Origin: an uncultured Verrucomicrobiae bacterium
GTDB lineage: Bacteria; Verrucomicrobiota; Verrucomicrobiia; Chthoniobacterales; UBA10450
Length of the DNA: 64,000 bases
Reading direction: 5' to 3'
NCBI GenBank assembly: GCA_963815455.1
Contig: CAWFGO010000001.1
Location: 1,120,001 to 1,184,000 of the forward strand
Part shown: positions 1-64,000 of the stretch, piece after piece
Position numbering within the stretch: the first letter of the stretch is position 1
Layout: each line of letters opens with the position of its first letter
Position numbers and translations under genes: made by a program
The notes under the pieces: generated by a model
Database searches by the model: none
What the model was told of the DNA's origin: nothing
What the model saw: the letters and a program-made list of their open reading frames with translations, nothing else

Positions 1-746
1 AAGCGGTTCCCAAAGCAAGACGGGCATCGGCGTAATGCGGGGCCAACTCAACCGCAGTTTTCAATTCCCGAAGACCTTCATCCGATCGATGTCGATCCAA
101 CAGCGCGATGCCGAGATTCATGTGCGCCACCGGATTTTTGCCCGTGACCGCAATTGTGTGCCGAAAAAGAGTTTCACTGTCGTGCCAGACGCCGATCTGG
201 CGTTGCGTCAGCGCCGTGCAACCGATCAACACCAGAATCGACATCGATGCGACAGCCGGCTTCTGCCAGGAGCGATTTCTCGTAAGATCGAAAAAGCTCC
301 AGACCACGACAATCGCCAGGCCGATCGACGGAAGATACGTGTAACGATCGGCCATTGATTGCGCACCGACCTGCACGAGACCGATCACGGGAATGAGCAT
401 TCCGACGAACCAGAACCAGCCCACGAAAAACCCGGGATGCGCGTGCCGAAAATGCAACGCTGCGATTGAAATTGCGATCAGCAAACAGCCGGCGCCGATG
501 ATCGACAGTAACGGCCAGTAAACCGGATGCGGATAAAACGCGGCCAGATTTATGGGAACGAAAAACTTCCCGAGATATCGAACGTAGGAGATGAGCGCGT
601 TGCCCAGTCGAGCGTCGATCGGATAAATTGCGATTGTCTTTACCGCACCGACACTCGTCTGGACGATCAGCGTGATCGCGCCGACGACTGTGGCGAGGAC
701 GAAGAAGGGAAGCTTTTCAATTAGCAGCGCTGACAGCGAACGCGCC

Positions 747-829
747 GTCATTCCGAGCGAAGTCGAGGAATCCCGTGGAGAAAGCTTTAAGGTAACTCCG
801 CGGGATCCTTCGACTTCGCTCAGGATGAC
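747..829. repeat. Palindromic element GTCATTCCGAGCGAAGTCGAGGAATCCC...GGGATCCTTCGACTTCGCTCAGGATGAC, in frame inside the glycosyltransferase
   Basis: Imperfect ~28-bp inverted arms; related copies at 40681-40774 and 60784-60853. Confidence 0.9.
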
Positions 830-985
830 ACTGCCTGCACGTTGCAACGGCCAATAGTCGAGCAACAACATGACGAAAGGCAGCGTGACGAGCATCGACT
901 TGCTCATGAGACCCAGCGCGAAACAGACGAGCCCCGCACCGTAATAGATCGCTGGAGAGCGTTTCGTTCGAGACAGACAACTGTC

Positions 986-1012
986 AGTTTGACCGCTTAA
1001 AGCGGTCAAACT
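986..1012. repeat. Perfect 12-bp hairpin AGTTTGACCGCT-TAA-AGCGGTCAAACT inside the coding sequence
   Basis: Read directly from the sequence. Confidence 0.85.
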
Positions 1013-1462
1013 CCAAAGCGCATAAAACAAGAGGGTGAGCACGGCAAAGAATGCGGCGAGCACATCTTTGCGTTCGCAAATCCAGGCGACCGATTCGACC
1101 CGGAGTGGATGCAATCCGAAAATGGCGGCCAGCACGAAGCTGCGGCCAAGCGCGCCGGTCATTTTCCAAAACAATAAGAAACAACAGGGCTGTTGTCAGC
1201 GCGTGCAGCAGAATGCTTGTGAAATGGTGACCGATCGGGCTTTGCCCAAATAGCGTGGAGTCGAGCATGTGCGAAAGCCACGTGACCGGATGCCAATTGG
1301 CGGCGTGGTCTGTTCGAAACGCCCATGACACATTTTCCCAGGTCAACCCCTGTCGAACCCGCGAATTGGAGGTCACGTAATCCGGATCGTCGTAGTTAAC
1401 GAAATCGTTTCGGAGCGCAGGAGAAAAGACGGCGAGGACGAGGGCGAACAGGAGGATCGACA

Positions 1463-1555
1463 GGAGCACAGGCATCCTGCCCGGTGAATAATCCTCAAGA
1501 CGCGAGTGGGCAGGCGAGACGCCCGCCCGCCCCACAGGCAAGATGCCTGTGCTAC
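1463..1555. repeat. GTAG-type REP-like inverted element (GTAGCACAGGCATC...) forming the N-terminus of the glycosyltransferase
   Basis: Arms GGAGCACAGGCATCCTGCC and GGCAAGATGCCTGTGCTAC; sibling at 31944-32019. Confidence 0.85.
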
Positions 1556-1582
1556 CACCAATCGTTCCAACCTCGTTCGACA

Positions 1583-4500
1583 TCAGAACGAGCCGTCTTG
1601 GGATTTTTTTGGCGGGAGCTGCGACAAGCGAACAGTGTTTTCGTCAGCCGATGACTGGGGCTGATCTTCTTGTTCCTGTTCCTTTTTCTTTTTCTTGCGC
1701 TTCTCGTCGTCGTTCTCTTCTTCGCCGCCGCCGTAACCGATCACTTCAACAGAGATAATTGACGGAACGTCCTCCTGGGGAGCTGGAGCGGTCTGACCCG
1801 CGAGCTGTTGAGCCGCGGTGCTGGCCGCGCCGGTTGCATTCGAGGCAACGGCCAAGCCACCGAGGTTGGGGGCGGCAACGGCCGGAACGCCCGCGCTGGA
1901 GCCGCCCACCTGAATGTTGCTCGAGTTAAGGACGATCACCGCGGCCAGGTTCAGATTACCCGATACGCGAATGCCCGCATCACCGGCATCGATCGTTCCG
2001 TTCGGCGCGATTAGATCGACATCGGCCGGCGGAACACCGGCCACCGTTTCGAGTACGCCAATGCCGCCGCCGGTGGCGAGTCCGGCCAGATCGGTTTGCA
2101 CGTCAGCGCTCTGCGGATCGATCAGGACGCGCGTGGGCGGGGCCGATTGTACAGTCTTGGAGGAAGCACCGGCCGCGATGTCGCCGAATGAGGACCAGAT
2201 CATTTCGTTCCCGCCGCGCAATGTAAATATACGGGACGTGCCGACGTTGACGCTGTTGTGAGTGAAGATCGAGATGTTGCCGCCGTGTTCGGTGAGAATG
2301 CCTTGATCGAGCGCGTTGCCGCCCACGGTCAATCCAACAGTCAACTGGCCACCTGGAGCGAAGATGTCGATGTTGCCGCCGTTCCTGGTTTTGATTTCGC
2401 GGGACGTTAACGAAATATCGCCGCGCCAGCTTACGCTCTCGGGAAAGAGCGCCGCGATGGCGGCGAATCCGTCGTCGAATCTTCCGAAGTTGAGACTGCC
2501 CGGGTCGTTGCGGTCGCGGCCGGAATTGCGCAGCACCAGGTAGAAAATATCGAGCGCGAGCGCGTCCTGTTGTTCGTCGGGCAATAATTGGAACTGCTTC
2601 CAGATATGGGCATTTGTCGCTCCAGTCAGGCCTAGCAGCTTGCCCAGCTCCGGTAGATAGCGGTCGGCCTGATCGCCGGCCGTATTAGGATTGAGAAATT
2701 GGGATTCGAACGCGGCGAAATCGAGATTGCTCTGCGATAATCCGCTGGAAATTCCAATGCCGGCGCCGGCGATGATGTTGGCTCCTTCAAATGGAAGATA
2801 AGGATTTCGTCCGTTGCCGATACTGACCAAGCCAACCGCGGTGCCATCGGCATTGTTCGGCCCGACGCCCAGGTCGAAATTGCGTCCGGCCAGCACTTCG
2901 ATCGTTCCCGGCCCGCTAATCTGAATATCGCCATCTGCCGGCGGACTATCGGTCAAATTGCCGGGCGCATTCGCCAGCAGGCGCAGCGCGGAACTCGGAT
3001 CGTAGGCGACGAGATCGCGACCAGCGGCGACGAGGCTGATGTCGTCGATGCTGACGTTCTGGATGTAAAACGCGATGTCGGTAATGTCGCGTCCGGCAAC
3101 GATCCGGGCCGCCTTCCCAGTAAACAAAGTGAACCCGGAGATATCGCCGCTGCCGGCGTAAAGATGAATCGGGTCGGGATCGTTTAGGTGAAGCGGTCCG
3201 GGCGCGTGAAGTGCCTGTTTGTTTTGCAGTACACCGGCGGCTCCCTGGGTCGAGCCGGTTTCCGCGAAAAACGCCGAAAGTCCGTTGAGAAAATCGGTCG
3301 TGCTCGACGAATTGAGCGGTCGCGAACTGGGCACCGCAAGCGTACTGCGGTAGGCAAATGGTGTCGTAAGCGCCGGTAGGCGGTTCGGGTCTGCGTCGGA
3401 AAGATTAATTCGGCTCGGAATCCATACCGTATCAGCATTTCCGAACACACCATCGGGCTGAAGTCCGTTTATCCCGCCTCGAGCGACAAGATCGACAGTG
3501 CCAATTGCCGCCGGAAACAGCGTCAGGCCGCCCTGGACATTTAGATCGCCGGCGAAAGCGGTCACGCGCATCGCAGGCGCCAACAGAGACAGGACTGTCG
3601 GAAAAGCGGTAACGTTCGTTTCGTCCAACCGCAGCCACGGCTGAACCCACGAAGGGCGCGCATTGCCGGAAAAAAGTAGTACCCGATCGAACCACGCCTG
3701 CAAAACGGGCAGTATCGAGCCATCATTCAGCGTAACAGTTTGCCGGAGGTTCACATCGCCGGTAAGCGACTCCGCGGTGACTCTGGACGACGCCGCGTAG
3801 GTAGAGAAGTAGGTCTTGTACCAATAGGAATTGTTTATACCGCCAGGCAGAAGAAATGGATTCGCCACCGGACCGAGAAGCAAATCTCCCCCGGCCGCGA
3901 CATCGAAACTTCCCTTGCCCACGAACAATGTCGTCGGAAGCCAGGTTTCCTCTGCCAGGACGCCGCCGATCGGATCGAGATTTCCGAGTGAGGGCGAGCG
4001 GGAAGCATTTGTCCGAATCTCGTTGCCCGCCACGAGCGACCCGTGGCCGCGTTCGACATAATATGCGCCGCCATCGAGGTTGTTGCCGGCGCGGACGATC
4101 ACGTCGCCGCCACCCAGCTCGACCAGGCTAGACGCATTCGGCACGACGCCCGGCATTCGGGCATTGGTCGGCGCGACCGCATCGATATTGCGCACGTCGT
4201 GTCCCGCGGTAAGCGAAACATTCCCTCCGCCCAACGCACCGACGCCCTCAAAAAAATTGCTGAAGTCGATCCACCATGTCGTTGACCCAATGTCGTTGGT
4301 ACCGTTTCCGGTTACCTGTCCAAAAAGGCCCGTGCTTGGATCGACAAACCCGCGCCGGTATAGCCAGTTGGCCGGAAGTTCGCGCGAGGAATCATCCACC
4401 ACTTGCCCGGCGATTTGTGTTTGATGAATGATATCGCCCCGCGCGGCGATGGTGATATTTCCGCCCGCCAAACTGTACTGTGCCGGATACGCGGGGGTCT

Positions 4501-7500
4501 GCTGGGCTATCCCAAGCGGAGAGAAGGCATTCTGACCAGCAAAATTCGGAACCGGAACGTCAAACATACCGCCAAGGCCAGGATCCGCCACTTGCGTGCC
4601 AGCGGTGTAGATGGTGGCAAGCTGATTCAACAGTCTCACATCGCGACCGGCCGCAATATCGATGTCCCCCGAGCCGGTTCGGATAACCTGATAGCGCGTC
4701 GCTGCGACCGTCGAAGTCAATGCGCCGCCCCCGCCGTTTGAAACCGTATTGACGCCATAATCTTTGCCTAACAGAACTGAGCCGCTGTTCGGTCCGAGGA
4801 TCGACATCGGCTGGACCTGATGGAAATCGGCGGCGCCCAAATCCGCGCCCGCCGCGAGATGGAACGACCACGATTGTTCGTTCGCGGGCAACAGCGGATT
4901 CTGTATGAGAAGCGAGGAGTTGTAGGCGCTCGAATCGAATCCGTCGCTCAGGGCATTGTAGAAGACGATATTGCCGGCGGCCCGCAATGTGAGCTGCCCC
5001 GGCGCGCTATTCGGCCCGAACCGGTAGGTCGATAAATTCCAATCGCTGCTTGAACTCGAGCCTGTAGAACCGAGAGTGAGGTCGCCGGTTCTATTAATGA
5101 TTTCCGCTCCGGCTTCGATGATGGCGACGGGGACCAGGCCCTGATTATTGGCGAATAGCCGGTTCAACATCGCTGTGTAATTGCCGGTCGTTGTCCCTGC
5201 CGGACCGACAAATGTGTTCCCGTTAGTCAGGATCATGTTTTGCACCGTCGAATTAAGCGCCCCGCTGCCGGTGAGATCGAAAAGCTTGTAGCCCTCCACC
5301 ACAATCTTCGACGGATCGATGATCGTGGCGTTGATTGGATTGACCTGCAGATCGCTGCTATCGGCCAACTGCGGCGCGCGCAGGTGCAGCGAACCGGTGA
5401 AATCGCCGAGTGCTGCAATGGCGATCACCGAGAGATCGATTGTCGATCCCGTTTGAAGATCGAGAACCGCGCTCGAATCGAAGATGCCATTGATTTGCGA
5501 TCCGGCGGCGAGCGAAACGGCGCCACCTTTCCCGGCCGAATCGAACTCCTGCGCCGCGACGGTGAGAAGAGCGCCGGATGGCAAGACGAGACTGCCGCTG
5601 GCGTTGAGATCGATCGATCCGCCAGTCACGCCGGAGGCGTCGATGGTTCCGGAAACGGTGATCGAACCTTGATCGGTCGAAAGATTGAAGTCGTGACTGG
5701 TCGCGGTGCCGTCCACGAGCACATCGCCATTTCGGACTCGAATCGAGCGCGACTCGTTGAATGCGGCGGCGTTGAGAATTGAACTCAAAGAGCCGAGCGC
5801 CGGCAAACTTCCAACATCGAGGACAAATGTTCCGTTTCGACCATTCGTGCCGCCAGCGCCGTTCAATGTTGCATTATTATCGACAATGAATGATCCGTTA
5901 GGCGTGCTGACCGAGAGAATCCCGGCATTGCCGCCCCCGGGCTGGGCGCCAACGTTGATCGAGCCATTTGCCCCGATATTCACCGAGCCCTGATCGGCTA
6001 CCAGATTCACCTGCCCGCCGCTGGTGTATTTGACCAGATCGAAGAACGTCTGAGCGGTGCCGCCGACATCGATGCTAGTTGTAGAGAGATTGCCAACCGT
6101 CACGTCGCCACTGGTTGCGTGAAGGGTCAGCGCGCCGCTGGGCAGGACGATGTCGATGTTATCGGCAATGCTCGAACCCGAAATATTCAGGCTCGCGCCC
6201 AGGCCACTCGTCGGAGCGGGCGACGCGCCGGCCAGCGGTTGCAGATCGACCATGCCGGTGGCGGAAATTGTCTGCGACGCTCTCTGGGCTCCGACGATTA
6301 CAGGAGCGGCAATCGTCAGATCGCCCTGGATTGCAGTTCCGCCTGCCCCCTGCAGCAAAACCTTTTCCGAAGCGTTCAACACTACATTCGCGAACTGATC
6401 GATGTTCAATTGATTAGCGCCCAATTGAATCGTCGCGGCATCGAATTGCAGTGTACCGTTTTGGCCGGCCACTGGTCCCGGCACAGTCGCGTTGGCCGAA
6501 TTATCGAGGGTGATTGTTTGACCGACGAAATCGACCACGCCGCCATTGTTGAATCCGCGAATCTCGCCAGCGTGCAGGGCAAGACTGTTCGCCGCGGTGA
6601 GCGTGCCGGTGCCATAGATATCGATCGACGAATAACTCAGCAGCGAAAGGGCATCGACCGATTGCAGATTTTCCAGAGCAACGCCAGACAGAATAAGACC
6701 CGACGTGCCCTGCGGCATCGCGCCGTCGGGCAATTGGATACTGATCTGGCCGCTTCCGAGATTCACGGCCGAGCCGGAAAGAACGGCCGTCGGGTCTAAC
6801 GAAGTAGCGAAGGTGGAGTCTAGGGTAACGCTCGTGCCGGAAATGATCGCATTCGCGCCAATGTTTTCGTGCGGGACGTTGGACGAAGTGATGCTTACCC
6901 GAGTAAACTGCGCTAACGGATCTGCGCTTACTCGCAACAACACTCCGTTGCCGCTGCCGGCCACGGCGGGATCGCCTAACAGGAGCGAATCAGCCGAGGT
7001 GAGCGAGCCGATCGCTTCAATGTCGGCGTTGTCGGCCAGAGTCAAACTTTGGTTCGCCACCACAATGACATCCGGCCCGGTCAGCGGCGCGCCGGCATTA
7101 TCCACCGTAATGTTGTTGGTCGTGACGGTGACGGGCGTTCCATCGGAAGTGGTGCCGCCGCGGAATCCGCCGATCAACAGACTTTCCGCGCCGAACCCGC
7201 TTAGGCCGGATGAATCCAAAACCAGTTCGCCGCCATTGCCGACAACGCCCGGCCCGGCAATCAGGATGTCCAGCGGGCTGCTGATATCGACGAGACCGCC
7301 CCGGCCACCCGTCGGCGCCTGAGACAAAAGCGAGCCGAAGATCGACATGGTCTGGGTTGCGTCGAAGAGCACATGCCCGGAATCGATCGGCAACCGCTGA
7401 ACGGCCAGGCCGCGATCGAGCGCGTTCTGGCGGAGAAAGGCGTTGGCGAAGAAATCGATATATTCGGCCCTGTTCCGCACCACTTTTTGCGACGCGACCT

Positions 7501-10500
7501 CGAACAGCGAGAAAATTGGCTGGCTCGAAGGAGGATTGAATCCGCTGAAGCGATAACCGGAAACGATGCGCGATCCGTCCGGTTGCCGCGAATTGCTCGT
7601 CGGCACGCCTGATCGCGGTGTGACCAGAAACGCGCCCGGCAACAGCGCGTATCGGGCGGGTAGCAATGTGTAGTTCCCAGCAGGGACTCCTTTGCTGCCG
7701 GTCAAATAAACCTGGTCGCCGACCTGCAGATTCGTGTTTACGTAACCCGGCGTTCCCGCAGCGGAATTGAATGCTCCGTAAGGAGAATAAGTGGCCTGGT
7801 ACCCAGGGATGATCGCAAAACTGTTCGAGGAATCGAGGATGTCGATGGTACCGCCGACACCGGAGTTGAATTGATAGGCGTACTCATTACCGCCGCCCCG
7901 GATGTCGATTGTCGATCCTGCCTGATCGGAAACGTTCGCGGCGGCGATGGTTACGGATTTCTCTGGTACACCGACAAGCGCGATGTCGTTTCCGGCCGGG
8001 TCGAGCCAGGATGCACCGGTCGCGTTGACGCCGAATGGAATGATCAAGCTCTTGCCGGTAATCGGATCGACAGCGGAAACAGATGTCACGCTGCCGTCGA
8101 GAAGATTGACCTGTTGAGTGATGCCAAACGGTTGGCCCGAGATTTGATTGATCGGCGCCGTGCCGGTGCCATCGAATCCAATGTTGATGGCGCCGAGCGG
8201 CGCGCGCAGAACACCGGCGTCGTTGATGGTCGCTGCGTACAGATTCAACTGGCCGCCGGCGGAAAGCGGCAGCGAACGCGTACCGCTGCCGGCGAGCGTA
8301 ATTGAATTCGCGGAAATTGTGAATTGGGTCTCAGTCGTCGGATAAATCTGTCCCGCAGTGATCGAGATATTTCCAGCGACATCGAGCGTGCCGTCACCGC
8401 GCACATCGCCCTCGTCAGCGACAAGCGTGAGGTTGCTGATGTTCTGGAGCGACAGATTCCCAACGTCGATCAAGTTGGCCGTCACCGAGACATTGCCCGA
8501 GCCCGGGGTCGCCGGGAAGTAGAACGGTGCGCTGCCAACGGTGAATGCATTGGTTGGCTCTTGCGCAGCAAAGGGCGGCCGGAACGCGGTGCCTAAGGCA
8601 ACATAAGGCGCATTGAGATTCACCACGTCGTTTGCGCGAATGACTCCGCCGAGCGCAACCACCAGGCCACGATCGGCGTTGATCGTGACCGGTCCGCTAA
8701 ACCGGACTGCACCGTTGGTCTTGGGCTTGAGCGTTAGCGAAGCGAGACCGGAGTTGTTAAACGTATCCGCAGCGAAGTAACCTTCGCCAAAGATTGGGTT
8801 GCCCAGAGTATCCACCACCAAATGCCCAATCGCGTTTTCGCCCGGGCCGTAGAATGGAGCCGGAATTGTGGGGCCGGATTGAGTGACCACCAAGCTGTCA
8901 TCCAGCGGCGTTGCAAACGTTCCAGGCGCCAGAAAACGCTCGGAGGAAATTGACAAGCTCCCACCCATCGCGCCGGGACCACCCGCAGCGCCGAGGAGAG
9001 TGGCGTCGGTGAAAAGTTCCTGCGCTCCATTGAACGTGATCGAGCCGCCATTGGAATCGACCCGGGTGGGAATAAAACGCGCGCCGCGAATTGATCCGTT
9101 AGGCGAGCGCCCGCTATAACCGGGCGCGAGATCGAGAATCCCGCTGGCGCCGGACACGTCGAGCACCGAACCGTTCTCAGCCACAATGTTGCCGGAGACG
9201 GTGATGTTGCCTCCGGCCAAAACGCTTCCTGTTCGCAGACCCAATGAACTTGGGGTGAGCAAGGTCGTTCCAGCGACCGATAGCAAACTTTCCGGACCAA
9301 GATCGATAGTCGGCAGGGGGTGTGATGCATCGTGGAAGAGGGCAACTGTAGTTCCGCCGCCGGCGATCGAGATTTGCCCCCCGGGCGAAATGATGCTGCC
9401 CAGAACTGCGGCCGTATCGGCATTGATAGATATAGTCGCGAGTGGATCGGTCTCGATGATCGCGCCGGCTCCCATTACAAAGTCGCCGCGAACGAATTTC
9501 TGATCGGTCGGTCTGATGGTATCAACAACTCCCGCCGCGCCAAAAGACAGATTCACCGGCCTGCGCACACCCTGCGGCAATATTATCGGCGTTAGCGCGA
9601 GTGTTCCCCGGCCGTTTGGGTCCAGTTGGGCAAGGAAGCTTTGCTGAACCGGCTGAATCGTTGTGTTCTCAGCAATGACGACCCCGGGCACAAACACATC
9701 CGTCTGCCCAGTCGGCGCGCCGATTCCAGCGATCGTGAAATTCGTGAATCCCCCCTGATTGAAAAAGTCCGGCGCCAAAAGGAGTGCATCGAATCCCGGC
9801 GGGGTTCCACCGATCTGGACGGAGGGCGCGAGAATGCTTAGCGATGCGCCCTTACCGCCCGAGAAACCGGACAGCGCACTATTAAGAGCAAAGTCGCCGC
9901 CGATTACAGATGGGATACTCAAGTCCTGACCGGCCCGGATCGAAATTGCGCCACCCGAGCCGTAGGTGATTTGGCCGGCGCCGCTAACCGTTACGCCCCC
10001 GGAAACGTCGATGGTGCTCCCGGGCGCGAGCGTCACGTCGTAGCCCGCGACAGTAATATTGCCTCCGTTGGCGGTATAGGTGTCCCCCGGTGGCGTTATA
10101 GCCGTAGGGCGCAGGTCGGTAATCATCCCCGCCGCACTCAGTAATGCTGTCGAGCCGAGAACCAGGTGACCGCGAGTCGGATCTGGCGGCGGCGTCATCG
10201 GATTGGGATCGATTGCCAACGCGTTGAGCGTTGCCCTCGAAATGTCATACACGTTCAAAGCGATCATTCCGCCGGGCACCGTGATCCGACCTTCAAGATC
10301 GAGATTGGCCGCTTTGATTTGAACCGAGCCGCCCACCGAAGTCGTCAAACTTACGTCCACTGGAATCGAAACGTCGCCATCGCGGTTATCGACGCTCAGA
10401 TTGCCAAATCCGTTCGCGTTCACGAGATCGGGCGAAAGAATCACTTGCTGGCGACGATCGTCGCGCAGCGGCAATGGATTGCCCATGGCATCAAGCGCGA

Positions 10501-12970
10501 ACGGATCGGCCGGAGCAAGTGAGCCCGTTCCAAAAGTGATGCTTGGCGGAAACGGCGAAATCACAAAGAACCTTGGCGGCGTGGGATCCTCGGCCTGGAA
10601 ATTTAAATTGAGCCCACTGGCAACCGGCGGCGCAGTTTGCTGACGGATGCCGGAGACTGTGTTCCCCAAAAGCGTGCCGTCGAGCGCTACCGACGGCGCT
10701 GTAATCATCAGGTTGCCGCCGTTGCCACCCTGGGTAAAGCCCGCCTGGTAACGAGTCGGCCCTGGAAGCGGACTCCAGAATCGTTCGACCACTCCCCATT
10801 TCGGGTGAAGCACGTCGAACGTGCCGACGATTCCATCGTAAGCGCGGTCCGGCGTTGCCTGCGAAATATCGTAGATATGACCGCCCGACAAAACCTGCGT
10901 CGTGCGAACGACGCCGCCTTCGAAATTAATCCAGCCGCCGGATGTATTGACGATCGCACCCGGTTGCAACACGACGGAATCGCCGGCGGTCATCGTTAGG
11001 TTTCCGCCGTTCACGGTCAGCTCGCCGACGTTGCGCTGGACGAGGTTCACGTAACCGGCAACGTCGGCGAGCGGAGTCCCAATCCAATTCTGGCCGTTGT
11101 AGGTTCCGGTGTTGAGGATGTCGATGTAAACGCTCTGGCCCCGCAGCGGCCCGTTCCGCTGCAAAGGAAAATTCGCCAGCTCAGATCCGAGGAGTTGCGC
11201 CGCGACAATATTCTCCGTTACGGATCCAGTCACAGCTTGCGACCCGGAAAGATCGATCAGAGCATCGGCGTCGAGATAAATCTGGCCGCCCGAAGCAGTA
11301 AACCGGCTGGCCTGCGCGCCACCGCTCTGAAACGAAATCCACTTGCCGGCGGAAATCGCAACATTGGCGCTGGGCGCGAACAGGATCGAATCCGAAACTG
11401 CGTGCACAGCCAGCGCCTGGATGTTCATCTGGGAAGCCAGAGCCAGCCGGATCCCTACGATGCGCTCCGGGCTGGAATACTCCGGGACAATTTGGGTGAC
11501 GCTATCCTGTCCCAGGTTAACAAGTCCGCTCGCCGTGAACAGGAATGACGGCGGATTTGTCAGGTTCTGCGTGTTCACGAACGGGACCGCATTGTAATCG
11601 CCCAGCAAATCGATCCGGCCGTTGAGTGAGACCGACGTGCTGCTGTTGATGAAACCGATCTGATTTACGGTCTTGCCGACCAGCGTGACGTTCGCGCGCT
11701 GCGCTTCGATCAATCCGCCATTCGTCGCCCTACCGGCGTAAGGCGGAATAATCGCATTCGGATCGACAACGGCACCGACAAATGTGTCGAGACCGCGCAG
11801 ACTCGGATCGTCACTGTTGTGCGCGGCGAACCCGACCTGCAGACCGCCGGCCAGAATCGTCTGGCCATCCGGTGTTGAAATGATGCCCTCGTTATCGACA
11901 TTTGCGCCGAGAAGCGCGACCCGCCCGCCGACGTGATCCTCGGAAGTCGGCGACGAGATCTGCGCACCCGCCTGGACCGTTACGTCGCCATAATGGCCGT
12001 CGGGCGTGTTCGAGGCCGGCGGGGTGAACGCCGGTGTGCCATTTACCCCGGCCGGAATCGGCAAGGCGGTGAAAAGAAACTGATTGTCGGGATTATTGAG
12101 AAGCCCGCGCGTGATCAGGTTCGTGTTAATCGGGAGCGCCGAAGCGGTCAGAGTGTGAACGTTGACCTGCGACGAACCGCCAAAGATGATTCCATTCCCG
12201 TTCATCAGGTAAACCTGACCGAGCGCGTCGATCGAGCCGAGAATCTGCGACGGAACGCCGGAGGGATCGTTGATGAAGTTGAATGCGATCCACTGGTGGA
12301 CGTTGGCGCCGCCGGCCGTTTGATCGTACAAAAGATGCGTGTCGCGGCCGATGTTGAACGTTTGCCAGTTGAGCAATGCCTGTTGCTCGGTCTGAATGAT
12401 GGTGACGTTCGTCTGGCCGCCGTTAATCGTCTGTGTGGGCAGATCGGCGCCCTGCCAGGCGGGATTCGGCGCTACCTGTAATCCGCCGATACCCAAACCG
12501 TTCGGCACGTTTGGCAATTGCTGGCCCGGATGATTCGGATCGGCCCCGAGATTGTTCGGACCGTTCCGGGCGGCCGCTCGGGCGGCCGCTTGCATCGCGC
12601 GCACCGAGTTCAGCGCCTGGGTCGTGCGGGCGAGCGTGTCGCTGCCATTCGGTGCGCCGGCCTGGACGGCCGCCGCAGTCGGATTTCCGGCCGCGCTCCC
12701 GTGCGCTTGATTGGCCGGAGTTCCGCCGCGCAAGATGTCTCCGGCCAGCAAAACGAATCGCGGCGGAACGGCGAGGAAGAACACTAGGAAAACGCTCAAA
12801 GCGATCAGCACCGAATTCGGTCGGTGCCGGTTTCGCTTGAAAACCCCAAATCCCAAACCCCAAATCCCAGGGAAATCCCAATCCACAAATCTCAAGAATC
12901 GCTTAACGTTTCTTGAAGATTGAAGCTTGATGTTTCCCCGGTGCTTGGGGTTTGGCGATTGGTGCTTCAT
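1583..12970 (-). CDS. Giant filamentous haemagglutinin-like TpsA exoprotein (~3,795 aa) with DUF3739-like C-terminus
   Basis: TPS-domain motifs ALLNWQTFNIG and MNGNGIIFG; G/N/T/S-rich beta-helix repeats; C-terminal DVDLIAPNGTIDAGDAGIRVSGNL...ISVEVIGYGG. Start set at ATG 12970, which overlaps the upstream stop (ATGA). Confidence 0.9.
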   Translation of the reverse strand: MKHQSPNPKHRGNIKLQSSRNVKRFLRFVDWDFPGIWGLGFGVFKRNRHRPNSVLIALSVFLVFFLAVPPRFVLLAGDILRGGTPANQAHGSAAGNPTAAAVQAGAPNGSDTLARTTQALNSVRAMQAAARAAARNGPNNLGADPNHPGQQLPNVPNGLGIGGLQVAPNPAWQGADLPTQTINGGQTNVTIIQTEQQALLNWQTFNIGRDTHLLYDQTAGGANVHQWIAFNFINDPSGVPSQILGSIDALGQVYLMNGNGIIFGGSSQVNVHTLTASALPINTNLITRGLLNNPDNQFLFTALPIPAGVNGTPAFTPPASNTPDGHYGDVTVQAGAQISSPTSEDHVGGRVALLGANVDNEGIISTPDGQTILAGGLQVGFAAHNSDDPSLRGLDTFVGAVVDPNAIIPPYAGRATNGGLIEAQRANVTLVGKTVNQIGFINSSTSVSLNGRIDLLGDYNAVPFVNTQNLTNPPSFLFTASGLVNLGQDSVTQIVPEYSSPERIVGIRLALASQMNIQALAVHAVSDSILFAPSANVAISAGKWISFQSGGAQASRFTASGGQIYLDADALIDLSGSQAVTGSVTENIVAAQLLGSELANFPLQRNGPLRGQSVYIDILNTGTYNGQNWIGTPLADVAGYVNLVQRNVGELTVNGGNLTMTAGDSVVLQPGAIVNTSGGWINFEGGVVRTTQVLSGGHIYDISQATPDRAYDGIVGTFDVLHPKWGVVERFWSPLPGPTRYQAGFTQGGNGGNLMITAPSVALDGTLLGNTVSGIRQQTAPPVASGLNLNFQAEDPTPPRFFVISPFPPSITFGTGSLAPADPFALDAMGNPLPLRDDRRQQVILSPDLVNANGFGNLSVDNRDGDVSIPVDVSLTTSVGGSVQIKAANLDLEGRITVPGGMIALNVYDISRATLNALAIDPNPMTPPPDPTRGHLVLGSTALLSAAGMITDLRPTAITPPGDTYTANGGNITVAGYDVTLAPGSTIDVSGGVTVSGAGQITYGSGGAISIRAGQDLSIPSVIGGDFALNSALSGFSGGKGASLSILAPSVQIGGTPPGFDALLLAPDFFNQGGFTNFTIAGIGAPTGQTDVFVPGVVIAENTTIQPVQQSFLAQLDPNGRGTLALTPIILPQGVRRPVNLSFGAAGVVDTIRPTDQKFVRGDFVMGAGAIIETDPLATISINADTAAVLGSIISPGGQISIAGGGTTVALFHDASHPLPTIDLGPESLLSVAGTTLLTPSSLGLRTGSVLAGGNITVSGNIVAENGSVLDVSGASGILDLAPGYSGRSPNGSIRGARFIPTRVDSNGGSITFNGAQELFTDATLLGAAGGPGAMGGSLSISSERFLAPGTFATPLDDSLVVTQSGPTIPAPFYGPGENAIGHLVVDTLGNPIFGEGYFAADTFNNSGLASLTLKPKTNGAVRFSGPVTINADRGLVVALGGVIRANDVVNLNAPYVALGTAFRPPFAAQEPTNAFTVGSAPFYFPATPGSGNVSVTANLIDVGNLSLQNISNLTLVADEGDVRGDGTLDVAGNISITAGQIYPTTETQFTISANSITLAGSGTRSLPLSAGGQLNLYAATINDAGVLRAPLGAINIGFDGTGTAPINQISGQPFGITQQVNLLDGSVTSVSAVDPITGKSLIIPFGVNATGASWLDPAGNDIALVGVPEKSVTIAAANVSDQAGSTIDIRGGGNEYAYQFNSGVGGTIDILDSSNSFAIIPGYQATYSPYGAFNSAAGTPGYVNTNLQVGDQVYLTGSKGVPAGNYTLLPARYALLPGAFLVTPRSGVPTSNSRQPDGSRIVSGYRFSGFNPPSSQPIFSLFEVASQKVVRNRAEYIDFFANAFLRQNALDRGLAVQRLPIDSGHVLFDATQTMSIFGSLLSQAPTGGRGGLVDISSPLDILIAGPGVVGNGGELVLDSSGLSGFGAESLLIGGFRGGTTSDGTPVTVTTNNITVDNAGAPLTGPDVIVVANQSLTLADNADIEAIGSLTSADSLLLGDPAVAGSGNGVLLRVSADPLAQFTRVSITSSNVPHENIGANAIISGTSVTLDSTFATSLDPTAVLSGSAVNLGSGQISIQLPDGAMPQGTSGLILSGVALENLQSVDALSLLSYSSIDIYGTGTLTAANSLALHAGEIRGFNNGGVVDFVGQTITLDNSANATVPGPVAGQNGTLQFDAATIQLGANQLNIDQFANVVLNASEKVLLQGAGGTAIQGDLTIAAPVIVGAQRASQTISATGMVDLQPLAGASPAPTSGLGASLNISGSSIADNIDIVLPSGALTLHATSGDVTVGNLSTTSIDVGGTAQTFFDLVKYTSGGQVNLVADQGSVNIGANGSINVGAQPGGGNAGILSVSTPNGSFIVDNNATLNGAGGTNGRNGTFVLDVGSLPALGSLSSILNAAAFNESRSIRVRNGDVLVDGTATSHDFNLSTDQGSITVSGTIDASGVTGGSIDLNASGSLVLPSGALLTVAAQEFDSAGKGGAVSLAAGSQINGIFDSSAVLDLQTGSTIDLSVIAIAALGDFTGSLHLRAPQLADSSDLQVNPINATIIDPSKIVVEGYKLFDLTGSGALNSTVQNMILTNGNTFVGPAGTTTGNYTAMLNRLFANNQGLVPVAIIEAGAEIINRTGDLTLGSTGSSSSSDWNLSTYRFGPNSAPGQLTLRAAGNIVFYNALSDGFDSSAYNSSLLIQNPLLPANEQSWSFHLAAGADLGAADFHQVQPMSILGPNSGSVLLGKDYGVNTVSNGGGGALTSTVAATRYQVIRTGSGDIDIAAGRDVRLLNQLATIYTAGTQVADPGLGGMFDVPVPNFAGQNAFSPLGIAQQTPAYPAQYSLAGGNITIAARGDIIHQTQIAGQVVDDSSRELPANWLYRRGFVDPSTGLFGQVTGNGTNDIGSTTWWIDFSNFFEGVGALGGGNVSLTAGHDVRNIDAVAPTNARMPGVVPNASSLVELGGGDVIVRAGNNLDGGAYYVERGHGSLVAGNEIRTNASRSPSLGNLDPIGGVLAEETWLPTTLFVGKGSFDVAAGGDLLLGPVANPFLLPGGINNSYWYKTYFSTYAASSRVTAESLTGDVNLRQTVTLNDGSILPVLQAWFDRVLLFSGNARPSWVQPWLRLDETNVTAFPTVLSLLAPAMRVTAFAGDLNVQGGLTLFPAAIGTVDLVARGGINGLQPDGVFGNADTVWIPSRINLSDADPNRLPALTTPFAYRSTLAVPSSRPLNSSSTTDFLNGLSAFFAETGSTQGAAGVLQNKQALHAPGPLHLNDPDPIHLYAGSGDISGFTLFTGKAARIVAGRDITDIAFYIQNVSIDDISLVAAGRDLVAYDPSSALRLLANAPGNLTDSPPADGDIQISGPGTIEVLAGRNFDLGVGPNNADGTAVGLVSIGNGRNPYLPFEGANIIAGAGIGISSGLSQSNLDFAAFESQFLNPNTAGDQADRYLPELGKLLGLTGATNAHIWKQFQLLPDEQQDALALDIFYLVLRNSGRDRNDPGSLNFGRFDDGFAAIAALFPESVSWRGDISLTSREIKTRNGGNIDIFAPGGQLTVGLTVGGNALDQGILTEHGGNISIFTHNSVNVGTSRIFTLRGGNEMIWSSFGDIAAGASSKTVQSAPPTRVLIDPQSADVQTDLAGLATGGGIGVLETVAGVPPADVDLIAPNGTIDAGDAGIRVSGNLNLAAVIVLNSSNIQVGGSSAGVPAVAAPNLGGLAVASNATGAASTAAQQLAGQTAPAPQEDVPSIISVEVIGYGGGEEENDDEKRKKKKKEQEQEDQPQSSADENTVRLSQLPPKKSQDGSF
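12838..12967. repeat. Two-armed heptamer-periodic repeat (AAACCCC/AAATCCC arm plus a complementary TTGGxxx arm) in frame at the TpsA N-terminus
   Basis: aaacccc aaatccc aaacccc aaatccc at 12841-12868; G/T-rich 7-periodic arm at about 12913-12967. Confidence 0.7.
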
Positions 12971-13575
12971 TGCCCATCCGATTTGGCTCGATGATCGTCG
13001 ATCTTGTCCTTGTAATCCTGGACAAGGTTTTCCAGTTTTACTCGCGAAATACCGGTGAACGGTTCCCGTGCCGCCAGCGCGTCGCCCAATCCGAACTTTT
13101 CGTAACGGGTCAGGATCTCGTTCCCGAGGCGCCACAGCGCGAGGTTCTTTCGCTCTCGATCCTCCACTTTCCGTTTGAGAATAATGTTCTCGCCCGCCAG
13201 CCTCGCCCGCTCCGATTCGCTCTTCTTTGCATCCGTGCTCAACTGGTCGTAGGCGGTTTTCCATTTGGCCAGCGATTCTTTCGTATCGGCCAACTCCTTT
13301 TCCTGCGTCTCCGCTTTAGTGGTCAGCTCGTCGAGCTCTTTCTTGTCCTCGGCCGCCTGCTTGGTTAGAGCGTCCACCTTTGCCGTAAGCGTTTTCTTTT
13401 CCTGCTCGAACTGCGCTTTGTCGCTCAGGAGATTGTTGCGCTCCGTTTCGGCGGAACGCAGACGTTGAGTAAGCGCTTGCAACGTTTGCTTGAGCCGCGC
13501 GTCATCGGCATTGGCGTTGTTGGCAAACAAACAAATGACAACGATCAGGGCGAGGGATTGGATTTTTCTTTTCAT
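12967..13575 (-). CDS. Exported coiled-coil protein of the TPS/ExbBD cluster
   Basis: Signal peptide, long heptad coiled coil, C-terminal REPFTGISRVKLENLVQDY; stop-start overlaps on both sides. Confidence 0.75.
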   Translation of the reverse strand: MKRKIQSLALIVVICLFANNANADDARLKQTLQALTQRLRSAETERNNLLSDKAQFEQEKKTLTAKVDALTKQAAEDKKELDELTTKAETQEKELADTKESLAKWKTAYDQLSTDAKKSESERARLAGENIILKRKVEDRERKNLALWRLGNEILTRYEKFGLGDALAAREPFTGISRVKLENLVQDYKDKIDDHRAKSDGQ

Positions 13576-15462
13576 TAGAATTTGGCGTTGAAGTCGCAGA
13601 ACAAAATGTTGTTACGGAAAGGCGGGCCGCCGATCTCGTCCGCGCTGGCCCAACGCAAGGCCAGGGAAACGTGCGGAGAGAGCGCGACTGCGCCGAAGAG
13701 GTCATACCCTTTGAGGTTGGTGCCGCCGCCGCCGAAATCGGAGTCGTTAAACACGTCGGGAGTCGCGTCCGATTCGATGTAGCGGTAACTGATGCCCGCT
13801 GTCCAATCCCAGCGCTTCTCCAAGGCGGCGTGACCAACTCTCATTCCAACAATCCAGCCCACATTGCCGCCATCGAACCGTCCGGTGCTGGTCGGTTTTG
13901 GATGTGATCCCGTCAGGATGCGGTTATTGATGCCGATCGCGTTCACATCGCTCCAGTCGAACGCCGTGTTCACAATAAATTCGCCAAACAGCGTCAGGTG
14001 AACAGGATCGAAGTGCGCGTAATCGAGACTGGTGGCGATATCGAATACGCGAAATGGCGTGGCCAATCCGAAATATTGGAACTGTTTTGAGTGACCGAAG
14101 TCGTTGTCAGCCACAGGAAGAATGTTCCGAATCGGGAAATAGGTGTTCCCTTTCTGCGCGAACGATGGCCGGCTATCGTCGGTGTTTCCCTGGTCCGAGG
14201 TCGTTAGCGGAACGAACGGATCGGAGAGTTTCCCTTCGATGTTATAGAAGTGGTAGAAGGCGGCCGCGATCTTGGTGCTGAAATCCTTGTCGCAGCGCCA
14301 GTTCACACCCGCCTGGAGTCCGTAAAGGAATTTGTCTTCGCTGGAGAATTTGTCCGGCTGATTCGATGAAAAATTGAAGTCGGTGTTGAACACCGGGAAA
14401 ATACCGGCGGCTCCGAACCCGGTTATGCCATCGGCAACCTGATGCTTCCCCGTGAAAGCGAGGCCGTCCCAGCCAAGATCGACATCCCACATCAACTCGC
14501 TGACGGTGTAGAACGGGTTGTCGAACCGGCCGATCTCGCCCATGTAATCGCCCAGTTCGTTGTTGCTATAATCGTAGCGGACAAACGCGCGATCGAGCCA
14601 GATGGCGTACTTGCTGAAGTTGCCGCCCTGCCCGTTGTTGGCGACGCCGAGCGATCTGGTTGGTTGAGGTTGGCGTGCTCGATTCGCCGGTGGCGATACG
14701 AACGCCCATGGTGAATCCGTCATCCAGCGCCATCGAGGCACCGCCGCGCAGGCGGATTCGCGCCCGGTACCGATCCTCATCGACATTCAACTGCGGAGAA
14801 AAAACGATTCCCGTTACATCGTAGGGCGAGCCGGTGTTGATCGCGTTGAAATTTGGAAATGCGCCCGTGTTATCGTTGCCGGCAGGAAAGAAGGTTCCTT
14901 CGAAACGAAGACGGAGATCGGCGAAGGGCGTGATCCGCGACACCCACGTAGGAAATGTTCTCGGGTTCGCCCAGTTTTCATTACGCGCCTGCTCCATCAC
15001 GTCGGCCCGGATTTCGTCGCGTAATTGCTGCTTCACGACTTCGGGAACGTAGGAAACGCTCACCGCGTCCTCTTCGTCCGATGAGTCGGCTTCCGTTCCT
15101 CCTTCAGCCGGTGCTCCCGGCTCGGCGCCGGCGTTCGATGTCGATCTTTTTCCTTTGGCTGCCGCGCGCGCGGTGGCGGCGTCACTTTCCGCTACCTTGA
15201 TCAAATCCTCGGCGTCTCCTTCGTTGAGCAAGCCGCGCTCCACCATTCGGTGAAGCAAATTGATCGTGACATTCTCCGACGGCGTTGGCTTCGGCGCAGG
15301 CGCCACGTCGGCGACGGAGAGATTCGGCTCCGTGGCCTGGGCCGCGCTGGAGCCCGCCGCGAAAAGATTTGGGGCGGCCGCCTGTTGCGCCATGGTTGGG
15401 GTCGCCGCGCAAAAGAACGAGGCGAGGATCGTGAAGATGAATCGTTTGTTAGGTAGAAGCAT
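13575..15462 (-). pseudogene. Putative outer-membrane porin with a 1-nt frameshift at about 14655
   Basis: Two ORFs join as ...PTSTNQ-SLGVANNGQGGNFSK...; contains DLRLRFE and DSDFGGGGTNLKGY; ends in Phe (DFNAKF). Confidence 0.8.
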
Positions 15463-15477
15463 TGTGAAATGGATCGG

Positions 15478-16161
15478 TTAATGGGGACGTCGCGCGGTGA
15501 CTCGCAGCGTGATCGGTGATGGCATCCCGGGAGGCGGCGGTTCCTGCAATTGCAAGCCGGAGAGGACCTCGTTGCGCAAGGCGCTGTCGAGCGATGGATC
15601 GCCGGTCGAATCGGCGAGCTGGACCCGGTCAATTCGTCCGCTCACATCCGGCCAGACCCGCACCTTGATGCTCATGTTGGCGGTGCGCGTTTTCGGATTG
15701 CGCTGCAACGCCTGTTGAATGCGCGACTGCACCTGCCCGGCGTACCAACTCCATTTGCCGGCGTCGCCGTTGCCGCCAATGCGACCGTTCCCGCTCCCGC
15801 TGCCAAGGCCAAAGTTGTCCCCGTTGCCATCGCCTTTGATCCCGGTGCCCAGCGGCGGCTCGTCTTTTGGCGCTTCTTCCTTGGGCGCTTCTTCCTTAAT
15901 CATCGGTTCTTCGATCTTACGCTCGTCCATCTGCGGCGGCGGAGGTGGCGGCGTCATCACCGGCGGCGGTGGCGGTGGCGCGATGCTGACCAGCGTAAGT
16001 GTGTCGCGCTTGGACGATCCGCCGCCCGAGGCGAACTTCGCCATTACAACAATGCCAGCGAGCACAACGCCCGTGACAATGATCGCGATCCGGAACCGCT
16101 TTAAGAAATTCTGCGGCCGCGCCTCCGGCTCATCGTCGAACTCGTTGTCGATGTCGCTCAT
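15478..16161 (-). CDS. TonB family protein
   Basis: N-terminal TM helix, Pro-rich linker, C-terminal domain with STGDPSLDSALR. Confidence 0.85.
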   Translation of the reverse strand: MSDIDNEFDDEPEARPQNFLKRFRIAIIVTGVVLAGIVVMAKFASGGGSSKRDTLTLVSIAPPPPPPVMTPPPPPPQMDERKIEEPMIKEEAPKEEAPKDEPPLGTGIKGDGNGDNFGLGSGSGNGRIGGNGDAGKWSWYAGQVQSRIQQALQRNPKTRTANMSIKVRVWPDVSGRIDRVQLADSTGDPSLDSALRNEVLSGLQLQEPPPPGMPSPITLRVTARRPH

Positions 16162-16559
16162 TTGCCCTGCGGTTTTGTAGCCAGCCCAATTTGCGAAATG
16201 CCAACGCGGCCGACCACGTCGAGCACATCCATCACCGCCTGGTACTGAGTAAGACTGTCGCCCCTAACGACTACCGGAAATTCCGGCGTCTGGGCTTTTT
16301 GCGAGCTCAGTCTTTGCTCCAACTCGGGGATGGTGACCGGAACAGTATCAAGAAAGATTTTCCCTTCGTTATTGATCGTGATCGCCTTGGTCTGCGGTTT
16401 GGCCAAGCTCGGTGTCTGGCTCGCCTTGGGCAGGTTCACCTTCAATCCCTGCACCGTGGCCGTGGTCATCAGGATGAAGATGACCAAAAGCACGTAAGCG
16501 AGATCCAACATCGGCGTGATGTTGATCTCATCGTATGGTTTGTCTTCCTGGATTTGCAT
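16158..16559 (-). CDS. exbD: Biopolymer transporter ExbD
   Basis: EINITPMLDLAYVLLVIFIL; VVVRGD...YQAVMDVLD. Confidence 0.92.
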   Translation of the reverse strand: MQIQEDKPYDEINITPMLDLAYVLLVIFILMTTATVQGLKVNLPKASQTPSLAKPQTKAITINNEGKIFLDTVPVTIPELEQRLSSQKAQTPEFPVVVRGDSLTQYQAVMDVLDVVGRVGISQIGLATKPQGK

Positions 16560-16592
16560 GACGCCCGGGTGGTGTCGATCTTCGGTTTCGCG

Positions 16593-18458
16593 TCAGGCGA
16601 TCTCCAATTCCATCTCGGTTTCGTGATGACGCTGGCCGTTGCCGTTATTGCTGCGGCCGCCGTAGTGCTCGGCGATTTTGGTGACAAATTCGTCGATGAA
16701 GATGTGCATGTCGCTGGCTGCTTCCTTCACCTTCGATTGGAGATAGTTGTAGCCGAACAACGCCGGGATCGCGACGGCCAGGCCGGCCACGGTGGCGGCG
16801 AGCGCGGCGGCGATGCCGGGAGCGATCGCGTTCACGTTCACGTCTCCCTGCGCGGCAATGGCGGCGAACGTGATCATCACGCCGATAACCGTGCCTAACA
16901 ATCCAAGGAATGGACCGCCCGAGATGGCGATCGTTAACAGCACCATCAAGTCGCTCAGCTTTTGCGTTTCCTTCACCAACGCGCCATCGAGCATCGCCCG
17001 GATGGCCTGAATCGATCTGGCGGAGAGGAGATGCGATTCCGCCGCGCCTTCCACGGCCAGCCGGTGCCGGACTTCTTCCGCGCCGATCTTATAGATCCGA
17101 TAAACCGAAGCGAATCTTACGATTTGCCGTTCGCGATTGTCGATCCTGCCACCCAGCGAAAGAACTTTGCGCGCGTCCCGCTGGTCCAGAAAACTCAGGT
17201 CTGCGGCCACATCCTTCCAATCACGAAAGAACTGATTGTTCCCGGCAATAGTGGCCGAGAGATACTTCGCCTTGTTCACCATCACGACCCAGCTGATGGC
17301 GGACATCACCACCAGAACGCAGATCACCAGCCAGCCGTCGAGAGTGAGCGAGCTGAGAATAATGCCGACATATCCCCCGCTGAACCAGCTCGTGCGTGTT
17401 TCGTCATTCGCAAACGCGAACAGCTTCGAGCCTTTGTCCGGGCCCTGATTCATCGCCGCGACCTTGATGAAGCCGGCCGAGCGCGCCGTATTTGAAATCT
17501 CAAGCTCATCCATCTCGCCCGCGAACCCGGTGCCGCCATTGGCATCGCCGCCCAATGAAAGCGCCGCCGTGGAAGGCGGCAGGGGCGTGTTCAAGGTGGC
17601 CGTGCTCTGGCCATCTATATATAGAGTGATTGTCGATTCTTTGGCCGTGGCCGCGATATGATGCCAACCCCCAGCCGTCAGCGGCGGTGCGCCTGCCGTT
17701 CGCGTGCCGTTTACGTCGACAAACGGAACGCCGTTGTCGGCGCCGATAACAAGATTGTCACGCCGGAAAATGATCGCATTTGATTGATTGGCCACCGGTT
17801 TCACCCAGATCGACCAGGTCATCTCCCCGCCTTCGGTCCAGGCCAGCGATTCCGAGTTTGGAATCGTGACCGGGTTTGTCCCGTCGAACCGCACGCCCGG
17901 CCCAATCAACGCGCCCATTACCGGAACGGCAGCATTCTGCGCGTTGTTAGCGTAGGTGGTGAAATCGTGCGCCGCCGCGTTGTTTTCGTTGAAATGATAA
18001 ACCAACGCCGTTTTGACGTCGTAGGTCGCTTTCGGATCGTCGGCCCGGATCGCTTTCGAACCGAGATTGCCATAATACATCCAGAACGTCGTCTTCGCGC
18101 CCGCCTTGATGTCGGGAACGTTCACCCAAACGAACGCTTCATTGAGAATCCCATCGTATTTTTCGATGTGATAGCTCAACAGCGTCTTGTCGTCGGCGGC
18201 CACAAACCGGATGTCGCTGCCGTCTTCCTTCGCCTCGGTGAATCGGAAATTGCCGTCATGCAGACGGATCAGAATCGGCGTGGCGCCAATCGGATCGGCA
18301 ATGGCCGCGCCGTTGGTCGAGGTATCGATGTCGATCTTCTTTCGAACGGTCCACTCCTTGTTCCACCACGAAGCATCGGCGTCGCTCGGGGCCAGAAACA
18401 AAACGGCGGCGACGATTACAATGAGCGGGCATGTCGATCTAAAAAGATTTGTCTTCAT
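16593..18458 (-). CDS. DUF2341 + LamG-like + MotA/TolQ/ExbB fusion protein
   Basis: WWNKEWTVRKKI and DGSDIRFV (DUF2341-like); WHHIAAT..LYIDG (LamG-like); GGPFLGLLGTVIGVM and GIAAALAATVAGLAVAIPA (ExbB). Alternative TTG start at 18485. Confidence 0.88.
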   Translation of the reverse strand: MKTNLFRSTCPLIVIVAAVLFLAPSDADASWWNKEWTVRKKIDIDTSTNGAAIADPIGATPILIRLHDGNFRFTEAKEDGSDIRFVAADDKTLLSYHIEKYDGILNEAFVWVNVPDIKAGAKTTFWMYYGNLGSKAIRADDPKATYDVKTALVYHFNENNAAAHDFTTYANNAQNAAVPVMGALIGPGVRFDGTNPVTIPNSESLAWTEGGEMTWSIWVKPVANQSNAIIFRRDNLVIGADNGVPFVDVNGTRTAGAPPLTAGGWHHIAATAKESTITLYIDGQSTATLNTPLPPSTAALSLGGDANGGTGFAGEMDELEISNTARSAGFIKVAAMNQGPDKGSKLFAFANDETRTSWFSGGYVGIILSSLTLDGWLVICVLVVMSAISWVVMVNKAKYLSATIAGNNQFFRDWKDVAADLSFLDQRDARKVLSLGGRIDNRERQIVRFASVYRIYKIGAEEVRHRLAVEGAAESHLLSARSIQAIRAMLDGALVKETQKLSDLMVLLTIAISGGPFLGLLGTVIGVMITFAAIAAQGDVNVNAIAPGIAAALAATVAGLAVAIPALFGYNYLQSKVKEAASDMHIFIDEFVTKIAEHYGGRSNNGNGQRHHETEMELEIA

Positions 18459-18481
18459 ATGGATTGGCTGTGGCAGGAGTT

Positions 18482-20110
18482 TCAAAAATCCGCCCAGAGA
18501 CGGAACGTGAGTCGCAAATCGAGCGCGGCGGTTTGTATTTGGCTGATGAAAGGCAGCGCTGCATCGAGCGAGCCGTTAAAGTGATTTCGAAAACGAATCC
18601 GGGTGCCGGCGCCGATGCTGGCAAGGGCAAACGTCGAATCCTGTTCCGGCAACGGATCGATCAGGCCGAGATAGCCGCCATCGGCAAAGGCGTAGAAACG
18701 CCATTCGTCGGCGGCGTCATCGCCCGGCGAGGGAAGCAACGACGGTCCTCGCAGCTCGATCATCCCGATGAACCCGTTGTCACCCAGTGTTTCCGCTTCA
18801 AGATAACCACGCACCGTCGAGAGCCCGCCGCCAGCGAACTGCTCGCTGCTGACCAGCGCTTGATCGGAAACCTGGCCCTGGATTTTTCCAAACGCCTGCC
18901 AGCCGGCCGGCAGATCGCGTTGGTGGGAAAGATCGGACCGGATATAAATGAAATTCGGGCCCGCTTTGTAGCGATTGAAATCGAATTCGACCGTGTCGCT
19001 CCCCACTTCGCCGACGTTGAAGGTCAGTCCGAAGTTGGCGTTTGTGATCGCGCCCTTTTGCGCCCAGGTCGCGCTGTAATTGGCGCTGAGCGGATAATAC
19101 GTGACCGGGGTCTCCAACATCTCACCAGAGATGACCAGGTTCTGAAGAAAATGTTTGTAATCGACGCCCAGCGTTAACGAATGATAAAAATCGTTCAGCT
19201 GCGGAAACGTGATAATGGCACGGGCCCCGATAATTTCGCCGCGGCCTGCGACATCGATCGTGCCAAGGGTGGAGACGTTCGATTCCTGTTTGATCCCCTG
19301 GACGAGAAGGGTCAGCCAGCTCGGATCGTCGAAACGCACGACATAGTAGCCGGAATAAACTTTCACCTCGCTGATGTCTTCCGGCGAGATTTGCAGACTG
19401 CCCCCGATGGAGTGACCGAGCTGCCAGAGATTGTTGTAACTCAGGGACGCATTAAGCCGCAGCGATGTGGTGTCGGCGCTGTAGCGATTGTTCAACTCCA
19501 GGCCGCCGTGCAGCGGGAACGTGTCCGTCACGGTAAGATCGACATCGACCGTTCCCGGAACCACCCCCGCCTTGAGCGAAGGCGTAACCCGACGGTCTGG
19601 CCATCGGTTTAACGAGACAACGTCTCGCGTGACCTCGTTAAAATTCGGCACGCTGCCTTCGGCCAGAGACGGCGTGTTCTGCTTGATCTTCGAAAGCAGG
19701 TAATAACGCGATCCATGAACCCGCAATCGTCCCACGGTGCTCTCGACGACTTTCAAAACGATAACGCCACGAGCGCCCTGTTGCGGCGGGACCTGCACCG
19801 ACACCGTCTGAAAACCTTTGGATTGATAGGCTTTTTCCAGCGCCGCCCGTGCTTGTTCGACATCTTCCGGACCACGGGCCGGCCCGAGGAATGGATAAAC
19901 AGCCTCTTCGATCTCGGCCTTGGTCAAACGGTGCGCCCCGAGCACCCTGTATTGTTTGATAAATAGCGACCCAATCTCCGGTTTCGATTCGACGCCCGGA
20001 CAGGGCATTGCGCCCAGAACCAGAAGGATCGACATCGCCACGAGAATGCGGCCCGCGATCTGCCCATTCTGCCTCGGCGCACAAGGAAAGGAATTTTTGA
20101 GAGTCCCCAC
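18482..20110 (-). CDS. ShlB/FhaC/HecB family TpsB outer-membrane transporter
   Basis: POTRA-like LEKAYQSKGF; barrel-loop motif TVRGY; ends in Phe. Confidence 0.9.
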   Translation of the reverse strand: MGTLKNSFPCAPRQNGQIAGRILVAMSILLVLGAMPCPGVESKPEIGSLFIKQYRVLGAHRLTKAEIEEAVYPFLGPARGPEDVEQARAALEKAYQSKGFQTVSVQVPPQQGARGVIVLKVVESTVGRLRVHGSRYYLLSKIKQNTPSLAEGSVPNFNEVTRDVVSLNRWPDRRVTPSLKAGVVPGTVDVDLTVTDTFPLHGGLELNNRYSADTTSLRLNASLSYNNLWQLGHSIGGSLQISPEDISEVKVYSGYYVVRFDDPSWLTLLVQGIKQESNVSTLGTIDVAGRGEIIGARAIITFPQLNDFYHSLTLGVDYKHFLQNLVISGEMLETPVTYYPLSANYSATWAQKGAITNANFGLTFNVGEVGSDTVEFDFNRYKAGPNFIYIRSDLSHQRDLPAGWQAFGKIQGQVSDQALVSSEQFAGGGLSTVRGYLEAETLGDNGFIGMIELRGPSLLPSPGDDAADEWRFYAFADGGYLGLIDPLPEQDSTFALASIGAGTRIRFRNHFNGSLDAALPFISQIQTAALDLRLTFRLWADF

Positions 20111-20154
20111 GCGCTGATTATGCGGTCGCGACGGGGGCTCTCAAGACGTGGGTA

Positions 20155-20240
20155 GTTACATTTGTGCGACCAAATGTGACAACCGCGTGACGATTGCAAG
20201 ATGTCACCGAATCTTAACAGAACGGTAACGCGATTGCCAT
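20155..20240. promoter_or_regulatory. Divergent Pho-box-like arrays
   Basis: Plus strand: GTCAC, TTAAC, GTAAC, GCCAT at 20203, 20214, 20225, 20236 (exact 11-bp period). Minus strand (plus-strand text): GTGAC 20187, GTGAC 20176, GCGAC 20166, GTTAC 20155. Confidence 0.75.
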
Positions 20241-20376
20241 TTTGATCCGCTTAGTATCGGCGAAGCGTCAATGACAGAGCCCGTCTGCAGTTTCTATGAA
20301 TCAACCCATCCAGTTTGCCACCGACACCCTCGTTGCCAGGCAGGGGCGACACGGCTTTTCCACCTCGACCACGCAT

Positions 20377-21072
20377 ATGCCCGCGAAACCGAGCAAAAAC
20401 ATTCTCATAATCGAGGATGAGCAGGACGTGATTGATTTGCTTGGACTACACCTCTTAAAAGAGGCCGCCTATACCGTCTCCACCGCGACCAACGGCGTGG
20501 CCGGCTTGGAAAAAGCGCGAGCCGAGCTGCCATGGATGATCATCCTCGATCTGATGCTACCGAAAATGTCGGGTCTGGAAATTTGCCGAATTCTTAAGGC
20601 CGACCCAGTGACCCGTCATATTCCGATCATCATGTTAACGGCCAAGGCCAGCGAAGCGGATCGAGTCGCCGGACTCGAGTTGGGAGCGGACGATTACGTC
20701 ACCAAGCCGTTTAGTCCGCGCGAAGTCGTCCTGCGAATCAAGGCCATCGAGCGTCGGCGCGTCGCCGAAGTAACCGATGAAAAGCTGATTGTCGGAACCA
20801 TCACGCTCGATCCGGTACGGCATCATGTCGATGTTGCCGGGAAAGCCGTGCGCCTAACGACTGCCGAGTTTAAGTTGCTTACCATGCTGATGAAAAAACC
20901 AGGACGCCTGCTTTCCCGCGAGATGCTACTCACCGGCGCGTGGGGCTATGAGACGTTGATTAATACCCGGACTGTCGATACCCACGTCCGGCGCCTGCGA
21001 CACAAGCTTGGCAAAGGCGCCCGCGCAATCGAAACCGTCCGCGGGTTCGGTTACCGGATGCGGCAGGATTAA
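20377..21072 (+). CDS. PhoB-like OmpR-family response regulator
   Basis: IIEDE, ILDLMLP, LTAK, GADDYVTKPFSPRE, TRTVDTHVRRLRHKLG, IETVRGFGY. Start uncertain (20296 or 20377). Confidence 0.88.
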   Translation: MPAKPSKNILIIEDEQDVIDLLGLHLLKEAAYTVSTATNGVAGLEKARAELPWMIILDLMLPKMSGLEICRILKADPVTRHIPIIMLTAKASEADRVAGLELGADDYVTKPFSPREVVLRIKAIERRRVAEVTDEKLIVGTITLDPVRHHVDVAGKAVRLTTAEFKLLTMLMKKPGRLLSREMLLTGAWGYETLINTRTVDTHVRRLRHKLGKGARAIETVRGFGYRMRQD

Positions 21073-21073
21073 C

Positions 21074-21676
21074 ATGTCTCTCGAGGCGATTCGTCCTCTG
21101 TCAGTGTGCCTGATGGCGCTGTCTATCGTGCTTTCGCTTGGGCAAAGCGCTCCAGCGCTGTCACCGGCCGCAGAGATTATTGTCAGCGTTCCGGACCAGG
21201 AGCTGGCATTGATCGATCGAAGCAGATTGATCATGCGGTATCGGGTTTCCACTTCGAAATTTGGAACTGGCGACGGCGTGGGAACTTATCGCACACCGCT
21301 CGGCACGCTGTTCGTCTCCGGAAAATTTGGCGATCGTCTGGCCGCCGGAGCCGTGATCAAGAACCGCGTGGCTACAGGCGAGCTTGTCGATCCTAACGCG
21401 CCAGGCCGGGACGCGATTGTTTCGCGCGTTATCTGGTTGCGCGGGAAAGAGGCGCAGAACAGCGCCGCGCACGATCGCTGCATTTACATTCACGGCACCC
21501 CGGAAGAACGTCGCATCGGCAAACCGGCCAGCTTTGGTTGCATCCGAATGCGCTCCGCGGATGTTATCGCGCTTTATCGGTTTGCCCACATCGGAATGCA
21601 CGTCACTGTGACGCGGAAACGGATCGTCGATTTTCTGCCCCCGGAGGAATCGAGCCTTTTCGCCAGAGCGGACTAA
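21074..21676 (+). CDS. L,D-transpeptidase (YkuD) family protein
   Basis: Signal peptide; RTPLG; IYIHGT...ASFGCIRM catalytic motif. Confidence 0.88.
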   Translation: MSLEAIRPLSVCLMALSIVLSLGQSAPALSPAAEIIVSVPDQELALIDRSRLIMRYRVSTSKFGTGDGVGTYRTPLGTLFVSGKFGDRLAAGAVIKNRVATGELVDPNAPGRDAIVSRVIWLRGKEAQNSAAHDRCIYIHGTPEERRIGKPASFGCIRMRSADVIALYRFAHIGMHVTVTRKRIVDFLPPEESSLFARAD

Positions 21677-21682
21677 GCGAAA

Positions 21683-22117
21683 ATGAAGAAGAAAGTTCTG
21701 TTTATTTGTGTTCATAACAGCGCTCGCAGCCAGATGGCGGCAGCGTTACTCAATAAGATCTGCGGTGACGATTTCGAAGGCCACAGCGCCGGACTCGAAC
21801 CCGGCACCATCAACCCGCTGGCCGTGGAAGCGCTGCGCGAAATCGGAATCGACATTTCCAAGAACAAGCCCCAGAGCGTGTTCGACGTCTTTAAATCCGC
21901 GCAACTTTTCCCGTTCGTAATCACGGTTTGCAGCGAGAGCGAAGCGCAAGGCTGCCCGATCTTTCCCGGTGTATCCACCCGTTTGCACTGGCCATTCCCC
22001 GACCCGGCCAAGCTTACCGGTTCGTGGGAAGAGAAACTGGCGGGCACCCGCAAGATTCGGGACCAAATTCGCGCCCGGATCGTAACCTGGTGCAAGGAAA
22101 CGTCCGTTTCCGGTTAA
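21683..22117 (+). CDS. arsC: Arsenate reductase, thioredoxin-type (LMW-PTP fold)
   Basis: CVHNSARSQMA; ITVCSESEAQGCPIFPG; HWPFPDP. Confidence 0.85.
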   Translation: MKKKVLFICVHNSARSQMAAALLNKICGDDFEGHSAGLEPGTINPLAVEALREIGIDISKNKPQSVFDVFKSAQLFPFVITVCSESEAQGCPIFPGVSTRLHWPFPDPAKLTGSWEEKLAGTRKIRDQIRARIVTWCKETSVSG

Positions 22118-22189
22118 CGCGTCGGAGCCGGGCGAGCCTGGCAGTTGCCAAAAAAATTTCTTGTTGCCTGGCGGGATTGCCGTGGTTAT

Positions 22190-22213
22190 ATATTTAACCA
22201 TATGGTTAAATAT
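22190..22213. promoter_or_regulatory. Perfect 24-bp palindromic operator overlapping the ArsR start codon
   Basis: ATATTTAACCATATGGTTAAATAT. Confidence 0.85.
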
Positions 22214-22558
22214 CCGTCGCCCACATTGGATCGCACCTTCGCCGCCCTGGCCGATCCCACCCGGCGGCGAATCCTGGCTCATCTGGCCCGCGGCTCCAAA
22301 CGGGTCACTCATCTGGCCCGGCCGCATGACATGTCGCTGCCGGCGGTCTCGAAACATTTGCGGGTTCTCGAAAAGGCGGGCCTCCTTCGCCGCCGGCGCT
22401 ATGGACGAGTGCATGAAATGCAGTTGGAAGCCGAGCCGCTAAGAAGGGCAGCGCAATGGGTCGAGGAGTATCGGAAATTCTGGGAGGCCTCGCTCGACCG
22501 GCTCGCCGACTATTTGGAAAAAACAAACAAGGCTGTGGCCAGGAAAGGAAAAAAATAG
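22202..22558 (+). CDS. ArsR/SmtB family regulator (SRPBCC-associated type)
   Basis: FAALADPTRRRIL; SLPAVSKHLRVLEKAGL; FWEASLDRL. Confidence 0.9.
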   Translation: MVKYPSPTLDRTFAALADPTRRRILAHLARGSKRVTHLARPHDMSLPAVSKHLRVLEKAGLLRRRRYGRVHEMQLEAEPLRRAAQWVEEYRKFWEASLDRLADYLEKTNKAVARKGKK

Positions 22559-22560
22559 CC

Positions 22561-22695
22561 ATGTGTCCCGTTTGCTTCGCCAATCTCGTCTTGGTGACAC
22601 TTGGCGCGACTTCGAGCGGCGGGTTGACGACGTTCGCGCTCGCGAAATTTCTTAGACGAAAAAAGCAAAGAGAAAATCAGAGGAACCAAAAATGA
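22561..22695 (+). CDS. Small 44-aa CxxC peptide with one TM segment
   Basis: MCPVCFANLVLVTLGATSSGGLTTFALAKFLRRKKQ; starts 2 nt after the ArsR stop; stop overlaps the next ATG. Confidence 0.6.
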   Translation: MCPVCFANLVLVTLGATSSGGLTTFALAKFLRRKKQRENQRNQK

Positions 22696-23435
22696 AACTC
22701 ATGGAAATGAAAACACCCACAATCGTCTCACCGCATGAGTGGGAGGCTGCACGCCAGCAACTGCTGGTGAAAGAGAAAGAGTTAACCCGGGCCCGGGACG
22801 CCCTCGCCGCCGAGCGTCGCCGGATGCCGTGGCTGGCGGTGAAGAAGAATTATGAATTCGACGGACCCGGCGGCAAGGTGAGTCTGCTCGATCTGTTCGA
22901 GGGGCGCCGTCAGTTGATCGTCTACCGCGCGTTTTTTGAACCCGGCGTGAAGGGCTGGCCCGAACATGCATGTGTTGGCTGTTCCATGGTGGCCGACCAG
23001 GTTGCCCACGTCGCCCATCTGAACGCGCGCGATACGACTCTCGCGTTTGCCTCACGCGCGTCGCAGAAGGACATCGAGCGTCTGAAAGCGCGGATGGGCT
23101 GGGAGATACCCTGGTATACCATAACGGACAACTTCGACAAAGACTTCGGCGTGGACGAGTGGCATGGCACGAACGCATTCATCCGCGACGGCGACAAAGT
23201 GTTTCGCACCTACTTCATCGACAATCGCGGCGACGAGCAGATGGGGAACACTTGGAACTACCTCGATATCACCGCGCTCGGGCGCCAGGAAGAGTGGGAG
23301 GACTCGCCCGAGGGTTATCCCCAGACTCCACCGTACGAATGGTGGATCTGGCACGACGAACCAAACGAGACGGGCCAAAATCGACCCGGCCTGGTGCAAC
23401 TCCACGCCGCCCGGGCCTACTCGCAGGGCGACTAG
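22692..23435 (+). CDS. DUF899 (thioredoxin-like) family protein
   Basis: LLVKEKELTRARDALAAERRRMPW; ACVGCS; LGRQEEWEDSPEGYPQ. Confidence 0.88.
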   Translation: MKLMEMKTPTIVSPHEWEAARQQLLVKEKELTRARDALAAERRRMPWLAVKKNYEFDGPGGKVSLLDLFEGRRQLIVYRAFFEPGVKGWPEHACVGCSMVADQVAHVAHLNARDTTLAFASRASQKDIERLKARMGWEIPWYTITDNFDKDFGVDEWHGTNAFIRDGDKVFRTYFIDNRGDEQMGNTWNYLDITALGRQEEWEDSPEGYPQTPPYEWWIWHDEPNETGQNRPGLVQLHAARAYSQGD

Positions 23436-23439
23436 AAAT

Positions 23440-23814
23440 ATGAATCGCGTAACGCATTTTGAGATTTACACCGACGATCCGGAAGTGGTGCAGCCGTTTT
23501 ATCGGGATGTTTTCGGATGGAAGTTCAGCAAATTCGAAGGTGGCCCGATCGAGTATTGGGTGGTGACAACCGGCGACGACAAGGAACCGGGAATCAATGG
23601 CGGGATCACTCGGCCGCGGGAGGGCCAAAGCGCCGGCACGTTGAACACGATCGCAGTCCCGTCGGTCGATCAAACAATAATGAAGATCGAGCAGCGCGGC
23701 GGAAAGATCTGTGTGCCGAAGATGGCGATCCCGAAGGTCGGGTGGCTGGCTTATGCCGAAGATCCCGGCGGCAACGTTTTCGGAATCATCGAACCAGACG
23801 TTAAGGCAAAGTAG
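23440..23814 (+). CDS. VOC/glyoxalase family protein
   Basis: VTHFEI..DDPE..FYRDVFGW; GINGGI; DPGGNVFGI. Confidence 0.88.
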   Translation: MNRVTHFEIYTDDPEVVQPFYRDVFGWKFSKFEGGPIEYWVVTTGDDKEPGINGGITRPREGQSAGTLNTIAVPSVDQTIMKIEQRGGKICVPKMAIPKVGWLAYAEDPGGNVFGIIEPDVKAK

Positions 23815-23815
23815 C

Positions 23816-24262
23816 ATGACCACAAAAAACGAACTGACGGAAGCGGTGATAATGGAACGAACCTTCGACGCACCGGTGGAGCGACTTTGGAAAGCGCTGA
23901 CAGATGTCGATCAAATGCGCGAATGGTACTTTGACCTTGAAGAATTCAAACCCGAAGTCGGCTTTGAATTTGAATTTATCGTCGAGCACCAGAGCAGGAA
24001 ATATCATCACCTGTGCAAGATCATCGAGGTCGTTCCCCAAAGGAAGATCGCCTACACCTGGCGATATAAAGGCGAACAGGGCGACTCCCTGGTCACGTTT
24101 GAATTGTTCGCCGCTGGCGACAAGACGCGGCTGAAACTGACTCACACAGGCCTGGAGACTTTTCCAGACACTCCGGCATTCGCGCGCAAGAATTTCAACG
24201 AAGGGTGGACACAAATCATTGGCACTTCGCTGAAGGAATTTCTTGAGAAAGAAAAATCATGA
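23816..24262 (+). CDS. SRPBCC/AHSA1 domain protein
   Basis: ERTFDAPVERLWKALTD; TRLKLTHTG; GWTQII. Confidence 0.88.
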   Translation: MTTKNELTEAVIMERTFDAPVERLWKALTDVDQMREWYFDLEEFKPEVGFEFEFIVEHQSRKYHHLCKIIEVVPQRKIAYTWRYKGEQGDSLVTFELFAAGDKTRLKLTHTGLETFPDTPAFARKNFNEGWTQIIGTSLKEFLEKEKS

Positions 24263-24711
24263 AAACCGATGATACGGCGAAAACGAGTCTGGAAATCAAA
24301 CGTCTGATCAAGGCTCCGCGTGAGCGCGTTTACGCCGCCTGGACCGATCCCGCGCAGTTGAAACAGTGGTTTGGCCCGGAGAATGTTCAGACTCATAATC
24401 TGGTCGCCGACGTTCGGGTCGGCGGCAATTACCAATGGGACCTCAGCAATACCGAAGGCGAACGAATGACCGTGCGGGGCGAATACCGCGAGCTGGAGCC
24501 AGGCAAGAAGATTGTCTTCACCTGGCAATGGGATGACGACGAGGTTTGGGAAAATCGCACCAGCATCGTAACGGTCGAACTCTACGATGCCGACGGCGGA
24601 ACGGAACTTCGTTTAAGGCACGTCCAACTGCCGAGTGAACAATCGCGCGATCGCCATGGCGAGGGCTGGAACAGCGTCCTCGACCGGTTGGAGAAATTAT
24701 TTAGCACATAA
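24259..24711 (+). CDS. SRPBCC/AHSA1 domain protein
   Basis: IKAPRERVYAAWTDP..LKQWFGP; HGEGWNSVLDRL. Confidence 0.88.
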   Translation: MKTDDTAKTSLEIKRLIKAPRERVYAAWTDPAQLKQWFGPENVQTHNLVADVRVGGNYQWDLSNTEGERMTVRGEYRELEPGKKIVFTWQWDDDEVWENRTSIVTVELYDADGGTELRLRHVQLPSEQSRDRHGEGWNSVLDRLEKLFST

Positions 24712-24718
24712 ATTGCCT

Positions 24719-24765
24719 GGCCCGCCGTAGGTCCGAGCCGGACTGGCATTTGGCGAAGGCGGGTC
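24719..24765. repeat. Nested intergenic hairpin
   Basis: Outer arms GGCCCGCC and GGCGGGTC around an inner GTCCG-AGC-CGGAC hairpin. Confidence 0.5.
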
Positions 24766-24789
24766 GATCCAAATAACAGTGGAGGAAAA

Positions 24790-25167
24790 ATGAATACCGA
24801 AGAAGTGGCAAGAAAAGTGGTGGAGCTTGTTCGCAAACAGGCTTGGTACGAGGCGCTCGACACGCTTTACGACAACGACATTGTCAGCGTCGAAGCGTTC
24901 AGCGCAGGCGGCGGTCCGGCGGAAACTCGCGGCAAAGAAGGCGTTCGCGGCAAAATCGACTGGTGGGTGAACGCGATGGAGGTTCGTAGTTTCAAGGCGA
25001 GTGAGCCTTTTGTCGCCCATGATCGTTTTGTCGTGCAATACGATGCCGATGTAACCGACAAAAAGTCCAAACAGCGACGCCAGATGTCGGAAGTCGGCGT
25101 TTACACCGTCAAAGACGGCAAAATCGCGCGCGAAGAATTCCTGCCAAGAACCGTAGCGGCATCATGA
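24790..25167 (+). CDS. SnoaL-like/NTF2 family protein
   Basis: LYDNDIVSVEA; EVGVYTVKDGKIAREEF; GGAGG RBS. Confidence 0.85.
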   Translation: MNTEEVARKVVELVRKQAWYEALDTLYDNDIVSVEAFSAGGGPAETRGKEGVRGKIDWWVNAMEVRSFKASEPFVAHDRFVVQYDADVTDKKSKQRRQMSEVGVYTVKDGKIAREEFLPRTVAAS

Positions 25168-25242
25168 TCCGGGCCGAGACTCCGTTTGTGGTCTCGGCGA
25201 CGCCGACGGGATTGTGCCCCGAATCGGCGCCGCCGTTTCGAT

Positions 25243-25998
25243 TTACCGAAGGCCTCCGGCGATTCGCAGCGTCTCGCCAGTAATGTATCGAGCATCCGAA
25301 GACGCGAGAAAAACCGCGGCTGGAGCAATGTCGTCGGGCTGACCGATCCGGCCAAGCGGGGTCTGCTGCTCCACATTTTTGCGGAACTCGCCTTCGTTGA
25401 AACCGGCGGAGACCACGCCTTCGGTTTCCACCATGCCTGGATTGATGGCGTTGACGCGAATTTTCCGCGGACCGAGTTCCTTGGCCAGCGTCCGGGTAAT
25501 TCCGTCCACGGCGGCCTTGGTGCCAGTATAGACCGACGAGGCCGGCGGAGTCAGCGACGTAACCGCCGAACTGATATTGATGATACTTCCGCCGTCAGAA
25601 CCGAAGTGTTTGACGGCTTCCTGGGTAGCCAGGAGCAGGCCAAGAACATTCACGTCGAAATGCCTGTGGAAATGTTCCTCGGTGATTTCTTCCAGCGGCG
25701 CGAATTCGTAAATGCCTGCGTTGTTGACCAGGATGTCGATCCTGCCGAACGCTTTCTTTGCCGCTGAAAAGAGCTGTTCGACGTCCGCCTTCTTGGCCAC
25801 GTTTGCCTGGATGGCAACGGCTTTGCCGCCGCGTTTGGCAATTTCGTCCACGACCTTATCCGCACCTTCCTTCGAGGAAGAGTAATTGACCACGACCGCT
25901 GCCCCTTCGGCGGCGAGATGTTTGGCGATGTCGGCGCCGATTCCCTTTGAGGCGCCCGTTACCACCGCTACCTGACCGGCAAGTTTCTTGTTGTTCAT
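25243..25998 (-). CDS. Short-chain dehydrogenase/reductase (glucose 1-dehydrogenase-like)
   Basis: TGASKGIG, NNAG, YTGTK, VNAINPG. Confidence 0.92.
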   Translation of the reverse strand: MNNKKLAGQVAVVTGASKGIGADIAKHLAAEGAAVVVNYSSSKEGADKVVDEIAKRGGKAVAIQANVAKKADVEQLFSAAKKAFGRIDILVNNAGIYEFAPLEEITEEHFHRHFDVNVLGLLLATQEAVKHFGSDGGSIINISSAVTSLTPPASSVYTGTKAAVDGITRTLAKELGPRKIRVNAINPGMVETEGVVSAGFNEGEFRKNVEQQTPLGRIGQPDDIAPAAVFLASSDARYITGETLRIAGGLR

Positions 25999-26043
25999 TG
26001 TGTTCCTTTCTTTGTTTGTTTTTCGAAGAATTCTTTTTCGGTC

Positions 26044-26388
26044 TCAGCACGCAGCGGCGAACTCGTACTGCGCGAAAATCGACGGTGTTACGATTTTATC
26101 GTTCGTCGTGTTCGCCGGCTCGAGTCCCAGCGTCGCGATGTGCGCCTCGACCAGATCAGGCAGAAACAAATGCGGGAAAAATGAAAGATCCCACGCCTTT
26201 GCCTCTTCCTCGTCGAGGACCAGCCGGATGATTTCGCCGAGACCCGGATAGGTCTGTTCGTAATCGCGCTGGAGTTGCTCTTTCAGTTCCGCCACTGCGG
26301 CGGTCAGTTTCTGGAGGAAAACTGCTGCTGCTTCAGAATGCTCTTCAGTTTTCATGAGGTTGGTTTCTGGTTGAGGGTTTTGTATCAT
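26044..26388 (-). CDS. Hypothetical protein
   Basis: Helical ORF (EEAKAWDLSFFPHLFLPDLVEAHI) between a TetR operator and the SDR; alternative start 26355. Confidence 0.6.
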   Translation of the reverse strand: MIQNPQPETNLMKTEEHSEAAAVFLQKLTAAVAELKEQLQRDYEQTYPGLGEIIRLVLDEEEAKAWDLSFFPHLFLPDLVEAHIATLGLEPANTTNDKIVTPSIFAQYEFAAAC

Positions 26389-26473
26389 CGTAAAAGGAGG
26401 GGGATTTGATCGTGTCCTGTCGGGTGCGCGAATGAGACGAGGGCGAAGAAGTTCATGGTTCTCTTTCTGGATT

Positions 26474-26491
26474 AAACCGACCAGTCGGTAT
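26474..26491. promoter_or_regulatory. Putative TetR operator 2
   Basis: AAACCGACCAGTCGGTAT, near-identical to 27137-27154. Confidence 0.75.
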
Positions 26492-26518
26492 GACTCCTGC
26501 CATAAAAAAATAACATTG

Positions 26519-27124
26519 TTAGGGTCGCAAACTGTCCAAATAGTCGAAGAGGCCCTGGCTCGACTGCGCCATCAATTCCTTGCTTTGCGCGTTCTTGGCC
26601 GTGCCCACGATCCCTGCTTGTGCCGCCACTATGAATGCGGCCGCTTTCGCCGGAGCAACGTTTTTCCTTACCTTGCCCGCCTTGATTCCACGGACGAACG
26701 CGGCCGCGATAGAGTCTCGCCATGCGCCATAAATCTGTTCCAGGGATTTCCGGAATTTCTCATCCAGGGGCGACATCTCCTGGGCCAGGTTGTTCAGTGG
26801 GCACCCATGCTCGAGCTGCCCATTCGTGAGCTCGGTGGTCAGGCATTGGCGAAAAAGCCGTTTCAAATCGGTAATGGGATCGGTTGACCGGGCCAGAGGA
26901 TCCGACCAGCGCTCCTTGAGATGAGGGTAAATGACTTCTCTCACCACCGCGTAACCCAAATCGTTCTTGCCCCGGAAATGATGAAACAACGCGCCCTTGG
27001 TCGTTCCCGCTCCGTCCACAATGCGATTAATGCTGCTACCCTGGAATCCGTTCCTGTAAAACTCGTCGAATGCCGCTTCAAGAATTTGGCGGCGGGTTTT
27101 CTCGGAGTTTCTGGTTGCTTTCAT
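26519..27124 (-). CDS. TetR/AcrR family regulator
   Basis: TRRQILEAA..FYRNGF; TKGALFHHFRGK; GCPLNNLAQE. Confidence 0.92.
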   Translation of the reverse strand: MKATRNSEKTRRQILEAAFDEFYRNGFQGSSINRIVDGAGTTKGALFHHFRGKNDLGYAVVREVIYPHLKERWSDPLARSTDPITDLKRLFRQCLTTELTNGQLEHGCPLNNLAQEMSPLDEKFRKSLEQIYGAWRDSIAAAFVRGIKAGKVRKNVAPAKAAAFIVAAQAGIVGTAKNAQSKELMAQSSQGLFDYLDSLRP

Positions 27125-27136
27125 TGAGGATTATCA

Positions 27137-27154
27137 ATACAGACCAGTCGGTAT
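27137..27154. promoter_or_regulatory. Putative TetR operator 1 (autoregulatory)
   Basis: ATACAGACCAGTCGGTAT quasi-palindrome 12 nt upstream of the tetR start. Confidence 0.75.
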
Positions 27155-27251
27155 GTAGTCAAGTTCAAAGTTTGCTAAAATCCGGGGTGCCCTGGTTTCA
27201 GAAACGGTTCGGTGAAGATTCACCAGCGCCTTCTACAATAACGCGAAGGGA

Positions 27252-28088
27252 TCAACCAAACCGGCCGGTGATGTAATCCTCGGTTCTCTTTTCCGTCGGG
27301 CGCGAGAAAATCTTGTCAGTCGGGCCGAACTCGATTAGGCGGCCGAGATAGAAGAAGGCGGTGTGATTCGAGCAACGGCCGGCCTGTTGCATATTGTGAG
27401 TGACGATCACAATGGTGTAGTTGGCGCTCAGGCCGTGGATCAGCTCCTCGATCTTGGCCGTGGCGATCGGATCGAGCGCGGAACAGGGCTCGTCCATCAG
27501 GACCACCTCCGGCTCGACGGCCAGCGCGCGGGCAACGCATAAACGCTGTTGCTGACCGCCGGATAGCCCGAAGGCGTTGGATTCGAGCCGATCTTTGACC
27601 TCGTCCCATAGCGCGGAGGCGCGCAGGCTTTTTTCCACCGCTTCATCGATCAACGATCGCTTCGTCACCCCCGCGATGCGCAATCCGTAAGCGATGTTTT
27701 CGTAAATCGATTTCGGGAATGGATTCGATTTTTGGAACACCATCCCGACCCTTCGGCGAAGATCGACAACGTCCACCTCCGGAGCGTTGATGTCGATGTT
27801 ATCCAGTCTAATTGAGCCCCGAGTGATCCCGGCGCCGTCGATAAGGTCGTTCATCCGATTGATGCACCGGAGCAACGTCGTTTTACCGCAGCCCGATGGG
27901 CCGATAAAAGCCGTGACGGCCCGCGGCGGGATTTCGATTTTTACGTCGAAAAGGACCTGATTTTTACCGTAAGCGAAATCGAGATCGCAGATGTCGATCG
28001 CGACTTCGCGTTCCTGTTCTTCGGGCACAGGGTTGGGTTGGCGAATAAATTGCGATTCGGTTTCGGGCATCCTTATTAAGCTCACCAT
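27252..28088 (-). CDS. pstB: Phosphate ABC transporter ATPase
   Basis: [50 protein letters not shown]. Confidence 0.95.
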
Positions 28089-29104
28089 GATAAGCGTCTC
28101 CGGTATCGGTCGCGCAACAGAATCGAGCCGAGCGCGATCAACATCACTAACCCAAGAAAGACAAACGCGGCGCCGTACTGGACCCGCTCGGTATATTCGT
28201 TCTGCGGGATTTTCGAACTGACGACGTAAATGTGATACGGTAACGCCATCACACCCTGGAAAAAGAAATCGGTCCAACGGCCGACGTGCCATGGCATTTC
28301 GTCACGCATGGCGTAAGCCGCTGTGAACATGATCGGCGCGGTCTCGCCCGCAACTCGCGCAATGCCGAGGATCGACGAAGTCAGGATTCCGGGACCGGCG
28401 TATGGCAACACGTTTTTTCGAATGGTCTGCCATTTGGTCGCGCCGAGGGCGAGCGATCCTTCGCGCAATCCCTGGGGCACGGCCCGCAACGATTCTTCGC
28501 TGGCGGTGATAATGGCGGGAAGCACCATCAGCCCGAGCGTAAACCAGCCGGCCAGGAGCGACACGTTCCAGCCGAAAAAAATCACGAACAGTCCGAACCC
28601 GAACAATCCGAAAACAATGGAAGGCACGCCGGCCAGGTTCAGGATGGCGACGCGAATCAGGCGAATCAACGGCCCGTTCCGGCTGTATTCGCTCAGGTAA
28701 ATCGCACTGCTGATTCCGACGAAAAGCGCCAACGCCATCGAGCCGATCACCAGCAGCGCGGTACCAACGATGCAGGGCCAGATTCCGCCGGCCGAATAAG
28801 CGATCGTCGTAACATCGACATCTCCCGGGTGCGTCGTTTTCCAGGCCCGAAATTCCTGATCGCTCAGTTCCATTTTCTTGCCGTGATAATCGAATACGTA
28901 AAGTGTTTGGGGCCATTCGGTGAGAAATTTCACGTTCACGAACGGCGCGGTTTTGGTAAACACGGTCCGCCCGCCTTTGATCGCGATATCGAGAAAAATG
29001 TAAGTGGCGCAGGCGAGCACGAAGTAGGTGGCGAGCCGGAACGCCAAAAACATTCCACGTTCGAAAAGGCGAACGCGTTCTTGACGTGAAGCGAGCGCGA
29101 TCAT
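28082..29104 (-). CDS. pstA: Phosphate ABC transporter permease
   Basis: [36 protein letters not shown]. Confidence 0.92.
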
Positions 29105-29105
29105 G

Positions 29106-30587
29106 TCAGCCAATGCTCATCCGGTAACGGGTGACGAAACGTTGGGCGAGATAGTTGATTCCCAGGGTCAGCATGAACAACACCAGGCCGACCATGAACA
29201 GGGCGCGATAATGAATACTGCCGCGGACCACTTCGCCCATTTCCTGGGCGATGATGCCGGTCATGGTGTGGACCGGTTGAAAAAAGGCGCCCAGTCCCTG
29301 GGTGAAATCGGGGATGGCAATCCGGTTTCCGGCACACAGCAGGACGACCATGGTCTCGCCAATGACGCGGCCCAGGCCGAGCAAGGCCGCCGACACGATT
29401 CCGGAAAGCGACGCCGGCACCAGCACTCGCACGATCGTTTGCAGCCGGTTCGCGCCTAAAGCGTAAGACGCTTCCTTGAATCCCCGCGGCACATTCTGCA
29501 GCGCGTCTTCCGACAGCGTAAAGATTGTCGGCACAGCCATCAGCGCGAGCAAACAACCCGCCGTGAAAATGTTCAGGCGCTCCTCGATTGGGAAAAAAGG
29601 CACCCAGCTCAGGAAAGCCATTCGCGACAGGGCACGAATCGTTTCCCCAAACACGGCGATACCGAAAAATCCGAGCACCACCGATGGAATAGCGGAGATG
29701 AATTCGATGTACGGTTTGATGAAGCTTTTCTCGCCGCGACCCGCGACTTCGCTCACATAAATCGCCGCAGCGACGCCGAACGGTACCGCGATAACCAGGG
29801 CGACCGCCGCCACCAGTATCGACCCAACAAAGAGCGGAATGATCCCGTACCAATCCTGCCAGAAACTCGCGGTGATCCATGCCGTGCCGAAAAGAAACGA
29901 GGTTACCGCGCGATAGCCGGCCACCGGTTTATTAGGATTCCACTGATGCAGCTCTTGTGAGGCGGCATGAAGCTGAGTCAAATATTCACGGGCGTTGGCT
30001 TTCCATTTCGCGAAAGCCGCCTCCGCGCTCGCGCCTGACAATTTCGGCGCGTTCTCGATGAGGTTGTCGATCTTCTCCCTCATCTCCGGCGCGATTTGAT
30101 CGAACCGTGTTTCGGCAGAGCGCAGTGGCGTCAGATCGACGGTTGTATTCGGCGAAGCGATGATCCTTTCGCGCAAAGCGACGGCTTCATCATTCGCATC
30201 GGAAAGAAGAGCGTTTAACCCGTCGCCCGAGTCACTGAATGCATTGGCGAATTGGTCGAAAGCGGTCAGCGCCGCGGGATCACTTTCCTGTAAACGAATC
30301 TGGCTCAGCTCCCGCGACAAAGCGGCGTGCTGCTCGGCCTGGGCGCGAATGATGCCCACATATTCGAGACCGGCTCGGCGATAGAGCCGCAGATTATTGA
30401 GATTCTCGCCAAAGAAGCCGAAGCCTTCGCGAAACAGGAAAATAGTGATGAGCGCGAGCACCACAATCGCGACCAATGCGTTGCTGCCGAAGAACGCTTT
30501 GATCGCGCGTTCGGAAGCGATCCGGCGCGATCGCGACACGGCCTGGTTGCCGGGCACAAAAGATGAAGCGGGAGCGATGGCTTCCAC
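29106..30587 (-). CDS. pstC: Phosphate ABC transporter permease with a large helical periplasmic insert
   Basis: [27 protein letters not shown]; start uncertain (GTG 30587). Confidence 0.9.
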
Positions 30588-30634
30588 AGTCTCCCACGAT
30601 CTGAAACCCACCCGGCAGCGGCAACGCAATTAGT

Positions 30635-30698
30635 GTTACGTTTCTGTGACAAGACCGCGCCGTGACATGCTCGTCACGCGATCTTGACAATTCGTAAC
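30635..30698. promoter_or_regulatory. Divergent Pho-box-like half-sites upstream of pstC
   Basis: Minus-strand sites (plus-strand text) GTTAC 30635 and GTGAC 30646, 11 bp apart; plus-strand GTCAC 30673, TTGAC 30684, GTAAC 30694. Confidence 0.7.
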
Positions 30699-30736
30699 CT
30701 GACCCGGCCTCCGGACCATTCTATGGAACGCTCAAC

Positions 30737-30949
30737 ATGACAACGCTCATTGAAAAGAAAAAGGCGATCGCGCGGTTGCCAAACCAAAGACCACTAAATC
30801 GCCGGTCGTTCCGGGACATCAGCCGGCGCTACCTGGCAAAGGAAAAAGACTTGGAATTCGTGATTGAAGCACTGCTTTTCGCGATAATAGTGGCCATCTC
30901 AGCCTGGCCGATTCTCGCAGTCGTTGATGCGCTAAATCGTTCCATCTAG
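30737..30949 (+). CDS. Small hypothetical membrane protein
   Basis: 70 aa; basic N-terminus and C-terminal TM (FVIEALLFAIIVAISAWPIL). Confidence 0.55.
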   Translation: MTTLIEKKKAIARLPNQRPLNRRSFRDISRRYLAKEKDLEFVIEALLFAIIVAISAWPILAVVDALNRSI

Positions 30950-30956
30950 GACACCA

Positions 30957-31469
30957 TTAAGCCACTTCGGCCATCCGTTGTCGATCCAGCCAGACTTTGC
31001 AGATACTCTTGATCCGGGTGAGGACGTAGTAGGTGGTCTGGCTGCGGATGCGGACCAATTCCGCGCCGACGATCCGGGTGACGAAATCGGCCGGCAGATC
31101 GAGAATTTCCTGCGGGGTGGAACCTTCGAGGCCTTTGCAAAGAATCGCCGTCATCGCGCGGGTGAGCGTCTGCACTTCCGGGCCGAGCGTGATCCGGATG
31201 TGCGCTTTGCCCTTCGCATCGACATGGAGATAGACGCCGACCGTGTCGGCGCATTCTTCGTCCTTGCGAACATCGACCAGCTCGAATTTTTCACCCTCCC
31301 GCGGCTCTTGTTTCTTCGCGTTGTCCGCATACGAGACCAGCGTTTCGCGCCGCTCATCGTCAGGCAGCGATTCGAACAGGTTGATGATCTTGTTTAGTTT
31401 GTCCGGATAGTTTCCGCCGGAACCCGGCGCCGAACCCGCCTCATCCAGCTTCCGGCAATCTTTGCTCAT
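30957..31469 (-). CDS. SufE family protein
   Basis: ERRETLVSYA; DEECADTV; LCKGLEGSTPQEIL; downstream of a sulfurtransferase. Confidence 0.8.
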   Translation of the reverse strand: MSKDCRKLDEAGSAPGSGGNYPDKLNKIINLFESLPDDERRETLVSYADNAKKQEPREGEKFELVDVRKDEECADTVGVYLHVDAKGKAHIRITLGPEVQTLTRAMTAILCKGLEGSTPQEILDLPADFVTRIVGAELVRIRSQTTYYVLTRIKSICKVWLDRQRMAEVA

Positions 31470-31476
31470 GTACCGC

Positions 31477-31935
31477 TCACACGCCTTTCTCGATCGGCAC
31501 GTCGGAGGCCTGAAAGTAGATGACGCGCCACTGGCCGTTACTTCGTCGATAGACTTTCGTGAACTGCCAGTTGTCGTCGATTGCCTGTCCATTCAACGTG
31601 CGGGAGCGTTTCAGACGGCCGGTTACCAGGGCCATATCTCCATACATTCGCACCTGAACATTGCTGGTTGCGTAGCTTTCAAACTTCATCCGACCCGAAC
31701 GCGCAAATGCGAGCACGTCCGCTTTTTTCATCACCGGCATTTTGGGCACGACGACTTCCAAGTCATCGCTCCAAAGCTGCTCCAGAGCGGCGGCATCGCC
31801 CTTCAAATGCGCTTCGTTCCAGACTTGCTCCAATCGCATTAGTTCGGCCGTTTCGTCTGCGGCGCCGACCGAGGTCGCAATGGAAAGACAAAGGAATGTC
31901 CCAAGGAGGATCGAGATCGGCTTTGTTTCGCTCAT
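31477..31935 (-). CDS. Exported NTF2-like (DUF4440) protein
   Basis: Signal peptide; LEQVWNEAHLKGDAAAL; VRMYGDMALVTG; FTKVY...WRV. Confidence 0.8.
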   Translation of the reverse strand: MSETKPISILLGTFLCLSIATSVGAADETAELMRLEQVWNEAHLKGDAAALEQLWSDDLEVVVPKMPVMKKADVLAFARSGRMKFESYATSNVQVRMYGDMALVTGRLKRSRTLNGQAIDDNWQFTKVYRRSNGQWRVIYFQASDVPIEKGV

Positions 31936-31943
31936 TATTATGA

Positions 31944-32019
31944 GTAGGACATTGCTGCGTGTTGCCTGCTTCGGCAGGCGGGACGCCCGCCGGCCCCACA
32001 GGCAGGATGCCTGTGCTAC
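31944..32019. repeat. GTAG-type REP-like element; its GTAG supplies the sulfurtransferase stop
   Basis: Minus-strand GTAGCACAGGCATCCTGCCTGTGGGGCCGGCGGGCGTCCCGCCTGCC; sibling of 1463-1555. Confidence 0.85.
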
Positions 32020-32882
32020 GCGGATTTCTCAATCGGAGCGCCGACCTTGTTGCCCCATTCGGTCCAGGAACCATCGTAATTACGAACATTCTCAAGCCCA
32101 AGCAGATACGTGAGCACAAACCAGGTGTGGCTCGAACGCTCGCCGATCCGGCAATACACAAGTGTGTCCACGCCGGGTTTGATGCCGCATTGCTCGAAAT
32201 AAATTTTCGCCAGTTCCGACGCCGACTTGAATGTGGCGTCGTCGTTTGTCGCCGTCTTCCACGGGACGCTCTTTGCCCCGGGAATATGGCCGCCCCGCAG
32301 CACGCCTTCCTGAGGATATTCGGGCATGTGGGTGACCTCGCCGCGGTACTCGCCGGGTGAGCGCACGTCGATCAGCGGTTTGCCGGCCTTGCTGTGTGAC
32401 AGCGCTTCGTTAAAGAAAGCGCGAATCTCCTTGTCGAATCGCTTTTTCGGCACCGGATAATCCGACTGGGGATAGGTCGATTGTTCGCGCGTCATCTTCC
32501 GGCCTTCTGCTTTCCATTTGTCGCGGCCGCCATTTAAGATCTTCACCTTGTCGTGTCCTTGGAGACGGAATGCCCAAAGCGCGTAACAGGCCCACCAGTT
32601 TGCCTTGTCACCGTAAAAGATGCAGGTCGTATCCGGCGTGATGCCGTGCCGGCTGCAAAGCCGCGAAAATTTCTCGGGGGAAATGTAATCGCGAACGACC
32701 TGGTCCTGAAGATCGGCCCGCCAATCGATGTGGACCGCACCTGGGATATGACCGGTGTCGTAGAGGAGCAAGTCTTCGTTCGACTCAACAATCCGGATCC
32801 CGTCGTCATTTAGATGTTTCTCGAGCCAGTCGGTTTCCACCAACGCCTCCGGATGCGCGTATTGGGTGGGATGCATAGCCAT
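32016..32882 (-). CDS. Thiosulfate sulfurtransferase (tandem rhodanese)
   Basis: [36 protein letters not shown]. Confidence 0.93.
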
Positions 32883-32947
32883 GCAGAACTCTGCCGCGAC
32901 GTGAAGGTTGTTGCAACCCGGTTGCGGCCGGGCTTGTCCGAAGAACT

Positions 32948-33718
32948 CTACGGCTTCTTGATTAAGGGCGTAAAGATGTCGATCGGGATGGGGAGAAATG
33001 TCGTGGTGTTATGCTCGCTGGATATTTCCCGCATGGTTTGAAGGAAACGCAGTTGGAGCGCGATCGGTTCCTTGCTCATCATCGCCGCGGCCTGCACCAT
33101 CTTTTCCGCGGCCTGAAATTCGCCCTCGGCGTTTACGACCTTGGCCCGCCGCTCCCTCTCCGCCTCGGCTTGCTTTGCCATCGCGCGTTTCATCGTATCC
33201 GGCAGCGCGACATCCTTGACCTCGACCGCGGTGACCTTGATTCCCCACGGGTCAGTTTGCCGATCGATAATCTCTTGCAGGGTGAGATTGATTTTTTCGC
33301 GGTGGGCCAGCAACTCGTCCAACTCGGCTTGACCGAGCACGCTGCGCAGGGTCGTTTGGGCGATCAGCGATGTGGCTTTCAGGAAATTCTCGACCTTCAC
33401 CACAGCCGCCTGGGGATCGATCACCCGAAAGTAGAGCACAGCGTCCACGCTCACCGGCACGTTATCGCGCGTCATGACTTCCTGGCGCGCTACGTCGATG
33501 GTCACGACTCGCAAATCCATTTTCACCATGCGATCGACGATCGGGATGAGAAAAATCAGGCCTGGTCCCTTTGCTCCGAGCAATTTTCCGAGCCGAAAAA
33601 TCACGCCGCGCTCGTACTCGCGCAGGACGCGGATTGCCTGCGGCAGAATGATGATTGCGAGAATAATGACCGGGACGGCCCAGCTGAATAATCTTGGCAG
33701 TGCTTCAATGAGTTCCAT
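32948..33718 (-). CDS. Slipin/SPFH (stomatin-like) protein
   Basis: [26 protein letters not shown]. Confidence 0.93.
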
Positions 33719-33722
33719 GGTT

Positions 33723-35006
33723 TTATGCTCCTCGGTTCTTAACTTTCAGCGTGAGTCCTTTTACCGCGACAATTTCCGCCGGCCCATCCTTTTCGATGGG
33801 CGAATCGCTCACCGCGTTCCAATACTCGCCTTCGACAAAAATCCGGCCGCCGTGCAAATCGATAGGCGTAAGAGCGGTAACCGCTCTCCCAATCAGCGAT
33901 TCCGCTCCCACCTTTACTGACAGACGCTGGGCCCGGAGACCTTTCCCTATCACGAAAATAAAGAACGCGGCCGTGACCAGTGTTGCCGGAATAATGTAAC
34001 TGAGAGACAATCGAAAGAGCGGGCCGGCGTGGTTGAAAAGCATGAGCGAGCCAATCAGGAATGAAATGATGCCACCCACCGTGAGCACGCCGTGCGTCGG
34101 CGCGAAGACGTCGAAGATGAAAAGCATGATTGCGAGCGCGATTAATACTAGCCCGGTCGTGTTCACCGGAAGGATCGCCGCCATGTAAAGGAAAAGGACC
34201 AACGCAATCGCTCCGGCAACCCCGGGCAGGATCGCGCCGGGTGTAGTCACTTCGGCAATGATTCCGTACATGGCAACGAGCATGAGAATGAACATTACTT
34301 CGGGCCGCCAAAGCCTTTGGAAAATGCGTTCGGAAGGCGACATCGTGATTTCCACTACTTCCGCGCCGGCGGTCCTGAGCGTTTTGCCGTCGACGACGCG
34401 CCCATTGATCTGCTTTAGCAGATCGGGCAGATCGCTCGCGATAAGATCGACAACCTTCAATTCGAGCGCTTTGGTGGAGCTGATCGAGGCGCTTTCTTTT
34501 ACGGCCGACTTGGCCCACTCGACATTCCGCTGCCGTTTGCCCGCGATCGCCTCCATGTAGCTAACGGAAAAATTCTCGAGCTTTTGCTTCATTGTGTCGT
34601 CGGTCTTTTCTTCGCCACCGCCGGGAAAGCCGCCGATCGAAACAGGATGGGCGGCGCCAATCGTTGTAGCCGGGGCCATAGCCGCAACGCTAGCGGCGAC
34701 GGTGATGAAACATCCCGCGCTGGTGGCTGTCGCGCCGGTCGGAGCGACATACACCACCACCGGCACCGGTGATCCGAGGAAGCTCTGGACAATTTTCTGG
34801 GTCGAATCGAGCAGCCCACCCGGCGTGTTGAGCTGAAGAACCAGACATTGCGAGCCTTGGGTGTGCGCTTGGTCGATGCTGCGGGCGATGTAGCTGGCCG
34901 TGGCCGGGCCGATAGCGCCGTCGATATTGATAAACGAAACTTTCTCCGCCGCGAAGACCGACGCACCCAACAACCACAGGGCCAAGCCTGCAAAGACAGT
35001 TTTCAT
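33723..35006 (-). CDS. nfeD: NfeD family membrane-bound serine protease
   Basis: LNTPGG, ATSAG, IGAAHPV; C-terminal OB fold (GRIFVEGEYWNA); paired with slipin. Confidence 0.9.
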   Translation of the reverse strand: MKTVFAGLALWLLGASVFAAEKVSFINIDGAIGPATASYIARSIDQAHTQGSQCLVLQLNTPGGLLDSTQKIVQSFLGSPVPVVVYVAPTGATATSAGCFITVAASVAAMAPATTIGAAHPVSIGGFPGGGEEKTDDTMKQKLENFSVSYMEAIAGKRQRNVEWAKSAVKESASISSTKALELKVVDLIASDLPDLLKQINGRVVDGKTLRTAGAEVVEITMSPSERIFQRLWRPEVMFILMLVAMYGIIAEVTTPGAILPGVAGAIALVLFLYMAAILPVNTTGLVLIALAIMLFIFDVFAPTHGVLTVGGIISFLIGSLMLFNHAGPLFRLSLSYIIPATLVTAAFFIFVIGKGLRAQRLSVKVGAESLIGRAVTALTPIDLHGGRIFVEGEYWNAVSDSPIEKDGPAEIVAVKGLTLKVKNRGA

Positions 35007-35128
35007 CCCAATGCGACTAAGTTCGTCCCGGTCGTCTGTTGAAACAAGCGCAACCACGCGGCCGCCTGGAGCGCTGCTCTTCAGCTGATACAGCGCCGGG
35101 GGGAACGGCTTCTGCTTTGGCACCCACC

Positions 35129-35923
35129 ATGAAGTATCACGTTAGCCTCCTTGGCGCGTTCGCCTTCTCTTGCCTGTCCATCGTTCAACCCGCCCAAGCA
35201 ACCGTGGTACCGTGGGGCTCTCTTACTTGGACTCCTGGTTCGCTCAGCAATTCCTACGATGTCGATCCTGGCAGTGCCGGTAATGACGTGACCGTGACGG
35301 CAACCGGCGATACCGGCCAGTTCGTGCAAGCCTTGGGTAGTGGTCAGCAAACGCCGGCCATTACGTCGGATCTTACCGGTGGCTTCAGTCCGGTTCATCC
35401 GTCACTTCAATTCTCGATGGACCAGACGACCAATCTGCAAAGCATCACCATAACGATAGATTTCTCGAACATGTACGCCACGGGCGTGGCCAATGTTTCC
35501 TTCAACTTGTTCGACATCGATACCCGAAACAGCGGCGGCAACACCTACCAGGATCTGATCAGCAACATCATCGGCACTTCAGCGACCGGCACTTCAATCG
35601 CTCCCACGATTACAGGTGTTGGATCCGGCGTAACCCTCAGCGGTTCGGGCCTGGCTCAGCTTCTCACCGGGAATGCGACGGTCGCGGATAATTCCTCCAA
35701 CGGCAATGCCACGATCACATTCAGCGCCACAAACATTCGCTCGGTCTCATTTACTTACGGCGGGACCCCGCTTTACCCGACTCCCACTTATCAGCACATC
35801 GCGCTCGACAATATTACTTACAGCGTCGTGCCCGAAACCAATCCGGGCTGGGTCTGCGCGGCCGGATGCGGTCTGCTTGCCTTGGGGACGTTGCGGCGCC
35901 GTCTGAGCTGGCACCGGCTGTAA
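35129..35923 (+). CDS. Exported protein with a PEP-CTERM-like sorting signal
   Basis: Signal peptide; S/T/N-rich body; C-terminal VVPETNPG, hydrophobic stretch, RRR. Confidence 0.75.
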   Translation: MKYHVSLLGAFAFSCLSIVQPAQATVVPWGSLTWTPGSLSNSYDVDPGSAGNDVTVTATGDTGQFVQALGSGQQTPAITSDLTGGFSPVHPSLQFSMDQTTNLQSITITIDFSNMYATGVANVSFNLFDIDTRNSGGNTYQDLISNIIGTSATGTSIAPTITGVGSGVTLSGSGLAQLLTGNATVADNSSNGNATITFSATNIRSVSFTYGGTPLYPTPTYQHIALDNITYSVVPETNPGWVCAAGCGLLALGTLRRRLSWHRL

Positions 35924-35995
35924 GCCGCCCCAGATAGCCGAAACTCCGGCGCACCTTTACCTGGCCGCGGGCCTGCGTACCTTGGTCGCCCATCC

Positions 35996-37039
35996 ATGGC
36001 AGTAACGGAAGAACAAATTAAACAGGCGCTCAGCGGAGTGAAGTACCCGGGGTTTAGCCGGGACATTGTTTCATTCGGCCTGGTGAAGGGCGTGAGCATC
36101 GACAACGGCGATGTAAGAGTGCAACTGGCCCTGGCCACGAACGATCCAAACGTCCCCGCAACGATAAAAAACGATGCCGAAAAAGTTTTGCGCGGCATCA
36201 CAGGAGTCCAGGACGCGCGGGTCTTAATAGATATCCACGCGCCCCCGGCCGGCGCGGGTGCGGCTGGGATGGTGACAACGCGAATCCCCGGCATCAAACA
36301 CGTGATCGCAGTGGCCAGCGGCAAGGGCGGCGTCGGCAAATCGACGGTCGCGGCGAATCTGGCGGTCGCGCTTCACGAAAAAAATGCGCGGGTCGGCCTG
36401 TGCGATTGCGACATTTATGGACCGAGCATCTCGCTCATGTTTGGCATCCGGGAGCGCCCAATGGCGACGGAGGAAAACAAAATCGTTCCGATCGAGCAAT
36501 ATGGGCTGCGGCTGATGTCGATGGGTTTTCTGCTCGATGATGCGTCACCCGCGATCTTGCGCGGGCCCATGGTCACCCGTTATACCCAGCAGTTTCTGCG
36601 ACAAGTCGAGTGGGGCGAACTCGATTATCTGGTGCTCGATCTTCCGCCCGGCACCGGCGATATTCAGTTGACTATTGTCCAAACCGTCGCGCTTTCCGGG
36701 GCGGTCATCGTAACTACGCCGCAGGAAGTCGCTCTGATCGACGCGCGCAAGGCGGCCACGATGTTCGAGAAGGTCAACGTCCCGGTCCTTGGTCTCATTG
36801 AAAACATGAGCTACTTCGTCTGCCCGGGAGACGGCAAACGTTACGACATCTTCGGCAGCGGCGGCGGCGAACGCGAAGCGAAGCGGTTGCGGGTCCCGCT
36901 GCTCGGCCAAATCCCAATCGATATTCCCACTCGGGAAGCGGGCGACCGCGGGATGCCGATCGTCGGCGAAGATCGAAAATCGCCTGTGACGGCGGAGTTC
37001 CTCAAGATCGCCCAAGCGCTTCGCGAGAAGCTGGCTTGA
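35996..37039 (+). CDS. mrp: Mrp/ApbC Fe-S cluster carrier ATPase
   Basis: SGKGGVGKST, DIYGPS, DLPPGTGD, ENMSYFVCP. Confidence 0.93.
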   Translation: MAVTEEQIKQALSGVKYPGFSRDIVSFGLVKGVSIDNGDVRVQLALATNDPNVPATIKNDAEKVLRGITGVQDARVLIDIHAPPAGAGAAGMVTTRIPGIKHVIAVASGKGGVGKSTVAANLAVALHEKNARVGLCDCDIYGPSISLMFGIRERPMATEENKIVPIEQYGLRLMSMGFLLDDASPAILRGPMVTRYTQQFLRQVEWGELDYLVLDLPPGTGDIQLTIVQTVALSGAVIVTTPQEVALIDARKAATMFEKVNVPVLGLIENMSYFVCPGDGKRYDIFGSGGGEREAKRLRVPLLGQIPIDIPTREAGDRGMPIVGEDRKSPVTAEFLKIAQALREKLA

Positions 37040-37049
37040 TACAGACCGC

Positions 37050-37123
37050 TGCGGCGTGCGCTGTCCTCAGCGCATCGGCGGAGGGGCACCGCAGGGAATC
37101 CGCTGAGGACAGCGGACGCTACA
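37050..37123. repeat. GTAG-type REP-like inverted pair
   Basis: TGCGGCGTGCGCTGTCCTCAGCGCA and TCCGCTGAGGACAGCGGACGCTACA. Confidence 0.8.
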
Positions 37124-37252
37124 TCCTGGCATTCATCGATAACATGCTGGACGAATGGTAATTGGCCGCAGATCGATACATCCATTTAGATAGGTATGGC
37201 CGATGCTTCGTCAAAAGAGGTGGATACTTTTGATTGACCAATTCTCGTTTTT

Positions 37253-37498
37253 ATGGAAAAGAATTCCTCCATGCCTCCTACTCAAGAGGAGAAGTCCCAG
37301 TTCGTTAAGAACTCGGTGCTTTACAAACAGTTTCTGGCGGAGCGCGAGGAGATCCTGAAGCACAAATGGATCGAGAGCGAAAAGGCCGGTAAAGACATCG
37401 GCTTTGAAAAGGCTTTGCTCGACTGGATCGTGAAACATCGCTCCAGTTGGCGAGACCGGCGAATCAAGGAGGCGCGCACCGAAAAAGCCGCCTCCTAA
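37253..37498 (+). CDS. Small DUF4032-like protein
   Basis: EREEILKHKWIESEKAGKDIGFEKALLDW. Confidence 0.75.
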   Translation: MEKNSSMPPTQEEKSQFVKNSVLYKQFLAEREEILKHKWIESEKAGKDIGFEKALLDWIVKHRSSWRDRRIKEARTEKAAS

Positions 37499-37545
37499 AT
37501 TTTTTGTTCCTTTAACGCGATCCGGTGAGATCGCCAAGGAGCTCA

Positions 37546-38133
37546 ATGAAAGACCGACCAGAAAACTCTGCCTCGTCACGCCGTAACCTGGCGAAGGAGG
37601 ACGCCGTGCCGATCATGGACGCGGCCGCCATTCAACGCGCCCTGCGCCGCGTCGCGCACGAAATTGTCGAGCGCAACCCCGACTTGCGTTCGGTGGTGCT
37701 TGCGGGAATTCCGTCTCGGGGCATTGAGATCGCGCAACGCATCGCCGAATTCATCCACGGGATCGAGAAGATCGACATCGACACCGGCGTAATCGATGTG
37801 GCCATGCACCGCGATGACGTTGGCACCCGATCGGAATTGCCGATTGTGCGTGAATCGAAGCTGCCGCTGCCACTCGAAGGCCGCACCCTGATCATTGTCG
37901 ATGATGTCCTTTTCACCGGCCGGACTGTGCGCGCGGCCATGGACGCGATTAGCTCGTTCGGCCGGCCCGCCCGGATTCAGCTGGCCGTGTTAATCGATCG
38001 CGGTCATCGCGAGCTACCCATCCGCGCCGATTACGTCGGAAAAAATCTACCCACCAGCGCAAACGAGAAAATTCGCGTCCGCCTCGAGCAAACCGACAAC
38101 GCACCGGACACAGTGCATTTGGAGAAGGAATGA
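37546..38133 (+). CDS. pyrR: PyrR / uracil phosphoribosyltransferase
   Basis: IVDDVLFTGRTVRAA; DRGHRELPIRADYVGKN. Confidence 0.93.
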   Translation: MKDRPENSASSRRNLAKEDAVPIMDAAAIQRALRRVAHEIVERNPDLRSVVLAGIPSRGIEIAQRIAEFIHGIEKIDIDTGVIDVAMHRDDVGTRSELPIVRESKLPLPLEGRTLIIVDDVLFTGRTVRAAMDAISSFGRPARIQLAVLIDRGHRELPIRADYVGKNLPTSANEKIRVRLEQTDNAPDTVHLEKE

Positions 38134-38291
38134 ACGCAATGATGCAATTTCTGGGGAGGGCAGGCTGCCAGCCTGCAGCGTTTGGCAGCCTGCCGAACGC
38201 ATCCGCGTGCGATTTATCGTCAATTAAGATCCCAGGTTGGCGGCAAGCTGCCGCCAACTACAGGCTAGCAGCCTGTGCTCCCCAGATATGA
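38130..38291 (+). CDS. Putative 53-aa repeat-encoded bridging mini-ORF
   Basis: ATG overlaps the pyrR TGA; its TGA overlaps the pyrB ATG; open across the whole element. Expression unproven. Confidence 0.5.
38151..38285. repeat. 135-bp inverted-repeat element, copy 1
   Basis: CTGGGGAGGGCAGGCTGCCAGCCTGCAG...CTACAGGCTAGCAGCCTGTGCTCCCCAG. Confidence 0.92.
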
Positions 38292-39217
38292 CTACCCGGT
38301 GGATACGAAAAGATCTTCTCGGGCTGCGCGAACTTTCCGCAAACGAAATCAACTTCATTCTCGAGACAGCCGACGCGTTTAAACAAGTCGGCACCCGCGA
38401 AATCAAGAAAGTTCCGGCGTTGCGCGGCAAGACTTTGGTTAACTTTTTTGTCGAACCAAGTACGCGGACGCGCATTTCTTTCGAACTGGCGGCGCTGCGC
38501 CTGAGCGCGGACGTCATCAATATCTCGGCGGCCACTTCCAGTCTCACCAAGGGCGAAACGCTCAAGGACACGGCGCGAAACCTCGAGGCGCTGCACACCG
38601 ATATCCTGGTACTGCGCCACGGCTCCGCGGGCGCGCCGCAATTTCTGGCAACTCGTCTCAAGACCAGCGTGATCAACGCCGGGGACGGCGCCCACGAGCA
38701 TCCGACCCAGGCATTGCTCGATCTTTACACCATTCGGCAAAAACGAGGGAAAATCGCCGGACTGCATGTCGTTATCATCGGGGACATCCTGTTTAGCCGC
38801 GTGGCACGCTCAAACATTTTCGGGCTGCTCAAACTCGGGGCCCGCGTCACTCTGGTCGGGCCGAGCACTCTGGTACCGCGCGAATTCGAAAAACTTGGCG
38901 TCACCATTTCGCACAACATTGACGACGTCCTGCCCGGCGCCGACGTGGTGAATCTTCTGCGCATTCAGCACGAGCGGCAACGAAAGGAATATTTTCCCGG
39001 CATCGGCGAATACCGGAGCCTTTTTGGACTAACAAAAGACCGCGCGAAAGTCCTAAAGCCGGACTGCTTGATCATGCACCCCGGGCCGATCAATCGCGGC
39101 GTCGAGATCGACAGCGATGTCGCCGACGGCCCGCAAAGCGTCATTCTCGATCAGGTCACCAATGGCCTCGCCGTGCGCATGGCCGTTCTTTATTTGTGCG
39201 GAGGGATCGCCACGTGA
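38288..39217 (+). CDS. pyrB: Aspartate carbamoyltransferase catalytic subunit
   Basis: [33 protein letters not shown]. Confidence 0.96.
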
Positions 39218-39381
39218 GCGCGCCGCGGATCGTTCTCTCGCTGGGGAGCGCAGGCTGCGAGCCTGCAGCGTTTGGCAGCTTACCAAACGCATTTGGGCGC
39301 GAGCGAGCGCAGAAAAGACGAAGATGTTCGCGGCAGGCTGCCGCGAACTACAGGCTAGCAGCCTGTGCTCCCCAGACATGA
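39214..39381 (+). CDS. Putative 55-aa repeat-encoded bridging mini-ORF
   Basis: GTG overlaps the pyrB TGA; its TGA overlaps the pyrC ATG. Expression unproven. Confidence 0.5.
39241..39375. repeat. 135-bp inverted-repeat element, copy 2
   Basis: CTGGGGAGCGCAGGCTGCGAGCCTGCAG...CTACAGGCTAGCAGCCTGTGCTCCCCAG. Confidence 0.92.
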
Positions 39382-40661
39382 CGACCACGATCATTCGTAA
39401 CGGCCGCATCATCGATCCCGCGAACAAACGGGATGAAGTTGCCGATCTTGCAATTGTCGACGGGCGCATCGTCGACGTCTCTCAACTCTCAACCCTCAAC
39501 TCTCAACCCGAAGAGATTGACGCCACCAATCTCATCGTCTCCCCCGGGTTGATCGACATGCACGTGCATCTACGGGAACCGGGATTTTCACATAAGGAAA
39601 CCATTGGCTCCGGCGCGCGCGCCGCAGCAGCCGGCGGGTTTACCACGATTGTCTGCATGCCGAACACGTCGCCGGCGGCGGACAACCCGAGCACAATTGC
39701 CTGGATCAAGGATCGCGCTGCGGAAACGGCATGCGTGAATTTATTGCCGGCGGGAGCGATTTCAAAAAACCTCGCTGGCGAAGAACTGGCCCCGATCGGT
39801 GCGCTGGCGCGCTCCGGCGTGGTGGCAATCACCGACGATGGTCATTGCATCCAAAATCCGGAATTGATGCGACGCGCAGTCGAGTATGCGCGCATGGTTG
39901 GTCTGCCAGTGCTGGATCATTGCCAGGATTACAATCTCGTCGGCAACGGTGTGGTAAACGAAGGTTACTGGAGCACGCTGCTCGGTTTGCCAGGCTGGCC
40001 GGCAGCGGGCGAGGAAACAATCGTGACGCGCAACATTCTGCTGGCAGAAGCGTGCGATCATCACATTCATTGCCAGCACATCAGCGCGGCGGGCAGTGTG
40101 CGTTTGATTCGCGAGGCGAGGGCGCGTGGCGTCAAGATCAGCGGCGAAGTTTGCCCGCATCACATCGCGCTGACCGACAAAGCGATCGAAAACTTTGACG
40201 CGAATTACAAGACGAACCCGCCGTTGCGATCGCAAGCCGATGTCGATGCGATTCTCGAAGGAATCGCCGACGACACGTTGTCGATCTTATGTTCCGATCA
40301 CGCGCCCCACGCGGGCTTCGAGAAAGAAGTGGAGTTCGATGCGGCCCCATTCGGCATCGTCGGACTCGAAACCGAGCTGGGACTATTCATCGATTTGCTC
40401 GTGCACAAACATCGCAAGATCGACATCGGCCGCTTGATCGAGATGTACACCATCGAGCCGGCCAAGTTGCTAAAAATCGAGGCCGGGACGCTGTCGATTG
40501 GCGCACGGGCCGATGTCACATTGATCGATCCCGATCTGGAATGGACGGTCCGGATCGACAAGTTCGAATCAGCCTCGCGCAATTCACCCTTCGATGGGTG
40601 GAAACTAAAAGGTCGCGCGGTGCGGACAATTGTGGGCGGAGAGACGGTCTGGAAATTGTAG
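39378..40661 (+). CDS. pyrC: Dihydroorotase
   Basis: PGLIDMHVHLREPG, CMPNT, KTNPPLR, SDHAPH, RNSPF. Confidence 0.95.
   Translation: MTTTIIRNGRIIDPANKRDEVADLAIVDGRIVDVSQLSTLNSQPEEIDATNLIVSPGLIDMHVHLREPGFSHKETIGSGARAAAAGGFTTIVCMPNTSPAADNPSTIAWIKDRAAETACVNLLPAGAISKNLAGEELAPIGALARSGVVAITDDGHCIQNPELMRRAVEYARMVGLPVLDHCQDYNLVGNGVVNEGYWSTLLGLPGWPAAGEETIVTRNILLAEACDHHIHCQHISAAGSVRLIREARARGVKISGEVCPHHIALTDKAIENFDANYKTNPPLRSQADVDAILEGIADDTLSILCSDHAPHAGFEKEVEFDAAPFGIVGLETELGLFIDLLVHKHRKIDIGRLIEMYTIEPAKLLKIEAGTLSIGARADVTLIDPDLEWTVRIDKFESASRNSPFDGWKLKGRAVRTIVGGETVWKL
39480..39507 (+). repeat. 4 x 7-bp tandem repeat (TCTCAAC) within pyrC
   Basis: tctcaac tctcaac cctcaac tctcaac, encoding SQLSTLNSQP. Confidence 0.85.
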
Positions 40662-40774
40662 CGGCGGTCTCTGACCGTCGGTCATTCTGAGCCGGAGCGT
40701 AGCGGAGTCGAAGAATCCCGAGATGATAGCTTAAAGTGTGCGCCACGGGATCCCTCGACTCCGCTCGGGATGAC
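40658..40774. repeat. GTAG hairpin supplying the pyrC stop, abutting a GTCAT...ATGAC palindromic element
   Basis: GTAG-CGGCGGTC-TCT-GACCGTCG, then 40681-40774 related to 747-829. Confidence 0.85.
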
Positions 40775-40787
40775 GAGGCGAACGAAA

Positions 40788-41237
40788 CTACCCGGTGAAT
40801 CCGCCGTGGATATAACTTTCCAGGTGGGCGATGGCCGCGCTTTGGCAGGAAATCACGTGCTTCACCAAATCGCCGATCGAAATTACGCCAACGACTCGAT
40901 CGCCATCGAGCACCGGTAAATGGCGAATGTGTCTGTCGGTCATGAGCCGGAGACATTCATCTACGCCTTCATTCGGATGGGTCGTGAAGACATCAGTCGA
41001 CATGATCTCGGCAACGTGCGTTTCGCGTGAGCGTTTTCCTCGCAAAATCACTTTCCGCGTGTAATCGCGCTCGGAAATGATCCCAACCAATCGTTCGCCT
41101 TCCATCACCAGAAGCGCGCCGACATTCCGGCCGTCCATCATCTCGATCGCTTCGAGCACAGTCGAATCAGGCGAGATCGAAAAAACGTTGCCGTCTTTTT
41201 GATTCAAAATCCCGCCGATATGTCCGCTTACGTCCAT
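40788..41237 (-). CDS. CBS domain pair protein
   Basis: VGALLV, GIISERDY, IRHLPV, SIGDLVK. Confidence 0.92.
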   Translation of the reverse strand: MDVSGHIGGILNQKDGNVFSISPDSTVLEAIEMMDGRNVGALLVMEGERLVGIISERDYTRKVILRGKRSRETHVAEIMSTDVFTTHPNEGVDECLRLMTDRHIRHLPVLDGDRVVGVISIGDLVKHVISCQSAAIAHLESYIHGGFTG

Positions 41238-41344
41238 AATTGGATTAGCCGGAAATCCAAAATAGGCCAACACCGCCGCGCGATGCAATCCAATTCTGAC
41301 GCCGGCCGCAACGGAAAATCAGCACCCTCCGCGGCGCCGCTGCC

Positions 41345-42670
41345 TCAGCGACGCGGCGCGAACTTCCCTTCAATTAATCGATGCAAATGCGCTGCGATGG
41401 CGGGGTGATTAAGGCGCTGGATCACTTCATCCAGGAACCCGGTGACGAGGAGGCGTTGGGCGACTGGAACTGGAATACCCCGGCTGCGAAGATAGAAGAG
41501 TTCGTCTTCGTCGATCTGGCCAGAAGTGGCCCCGTGGGTGCAACGGACGTTATCGGCCAGAATTTCCAGGCCGGGCATTGAGTTGGCTTCGGCATCGTCG
41601 CTCAAAAGAAGGTTGCGAACTTTTTGATAGGCGTCGGTGAAATGAGCGTGGGGTTCGACCCGGATGAGGCCGCCAAATGTGCAGCGGGCGCGATCGTCCA
41701 GCGCGTTCTTGTAAAGAAGATCACTGGCAGTGTGCGGCGAGATGTGGTCCTGCAACGTGCGAGCATCGAATTCCTGCTCGGCGGTCGCGACGGCGACGGC
41801 GAGCAGGTCGCTGCGCGCGCCTTCGCCAATGAGCCGGCTCAGGCTCTCGAACCGCGAATATCTCGAACCGAGATTGAGATTCAAGCTCATGGCCGAGCCG
41901 TCGTGATCGACGGTGGTCGTGTTCATTTGCAATGCGCGCACGTTGTCGCCCCAGGTTTGGGCGCAAACGTAGGTGATCTTCGCGCCTGGCCCGGCGATCA
42001 GATCGTTCACTCCGCAAGCGAACCCGGCCGCTTGCCGATCGCACGACCGGAAATGCTCTACGACGGTGACCTTGGCCAATTCGTCGGTGACAAGCAACAG
42101 ATGCGGAAATACGGACACGCCTTGACCGCGCAACCAATGAAAGATTTCGATCGGGAGTTCGATCTCAACGCCGCGCGGCACGAAAAGGAAGGTGCCGTTC
42201 GATACCAGGGCCCGGTGTAGCGCGGCGAACCTGGCCGAGCCAAGAACCGCCGGTTGCGACATAAAATGTTTCTGGAACAGATCGGCATGCTCGATGATTG
42301 CGCGTTCGAGCGGTTGAAAGATCACGCCGCGCTTTTTCAGATCGTCTGAAACGATTTCGCGCTCGATCAGTTGATCGTTCGCGAAAATCAGGCGGGCGGC
42401 GAATTTGTCGAGCCCGACCGAGTACTTCAGGACGTTCTTTCGATCGTCATCTGAAAGCGGCCCGCCGAACTGGAATGGCGATAGATCGAGAAGATCGACA
42501 TTGGAAAAGCGCCAGAGCTGGTCCTTACGCGTTGGCGACGGCAACGCTTCGAATTCCTTCCATGCTTCGCGTTGCTGATCGCGAAACCAGTCGGGAAATT
42601 CGCGCGACTCGGCCGGGCCGGAGAGGATCGATCCGGGTTTCGCTATTTCAGGATGGGCTACAGACGGCAT
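41345..42670 (-). CDS. sufD: Fe-S cluster assembly protein SufD
   Basis: PGLEILADNVRCTHGAT, LFYLRSRGI. Confidence 0.92.
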   Translation of the reverse strand: MPSVAHPEIAKPGSILSGPAESREFPDWFRDQQREAWKEFEALPSPTRKDQLWRFSNVDLLDLSPFQFGGPLSDDDRKNVLKYSVGLDKFAARLIFANDQLIEREIVSDDLKKRGVIFQPLERAIIEHADLFQKHFMSQPAVLGSARFAALHRALVSNGTFLFVPRGVEIELPIEIFHWLRGQGVSVFPHLLLVTDELAKVTVVEHFRSCDRQAAGFACGVNDLIAGPGAKITYVCAQTWGDNVRALQMNTTTVDHDGSAMSLNLNLGSRYSRFESLSRLIGEGARSDLLAVAVATAEQEFDARTLQDHISPHTASDLLYKNALDDRARCTFGGLIRVEPHAHFTDAYQKVRNLLLSDDAEANSMPGLEILADNVRCTHGATSGQIDEDELFYLRSRGIPVPVAQRLLVTGFLDEVIQRLNHPAIAAHLHRLIEGKFAPRR

Positions 42671-42681
42671 GTTTTTGGCAG

Positions 42682-42709
42682 TGCGACCCCGAATGCTTTC
42701 GGGGCCGCA
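42682..42709. repeat. Short hairpin between sufB and sufD
   Basis: TGCGACCCCGAA-TGCT-TTCGGGGCCGCA. Confidence 0.65.
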
Positions 42710-42728
42710 ACAGAAGAATCGTCGCTAA

Positions 42729-44144
<1,416 letters not shown>

Positions 44145-44158
44145 GGTGGGTTCTCCTC

Positions 44159-44929
44159 CTATCTGCTCAACGCCATATCGCCGGCCGATTCTCGGGCCCA
44201 ATCGTAACCGCGTTCTTCGAGTTCGAGAGCGAGCTCCTTGCGACCGCTCCTGACTATTCGCCCCGCGACCATCACGTGAACGTGATCGGGCACGATGTAA
44301 TTCAGGAGGCGCTGATAATGCGTAATCAAAAGTATTCCAAGTTCGGGGCCGCGCAAAGAGTTCACCCCGTGGGCGACGGTCTTGAGCGCGTCGATGTCGA
44401 GACCACTATCGGTTTCGTCGAGAACAGCGTATTTCGGTTCCAGCATCGCCATCTGCAAAATTTCGGTCCGCTTTTTTTCGCCGCCGGAAAAGCCTTCATT
44501 GACCGAGCGCGAGGTGAACGAGCGATCCATGCCGAGCAGCTCCATCTTTTCGTAAAGCTTCGCGTAATAATCCGTCGCCTCGAGCTCCTCGCCTTCGGGC
44601 AGGCGCGACTGCAACGCCGCGCGCAGAAAATTCGCGATCGTCACGCCAGAAACCTCGCTTGGATACTGGAATGCCAGGAACAGCCCGCGCCGGGCGCGAT
44701 CGTCGGGCTCGAGTTCGAGCAAATTCTCGCCGTCCATCGTGACCTTGCCCGCGGTGACTTTGTAATCGGGGTGCCCGGCCAGCACCTTGGCCAGAGTGCT
44801 CTTGCCCGAACCATTCGGCCCCATGATCGCGTGGACCTCCCCCTTCGGCACAGTCAGACTTAGTCCGCGGACGATTTTCTGGTCGGCGATCTCCACGTGC
44901 AGGTTTTCAATGGTGAGTTCCTTATTCAT
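44159..44929 (-). CDS. sufC: Fe-S cluster assembly ATPase SufC
   Basis: [37 protein letters not shown]. Confidence 0.96.
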
Positions 44930-45208
44930 CGGGAACAGAAAACATACTCCAATCGCGGCCCTTGGCGAATACCGATTCGGCAAAGAGCACGCAGGGGGAA
45001 TTTGCGGGAATTTGCAAGTCCCGAGAAGAAACTGCGACGATTTGGCGCACCCCGGAGCATTGTTAACATCGACAACCCGTTAGGCGCGAGAGCGACCCGT
45101 TAACGAAACCAGGGAAGCATTCGGTGTCTGATAAGACTGCTACTTTTCGCTTGTTAGGGACGGCGGCGGCACCCGGCTTGCTCTAGCTACGACGCAAATA
45201 TTAGAGCT

Positions 45209-45931
45209 ATGCCGCCTCAAGATCATGAACCGAACATGAACGCGGAATCGACGATTCCGCTGCCCGACTCAGTCGTGAAGGCGACCAGCGAGCTGAACAA
45301 TTTACTGCAGATTATTTCCGGCACGACCTCGCTGCTCGACCAATCCTGCAAGGGCAACGAGAATTCGGCAAAATATCTTTCGATGTTGCACGCCAGTGTC
45401 CTGCGCGCGGAGAAAGTGGCGGCCGAACTGGTCCGCCGAGCGGGCGGACCGGAGGAAAAAGTGCTGATGAATCCCGACTCTTCGGCGTTTGGCAAAAAGA
45501 CCAAGCCGCAGCCGGCGGGAAAGAAGACATCCGTTCTTCTGGTAGACGACGAGCAAATGACCCTGGCCCTGGTGGCCAGGATACTGGGCGAAGCGGGGTA
45601 TCAGGTCACGACTGCACAATCCGGGTTTGAGTGTTTGGATCACGTCCGGCGCCGTCCCTACGAATTCGATTTGATCCTGCTCGATCTCACCATGCCTTTC
45701 ATGGACGGTGAGGAAACCTTCAACCGACTGCGCGAACTTCGGCCCGACGTGGCGGTGTTGATGTGTACCGGTTTTATTCAGCAGGAAAGATTAGAGCGGC
45801 TCATGGCTACGGGGCTTGCCGGTTTTCTGCGAAAGCCATTGTCGCCGGACGAAATCGTCGACCATGTGCGCTCGACTCTGGCCCGCGTAAAATATTCCCG
45901 GGACAGCAGTGGTATCCCGGCGAGTGCCTAA
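45209..45931 (+). CDS. Response regulator with a degenerate HisKA-like N-terminus
   Basis: TSELNNLLQIISG (H-box without His); receiver LVDDE, LDLTMP, CTG, FLRKP. Confidence 0.85.
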   Translation: MPPQDHEPNMNAESTIPLPDSVVKATSELNNLLQIISGTTSLLDQSCKGNENSAKYLSMLHASVLRAEKVAAELVRRAGGPEEKVLMNPDSSAFGKKTKPQPAGKKTSVLLVDDEQMTLALVARILGEAGYQVTTAQSGFECLDHVRRRPYEFDLILLDLTMPFMDGEETFNRLRELRPDVAVLMCTGFIQQERLERLMATGLAGFLRKPLSPDEIVDHVRSTLARVKYSRDSSGIPASA

Positions 45932-45982
45932 ACGCTCCGCCGACTGCTGGTCTCTTATTGCCAGGAAGTTGGAGTCTGGGAT

Positions 45983-47959
45983 TTAATTGTTTGGCAGGCT
46001 AACCGCCGCTCGTTCGCCCACTGCGTCTGAGCAGCCGGCCTCCATCTGTGTTTCGCTAGCTGAACAGGAGATGGCGTAAACCTCGATCATTTCCTTTACA
46101 CCAGGAAGATCGACAAATCCTAGCGAGCGCAAGCCTGACCGGCCGCTGGTCACGGCTTGTACGTTTTCACTGACAATAAAATCGCATCCCAGCTCCTTGG
46201 TCAGTTCCTGGAGTTTCCAGGACACGTTTACGGCGTCGCCGATAACGGTGAATTCCATGCGCTCGGGCGATCCGACATTGCCGACTACGACCTCGCCATG
46301 ATGAATCGCGATGCCAGCGCGCAGTTGCGGCCATCCTCGGGCCAACCACTTCTTGTTTAAAGCGGCCAATTCCGTTTGCATCGCCAGACCGGCCTGCACC
46401 GCATGGTCGGCGTCGCGGGCCACGCCCTGGCTATGGATATTTCCCCAGACAGCCATGACGGCGTCGCCGATAAACTTGTCGAGTGTGCCGCCGAATCGAA
46501 AGACGCACTTGACCATGGCGCCGAGATATTCGTTCAGCTGATTGACGACCTCATGCGGGTTGCTTGTCGCGCTGATGAGGGAATAGCCCCGGATGTCGGA
46601 GAAGAGAATGGTGACCGGCTTGATTGAACCCCCTAACGACTCGGTATAATGTTTGGGGTCATCTAACATTTCGTGCACGACGTCGCGGGAAACGTAGCGC
46701 TCCAAAGTTCGCCGGAGCCGGCTTTTGTCGAGGCGCTCCACCGTGAAGTCGGCCACCAAACCCAGCAGCGCGGTGGCGTTCAGCTCGATCAGCGCAGGAA
46801 CCAAGGGCAGATAAATCGAAGCGTGGTTGAAAAGGTAAATCGCAGCCCAACCGGCCCCGGCATCAAGAGCGACCAAGGCAATAAGCCGGAGCCACGGAGC
46901 GGCCAGGTTCATGGACAAGGCGACAGCAAGGACTGCAGCGAAAGTGGTTAACAAGATCACCGTCCCGTAGGGCACTTCGCTGATAAATTCATTGTGCAGA
47001 GCAGCATTGATCGCGTTGAGGTGAATCTCCGGCCCGGGCATCGAACCGAACGGCGTTTCGTGTTCGTCGTGCTGCCAATTCCCTTCGGCCCCGATAATGA
47101 CAATCTTATCGCGAAAAAAGTCTCCCGAACGGTAGTTGTGCTTCCAGTATTCGGGCACGAATATCTCAAACACCGAATACGGCGGAAATCCGATCTTCGG
47201 CGGACCCGCAAACCGGATCGGCTGTGGCGTTAGTCCTCCCGGCACGGAAGATCCGTAGCCGGCTTTTTCCAAGGCGACTGTTGCCAGCGAAAGCAATCGC
47301 TCGCTCCCGGGCGCGGGGTCGTCGCCACGGACCTGCTCGAACGTGACCCGGTAGGCGACTCGACGGACCACATTATCAGCGTCAGGCCAGTAGTTGGTGA
47401 AGCCGACGCGATCGTCCAGGGGCGAGGTCTGCGGGATTAGAGATTCCGTTGGAAGGGTGTGACTGGCGCTGATTATCTCCAAACCGTTCCGGCCAGGATC
47501 GACAAAATTGCTCCCGATAACGACTTGGTCGCGATACTTATCGAGCGTTACCCGGAAGGCCGCATCGTCCTGGCTTGCCGTGGGAAAAGTCAGATCGAAA
47601 ACGACCACTTTCGCTCCAGCTCCCAGCAAGCGTTCTGTTATAAGCGCGTAGATTTCGCGGCGCCAGGGGAAGGTTTTGGTCATCAATTGAAACGCCCGCG
47701 CTTCGATGCCGGTCTGTCCGGCCAGGCCATACATCTGCCGGGCATCCATTTCGTCCTCCAGTCCCACCGAGTCGGCGTCGATGGCGAGAAAGACGAGATT
47801 GGGGTCCGGCTTGGCCAGTCGTCCGGCCCGGGTGACTCCGTCGCGATAAATATTTCGCAGCCGGATGTAAAGGAGCGGTTGGGCCCGATCAATCTCGACC
47901 ACGACAGCTCCGCACAGCACTGCCAATCCAATCATCATCCGAAGCCGCTTTGGCCACAT
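45983..47959 (-). CDS. CHASE2-domain class III adenylate cyclase
   Basis: FPWRREIYA, DADNVVRR, TPFGSMPGPEIH (CHASE2); about 3 TM helices; FSDIRGY, DKFIGDA, EFTVIGDAVN. Confidence 0.9.
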   Translation of the reverse strand: MWPKRLRMMIGLAVLCGAVVVEIDRAQPLLYIRLRNIYRDGVTRAGRLAKPDPNLVFLAIDADSVGLEDEMDARQMYGLAGQTGIEARAFQLMTKTFPWRREIYALITERLLGAGAKVVVFDLTFPTASQDDAAFRVTLDKYRDQVVIGSNFVDPGRNGLEIISASHTLPTESLIPQTSPLDDRVGFTNYWPDADNVVRRVAYRVTFEQVRGDDPAPGSERLLSLATVALEKAGYGSSVPGGLTPQPIRFAGPPKIGFPPYSVFEIFVPEYWKHNYRSGDFFRDKIVIIGAEGNWQHDEHETPFGSMPGPEIHLNAINAALHNEFISEVPYGTVILLTTFAAVLAVALSMNLAAPWLRLIALVALDAGAGWAAIYLFNHASIYLPLVPALIELNATALLGLVADFTVERLDKSRLRRTLERYVSRDVVHEMLDDPKHYTESLGGSIKPVTILFSDIRGYSLISATSNPHEVVNQLNEYLGAMVKCVFRFGGTLDKFIGDAVMAVWGNIHSQGVARDADHAVQAGLAMQTELAALNKKWLARGWPQLRAGIAIHHGEVVVGNVGSPERMEFTVIGDAVNVSWKLQELTKELGCDFIVSENVQAVTSGRSGLRSLGFVDLPGVKEMIEVYAISCSASETQMEAGCSDAVGERAAVSLPNN

Positions 47960-48030
47960 TCCATCGGACGGAAGCCGGAATTGTGCCCTACTGGAAAGGG
48001 GCGCGGCACAGCGACTGCTCAACGAATATC

Positions 48031-49020
48031 GTGTCTAAGCTTTTGCCTGTTGGAGTGTTCGGCGCGCTCTTTGGATTCCTGCCCCTCGGCCAGGGGACTG
48101 CCTCGGCCCAGACCCAAACGCCTTTGGCCATCCTAACGGCCGCCAATCTTTATGCTCAAAATACCCAGATTGAGCAGGCCCGCCTTTTCGATCGTCCGCC
48201 CGGAACGGAAAACGTTGGCGTCACCGCCGATGGCACCCCGCTTCCGGACACGGGCACAACCTCGGACGACGACAGTTTTGGCGCCCAACAAATCCTCAAA
48301 AGCCAGGAACGGGCGCGCGAATTCGTGCTCACCGGGAATGCGGCCGTGTTTTACACGAACAATGTCGCCCTGACGCCGCACTCGACCATTGACGATGCCT
48401 TCTTCGTCGCCAACGCCGGTATTGCCTGGAACAAGGCGTTAACCAGCGAGGTTCAAATGCAAATCGGGGCGGGCGCTTCGTTCTTCCGTTACTTCGATAC
48501 CACCTCCCTTGATTTTGAGAACCTGGGCGGGGGAATTGGCTTCACCTGGGCGCCCCGGAACTGGAACGGAATCGGAATGTTTGCCCGATACGATTTCGCC
48601 GAATTGCTCGATACCCACAGCAACGAAATTCTCCAGGATCATGAATTCTCACTCGGGGTGCAGAAAACGATCGTGCTCGGCCGGTCTCACGCGGTGACGC
48701 TGGGGGTCACCGGTTCGGCCGGGATATCCGATCCGTTCGCGGCCCAGCGTGACCAAATCGCCGGGTTTATCGGGTACCAGATCGCCTTGACTCGACAGCT
48801 TCAAGCCGAAGCGCTATTTCGCGCGGCCGGCAATTTCTACAACGACGATGGCCGTAACGACTACAACCAGATTCTCAGCATCGGCCTGCATTATCGGGTA
48901 ACGAATTGGGCGGAACTAAACGCGCTCTTTTCCTGGGGACTGAACCGTTCCAGTCATTCCACTTTTGATTACGACGTTCTCAACACCGGCGGAGGGGTGG
49001 GATTGACCCTGCGATTCTAA
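48031..49020 (+). CDS. Outer-membrane beta-barrel protein
   Basis: Signal peptide; YTNNVAL; alternating beta strands; ends GLTLRF; start uncertain. Confidence 0.75.
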   Translation: MSKLLPVGVFGALFGFLPLGQGTASAQTQTPLAILTAANLYAQNTQIEQARLFDRPPGTENVGVTADGTPLPDTGTTSDDDSFGAQQILKSQERAREFVLTGNAAVFYTNNVALTPHSTIDDAFFVANAGIAWNKALTSEVQMQIGAGASFFRYFDTTSLDFENLGGGIGFTWAPRNWNGIGMFARYDFAELLDTHSNEILQDHEFSLGVQKTIVLGRSHAVTLGVTGSAGISDPFAAQRDQIAGFIGYQIALTRQLQAEALFRAAGNFYNDDGRNDYNQILSIGLHYRVTNWAELNALFSWGLNRSSHSTFDYDVLNTGGGVGLTLRF

Positions 49021-52000
49021 TGAAAAACTCGATTGTTCTCTGCCTTCTCGGCGTCGCTCTGTCATTCGCCCAAACTGGCCACTCGGCACCCCTGACCGAG
49101 GCGAGGGTTACCAAGATTATCAACGATGTGAAGATCATCGATCCGAGCGCCGTCGCGCATCCCGCCCGCCTCGACGATGTCATCAAAGGCGACCTCGGTT
49201 TGAAGACCGGCATCAAATCGCGTTCTGAACTTCTTTTTCAGGACGACACGCTCACCCGGATCGGCCCGGAAAGTTATTTCAGTTTCAAGCCCGGAACGCG
49301 CGACATGGTTCTCGAGCGCGGCACAATGCTGTTGCAAGTGCCGAAAAACATCGGCGGAGCCAAGATCCACAGCGGAGCAATCACCGCCTCCATCACCGGG
49401 ACAACCATCATGATGGAGCATATTCCCAATCGAAGTCTCAAGGTTCTCGTTCTCGAAGGAAGCCTGCGATTGTCGATCGACGGAAAAATAGGTGACAGCC
49501 TCCTTCTTCTACCGGGCCGGATGATCATCATGCCGCCAAAGGCAACTCGCATTCCGGACCCGGTCACGGTCGATTTGAAGAAAATCGTCAGCACATCGGG
49601 TCTGGTGAAAATGCGCGGCAAGAAGGACGCCGCCGCCACACCTCTTCCAAGCCTGAAACTAATCGAAAAGGAGATTAATAAACAGGAAGCGGAACGAGCG
49701 GCAAACGAGCTGGTGGACACCAATCTGGTAATTGCGGGCAAAGGCACCAAGGTCCTGCTCGGTTCGGACGAGTTGTTAGACAACCTGGCCAGGCATAGCG
49801 ATGCGACACCTCCCTCGAGGGCATCGTTGCCCGAGCCAACGCCGAATCCGACGCCGAATATCAATCCGACACCCAATCCAAATCCCCCGCCCAGCGGAAC
49901 ACCGCCTCCACCACCGCCCGGGCTTTATACTACGGATAGCACGACCACCATCACGACTCGTAATAACGCTCTGACAATCGTGACCCAGGGCGTAACCCAA
50001 TCCGGAGTAGCTTACAAGGACTTGCAGACTAACGGTTCGCCTGCCGGATTTCTCTTTGGCGGTCCTTCGGCTTTCGATAACGAATTTGGTTTCGACACTT
50101 TCTATCTCCAGAACTTCGGCCAAAGCGCGGTCTATACTTTTGATTCGCTCCAGCTGGGAGGAGGCTTGACCTTTGTAACCAGCGACGGGGCCAATCGGGT
50201 CGCTCTGATTGGAAATAATGGCATAACAAATAGCGCCGCCGGCGTGATTCAACTCGGAGGGATCGACAAACTGTTATTCGGAACCCGGAGCGGAAACATC
50301 ACCCTCGATTCCGGAATCTCTTTTGCGGGCACGGGCGAGAAACCTTCGCTTCTGCAATTTTATGCTCGGAACGGCGACCTGAGCATTGGATCAACATTCA
50401 CCCTTCCCAATACGACCTTCCGATTTGGAGCCGAGAACAATGCCCTTCTTGATTCCGGTGTTGCCATTATAGGCAAGAATTTAACCATGACCGGTTTGCA
50501 AACAGCGCGCTTTGACGGCAACGCCAATCTTTCGTCGCTCTTTCAACTCAACGGCGGTGATGTTGCCCTTGGCGGCACTGTGACGGCAAAGACCGGCTTT
50601 CTTTATGGAAGCTCCGCCACAGTCAATGGAACCTTTGCGGGTGAGAATCTGACCGCCAATGTGACCGGGAACTTTAGCTTGGGCGGCTCCGTCTCTCTCC
50701 ACGGAACCAGTCTCCTCCAGATTAACGCCGGCGGTACGGCAACAATCGCAGGAACCGTCGGTGGAAATCTAACAATTAACGCCCACGACATTGTTTTTGG
50801 CATCGACATGGCATTTGCACCAAACGCGAAAGTCGAACTCACCGCCTCGGGCGGCAACATCGATGCTACCGGTCACAGCTTGAGCGGCTTCGACCAGATT
50901 TCGCTGGATGTCGGCAACCTGATTGCGGGCAGCTTGATGGCCAAAACGCTTCTGGTCGGCGGAATCTTGGGCGGCGGATCGATCAATGCCGAGACGATTA
51001 CGACCAATGGATTGCACGTGGATAACGTAACCGCCACCAAAACGCTCACCATCAACAGCCCGGATCTGGCCCCTTACTCTGGCAATACGATTTCAATCAA
51101 CACACCGAGCCTCTTGTTAGTCGCAGGCGCGACCCTGGATGGAGCAAATGGAACCCTGGTTCTCCCGCCTGGAAACGCGTCGAATCTCTCGATCACGACG
51201 GTTAATCTCACGCTGGGCACGAATATAAGCCTCAACGGCGGCGATGGCGACATTAACGTGAGCGATGCCGGCGGCAGCGGCGGCCAGTTGTCCGTCATTA
51301 CCAGTAACTCCCTCACCGTAAACGCGCCTATTTCCGCAACTACCGGCCAGAATAGCACCAGCGGAATGACCGGCGGCGACGGCGGAACCGTAAACCTGAG
51401 CACCAGCGGCACCGTGACGCTAAACAATCGGATCGAGGTTTCATCGAACGACGGAAACCGACGACGCAGTGCCACCGGAGGCAACATTACTGTGACCAGC
51501 ACGAAAACGAGCGGCACCGCCATTTCTGTCGGTAGCAGCGCCCAGCTGCTCGCTCTGTTGGATGCGGCCGCGCCGGGCCCGGGCGGTTCGATCAAGTTCA
51601 TATCCGCCGGAGGCGACATCAACATCAGTGGCACCGCTCAGGCCGATCGCGGCACCGTGCAGGTCGATAACAATGGGACCAGCGGCAAGGTGAATCTCAC
51701 TAACGCGATGTTGCACGGGGACGTCATTAAAATTGGCGCGCTGGGAAGCAATGGCACGCTCAACATCGGCGGCGGAACCATCGACGCCGATTCGGTGATT
51801 AAACTTTATGCCGGAAGCAGCAACGGCACGATCAACTTCACCAACAATGTCACTCTGAGCGGGAACAGTGTTAAAACCATCGCGGCCAACACCGTCACCA
51901 TTTTCAATGGCAAGATGGTCACCATCCTTGGCCCGGCCCCGGCCAATGTCTTTACCCAACATCCCAACTACATGGGCTCCGGAGGAAACGGGACCACGAC

Positions 52001-52058
52001 CGGAACCTTCGGTGGCCAAGGCGCCGTCACATCATCCAGTTCACCGCCGGGGTACTGA
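49020..52058 (+). CDS. FecR-domain exoprotein with a Pro-rich linker and beta-helix-like passenger
   Basis: Signal peptide; TGIKSRSELLFQDDTLTRIG and TASITGTT (FecR-like); PEPTPNPTP linker; G/N/T-rich repeats (GGTVNL, GGNITV). Confidence 0.8.
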   Translation: MKNSIVLCLLGVALSFAQTGHSAPLTEARVTKIINDVKIIDPSAVAHPARLDDVIKGDLGLKTGIKSRSELLFQDDTLTRIGPESYFSFKPGTRDMVLERGTMLLQVPKNIGGAKIHSGAITASITGTTIMMEHIPNRSLKVLVLEGSLRLSIDGKIGDSLLLLPGRMIIMPPKATRIPDPVTVDLKKIVSTSGLVKMRGKKDAAATPLPSLKLIEKEINKQEAERAANELVDTNLVIAGKGTKVLLGSDELLDNLARHSDATPPSRASLPEPTPNPTPNINPTPNPNPPPSGTPPPPPPGLYTTDSTTTITTRNNALTIVTQGVTQSGVAYKDLQTNGSPAGFLFGGPSAFDNEFGFDTFYLQNFGQSAVYTFDSLQLGGGLTFVTSDGANRVALIGNNGITNSAAGVIQLGGIDKLLFGTRSGNITLDSGISFAGTGEKPSLLQFYARNGDLSIGSTFTLPNTTFRFGAENNALLDSGVAIIGKNLTMTGLQTARFDGNANLSSLFQLNGGDVALGGTVTAKTGFLYGSSATVNGTFAGENLTANVTGNFSLGGSVSLHGTSLLQINAGGTATIAGTVGGNLTINAHDIVFGIDMAFAPNAKVELTASGGNIDATGHSLSGFDQISLDVGNLIAGSLMAKTLLVGGILGGGSINAETITTNGLHVDNVTATKTLTINSPDLAPYSGNTISINTPSLLLVAGATLDGANGTLVLPPGNASNLSITTVNLTLGTNISLNGGDGDINVSDAGGSGGQLSVITSNSLTVNAPISATTGQNSTSGMTGGDGGTVNLSTSGTVTLNNRIEVSSNDGNRRRSATGGNITVTSTKTSGTAISVGSSAQLLALLDAAAPGPGGSIKFISAGGDINISGTAQADRGTVQVDNNGTSGKVNLTNAMLHGDVIKIGALGSNGTLNIGGGTIDADSVIKLYAGSSNGTINFTNNVTLSGNSVKTIAANTVTIFNGKMVTILGPAPANVFTQHPNYMGSGGNGTTTGTFGGQGAVTSSSSPPGY

Positions 52059-52060
52059 AG

Positions 52061-53254
52061 GTGAAGGTTCTGCCGGCAACCGAGGGTAAAACGCTTTCAG
52101 GGTTAGGCGAGGCAGGCGCATTTCAGCTTTCCCTGTTCGCTTCTCCTCAGCGCGAGTCTTTCCGCGACAACGATCTCCTCGCCGGAGTCAGCGACGAAGC
52201 CTACGCAGAGATCGAGAAGGCCATCGAGACCGTTCATTACAGCGGAGGCCAACCGATTTTCAATGAAGATGAGCTGGGCGATTGCCTCTACCTCATTGGC
52301 AAAGGCTCGGTCAAAATTTCAAAAAAAGGCCGCGGAGGTCAGCAGGAAACTCTCGCGCATTTGCCCGAACGAGATTTCTTTGGCGAGATGGCGCTGGTAG
52401 ACAGCGGCAGGCGTTCCGCCCAGGCGTCCGCGGTCGGGTACACGATTCTCGGGCGGATCGATCGACAAGGTTGGGATCTTCTCCTTCATCTTTCCCCGCA
52501 CGAAGTGCTCGGAAATTTTACCCGGGCGGTGACGAAACGCCTTCGAAACAACAATCAGCACTTCATCGAACAAATGATGCGCAACGAGCGGCTCTCTCTT
52601 ATTGGCACGACCGTCAGCTCGATCGCGCACGACATGAACAACCCGATCAATTGCATCATGCACGCCTGCGAAGTGATTCACTCCAACATTCGCGGCGAGC
52701 TGGCCGAGGAAATGACCGGTATTATTCGCAAGTCCGTCAAGAGCATGGAAACGATGACCCGCGAGCTGGTCGATTTTTCGCGCGGCAAGACCCAGCTCCA
52801 TTTGGAATCAGTCAGCGTCAAGGATTTCCTGGCCGACCTTCAACCGCACTTTGCCAAGTGCCGGCCGTTCATTGACGTCGAAATCGATGCTCAATACACC
52901 GGCTGTCTTCACATAGATCGACATCGGCTCCTGCGCGTCTTTGCCAACCTGATCCGCAATGCTCGCGAGGCGATGGGGACGGGCGAAAACAATCAGCTCC
53001 GGTTTATCATCGAAAAAATTCTATCAAACGTCCGATTTATCGTTTCGGACACGGGTCACGGCATTCCCAGCGAACTCCTGCCGCAAATTTTCGAACCGTT
53101 CGTGACTCACGGAAAAACGGACGGCACCGGGCTGGGTCTGGCGATTAGCAAAGCCGTGGTCGAAGCGCATCACGGCACGATCTCCGTTTCCAGCAGCAAC
53201 AAAGGCACATCTTTTCGCATCGATTTGCCACTGAACGGGAAAACGACCGGCTAA
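52061..53254 (+). CDS. cNMP-binding-domain histidine kinase
   Basis: FFGEMALVDSGRRSAQA; AHDMNNP; NLIRNA; DTGHGIP; GTGLGLAI. Confidence 0.9.
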   Translation: MKVLPATEGKTLSGLGEAGAFQLSLFASPQRESFRDNDLLAGVSDEAYAEIEKAIETVHYSGGQPIFNEDELGDCLYLIGKGSVKISKKGRGGQQETLAHLPERDFFGEMALVDSGRRSAQASAVGYTILGRIDRQGWDLLLHLSPHEVLGNFTRAVTKRLRNNNQHFIEQMMRNERLSLIGTTVSSIAHDMNNPINCIMHACEVIHSNIRGELAEEMTGIIRKSVKSMETMTRELVDFSRGKTQLHLESVSVKDFLADLQPHFAKCRPFIDVEIDAQYTGCLHIDRHRLLRVFANLIRNAREAMGTGENNQLRFIIEKILSNVRFIVSDTGHGIPSELLPQIFEPFVTHGKTDGTGLGLAISKAVVEAHHGTISVSSSNKGTSFRIDLPLNGKTTG

Positions 53255-54177
53255 TGATCTCCAACGCCGCTGCCTGTCCAATCACGGTTCGTTTTCGCGG
53301 CGTCCGCGGCTCGATCCCTTCGCCCGGAATCGAAACCGCGCGTTACGGCGGTAACACCTCGTGTGTCGAACTCCGGTGTGGCGACGATCTAGTCATCTTG
53401 GATGCCGGAAGCGGAATTCGAGGCCTGGGCAGCGATCTCCTTAATGAGTTCGGCTCGCAATCCATCGAGGCAAATCTGTTAATTTCTCACACCCATTGGG
53501 ACCACATCCAGGGGCTGCCCTTCTTCGCACCCGCTTATTCGCCCGCGAATCGGTTCCAAATTGTCGCCGCCCATGGCTACGGTTCGCGAGTGCAGCTGGC
53601 CCTAACGAACCAAATGAGCGCATTGAATTTCCCGGTCGCGTTCGACCAAATGCGGGGCCTTGCCGGCATCGAAGAGCTCGCCGCCGGCGCAACCCGGCTC
53701 GGAGCTTTCACCGTTCGAACAACCGAACTGAATCACCCGGGCGGCTGCGCCGGATTTCGCCTCGAGGCCGGCGGACTTTCCATAGCTTATCTGCCCGATC
53801 ACGAACCGTTCCATGGAAAGAACGATGGCGAGCTGCTCGATTTTATCCGCGATCTCGATCTCCTGATTCTCGATACCCAATACACGGAAGAGGAATACCG
53901 CCGGCGCGCGGGCTGGGGTCATGGCTGTCTGCCCGAGAGTGTCCGCCTCGCCCTTGCCGGCGACGTTCAAAGGCTATTGTTATTCCACCACGATCCAACG
54001 CACGACGATCAGCAAATCGACCAGATGGTTCGAACCGCGCGCGATTTGGCAAAGGGTTCTGCGTTGATTGTCGATGCTGCGGCGGAAAACCAACCAATAC
54101 GCTTGGCCCGGCCTCTCCCGGCCCCTGTAATGCCGCTCTCGGTCAGTGCGCCGCTTCGCACCTCGGTAGCGGTCTGA
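53254..54177 (+). CDS. MBL-fold metallo-hydrolase (possible cNMP phosphodiesterase)
   Basis: GVRGSIP, YGGNTSCV, LDAGSG, SHTHWDHIQG, GWGH, FHHDP. Confidence 0.85.
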   Translation: MISNAAACPITVRFRGVRGSIPSPGIETARYGGNTSCVELRCGDDLVILDAGSGIRGLGSDLLNEFGSQSIEANLLISHTHWDHIQGLPFFAPAYSPANRFQIVAAHGYGSRVQLALTNQMSALNFPVAFDQMRGLAGIEELAAGATRLGAFTVRTTELNHPGGCAGFRLEAGGLSIAYLPDHEPFHGKNDGELLDFIRDLDLLILDTQYTEEEYRRRAGWGHGCLPESVRLALAGDVQRLLLFHHDPTHDDQQIDQMVRTARDLAKGSALIVDAAAENQPIRLARPLPAPVMPLSVSAPLRTSVAV

Positions 54178-54202
54178 AAAACAGGTGTTCGCCCGCAACG
54201 GC

Positions 54203-54239
54203 TTGCAAATCCGCAATCCGCCATCGAAAATCCGCAATC
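54203..54239 (+). promoter_or_regulatory. Heptamer repeat (AATCCGC) overlapping a possible tRNA promoter
   Basis: aatccgc aatccgc catcgaa aatccgc; TTGCAA-17 nt-GAAAAT. Confidence 0.45.
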
Positions 54240-54243
54240 ACAT

Positions 54244-54317
54244 TACCCCGTGGTGTAACGGTAACACAGCGCCCTTTGGAGGCGTTATTCATGGTTCGAA
54301 TCCATGCGGGGTAGCCA
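54244..54317 (+). tRNA. tRNA-Gln (TTG)
   Basis: Acceptor stem TACCCCG/CGGGGTA; anticodon loop CTTTGGA; T-loop GGTTCGAATCC; encoded CCA. Confidence 0.95.
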
Positions 54318-54440
54318 CGTAAACCTAGAAATTCGTCCCGCATGCCTCCCTGGGGTCTTCCCAGGGGCGCCAGCCCCTCCCGGGGTGGCCTAAAAAAAAT
54401 GCTTGACCCCCTGTCAATAATTTACGAAACCTAGCCGCCT

Positions 54441-55190
54441 ATGAATATCTCCTTGACCCATCGCTCTCTATTATCGGCTGCTTCTCGGCTCACTTGGTGC
54501 GCTGTTACAGCCATCGCGCTCGCAACCACGGCCGCTTTTGCCGGTCCCACGGATTACGACAAGAACGTCGTTCCACCTCTTCCGCCACCGTGCGATTGGC
54601 ACGGCTTCTATATCGGCTTGAACGTCGGCGTGGCGGGTCTCCAGACCGAGATCACCGACATAGATGATTGGTGGGATTATGGTACCTGGAGTCCTGAAGA
54701 CACCAACTTCGCTGGCGGTGGACAAGTCGGCTACAACTGGCAAAGAGGAGCGTTCGTCTTCGGATTTGAGGGTGACGGCGACTATCTGGCTACCGACCAC
54801 ACCCAGACGTATGAATCTACCCCATTGGATAGCCGCTGGAGAGCCATGGTTGATTTCCAGGGAAGCTTTCGCGCACGCGGCGGTATCTCGGTCGATAAGG
54901 CTCTGATCTATGCCACGGCGGGTCTGGCTGTCTCGCATGGAAGGTCCGCCTACCTAAGCGAGGAACCTGGCTACAATGCGTATCAGGACGAGTGGCAGGC
55001 CGGCTTTGTGGGCGGCGTGGGCGTCGAGTACATGCTCAATTGTCACTGGAGCGCACGGATGGAAGCTCTTTACTCCCACTATCCGACGACCGAGACCACG
55101 ATTAGCGGCGACGACTCTTATCACTTCGAGATCCAAAACGAAGTCTGGAGTGTGCGTGTCGGCGTCAACTATTTGTTTGGCGGTCCGTAG
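54441..55190 (+). CDS. Omp25/RopB-like small outer-membrane beta-barrel
   Basis: DWHGFYIGLNVG, GGGQVGYNWQ, GGVGVEY, RVGVNYLF. Confidence 0.85.
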   Translation: MNISLTHRSLLSAASRLTWCAVTAIALATTAAFAGPTDYDKNVVPPLPPPCDWHGFYIGLNVGVAGLQTEITDIDDWWDYGTWSPEDTNFAGGGQVGYNWQRGAFVFGFEGDGDYLATDHTQTYESTPLDSRWRAMVDFQGSFRARGGISVDKALIYATAGLAVSHGRSAYLSEEPGYNAYQDEWQAGFVGGVGVEYMLNCHWSARMEALYSHYPTTETTISGDDSYHFEIQNEVWSVRVGVNYLFGGP

Positions 55191-55214
55191 ACATCAGGCA
55201 AAAAGTTAACTTTG

Positions 55215-55247
55215 AGCAGCCGGGCCTTGTGCCCGGCTGCTTTTTTT
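55215..55247 (+). terminator. Rho-independent terminator
   Basis: AGCAGCCGGGC-CTTGT-GCCCGGCTGCT followed by a T run. Confidence 0.9.
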
Positions 55248-55342
55248 AGCGCGCCGTCCGCGCGGTGGCGCGTTCTGAAACGAAGATCGACAAGCTTCGC
55301 AGCTCTGCGACAATCGCCAGACCGAACGCGCCAACGCACCAC

Positions 55343-55945
55343 ATGAAGCTGTCTGGAATTCCGCGCTTATCTAATGCGTCGCCATTCTGGCAATGGGCGC
55401 TGATGCTCTGCGTCCCGATCTTGTCCCTGCTCATCGTCGGCCGGCACATCTATCTCACCAACAAGCACGATCTGTCGACCTGGAAAGGGGGCGGCATGGG
55501 GATGTTTGCCGACGCCGATGGGCTACAAAACCGTTACGCGAAAGTATTCGTGGTTGCCCCTGATGGGAGACGTAACCCGCTCACTCAGTTTTCGACTGAA
55601 CAGATTGATCTGTTAGAACGAGCCCTTTTGTTTCCGGTCCGCGAAAATTTCCTTCGAGCCGCAAGATCGCTCGCGCAAGAGAACTGGACCGCTACCCGTC
55701 AGCGAATACCGGTGTCCATTTTCGACGTCAAAGGCGAGCCCGTCGGAACTGGCGCGGAGTCATTTTACATGATGGTGCCCTACGGACGACAGTCCGCCGA
55801 GGAAGAACGGAAATGGAGCATGCAAATGCAATTCTGGAAAATGGCCTACGACCCGTTGAAGAAACGCGCCCGCGTTGTCCTGGGTGAAACCTTCACCTTC
55901 GGGCCGGAAGAGCTTTGGCCCAAGGCAGTCCAAACAAAATCATGA
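55343..55945 (+). CDS. Hypothetical membrane-anchored protein
   Basis: N-terminal TM then LSTWKGGGMGMFAD; coupled to the next gene (ATGA). Confidence 0.65.
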   Translation: MKLSGIPRLSNASPFWQWALMLCVPILSLLIVGRHIYLTNKHDLSTWKGGGMGMFADADGLQNRYAKVFVVAPDGRRNPLTQFSTEQIDLLERALLFPVRENFLRAARSLAQENWTATRQRIPVSIFDVKGEPVGTGAESFYMMVPYGRQSAEEERKWSMQMQFWKMAYDPLKKRARVVLGETFTFGPEELWPKAVQTKS

Positions 55946-56904
55946 CCAACGCGGCCGAAAACGACGCGCCCAGCGCCGAGGCAGAGTCTCGCGCTTTGTC
56001 GCCCCGGAGCGGACGTTTTCCCGGCGCGTCGCAATTCCACGCGCTGGTGGAATTCGTGCAAGGTCTCGATCCGCTCCAAGGCGTAAGTCTGCTTACGCTG
56101 GTGCTGGCGGTGATTTTTGGTTTCGAACACTGGCTCTTCCAAATCGTGGCGCGACTCTGCCTTCTGGTGTTTGTGCTGCAGCCTCGCTCCATTCGCAGAG
56201 GGGAATTCTGGCTGGCCCTTTCGCTCGCCGGAACCATCGTCATCGTTCTCGACTGGGAAGGTGCCGATAATCACAAGTATCTGCTGGCTTACTGGCTCTG
56301 GGTTCTGTTTATCGCCCATCTTTTTGCGCAGCCTGAGCGCCAGCAACGTACTGTTCGATTCAATGCGCGGTTCTTTCTCTGCTTTATCTTCCTTGCTGCG
56401 TCAGCGCAGAAGCTCTCTTCGCCCGCTTATCGCTCCGGCGAGATGTTTGAGCACTTGCTCTACGTCGATTCGCGTTTCACCGCATTTGGCAAGCTTATCG
56501 GTATTGACCCGTCCGTGCCGGACGCAGTCCAGAAGAGAATCGCTTTGTTCAGGAGCCCGCTTGCGCAGGTGGAGGATAATGAACTGGAGATTCCCGGCTC
56601 CGATCGCGCCCGCGTCGCCGGGCTGGCGCTTACGTGGTGGGACGTCTCCCTTCAATTGCTAATCGGTTCGCTGCTGCTCGTCCGGCGACCGGTGACGGAC
56701 AGATTCGCGCACATTCTCCTGCTGTTCTTCATACTCACAACCTATCTCCCGGCACCGGTGTTCGGCTTTGGCTGGATCCTGGGCATTATGGGGTTCGCTC
56801 TGGCCAAGGAGAAATTTCCCAAAATCGCGGCCGCTTATCTGATCTGCTTTGCGGTGATACTCATTTACCAGGTGCCCTGGCGGGATTGGGTTCTGGCGAT
56901 GTGA
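55942..56904 (+). CDS. Multi-pass membrane protein, HTTM-like
   Basis: Many TM helices; ADNHKYLLAYW; AASAQKLSSPAYRSG. Confidence 0.6.
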   Translation: MTNAAENDAPSAEAESRALSPRSGRFPGASQFHALVEFVQGLDPLQGVSLLTLVLAVIFGFEHWLFQIVARLCLLVFVLQPRSIRRGEFWLALSLAGTIVIVLDWEGADNHKYLLAYWLWVLFIAHLFAQPERQQRTVRFNARFFLCFIFLAASAQKLSSPAYRSGEMFEHLLYVDSRFTAFGKLIGIDPSVPDAVQKRIALFRSPLAQVEDNELEIPGSDRARVAGLALTWWDVSLQLLIGSLLLVRRPVTDRFAHILLLFFILTTYLPAPVFGFGWILGIMGFALAKEKFPKIAAAYLICFAVILIYQVPWRDWVLAM

Positions 56905-56917
56905 ATGGGGAAGGCCT

Positions 56918-56939
56918 GGCTACTTATTTTCTTTTTGAA
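56918..56939 (+). repeat. Imperfect direct repeat, left copy
   Basis: GGCTACTTATTTTCTTTTTGAA; 20/22 identical to 58658-58679. Confidence 0.6.
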
Positions 56940-56971
56940 AGTTCAGCAATAAACGATCGGCCATACGGCCT

Positions 56972-58321
56972 TTAAATTATTCCGGCAAAAACTTCTTCTG
57001 TATTTGCCTTTCGCATTGGCTGCTTTCTCCAATACGTCAGGCTCCGCCATAACCATTCCACCGGTCCAAACCGGAAATAACGCAACCAGATATGGCTCCA
57101 GATGATTTGAAGAATCCATACCACCGCAACCACGTAGTACAATTGGTAAAACTGCAGTTTGCCGAAATAATCCAGCCCGATTCCGTAAAAGAAGAAACCG
57201 CAAAGCAGTGATTGCATCAGGTAGTTTGTAAAAGCCATCTGGCCCACGGGACGCATCAGAGCAAACAGCCCTTCAAACCAACCGGATTTATACGCCAGCA
57301 TGAGCAATCCGAATATTCCAACCGAATGAACGAAACGCTGCAGTTCATAAAAATCGAATACTTTGGCCTTGGTAATCTCAAACCAGTTGAAATCGTGACG
57401 CACATCGTTACCGACAAACAAATAGGATAATGATAAACCGGCGCCTAATCCGATAACTGTCATCCATATATATACATTCGTATTCACTTCGCCCTGCAAG
57501 ATGCGGAGTTTAAAGAATGCCATTCCCACAAACATAAAAAGCAGGATATCCCACGTAAGAAAACGAAACATGTCGGTTGTTTCCCCTTGCTGGGCCAAGC
57601 TGCTGTGGAACTCATAAATTTCGGCATAGCTTCCTCTTACGGCCTGCCGCTCTTGTTCGACTACTTTGATTTTCGACTCCCGTTTTGATCCCTCTTTATA
57701 TCCCTCCATATCGGCCAGCTGTTGTTTCTGCTTGTCCGTTAGCCGGATGTTGGCGCTATCAATTGCCGCTGCCACTTCTCCTTTTGCGATCATTGATTTT
57801 TGTAAATACAAATCCCTGTTCTCCCTCGCTGTCATCAATAAGAGGCATACGCCTGCTGCCATGAGCAAAGAACGGGGTTGCAGTCTGCGGAAGGCAAAGA
57901 GAACGATCCCGCAAATGGCATAGGAATAAAGAATGTCCCAAAACCAGAGCAATACATATGCATTGAATAGACCGAACACCAGCAGCCATAACTGCCTCCG
58001 TAAAAACAGTTCAGCTGGCATCAAGCCGGTAGTTCTTTTTTCAAGACGGGTAACAAACATGATGACTCCGGCGCCAAACAACATGGAAAAAATGGCCCGC
58101 AGGCTCCCTTCAAGAACGCCGCGGCCGAAGACATACCAGCAAAAATAATTCAGAGGGCTTTGAACATTTAATGAGTAATCAAAAATAGCATCATGGGGCA
58201 GTCCGAAAGCCGGAATATCCATCAGCAAAATTCCCAGGATGGCGAATCCCCGGATGCTGTCGATTAAGGCAATTCTTTCCTGCTGGCCAATGGGTGCGGC
58301 ACCGGCGTGAATCTCAGTCAT
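56972..58321 (-). CDS. DUF418 (YeiB-like) membrane protein with low GC
   Basis: IDSIRGFAILGIL, FSMLFGAG, DILYSYA, GQMAFTNYLMQS, FRFGPVEWLWR. Confidence 0.9.
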   Translation of the reverse strand: MTEIHAGAAPIGQQERIALIDSIRGFAILGILLMDIPAFGLPHDAIFDYSLNVQSPLNYFCWYVFGRGVLEGSLRAIFSMLFGAGVIMFVTRLEKRTTGLMPAELFLRRQLWLLVFGLFNAYVLLWFWDILYSYAICGIVLFAFRRLQPRSLLMAAGVCLLLMTARENRDLYLQKSMIAKGEVAAAIDSANIRLTDKQKQQLADMEGYKEGSKRESKIKVVEQERQAVRGSYAEIYEFHSSLAQQGETTDMFRFLTWDILLFMFVGMAFFKLRILQGEVNTNVYIWMTVIGLGAGLSLSYLFVGNDVRHDFNWFEITKAKVFDFYELQRFVHSVGIFGLLMLAYKSGWFEGLFALMRPVGQMAFTNYLMQSLLCGFFFYGIGLDYFGKLQFYQLYYVVAVVWILQIIWSHIWLRYFRFGPVEWLWRSLTYWRKQPMRKANTEEVFAGII

Positions 58322-58372
58322 GGGATTTGTCCAAATTGTCTAGAAGCGAAGCGATCTCATAAATATTCCCGC

Positions 58373-58469
58373 TGTAGCCGCCCCGTCCCCCACCGGACGG
58401 ACTCGCCGTGGCGAGCTCTGTCGGGGCGTCCCCGGCCTCGGAACACGGCGACAGAGCGCCGTGGCTACA
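58373..58469. repeat. GTAG-type REP-like element with nested hairpins
   Basis: Termini TGTAGCC...GGCTACA; inner CTCGCCGTGGCGAG. Confidence 0.7.
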
Positions 58470-58657
58470 ACGTAAGACGCCATTTATAAGATTGCTTGGC
58501 CGAGGAGAAATTTAAGGGGCCGGGAGGCGGCGATCCTGGCGGTGAAATGGTTCGCGGTCGCGTTGGCATTCACGGATTCTTCCTCAACACGGATATTAAG
58601 AGAATGACGCGCGTCGCGTGATCACGCTTGATCCGGCGTGGGGCGAAGCCGTTTACC

Positions 58658-58679
58658 GGCTACTTCTTCTCTTTTTGAA
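58658..58679 (+). repeat. Imperfect direct repeat, right copy (3' end of the adjacent gene)
   Basis: GGCTACTTCTTCTCTTTTTGAA. Confidence 0.6.
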
Positions 58680-59040
58680 CAATCTGCGACGGCTCGGTTA
58701 CCACGATCTCCGGCTTGCCTTCATGCATCTTGATCTCGCCCGAAACACTGATCACCGCGCCGTCGTACTTCTCCGCGTCCGCGAACTTTTCGGCATACTT
58801 TGAAGGAATAAAGGCGGTAAATTCTTCGTTCGGGTGTTTGCCGCCCATGTTCAGGAAAATGCTCCCGCCCGGGGCCCGATGCATGTCCTCAACTTTGCCA
58901 GTCACACTGGCTTTTTCTCCGGCGTGTTTTGCCGCTTCAGTCGGCGTGTAATCCGGTGTGTCCTCGCCGAACGCCGTCCCCATTAACGCGAACGTGAGAA
59001 GAGTAATCGCGCTTGTTCTGCCAAGTCGTTTGAGCATCAT
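58660..59040 (-). CDS. Exported OB-fold-like protein
   Basis: Signal peptide; EAAKHAGEKASVTGKV; IFLNMGGKHPN; GKPEIVV. Confidence 0.7.
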   Translation of the reverse strand: MMLKRLGRTSAITLLTFALMGTAFGEDTPDYTPTEAAKHAGEKASVTGKVEDMHRAPGGSIFLNMGGKHPNEEFTAFIPSKYAEKFADAEKYDGAVISVSGEIKMHEGKPEIVVTEPSQIVQKEKK

Positions 59041-59081
59041 TCCGGGAATTTGCCAGAAATGGATTCGGTGTCGAGCGCGCT

Positions 59082-60398
59082 TTAGGGCGTAGCTGTCGGG
59101 CTCGGGCTCACACTCTCCAGCGGATAAGCAAACGTCGCCGACGGTGATGCCGATGGAATTGTCGATGTTGGCGACGGCGTCGGGGTGGGCGTCGGCGCAA
59201 TAATGTTTTCCCATCGATGCAGTGGCACGGTCGCGCCGCCGATTTCGTCCACCAGCTTTTGGCAGCGCGCCTGAATTTTCTCCAAATCGGGCGGACCAAA
59301 CGGATTGTCGGCAGTGCCCGGGAAAATCAAGTAGGTCGCTTTCAGATCGCTCACCGGACGGCTGTAAGCCGTCGCCGCCGGGTTGATTTCCTTGGCAATT
59401 CGCAGCGAGGCTTCGCCCATCTTATCGTTAGGGCCAATATCGCCGACCAGTGCCGGGTAAATCGCCTCCCCGAAAATAACCAGCGCGTAATCTCCCACCT
59501 TGGCCGCTTCGCGTCCCCGCGCGAACGTTCCCGGAATGACGATGAATGGATCAGTCGCGCCGATGAGAAAACTGAATTTTTTGAGCGTAAAAACCTCCGA
59601 CCGCAGTTGCCCGATCGCCGCCCGCAGCTCACGTTTCCGTTCGGGAGTTATCGACGCCAGCGCGGATTCATCTTCGTAGCGGTTCAACCGTTGCTCCGTC
59701 GGCGCCAGATAGGGATTCGGAACGGCCGTTTTCTTGGGCCAGCGATAGCTCGTGAACGGCTTGAAATTTGTCGGCGCGCCGGCGCCATCCGGCATTCGGT
59801 CGGAATCCGACCCGTCGGCATCGACATCCATGTCGGCCTGGAGCAGCAGGGCCTTGCGATGGCTTTCAGGATGGAGCAATTGCAGCACCGTCTGGCAGTC
59901 GTAAAAATTGTGGCGCGAGAGCAAGAGATCGAGCCGGGAGAGCCGGTCCCGCAAACCTTTCACCTTCGCCGCGTAAAGTTCTTCGAACAGCGGTGAAACC
60001 GAATCGGGCGAAACCATCGAAGCCAGGCCCGGCAACAGTGCTGGCAATTGCGGACTCACTTTGGCCAGCTCGTCGATTGTTTTGTTAGGCTGGGGAAAAT
60101 GCGCCTGCAATTTTAGATCGACAACGTAGCTGTCCGGGTCCAGCCGCTCCGTGGTCGCGTCGGCGCCGGGAGGTGTCTCGACCGTGGAATGAAGCGTGAG
60201 TCCGTTGAAAATCTTATTCGTGTCGAGCTTGCCGCTTATAAGAGGCGGACGGGTCGGGCTCGGTTCGGGCGTCGGAGTCGCGGTGACTTCCGGGGCCATA
60301 TGCAATAGTTGCTCCAGCGAGATCCAGCGGTAAACAATCGCGGCGAAAATCGCGATTGCCAAAAGCAGCACCAAACGCCTGACCCGAAGTCTTGCCAC
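59082..60398 (-). CDS. Glycoside hydrolase family 75 (chitosanase-like), membrane anchored
   Basis: MDVDADGS, PFIVIP, LVGDIGPNDKMGEAS; P/T-rich linkers. Confidence 0.75.
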   Translation of the reverse strand: MARLRVRRLVLLLAIAIFAAIVYRWISLEQLLHMAPEVTATPTPEPSPTRPPLISGKLDTNKIFNGLTLHSTVETPPGADATTERLDPDSYVVDLKLQAHFPQPNKTIDELAKVSPQLPALLPGLASMVSPDSVSPLFEELYAAKVKGLRDRLSRLDLLLSRHNFYDCQTVLQLLHPESHRKALLLQADMDVDADGSDSDRMPDGAGAPTNFKPFTSYRWPKKTAVPNPYLAPTEQRLNRYEDESALASITPERKRELRAAIGQLRSEVFTLKKFSFLIGATDPFIVIPGTFARGREAAKVGDYALVIFGEAIYPALVGDIGPNDKMGEASLRIAKEINPAATAYSRPVSDLKATYLIFPGTADNPFGPPDLEKIQARCQKLVDEIGGATVPLHRWENIIAPTPTPTPSPTSTIPSASPSATFAYPLESVSPSPTATP

Positions 60399-60407
60399 GC
60401 GCGCGGG

Positions 60408-60728
60408 TTACTTTTTCATCCAGGCAACGAGCGCCACGATAATGCCGATCGCGCTCAGGATCGACATCATCCCGGCAGGCATCGCTTTTCCGGTCCGGAC
60501 AAACTTAGGAATGAACTGCGCCGCGAGGAGCAACGAAACGATCAAAACCGTCAGGAGGCCAGCCTGGCGATGCTCCGGCAAGATGAACGCGCCGATCAAC
60601 AGCAAGATTCCCGTGATCGATCCGGCGATGATTGACGGCATGCTGCCGGCCTTCACGTAACCGATGATGCCGCCGGCGATTGTCAGAACGCCGAACACGA
60701 TGAAATAAATTTTGGCCGGAGGTAACAT
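60408..60728 (-). CDS. TMEM14 family small membrane protein
   Basis: GGIIGYVKAGSMPSIIAG; KAMPAG. Confidence 0.88.
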   Translation of the reverse strand: MLPPAKIYFIVFGVLTIAGGIIGYVKAGSMPSIIAGSITGILLLIGAFILPEHRQAGLLTVLIVSLLLAAQFIPKFVRTGKAMPAGMMSILSAIGIIVALVAWMKK

Positions 60729-60783
60729 GCGTTTGCCAGAGCACTCGTAAGCCAGCAGCCGCGCCGTGTCCAGCTTCTTAGTC

Positions 60784-60853
60784 TGTCATCCAGAGTGAAG
60801 CGCCCATTTCCTTCTGTCATCCTGAGCGGAGCGCAGCGAAGTCAAAGGATCCC
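60784..60853. repeat. Partial copies of the TGTCATCC palindromic element
   Basis: TGTCATCCAGAGTGAAGCG and TGTCATCCTGAGCGGAGCGCAGCGAAGTCAAAGGATCCC. Confidence 0.75.
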
Positions 60854-60893
60854 GGTGCGCTGGGCAGCCTGGTGTAACGGGCTCCCCGCGACC

Positions 60894-61679
60894 TCATTTC
60901 GTTCCCAGATCTTCGATCTTTAACACCGGATGAATTTCCCAGGCGCTCAATCGCCACGGATTATGATAACCGTTTGGACTGAATCGTTCGACTTTCGTCC
61001 CGATATCGTAAGTGCCATTATGCTCGTCGTCCCACAGCAGGTAACCGGTCACCTTAATCTTGTGCGCTTTGCCCCCGGTGGTCGGCGTCGTTGTGTTATC
61101 CGGCAGTCTGAGGAACGCCGCCAGGTCTTGAATCCGAATGCCGCTGCGATAAATGCCGCGCTCGGTTCGAGGCGTGATTTCCGCGACGAGTGCTGTCGGG
61201 TCGCCGATCCGCGGCGGGTGATCGGACGGCTCGGCCCACAATTCCAAATGCCAGTCGCGAATCTTGTCGCTCTTGCAATTGGCCGTCTCCGGCGGCCACG
61301 ACGGATACGCCATGGCCAGCCAGCCGGTGACCGAAACGATTTCCTTTTCGAAATTCGCCAGTTGCTCCTTTTGCTCGGGCGTAAGATCGCGCCGGTGTTT
61401 TGCTCCGATCTTTCGATCGTAGTCGGCCACATGCGCCAGAAATCCGGCGATATCGAGCGCGGGAATGTTCCTGCCGGCAAGATCGACAGGCGCACGATTC
61501 TTCTGCGGGTTGCGCTCCTTGCCATCCGGCGTCTTGGCCGCGCCTTCCGGTTTATCAACGCAGTCCCAGTTGGTAAGATCGAGGTCTTTCAGTTCGAGAT
61601 CGCCCGGCCCCGGGACCGGCATCTGCCCGGACAGCGCCACGAGAGCGGAGGCCAGCAACAGAATGATCGCGCGCAACAT
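60894..61679 (-). CDS. Exported hypothetical protein
   Basis: Signal peptide; ETANC, DWHLEL, AEITPR, WDDEH, WEIHPV. Confidence 0.7.
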   Translation of the reverse strand: MLRAIILLLASALVALSGQMPVPGPGDLELKDLDLTNWDCVDKPEGAAKTPDGKERNPQKNRAPVDLAGRNIPALDIAGFLAHVADYDRKIGAKHRRDLTPEQKEQLANFEKEIVSVTGWLAMAYPSWPPETANCKSDKIRDWHLELWAEPSDHPPRIGDPTALVAEITPRTERGIYRSGIRIQDLAAFLRLPDNTTTPTTGGKAHKIKVTGYLLWDDEHNGTYDIGTKVERFSPNGYHNPWRLSAWEIHPVLKIEDLGTK

Positions 61680-61784
61680 CGACAACGGATTTCGCCGGAA
61701 TTGGTAATCCGTACGGTCCTGGGTGGCAAGCGCGGGCAAAATTCGCTTGCGCGCTTCTTCAAGCGGACAGAAAGTCGCCTCGCG

Positions 61785-62108
61785 ATGAGCACGAGCACGC
61801 CTTCACTGAACCGCGGCCGCGCTTTGGTCGCGACACTGGTTTCGGCTGCGTTTCTCTGGACTCTTCTCCTGAGCGTTTCGCCGCAACTGCATGCTCGGAT
61901 CCACTCCGATGCCAACAGCGTCGAGCATATCTGCGCGGTCACCCTTATCACCGCCGGCAACGTCGAGCACGCGGCCCATCCACCGCTCGTTAGCGCATCG
62001 AATCCAGTCGTCCAGTTTTCCAAAGTCGCGGCGTTGAATCCGCTCTGGGTCCCGTCGCCGTTCTTGAGCGCGAGCATCTTCGAGCACGCGCCACCGGCGC
62101 ATTCTTAA
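61785..62108 (+). CDS. DUF2946-like small His/Cys protein (putative metal-sensing leader)
   Basis: TM segment; LHARIHSD; EHICAVTL; C-terminal EHAPPA; immediately upstream of a TBDR. Confidence 0.7.
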   Translation: MSTSTPSLNRGRALVATLVSAAFLWTLLLSVSPQLHARIHSDANSVEHICAVTLITAGNVEHAAHPPLVSASNPVVQFSKVAALNPLWVPSPFLSASIFEHAPPAHS

Positions 62109-62264
62109 ATTGTAGGGCGTTTGTGCTGGACGCGGCCTTAATTTAAGTCGCGTCCGCCGCGGTAAAGGCTCTGCAACAATCGCGCTGTGTTAATTGGCCG
62201 TGCGCATGTCGCTGGCCTAACAACTAAATCACATTTGTGAAAACAACATTTCGAAAACATTCCA

Positions 62265-64000
62265 ATGAACAAGTTCCTAATTTTAATAGTCACGCTGTTG
62301 ATCGGGGCAGCGGTGACGAAAGCACAACAACCGTCTCCTTCCGCCAGCCCGGCCGCAACTACTCCGGATGGAACCGCGACAGCTGAACGCGTCGTCGTAA
62401 GCGGCGGCGCAATCGAGAGCAGCGAAACGGACAAGGCCCAGTCGGTCGCTATCCTGAACGAGAACCATCTGAAACTGGCCACTACGCCGACATTGGGCGA
62501 CACACTTTCGGCCCAGCCGGGCGTGTCTGCCAGCGGATTTACCGCCGGCGCGAGCCGGCCCGTCATTCGCGGCCAGGCCGATAACCGCATTCGCGTTCTT
62601 AATAATGGCACCGAAGTCTTCGACGTTTCCAATCTCAGCCCCGATCACGCGCCGAGCGTGAGCACGCTGCTGAGCCAAAGCATCGAAATCGTTCGCGGGC
62701 CGGCCACGATTCTTTACGGTTCGGGCGCCATCGGCGGGGTTGTTAACGTAGCCGATAATCTTATTCCGGTTGAGCAACCCTCCGAGCCGATCAGCGGCGA
62801 AGCCGATGGCCGGTTCGATAGCGTTGATCTCGAACGCAGCGGCGCGATGGCGCTGACCATCTCGCCCTTCAAACACTGGGTTTTTCACGGTGAAGGCTCA
62901 TGGCTGCGCACCGACGATCGCCGGATCCCGGGATTCGCGCTGGATGAACGCATCCGGGCGCTGCTCACACCGGCGCAAAAACACAACGACGATTTTGGCG
63001 GCAATCCATCTGGCGAAGTGCCGAACACTTTTATTAAGACGAAAAATTTCGGCTTTGGCGGGTCCTACGTGTGGGACAAAGGCTATTTCGGAGTTTCTTA
63101 CTCGCGGTTCCTGTCCGAGTACGGCGTGCCGGACGATCCCGAAGTGGACGATCCCATGGTGCCGCCTGCGCGTGTTCATCTTGACCTGCGCAAGGACCAG
63201 TACAACGCTCGCAGCTCGATTGTCGATCCGTTCCCGTGGTTTTCGGTGGCGAACCTGAAATTTGTTTACACCGATTACAAACACGACGAGATCGACAACA
63301 ACACCGTCGGCGCAACATTCAAAACCAAGGGAGTCGATTCCCGCATTGAGCTGGTGCATCAGCCGGTTGGGCTATTCGAGGGCTCGATCGGCTCGCAAAT
63401 CTTCTACAAGAAATTGTCGATCCTGGGCGAAGAAGCATTTTTGCAACCGAGTGAAACGCTGGCCGTGGCCGGCTTCGTGTTTGAAGAAGTGAAATTAACG
63501 CCGGTGCGCCTCCAGTTTGGCGTCCGGGTCGAGAACGATTGGATCGACATCGACTCGAGCGATCCGGATTTAACTTCGTTGACATTGCCGAGCCAGAAGA
63601 GTCAGGACTTTGTCCCGGTTAGCGGCGCGGCGGGTGCGATCTACGATTTTGCGGAGGGCTGGCAGGTCGCGCTCAATCTTTCCTGGTCCGAGCGGGCCCC
63701 GACCGCCGAAGAGCTTTTCGCACGCGGTCCGCACGATGCGACGTTCCAATTCATCGTCGGCGATCCGACTCTCGATGTAGAAATCAATCGCTCAGCCGAT
63801 CTTAGCCTGAGAAAGACCGCCGGCGTCGTTACCGGTTTCATCAGCGGCTTTTATACAAACTACGACGGCTTCATCGATTTCTCGCCGACCGGAGATTTCG
63901 AAGACGGGCTGCGCGTTTTTGTTTACACACCGAAAAAGGCAGAGTTCTTTGGGGGCGAAGCTCGGGCCGACATTCATTTTCTGCCGTTAACGCTGACCAC
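62265..64000 (+). CDS. TonB-dependent receptor, ZnuD-like (partial)
   Basis: Signal peptide; TonB-box-like ERVVVSG; ASRPVIRG; SPDHA; EIVRGPATILYGSGAIGGVVN; EELFARGPHDAT; open to the window end. Confidence 0.88.
   Translation, partial: MNKFLILIVTLLIGAAVTKAQQPSPSASPAATTPDGTATAERVVVSGGAIESSETDKAQSVAILNENHLKLATTPTLGDTLSAQPGVSASGFTAGASRPVIRGQADNRIRVLNNGTEVFDVSNLSPDHAPSVSTLLSQSIEIVRGPATILYGSGAIGGVVNVADNLIPVEQPSEPISGEADGRFDSVDLERSGAMALTISPFKHWVFHGEGSWLRTDDRRIPGFALDERIRALLTPAQKHNDDFGGNPSGEVPNTFIKTKNFGFGGSYVWDKGYFGVSYSRFLSEYGVPDDPEVDDPMVPPARVHLDLRKDQYNARSSIVDPFPWFSVANLKFVYTDYKHDEIDNNTVGATFKTKGVDSRIELVHQPVGLFEGSIGSQIFYKKLSILGEEAFLQPSETLAVAGFVFEEVKLTPVRLQFGVRVENDWIDIDSSDPDLTSLTLPSQKSQDFVPVSGAAGAIYDFAEGWQVALNLSWSERAPTAEELFARGPHDATFQFIVGDPTLDVEINRSADLSLRKTAGVVTGFISGFYTNYDGFIDFSPTGDFEDGLRVFVYTPKKAEFFGGEARADIHFLPLTLT

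Follow-up and report, generated by a model that had tools for sequence, protein, structure and literature searches.

Short ORFs can serve bacteria as devices that deliver ribosomes to a neighboring gene, as occurs in the tap/repA system of plasmid R1. Other short ORFs of this type include upstream ORFs, for which the term 'delivery' is used (PMC12548453), and an arrangement described for comEB-comEC in B. subtilis (10.1101/2020.12.30.424838). As these sources present them, it is translation of the short ORF that counts and its product is irrelevant. Mobile repeats may provide such ORFs as well: for the mycobacterial MIRUs, insertion seems to occur at start codons, in such a way that the repeat's own ORF and the gene are coupled with a -4 spacing (PMC12548453, citing Supply et al., 1997, Mol Microbiol 26:991). 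Coupling through termination-reinitiation is associated with NTGA overlaps and with downstream starts that lack a Shine-Dalgarno motif, and is expected to weaken with distance in the accounts cited here (Huber et al., 2019, PMC6728339; 2023, PMC10666635; PMC12548453). Two further systems concern the repeats themselves. REPINs are inverted palindromic doublets that are present in many copies and form hairpins, and their RAYT gene is flanked by its own units (Bertels and Rainey, 2011, PMC3116915), whereas Rickettsia palindromic elements are reported as palindromic repeats that are tolerated in translated sequence if the frame is kept (Ogata et al., 2000, as described in PMC10969869). Here we describe an operon in which two REPIN-type hairpins lie between genes and in which each is spanned by a short ORF that touches the genes on both sides.

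The window, i.e., the 64,000-nt stretch of DNA analyzed here (G000:C1:1120001-1184000), belongs to a genome that is closest, among named organisms, to MAGs of the Chthoniobacterales; one of these is 'Candidatus Udaeobacter', with a PyrB protein 90% identical. It contains pyrR, pyrB and pyrC in head-to-tail order on the plus strand. The pyrR gene (37546..38133; 195 aa; stop codon TGA at 38131-38133) matches the PyrR family NF003549 with an E-value of 1e-67 and 227 bits (cut-off 138). The pyrB gene (38288..39217; 309 aa; stop TGA at 39215-39217) codes for an aspartate carbamoyltransferase with an OTCace_N domain from residue 8 and an OTCace domain, and pyrC (39378..40661; 427 aa) for a dihydroorotase-type amidohydrolase with the Pfam domains Amidohydro_1 and DHOase. 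An earlier note on this DNA had pointed out a mini-ORF that starts at 38130 and shares an ATGA with the pyrR stop as well as with the start of pyrB. This ORF was recovered with the same peptide and is referred to as bridge ORF 1 (38130..38291, plus strand, 53 codons). Its ATG, which we read as the retained ancestral start of pyrB, combines with the stop of pyrR into the ATGA at 38130-38133; the ATGA at 38288-38291 is made up of its TGA and the present pyrB ATG. The note knew of one element, that between pyrR and pyrB, which is borne out, and missed a second copy with equal architecture between pyrB and pyrC. There, bridge ORF 2 (39214..39381, plus strand, 55 codons) starts with a GTG at 39214 on the pyrB stop (GTGA) and ends with a TGA at 39379-39381 on the pyrC ATG at 39378. 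Each bridge thus has an NTGA stop/start overlap at both of its ends (38130 and 38288; 39214, as GTGA, and 39378). Searches with the bridge peptides matched no Pfam or NCBIfam family for the first and no Pfam family for the second.

Both bridges run through a hairpin element composed of two inverted 51-nt units, each with two hairpins. Copy 1 (38150/38151..38286, no strand assigned) has its units at 38150-38200 and 38236-38286, separated by a 35-nt spacer, and copy 2 (39240/39241..39376, no strand assigned), between pyrB and pyrC, at 39240-39290 and 39326-39376. The length of 135 bp given earlier for the first copy and its end 2 nt before pyrB are close to the values measured here, 136-137 nt and 1-2 nt before the ATG. 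Copy 1 has a predicted fold of -91.8 kcal/mol (z -6.45), which none of 200 shuffled sequences equaled in stability, and copy 2 one of -104.4 kcal/mol (z -6.90). The 3.6-Mb genome contains 74 units of ~51 nt with two hairpins each, arranged as 33 inverted pairs and eight solo units. One pair (C5:91077-91709; units 91077-91127 and 91659-91709) encloses a Y1_Tnp segment that matches NF047646, 'REP-associated tyrosine transposase', with an E-value of 9.5e-22 and 77.5 bits, slightly under the cut-off of 80. Judged by its anatomy, the family is a REPIN family with a putative cognate RAYT. REP palindromes bear an adjacent conserved GTAG/CTAC tag, and the sequence between the two hairpins is CTACAGG in many units and CTGCAGG or CAACAGG in others (uncounted). 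Inspection by eye of the flanks of all 33 pairs found no consistent direct repeat of the kind left by target-site duplication. Two other repeats are present in the window, an 80%-complementary inverted repeat at 747-829, whose family makes bridged inserts elsewhere in the genome, and a 47-nt unit that occurs twice (1509-1555 and 31973-32019) and whose family flanks a RAYT in carB.

This family is not confined to the extragenic location expected of REPINs: copies lie in frame inside genes, and the pyr copies inside bridge ORFs. Two family REPINs are in frame in a 1054-aa DNA polymerase III alpha-type ORF (C2:503670-506831; L123 71-3235) and one in metH (C3:173124-173272), and the element frame in which all of them are translated is the one used by the pyr bridges. 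Both of these sites are missing from the related genome G002, and the public proteins P0011, P0012 and P0016 share the in-frame arrangement. The RAYT of the family is itself carried in this way: the gene and its two flanking units, 633 nt or 211 codons in all, sit in frame in recG, between the helicase motifs (C5:89932-92697, L119), while the recG genes of G001, G010, G011 and G007 are without the insert and the alignments to query residues 2-374 and 599-922 abut. Three further RAYT segments, each flanked by its own REP-type termini (L120-L122), are in frame in metH (C3:169636-174156), alaS (C2:122846-126199, minus strand) and carB (C1:1469339-1473118). They are absent from most of five relatives; metH of G023 matches the whole insert in an open frame of 1542 aa. 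Y1_Tnp matches within open frames of 791-1353 aa are also found in G004, G005, G006, G010, G032 and the unpublished genome G008. Apart from these insertions, the reading frame of thrS switches within the catalytic core (G000:C1, ~738,750-739,110) in a region that is not a repeat, giving only a self-hit; this fits single-base assembly errors and bears on assembly quality only.

Whether a ribosome can pass an element of this type without meeting a stop codon says little about selection. The arms are nearly free of stop codons and several frames are open across most copies: among the 32 short pairs of the family, 42 of 64 orientation-reads are open in the element frame used by the bridges. The absence of a stop through the element, on which the earlier note had put too much weight, is therefore weak evidence alone, and the openness of the element by itself is not significant. 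The informative comparison is that with the same junctions in relatives, which the note had proposed for pyrR-pyrB and which turned up empty ATGA junctions. To this end, pyrB loci were collected from 30 related genomes and 80 GTDB representatives, giving 108 unique loci, with close relatives defined by a PyrB identity of at least 75% and tight junctions by a gap of at most 12 nt. The same-genus genome G001 has a plain ATGA at both pyrR|pyrB and pyrB|pyrC, and 54 of the 91 scored junctions of close relatives are tight (24 pyrR|pyrB and 30 pyrB|pyrC), from which we infer that the ancestral state was a stop placed on a start. The remaining 37 junctions, which are wider and count the two of the window among them, comprise 23 bridge ORFs tight at both ends, five in-frame N-terminal extensions and nine junctions without a start at the upstream stop. 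A start on the upstream stop followed by a broken frame occurs in none of the 37, and three of the nine startless junctions still have an ORF that ends in NTGA on the downstream start. Twenty-one of the 23 bridges end exactly at NTGA (offset -1), the exceptions being L003 (+2) and the pyrR|pyrB junction of L017 (scored as in-frame). The unpublished locus L019 (G008) provides one bridged junction, counted in these 23 and in the samples of 25 and 29 below; L005 (G015) and L022 (G003) contributed tight junctions only. Between pyrB and pyrC, the loci L017 (2442-2879) and L046 of two relatives hold a real gene of 127-145 aa with a signal-peptide-like start, counted among the inserts and with a putative resemblance to DUF1311. 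The end of this gene overlaps the pyrC start (NTGA) in both loci, and its start lies on the pyrB stop (ATGA) in L017 and at offset +3 in L046.

A frame control that makes no use of start-codon calls was applied to the 29 junctions with a gap of at least 40 nt, again including the window's own two. In it, D+1 denotes the frame of the TGA in NTGA, D the downstream gene's own frame and D+2 the third frame. The full gap is open in D+1 in 25 of the 29 junctions, in D in 13 and in D+2 in 10; the reverse frames give 11, 10 and 10, and shuffled gaps predict 8.1. Openness in D+1 thus exceeds both that of the other five frames pooled (54/145, 37%; binomial p 7.6e-8) and that of D+2 (Fisher p 1.2e-4), and this frame specificity backs the proposal of the earlier note that ribosomes may be relayed across the element. 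Gap length is constrained in the same manner, with a remainder modulo 3 of 1 in 21 junctions, of 2 in six and of 0 in two (n = 29; chi-square p 3e-5). In far relatives there is no frame bias (13, 9 and 9 of 21 open). Clustering by sequence divides the bridged inserts into 16 groups, with several unrelated repeat families among them; their fillers vary in length (21, 24, 27, 30 and 36 nt) and phase is kept in all of them. Where bridges can be aligned, they differ by indels whose lengths are always divisible by 3 (9; 15 and 6; 6, 6 and 6), and three bridges between pyrB and pyrC share the exact length of 168 nt with diverged flanks. As kin are not independent, events were also counted conservatively, which gives at least 14 bridged among at most 21 (p ~1e-8), a figure estimated from sequence clusters rather than from a tree. 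By comparison with relatives, the two-ended bridge architecture exceeds what chance would be predicted to produce.

These observations bear directly on the idea that the bridges are a legacy without function. In that case a stop-poor palindrome would have landed beside an ATGA, the open frame and the ATGA at its far end would be remnants, and translation of pyrB and pyrC would proceed by another route. The 42 of 64 open reads and the several frames that are open across most copies are what such a legacy would give, and so is the behavior of repeats in the genome at large. A crude gene finder yielded 2225 co-directional junctions; at 254 of these the genes overlap by 4 nt. Among the 258 co-directional junctions that hold repeats there is no frame bias (fD+1 15, of which 8 tight; fD+2 12; fD 10), and 221 of them are unbridged, 145 for want of a start at the upstream stop and 76 with an early stop. 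In a looser scan, 35 of 49 were tight in fD+1 and 7 of 43 in fD+2, from which no support was drawn because the chance level is high, at an estimated ~0.4. What a mere legacy leaves unexplained is that at the pyr junctions D+1 is open in 25 of 29 gaps against 37% elsewhere, that the gap phases are distributed 21, 6 and 2, that indels come only in multiples of 3 and fillers of differing length keep phase, and that different repeat families have arrived at the same architecture. We consequently regard this explanation as unlikely. The relay rule thus seems to hold for genes whose coupling predates the insertion, rather than for repeats at large.

Six other bridged junctions of the genome, which hold other repeat families, were compared with five relatives. 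In five of the six, relatives are tight at the same place, and further inserts found there are again bridged. Inserts of at least 40 nt are present in relatives at J1, J4, J5 and N2, junctions at which the genes overlap or lie within 1 nt in some relative; of these six inserts, four have a one-step bridge, one has a two-step bridge and one has none. The two-step relay is found at J4 of G001 (L146) and consists of 50 and 5 codons with an ATGA at each step. N2, first scored as unbridged, has a 36-codon ORF whose end overlaps the start by 8 nt. None of the relatives is tight at J2, and four of the five show unbridged gaps of 74-131 nt there. At N2 of G001 (L156), a longer chain of small ORFs is apparent by eye; a scripted search found no tight chain.

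The bridges might also be translated for the benefit of the transcript, with ribosomes on the 160-nt insert preventing Rho-type polarity or RNase attack. Such protection would account for selection on an open frame, and polarity on untranslated RNA is described (PMC12548453). It creates no need for the bridge to stop on the next start, though, and 21 of 23 bridges end exactly at NTGA. Heavily base-paired RNA is moreover a poor loading site for Rho, as the insert, almost wholly base-paired in its predicted fold, would be. An exclusive role in transcription or stability is accordingly improbable in our judgment.

An alternative in which the bridges are irrelevant is that pyrB is initiated independently, either from the ATG at 38288 or from an in-frame TTG at 38237, and pyrC likewise. 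An in-frame ORF that runs from this TTG, located in the right arm of the element, to the pyrB stop (38237..39217) is present, and starts without a motif are normal in this genome, which seldom uses Shine-Dalgarno sequences. The 3' end of its 16S rRNA is canonical, and a Shine-Dalgarno-like 4-mer occurs at -20..-4 in 394 of 2875 predicted gene starts vs 1930 of 20000 random sites. The present pyrB start has no such motif, as noted before us; GGAG, GAGG and AGGA are all absent from the 25 nt upstream of the ATG at 38288. The present pyrC start is likewise without a Shine-Dalgarno-like motif. The starts of the bridges do have one (GGAG/AAGGA just before bridge 1, and GGAGGG 9-15 nt upstream of bridge 2). 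The predicted energy for opening positions -15..+12 is highest at the new starts (31.5 and 32.9 kcal/mol); the bridge starts require 8.0 and 19.4 kcal/mol, and the empty junctions of G001 13.5 and 10.0 kcal/mol. This predicted cost at the new starts speaks against independent initiation, as does the fact that alignments of relatives' PyrB and PyrC begin at residue 1 of the ATG-started forms (ATG 38288 and ATG 39378), and the frame-specific conservation of the inserts would be left unexplained. Independent initiation as the main route is thus very improbable.

A shunt, in which the stem brings the pyrR stop next to the pyrB start and post-termination ribosomes cross its base without translating, finds some encouragement in the minimum-free-energy fold of copy 1, in which 38130-38132 and 38287-38289 form the lowest pairs of the stem. 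A shunt would impose no constraint on frame, stop or length phase, yet all three are constrained, which makes this explanation scarcely credible. Regulation by PyrR, if any, would concern the operon leader, outside the bridges. A PyrR-binding-like hairpin (37505..37541, plus strand) covers the AAGGAG Shine-Dalgarno sequence and the start of pyrR, and the RF00515 match at 37505-37635 is sub-threshold (26.3 bits vs a gathering score of 54, E 0.84), with high posterior in the first hairpin only. This candidate site suggests translational autoregulation of pyrR by the leader hairpin. A scan for terminators and promoters found five terminator-like sites (4.9 expected) and one promoter-like site (1.0 expected), none of them after an element. 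The Bacillus pyr operon, with its PyrR-responsive intercistronic attenuators, and the location of the hairpins in a pyr operon after pyrR would make attenuators of the same style conceivable here, but this is almost certainly not what the elements are, because an Rfam search up to E 10 placed a PyrR site only upstream of pyrR (37505-37635) and none in 38130-38291 or 39214-39381, the only matches overlapping the elements being chance-level minus-strand miRNA/snoRNA ones (E 2.7-5.6), the element is present as 33 pairs throughout the genome, and neither pyr copy is followed by a T-run.

The reading that we favor is therefore a relay by bridge translation and re-initiation across an inserted hairpin, which is probably correct as far as can be judged from the DNA. 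The architecture, its recurrence and its frame- and phase-specific conservation extend across relatives and across unrelated repeat families. In the proposed model, the ancestral pyrR, pyrB and pyrC genes would have been linked stop-to-start through 4-nt overlaps (ATGA or GTGA), and a REPIN-type hairpin with 17-27 nt of left filler would then have come to separate each pair. The old start and its Shine-Dalgarno-like motif would have stayed on the upstream stop, where they would now open the 53- or 55-codon frame through the element. Ribosomes that end pyrR, or that load at the old start, are thought to translate the bridge and to unwind the hairpin, which would otherwise block the pyrB start. 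Termination on the ATGA would be followed by immediate re-initiation on pyrB, likely the key step of the pathway, and the same would occur for pyrC.

The relay idea itself is already in print for MIRUs; what is new is its application to REPIN/RAYT hairpins, to Verrucomicrobiota and to several repeat families. Like MIRUs as described in the cited account, the pyr elements are mobile short repeats at the start of a gene within an operon, have a repeat ORF coupled downstream with a -4 spacing and can be read as insertions at little expression cost. Unlike MIRUs, with which they are compared here by description only, they are REPIN-type inverted doublets with a cognate RAYT and form predicted hairpins of -92 to -104 kcal/mol; the ORF consists of the retained host start, the filler and the element; several unrelated repeat families converge on it; and the case is built on frame and phase statistics across relatives. 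With termination-reinitiation as presented in the sources above, the locus shares the NTGA overlaps and the motif-less downstream starts, and the expected weakening with distance applies to both. It differs in that two coupled steps would occur in series via a non-genic ORF. The elements resemble the REPINs of the cited description in their inverted palindromic doublets, copy number, hairpins and unit-flanked RAYT, and depart from it in having copies in translated sequence, both at operon junctions and in genes, and a RAYT in frame inside recG. The Rickettsia elements, again compared by description, similarly illustrate tolerance of palindromes where the frame is kept; in the cited account they are in frame within genes and form no separate intergenic relay ORFs. 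As in the ribosome-delivering short ORFs, translation would matter here and the product would not, though those ORFs, as portrayed in their sources, are not created by mobile repeats. Literature searches by keyword found no description of REPIN relay ORFs.

A broader and distinctly more tentative proposal is that the REP/RAYT systems of this soil verrucomicrobial lineage live in translated sequence as a rule. RAYTs would then be expressed via their host genes and be hard to lose, non-autonomous copies would persist at ancestrally overlapping junctions only as relays, and the stop-free arms and phase-keeping fillers would be adaptations to a host that depends on re-initiation and not on Shine-Dalgarno sequences. 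This is possible, although we would sooner doubt it than rely on it. For genome annotation, the bridges call for caution, because ORFs of 20-70 codons are below the usual length cut-offs and are in some public gene calls merged with pyrR or pyrB. This is exemplified by the public metagenome gene calls P0003, P0005 and P0007, in which the repeat peptide extends PyrB at its N-terminus or else, following apparent frameshifts, is joined to a C-terminal portion of PyrR or PyrB; in P0003, element and pyrB share one frame.

In all, the relay would extend the idea developed for MIRUs to REPIN/RAYT elements and to another phylum. The insertions described here amount to mutagenesis carried out by nature, in an uncultured soil lineage that is abundant worldwide and has few Shine-Dalgarno sites. 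Where genes are joined by ATGA, hairpin inserts of 70-200 nt seem to be tolerated mainly if a frame carries ribosomes from stop to start, which provides comparative evidence that coupling by re-initiation may be near-obligatory for ATGA-joined genes.

Follow-up and report, generated by a model that had tools for sequence, protein, structure and literature searches.

The closest described counterpart of the locus reported here is the MIRU of mycobacteria (Supply et al. 1997), which in the accessible portions of PMC12548453 and PMC3184786 is summarised as a repeat whose insertions are at start codons and whose ORF has -4 coupling. These portions depict a small junction repeat with tetranucleotide repeats on either side, whose short ORF overlaps both neighbours at -4 and forms part of the element, and in which coupling is presumed to be kept. 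A second counterpart is the REP/REPIN element with its RAYT transposase, which according to the accessible text of PMC3733652, PMC6006769 and PMC8266576 consists of palindromic halves inverted about a spacer that varies. Its copies number in the dozens, most of them between genes and some in frame within genes, a tetranucleotide is conserved at the foot, and the HUH/Y1 transposase has the same halves on its flanks. REP dimers, in-frame insertions and an occurrence in Verrucomicrobia (GTAG repeats, Opitutus terrae) are described in the parts of PMC3733652 and PMC6006769 available, the corresponding part of PMC8266576 has RAYTs cutting at dinucleotides on either side of the REP, and short ORFs over REPs are considered plausibly all spurious in the available part of PMC3733652. 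A third is the coupled uORF or bicistronic design, in which, going by excerpts of PMC10666635 and PMC12548453, a short ORF delivers the ribosome to a start hidden by structure; in the excerpted reporter tests coupling collapses at about 20 nt spacing, and overlaps or very short gaps are needed (PMC10666635). Literature searches, run over an incomplete body of papers with most subscription journals outside it, returned no account of ORFs that bridge REP/REPIN elements, of selection on such ORFs, or of RAYT cassettes in housekeeping genes.

The locus lies in the window, a stretch of 64,000 nucleotides from a 3.6 Mb Chthoniobacterales genome (G000), in which pyrR, pyrB and pyrC follow one another on the plus strand. 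The pyrR gene (37606-38133; NF003549, 226.9 bits, cut-off 138) is our own gene call with an uncertain start between 37525 and about 37616, and its stop is the TGA within ATGA at 38130-38133. It is followed by pyrB, the aspartate carbamoyltransferase catalytic subunit (38288-39217; NF002032, 400.3 bits, cut-off 263), and by pyrC of the dihydroorotase family (39378-40661; TIGR00857, 407.7 bits, cut-off 279). Both junctions are filled by an inverted doublet of a palindromic repeat. The first (38151-38285, no strand assigned) is composed of a spacer and two inverted halves of ~48 nt each, and the second (39241-39375) of a left half on the minus strand (39241-39286) and a right half on the plus strand (39329-39377), with profile matches of 40.3 and 52.7 bits and with GGAG at both outer feet. 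Each doublet is 135 bp long, as the sequence-only reading had noticed, they agree without gaps at 106/135 positions, and both fold far more strongly than shuffled sequences (z about -8, 0/200 shuffles).

Each doublet is crossed on the plus strand by a short ORF, here called the bridge. The two are unequal in length. The first bridge (38130-38291, 53 codons) overlaps the pyrR stop and the pyrB start. The second (39214-39381, 55 codons) begins with the GTG of GTGA at 39214-39217, over the pyrB stop, and ends with the TGA of ATGA at 39378-39381, over the pyrC ATG; the earlier description of this double overlap was correct. A purine-rich, Shine-Dalgarno-like site at the pyrR 3' end (38121-38128, plus strand; duplex energy with the 16S tail -6.4) precedes the first bridge start, and a GGAGG Shine-Dalgarno site within the pyrB 3' end (39200-39204, plus strand; -10.0 kcal/mol), the presumptive ancestral ribosome-binding site of pyrC, now precedes the second. 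The pyrC start itself (39378) lies 2 nt behind the stem without a Shine-Dalgarno site (-1.4), with positions -12 to -3 all paired in the predicted fold. This genome has the usual 16S tail, and a Shine-Dalgarno energy of -5 or stronger is reached by only 16% of its 2117 called genes. A likeness between the two gene starts had also been remarked on; it is present and needs no special cause, because most element-free relatives begin both genes with RTGA and CCCCAGA(C/T) is the end of the repeat family itself.

A search of the genome with a one-arm profile returned 90 halves, which merge into 53 sites and include 37 inverted doublets. Their lengths range from 104 to 154 bp and are spread evenly modulo 3 (13/14/10); four of the 37 measure 135 bp, so the equal length of the pyr copies, once offered as evidence, is unremarkable. 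By our own gene calls, in which starts are uncertain, 34 doublets lie between called genes (20 co-oriented, 10 convergent and 4 divergent pairs) and 3 inside ORFs. Doublets in frame within genes were seen twice in DNA polymerase III alpha (L233:630-763 and 2993-3100) and once in metH (L048:4123-4274). The two pyr copies are each other's best match, with a score (81.5) typical of best pairs in the family. An exact double overlap occurs in only 2 of the 20 co-oriented doublets, which are the pyr copies themselves, and thus the bridge is not a property of the element; two weaker relatives at pheS-pheT and rplN-rplX also show an exact double overlap. Direct repeats are absent around the doublets (longest between 30-nt flanks 4.78 nt, compared with 4.67 nt in mismatched pairs), and a MITE was rejected for this lack of a target-site duplication.

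Among the 16 Y1-transposase matches in the genome, one RAYT-type gene (C5:91168-91641) is flanked on both sides by the same repeat halves, which is the partner that the sequence-only reading had proposed to look for. It has the HUH motif and the tyrosine, scores above the cut-off of PF01797 and just below that of NF047646 (77.7 bits, cut-off 80), and sits in frame within recG, as a REP-RAYT-REP cassette at L047:1576-2210 (C5:91075-91709). On these sequence features the pyr element is best classed as REP/REPIN-like with a RAYT partner, and the suggestion of an undescribed element class is not supported; we infer that a RAYT moved it, and cutting at dinucleotides could give its variable flanks. 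Two points set it apart from the described families. The foot, for which GTAG or GTGG would be expected, is mostly GGAG (74 of the 82 halves with a score of at least 25 bits, GTAG in 1), a tetranucleotide not found in the main text of PMC3733652, whose supplements may list this family; the other point is the residence of the partner RAYT in frame inside recG. Several RAYT genes are present in the genome, all flanked by palindromes of their own, and such cassettes occur in all four of recG, alaS, metH and carB. The best-scoring 30 RAYT loci fetched in the family (one of them, L423, from an unpublished genome) all lie in frame inside recG (13), alaS (7), metH (6) or carB (4), and in most of them the HUH and tyrosine motifs are intact and REP feet are present; GTAG versions of the foot flank related RAYTs in 6 of the 30.

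The pyr junctions were then compared across family genomes. Out of 301 genomes searched, 268 had a match and 123 were examined, namely 23 (that of the window included) and 100 picked among the 150 matches listed, a sample that leans to closer relatives. The nearest named pyrB relatives belong to Chthoniobacterales, and more distant named loci were kept out of all counts. The scored junctions number 123 for pyrB-pyrC and 114 for pyrR-pyrB. The commonest state at either is a plain -4 overlap of the RTGA type (76/123 and 52/114, respectively), and both junctions are empty in a genome of the same genus (G001). A search of sequencing runs listed no RNA run with the locus; four soil DNA runs from one study contain relatives only, and the contigs of these also run past both inserts, four letters being shared at the first junction.

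Where an insert of at least 60 nt is present (n = 67), the junction is an exact bridge in 61 cases, meaning that the former overlapping start opens a frame which runs uninterrupted to a stop that shares bases with the downstream ATG, and a near bridge in 5; in the remaining one, an ATG 13 nt before the end of the stop reads to the overlap. Three of the 67 exceed 300 nt and look like real genes: the pyrB-pyrC gaps in L033, L203 and L213 (430-852 nt) hold whole genes that overlap both neighbours, two of them exactly. Restricted to 60-300 nt, 59 of 64 inserts (92%) are exact bridges, or 57/62 without the genome of the window. Unpublished genomes (G008, G015 and G003) supply one exact bridge (L035) and the empty junctions L021, twice, and L038; when they are omitted the count is 58/63.

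That such bridges are a by-product, with RTGA motifs inherited or common and GC-rich repeats so poor in stops that a frame is open by chance, is very unlikely and already contradicted for the pyr junctions. It is true that 46% of unconstrained insert frames are open (82 of 177 minus-strand frames) and that most repeat-filled gaps in the genome of the window do not bridge. However, one frame in three multiplied by this fraction gives a chance expectation of only about 0.15, far below the 92% seen, and the excess holds when inserts are counted by cluster (at 70% identity all members are exact in 31/36 clusters, p about 1e-20; at 60% identity in 9/12, p about 7e-6). At rplT-pheS, a control junction that never overlaps, 0 of 28 inserts are exact or near bridges.

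The other two plus-strand frames are open in 21/59 and 19/59 exact inserts, and the latter is the frame of the downstream gene. This count bears on whether PyrC starts upstream, at 39117 or at an in-frame ATG in the doublet spacer (39324), and carries residues encoded by the element. The pyrC frame is indeed open as far as 39117, as had been pointed out, and copies of the repeat family do lie in frame within other genes. Such a start is nevertheless highly improbable: the downstream frame is open no more often than by chance, the NCBIfam family models for pyrC begin at 39378 (aligning from residue 1-5), and nothing close to 39324 resembles a Shine-Dalgarno site (-1.1, with the scored position off by one base).

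The inserts are also diverse. Only 13 of the 64 score on the repeat profile of the window's genome, the exact ones have 16 different lengths at each junction, and the filled state is scattered over a FastTree phylogeny of three genes with at least 20 and 26 changes, in which gain and loss are not distinguishable. L149 and L175, with 98.5-99.4% identical pyrB and pyrR, have unrelated inserts of 172 and 112 nt that are both exact bridges. Of 31 gaps measuring 4-59 nt, in some of which repeat remnants can be seen, 29 remain coupled to the -4 start, either by tiny bridges or by in-frame extensions. Relics of 16-17 nt at pyrR-pyrB in L141, L164, L028 and L227 keep one repeat end, with a 7-codon bridge or an in-frame extension.

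A selective requirement for the double overlap at the pyr junctions is thereby strongly supported at the sequence level, on the evidence of the relatives and not of the two copies from which selection or junction targeting had been argued before. The targeting half of that argument is unsupported, as copies of the family occur in all gene orientations and inside genes, and unrelated repeat families bridge the same junctions. The earlier caveat that other copies might have other frame and overlap relationships describes the element family well, with its 18 co-oriented doublets lacking an exact bridge, and does not describe the pyr junctions of relatives.

A related possibility is that the geometry comes from the mechanism of insertion or exchange, in that a unit with RTGA ends and an open frame inserts at starts, or is copied between them, as proposed for MIRUs, with little selection afterwards. 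RTGA does flank filled inserts on both sides, the two pyr copies in the window match each other best, and junction alleles seem to move as short patches. In L177 and L157, an empty/filled pair with 99% identical pyrB and pyrC, mostly synonymous changes are found over about 10 nt before and about 25 nt after the junction; this suggests short-patch recombination or local mutagenesis, and an exchange of whole junction alleles. Such exchange may mean fewer independent insertion events. We nonetheless regard this origin of the geometry as quite unlikely, because the exact bridge is confined to so few co-oriented doublets of evenly spread length without flanking direct repeats, the repeat core contains neither the bridge start nor the bridge stop, the same frame is shared throughout by unrelated families and many lengths, and collapsed relics keep the coupled frame. 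The left flank shows a slight excess of matches to the first codons of the gene, within the first 6 nt only (2.2-2.4 of 6) and none beyond. The reading that we prefer, a ribosome relay kept by selection, does not account for the second RTGA or for the ~20-nt left flank.

Judged by this analogy, the pyr locus would work like a MIRU site without being one, its ORF built from the host start, Shine-Dalgarno site and stop around a REP doublet. On the two sides of the insert, the copies have ATGA/ATGA (first) and GTGA/ATGA (pyrB-pyrC), and direct repeats are generally absent around the family. The MIRU ORF is described, in the sections of the sources available, as part of its element, whereas here start, Shine-Dalgarno site and stop lie outside the core and the ORF does not travel with the repeat; at the pyr junctions many unrelated families converge on the bridge. 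The host is a member of Chthoniobacterales and not a mycobacterium, and the repeat has a RAYT partner. The two are set apart by description, not by sequence comparison. With regard to the view in the consulted part of PMC3733652, a subset of REP-spanning ORFs here appears to be under frame constraint.

What is conserved in the bridges is the frame and not the peptide, which looks neutral. In six genomes with a common 175-nt insert, dN/dS is 1.04 for the bridge and 0.04 for pyrB, and the changes in the bridge are even over codon positions; six single pairs, which are not independent, give 0.68-2.2. Since dN/dS is about 1 and the changes are so distributed, it is the frame that appears to matter. 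This bears on whether the insert encodes a functional small protein or is an attenuator controlled by PyrR, readings to which we give almost no credence. Bacillus pyr operons have intercistronic attenuators, and the insert does lie in a pyr operon with pyrR. However, no Rfam match was obtained over 36900-41000 at E up to 1, promoter and terminator scans both stayed at chance level with no terminator-like site behind the hairpin, neither bridge peptide has an NCBIfam or Pfam match, and the insert is missing in most relatives and unrelated in the rest.

The positions of ribosome-binding site and stem also follow a pattern. A Shine-Dalgarno site of -5 or stronger at the pyrB 3' end is found at 74/76 empty and 31/31 exact filled pyrB-pyrC junctions. 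In the filled ones its median is -9.5 before the bridge start and -1.8 at the pyrC start, where only 7 of 31 reach -5; the contrast at pyrR-pyrB is weaker (-3.6 and -1.8). In the 54 of 59 inserts with a scorable stem, the median distance from the bridge start to the stem is 22 nt, and that from the stem end to the downstream ATG is 4.5 nt. Only 6 of these 54 stems start within 12 nt, compared with 11 of 25 at non-start stops beside doublets in the window's genome. The computed cost of opening the pyrC start region, in short contexts, is 26.4 kcal/mol when filled and 11.7 kcal/mol when empty. The downstream start at pyrB-pyrC is ATG in 32/34 filled and 39/76 empty junctions, and GC3 behind filled starts is not lower. 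This pattern would fit a ribosome for which the old start must be open for landing and the new one is accessible only by translation through the stem.

On this evidence we think it likely that a junk ORF relays ribosomes across the hairpin and that selection keeps the translational coupling. A RAYT-associated REP doublet would have arrived at the pyrB/pyrC stop-start overlap. The 3' end of pyrB would have been left as it was, including the Shine-Dalgarno site and the former overlapping start in GTGA, and the N-terminus of pyrC would have been kept after a second ATGA, which lacks a Shine-Dalgarno site and is placed at the base of a highly stable stem. The junk 55-codon frame, whose peptide is presumably functionless, would then open at the old GTG. 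Ribosomes that finish pyrB, or bind at the old site, would translate through and melt the hairpin, terminate at the TGA within the second ATGA and initiate again on pyrC. Junction alleles that are out of frame or bear a stop would be purged by selection, so that surviving inserts are nearly all bridges, whatever their repeat family. Compared with coupled uORFs and bicistronic designs, the bridge appears to be a relic of the gene's own old start, it lies between two genes, it is coupled at both ends, and it would have arisen or been rebuilt many times.

Alternatively, what matters may be the cover that ribosomes give to the insert, against Rho-dependent polarity or cleavage at the hairpin, while a new ribosome initiates pyrC on the unfolded RNA. 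The unfolding model of coupling is an accepted alternative in the accessible part of PMC12548453. Two rho-like genes are present in the genome of the window (C1:648413-649642 and C1:1665898-1667001; 500.5 and 455.7 bits, just under the cut-off of 509), and at junctions other than those in the pyr operon several frames pass the hairpin and stop 10-25 nt before the start. We hold this to be unlikely, as cover alone would not need the single-base precision with which the stop falls on the downstream ATG, and a fresh initiation would have to occur on a pyrC without its own Shine-Dalgarno site.

There is nothing unusual in the element itself; what stands out is the comparative evidence, in which many different inserts at the same junctions have a base-exact frame and a neutral peptide. 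Dozens of inserts at two junctions with a drifting peptide argue that the overlap itself is selected. They amount to a natural experiment, run many times over, on whether coupling is what preserves -4 overlaps and whether a long gap can be crossed by a scanning or restarting ribosome, and the inserts are ready-made constructs for distinguishing reinitiation from RNA unfolding. They also mark a class of spurious-looking short ORFs that may be needed, and advise caution against calls of extended N-termini at such sites.

Beyond the pyr operon, gaps of 50-320 nt at 13 junctions were scored in 30 family genomes, in operons chosen for bridges or near bridges in the window's genome; a frame-shifted null used at these extra junctions is conditional on the observed frame and is not the main test. 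Five junctions that are mostly -4 (rplN-X, nuoH-J, nuoJ-K, nuoK-L and pheS-T) have 43 inserts, with 23 exact, 8 near, 1 in frame and 11 none. At ftsA-Z, where short forms are mostly 12-49 nt, 7 are exact, 4 near and 5 none. The other junctions have few exact bridges or none: nuoA-B 0 exact and 2 near of 9, nuoB-C 1 exact and 5 near of 12, rplX-E 1 near of 4, rplP-rpmC 4 near of 5, and rplE-rpsH and rpsH-rplF 0/1 each. Across the whole genome of the window, by our own gene calls, exact bridges account for 10/67 of the gaps of 60-400 nt that contain repeats behind ATGA or GTGA stops and for 11/244 behind TAA, TAG or CTGA (p 0.005), with 0/30 behind TTGA. The genes ftsA (L241) and ftsW (L247) appear split in this genome, probably by assembly frameshifts, which adds noise to these counts. 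The genome-wide effect is modest, and the bridge rule is strong at some junctions, at pyr most of all, and absent at many.

A wider reading, which we find doubtful though conceivable, is that in this family of soil bacteria stop-start overlaps serve as hot spots for RAYT-linked hairpins, which arrive, are lost and displace one another there and persist only as relays. A filled junction would then be a tighter valve than a plain overlap, because without a ribosome passing through it the hairpin keeps the downstream start closed, and it may be favoured and not only tolerated. If so, junk repeats would have a repeatable route to becoming new small ORFs and elements of translational control, with their transposase residing in frame inside recG, metH, alaS and carB. 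Palindromic repeats of other families are also found in the window, at 747-829, 1449-1555, 31973-32019, 37040-37125 and 40660-40775. Upstream of the pyr genes, the window encodes a secreted-looking protein (35129-35923) with a C-terminal VPE motif, a hydrophobic stretch and basic residues, an end that we take to resemble a PEP-CTERM sorting signal.
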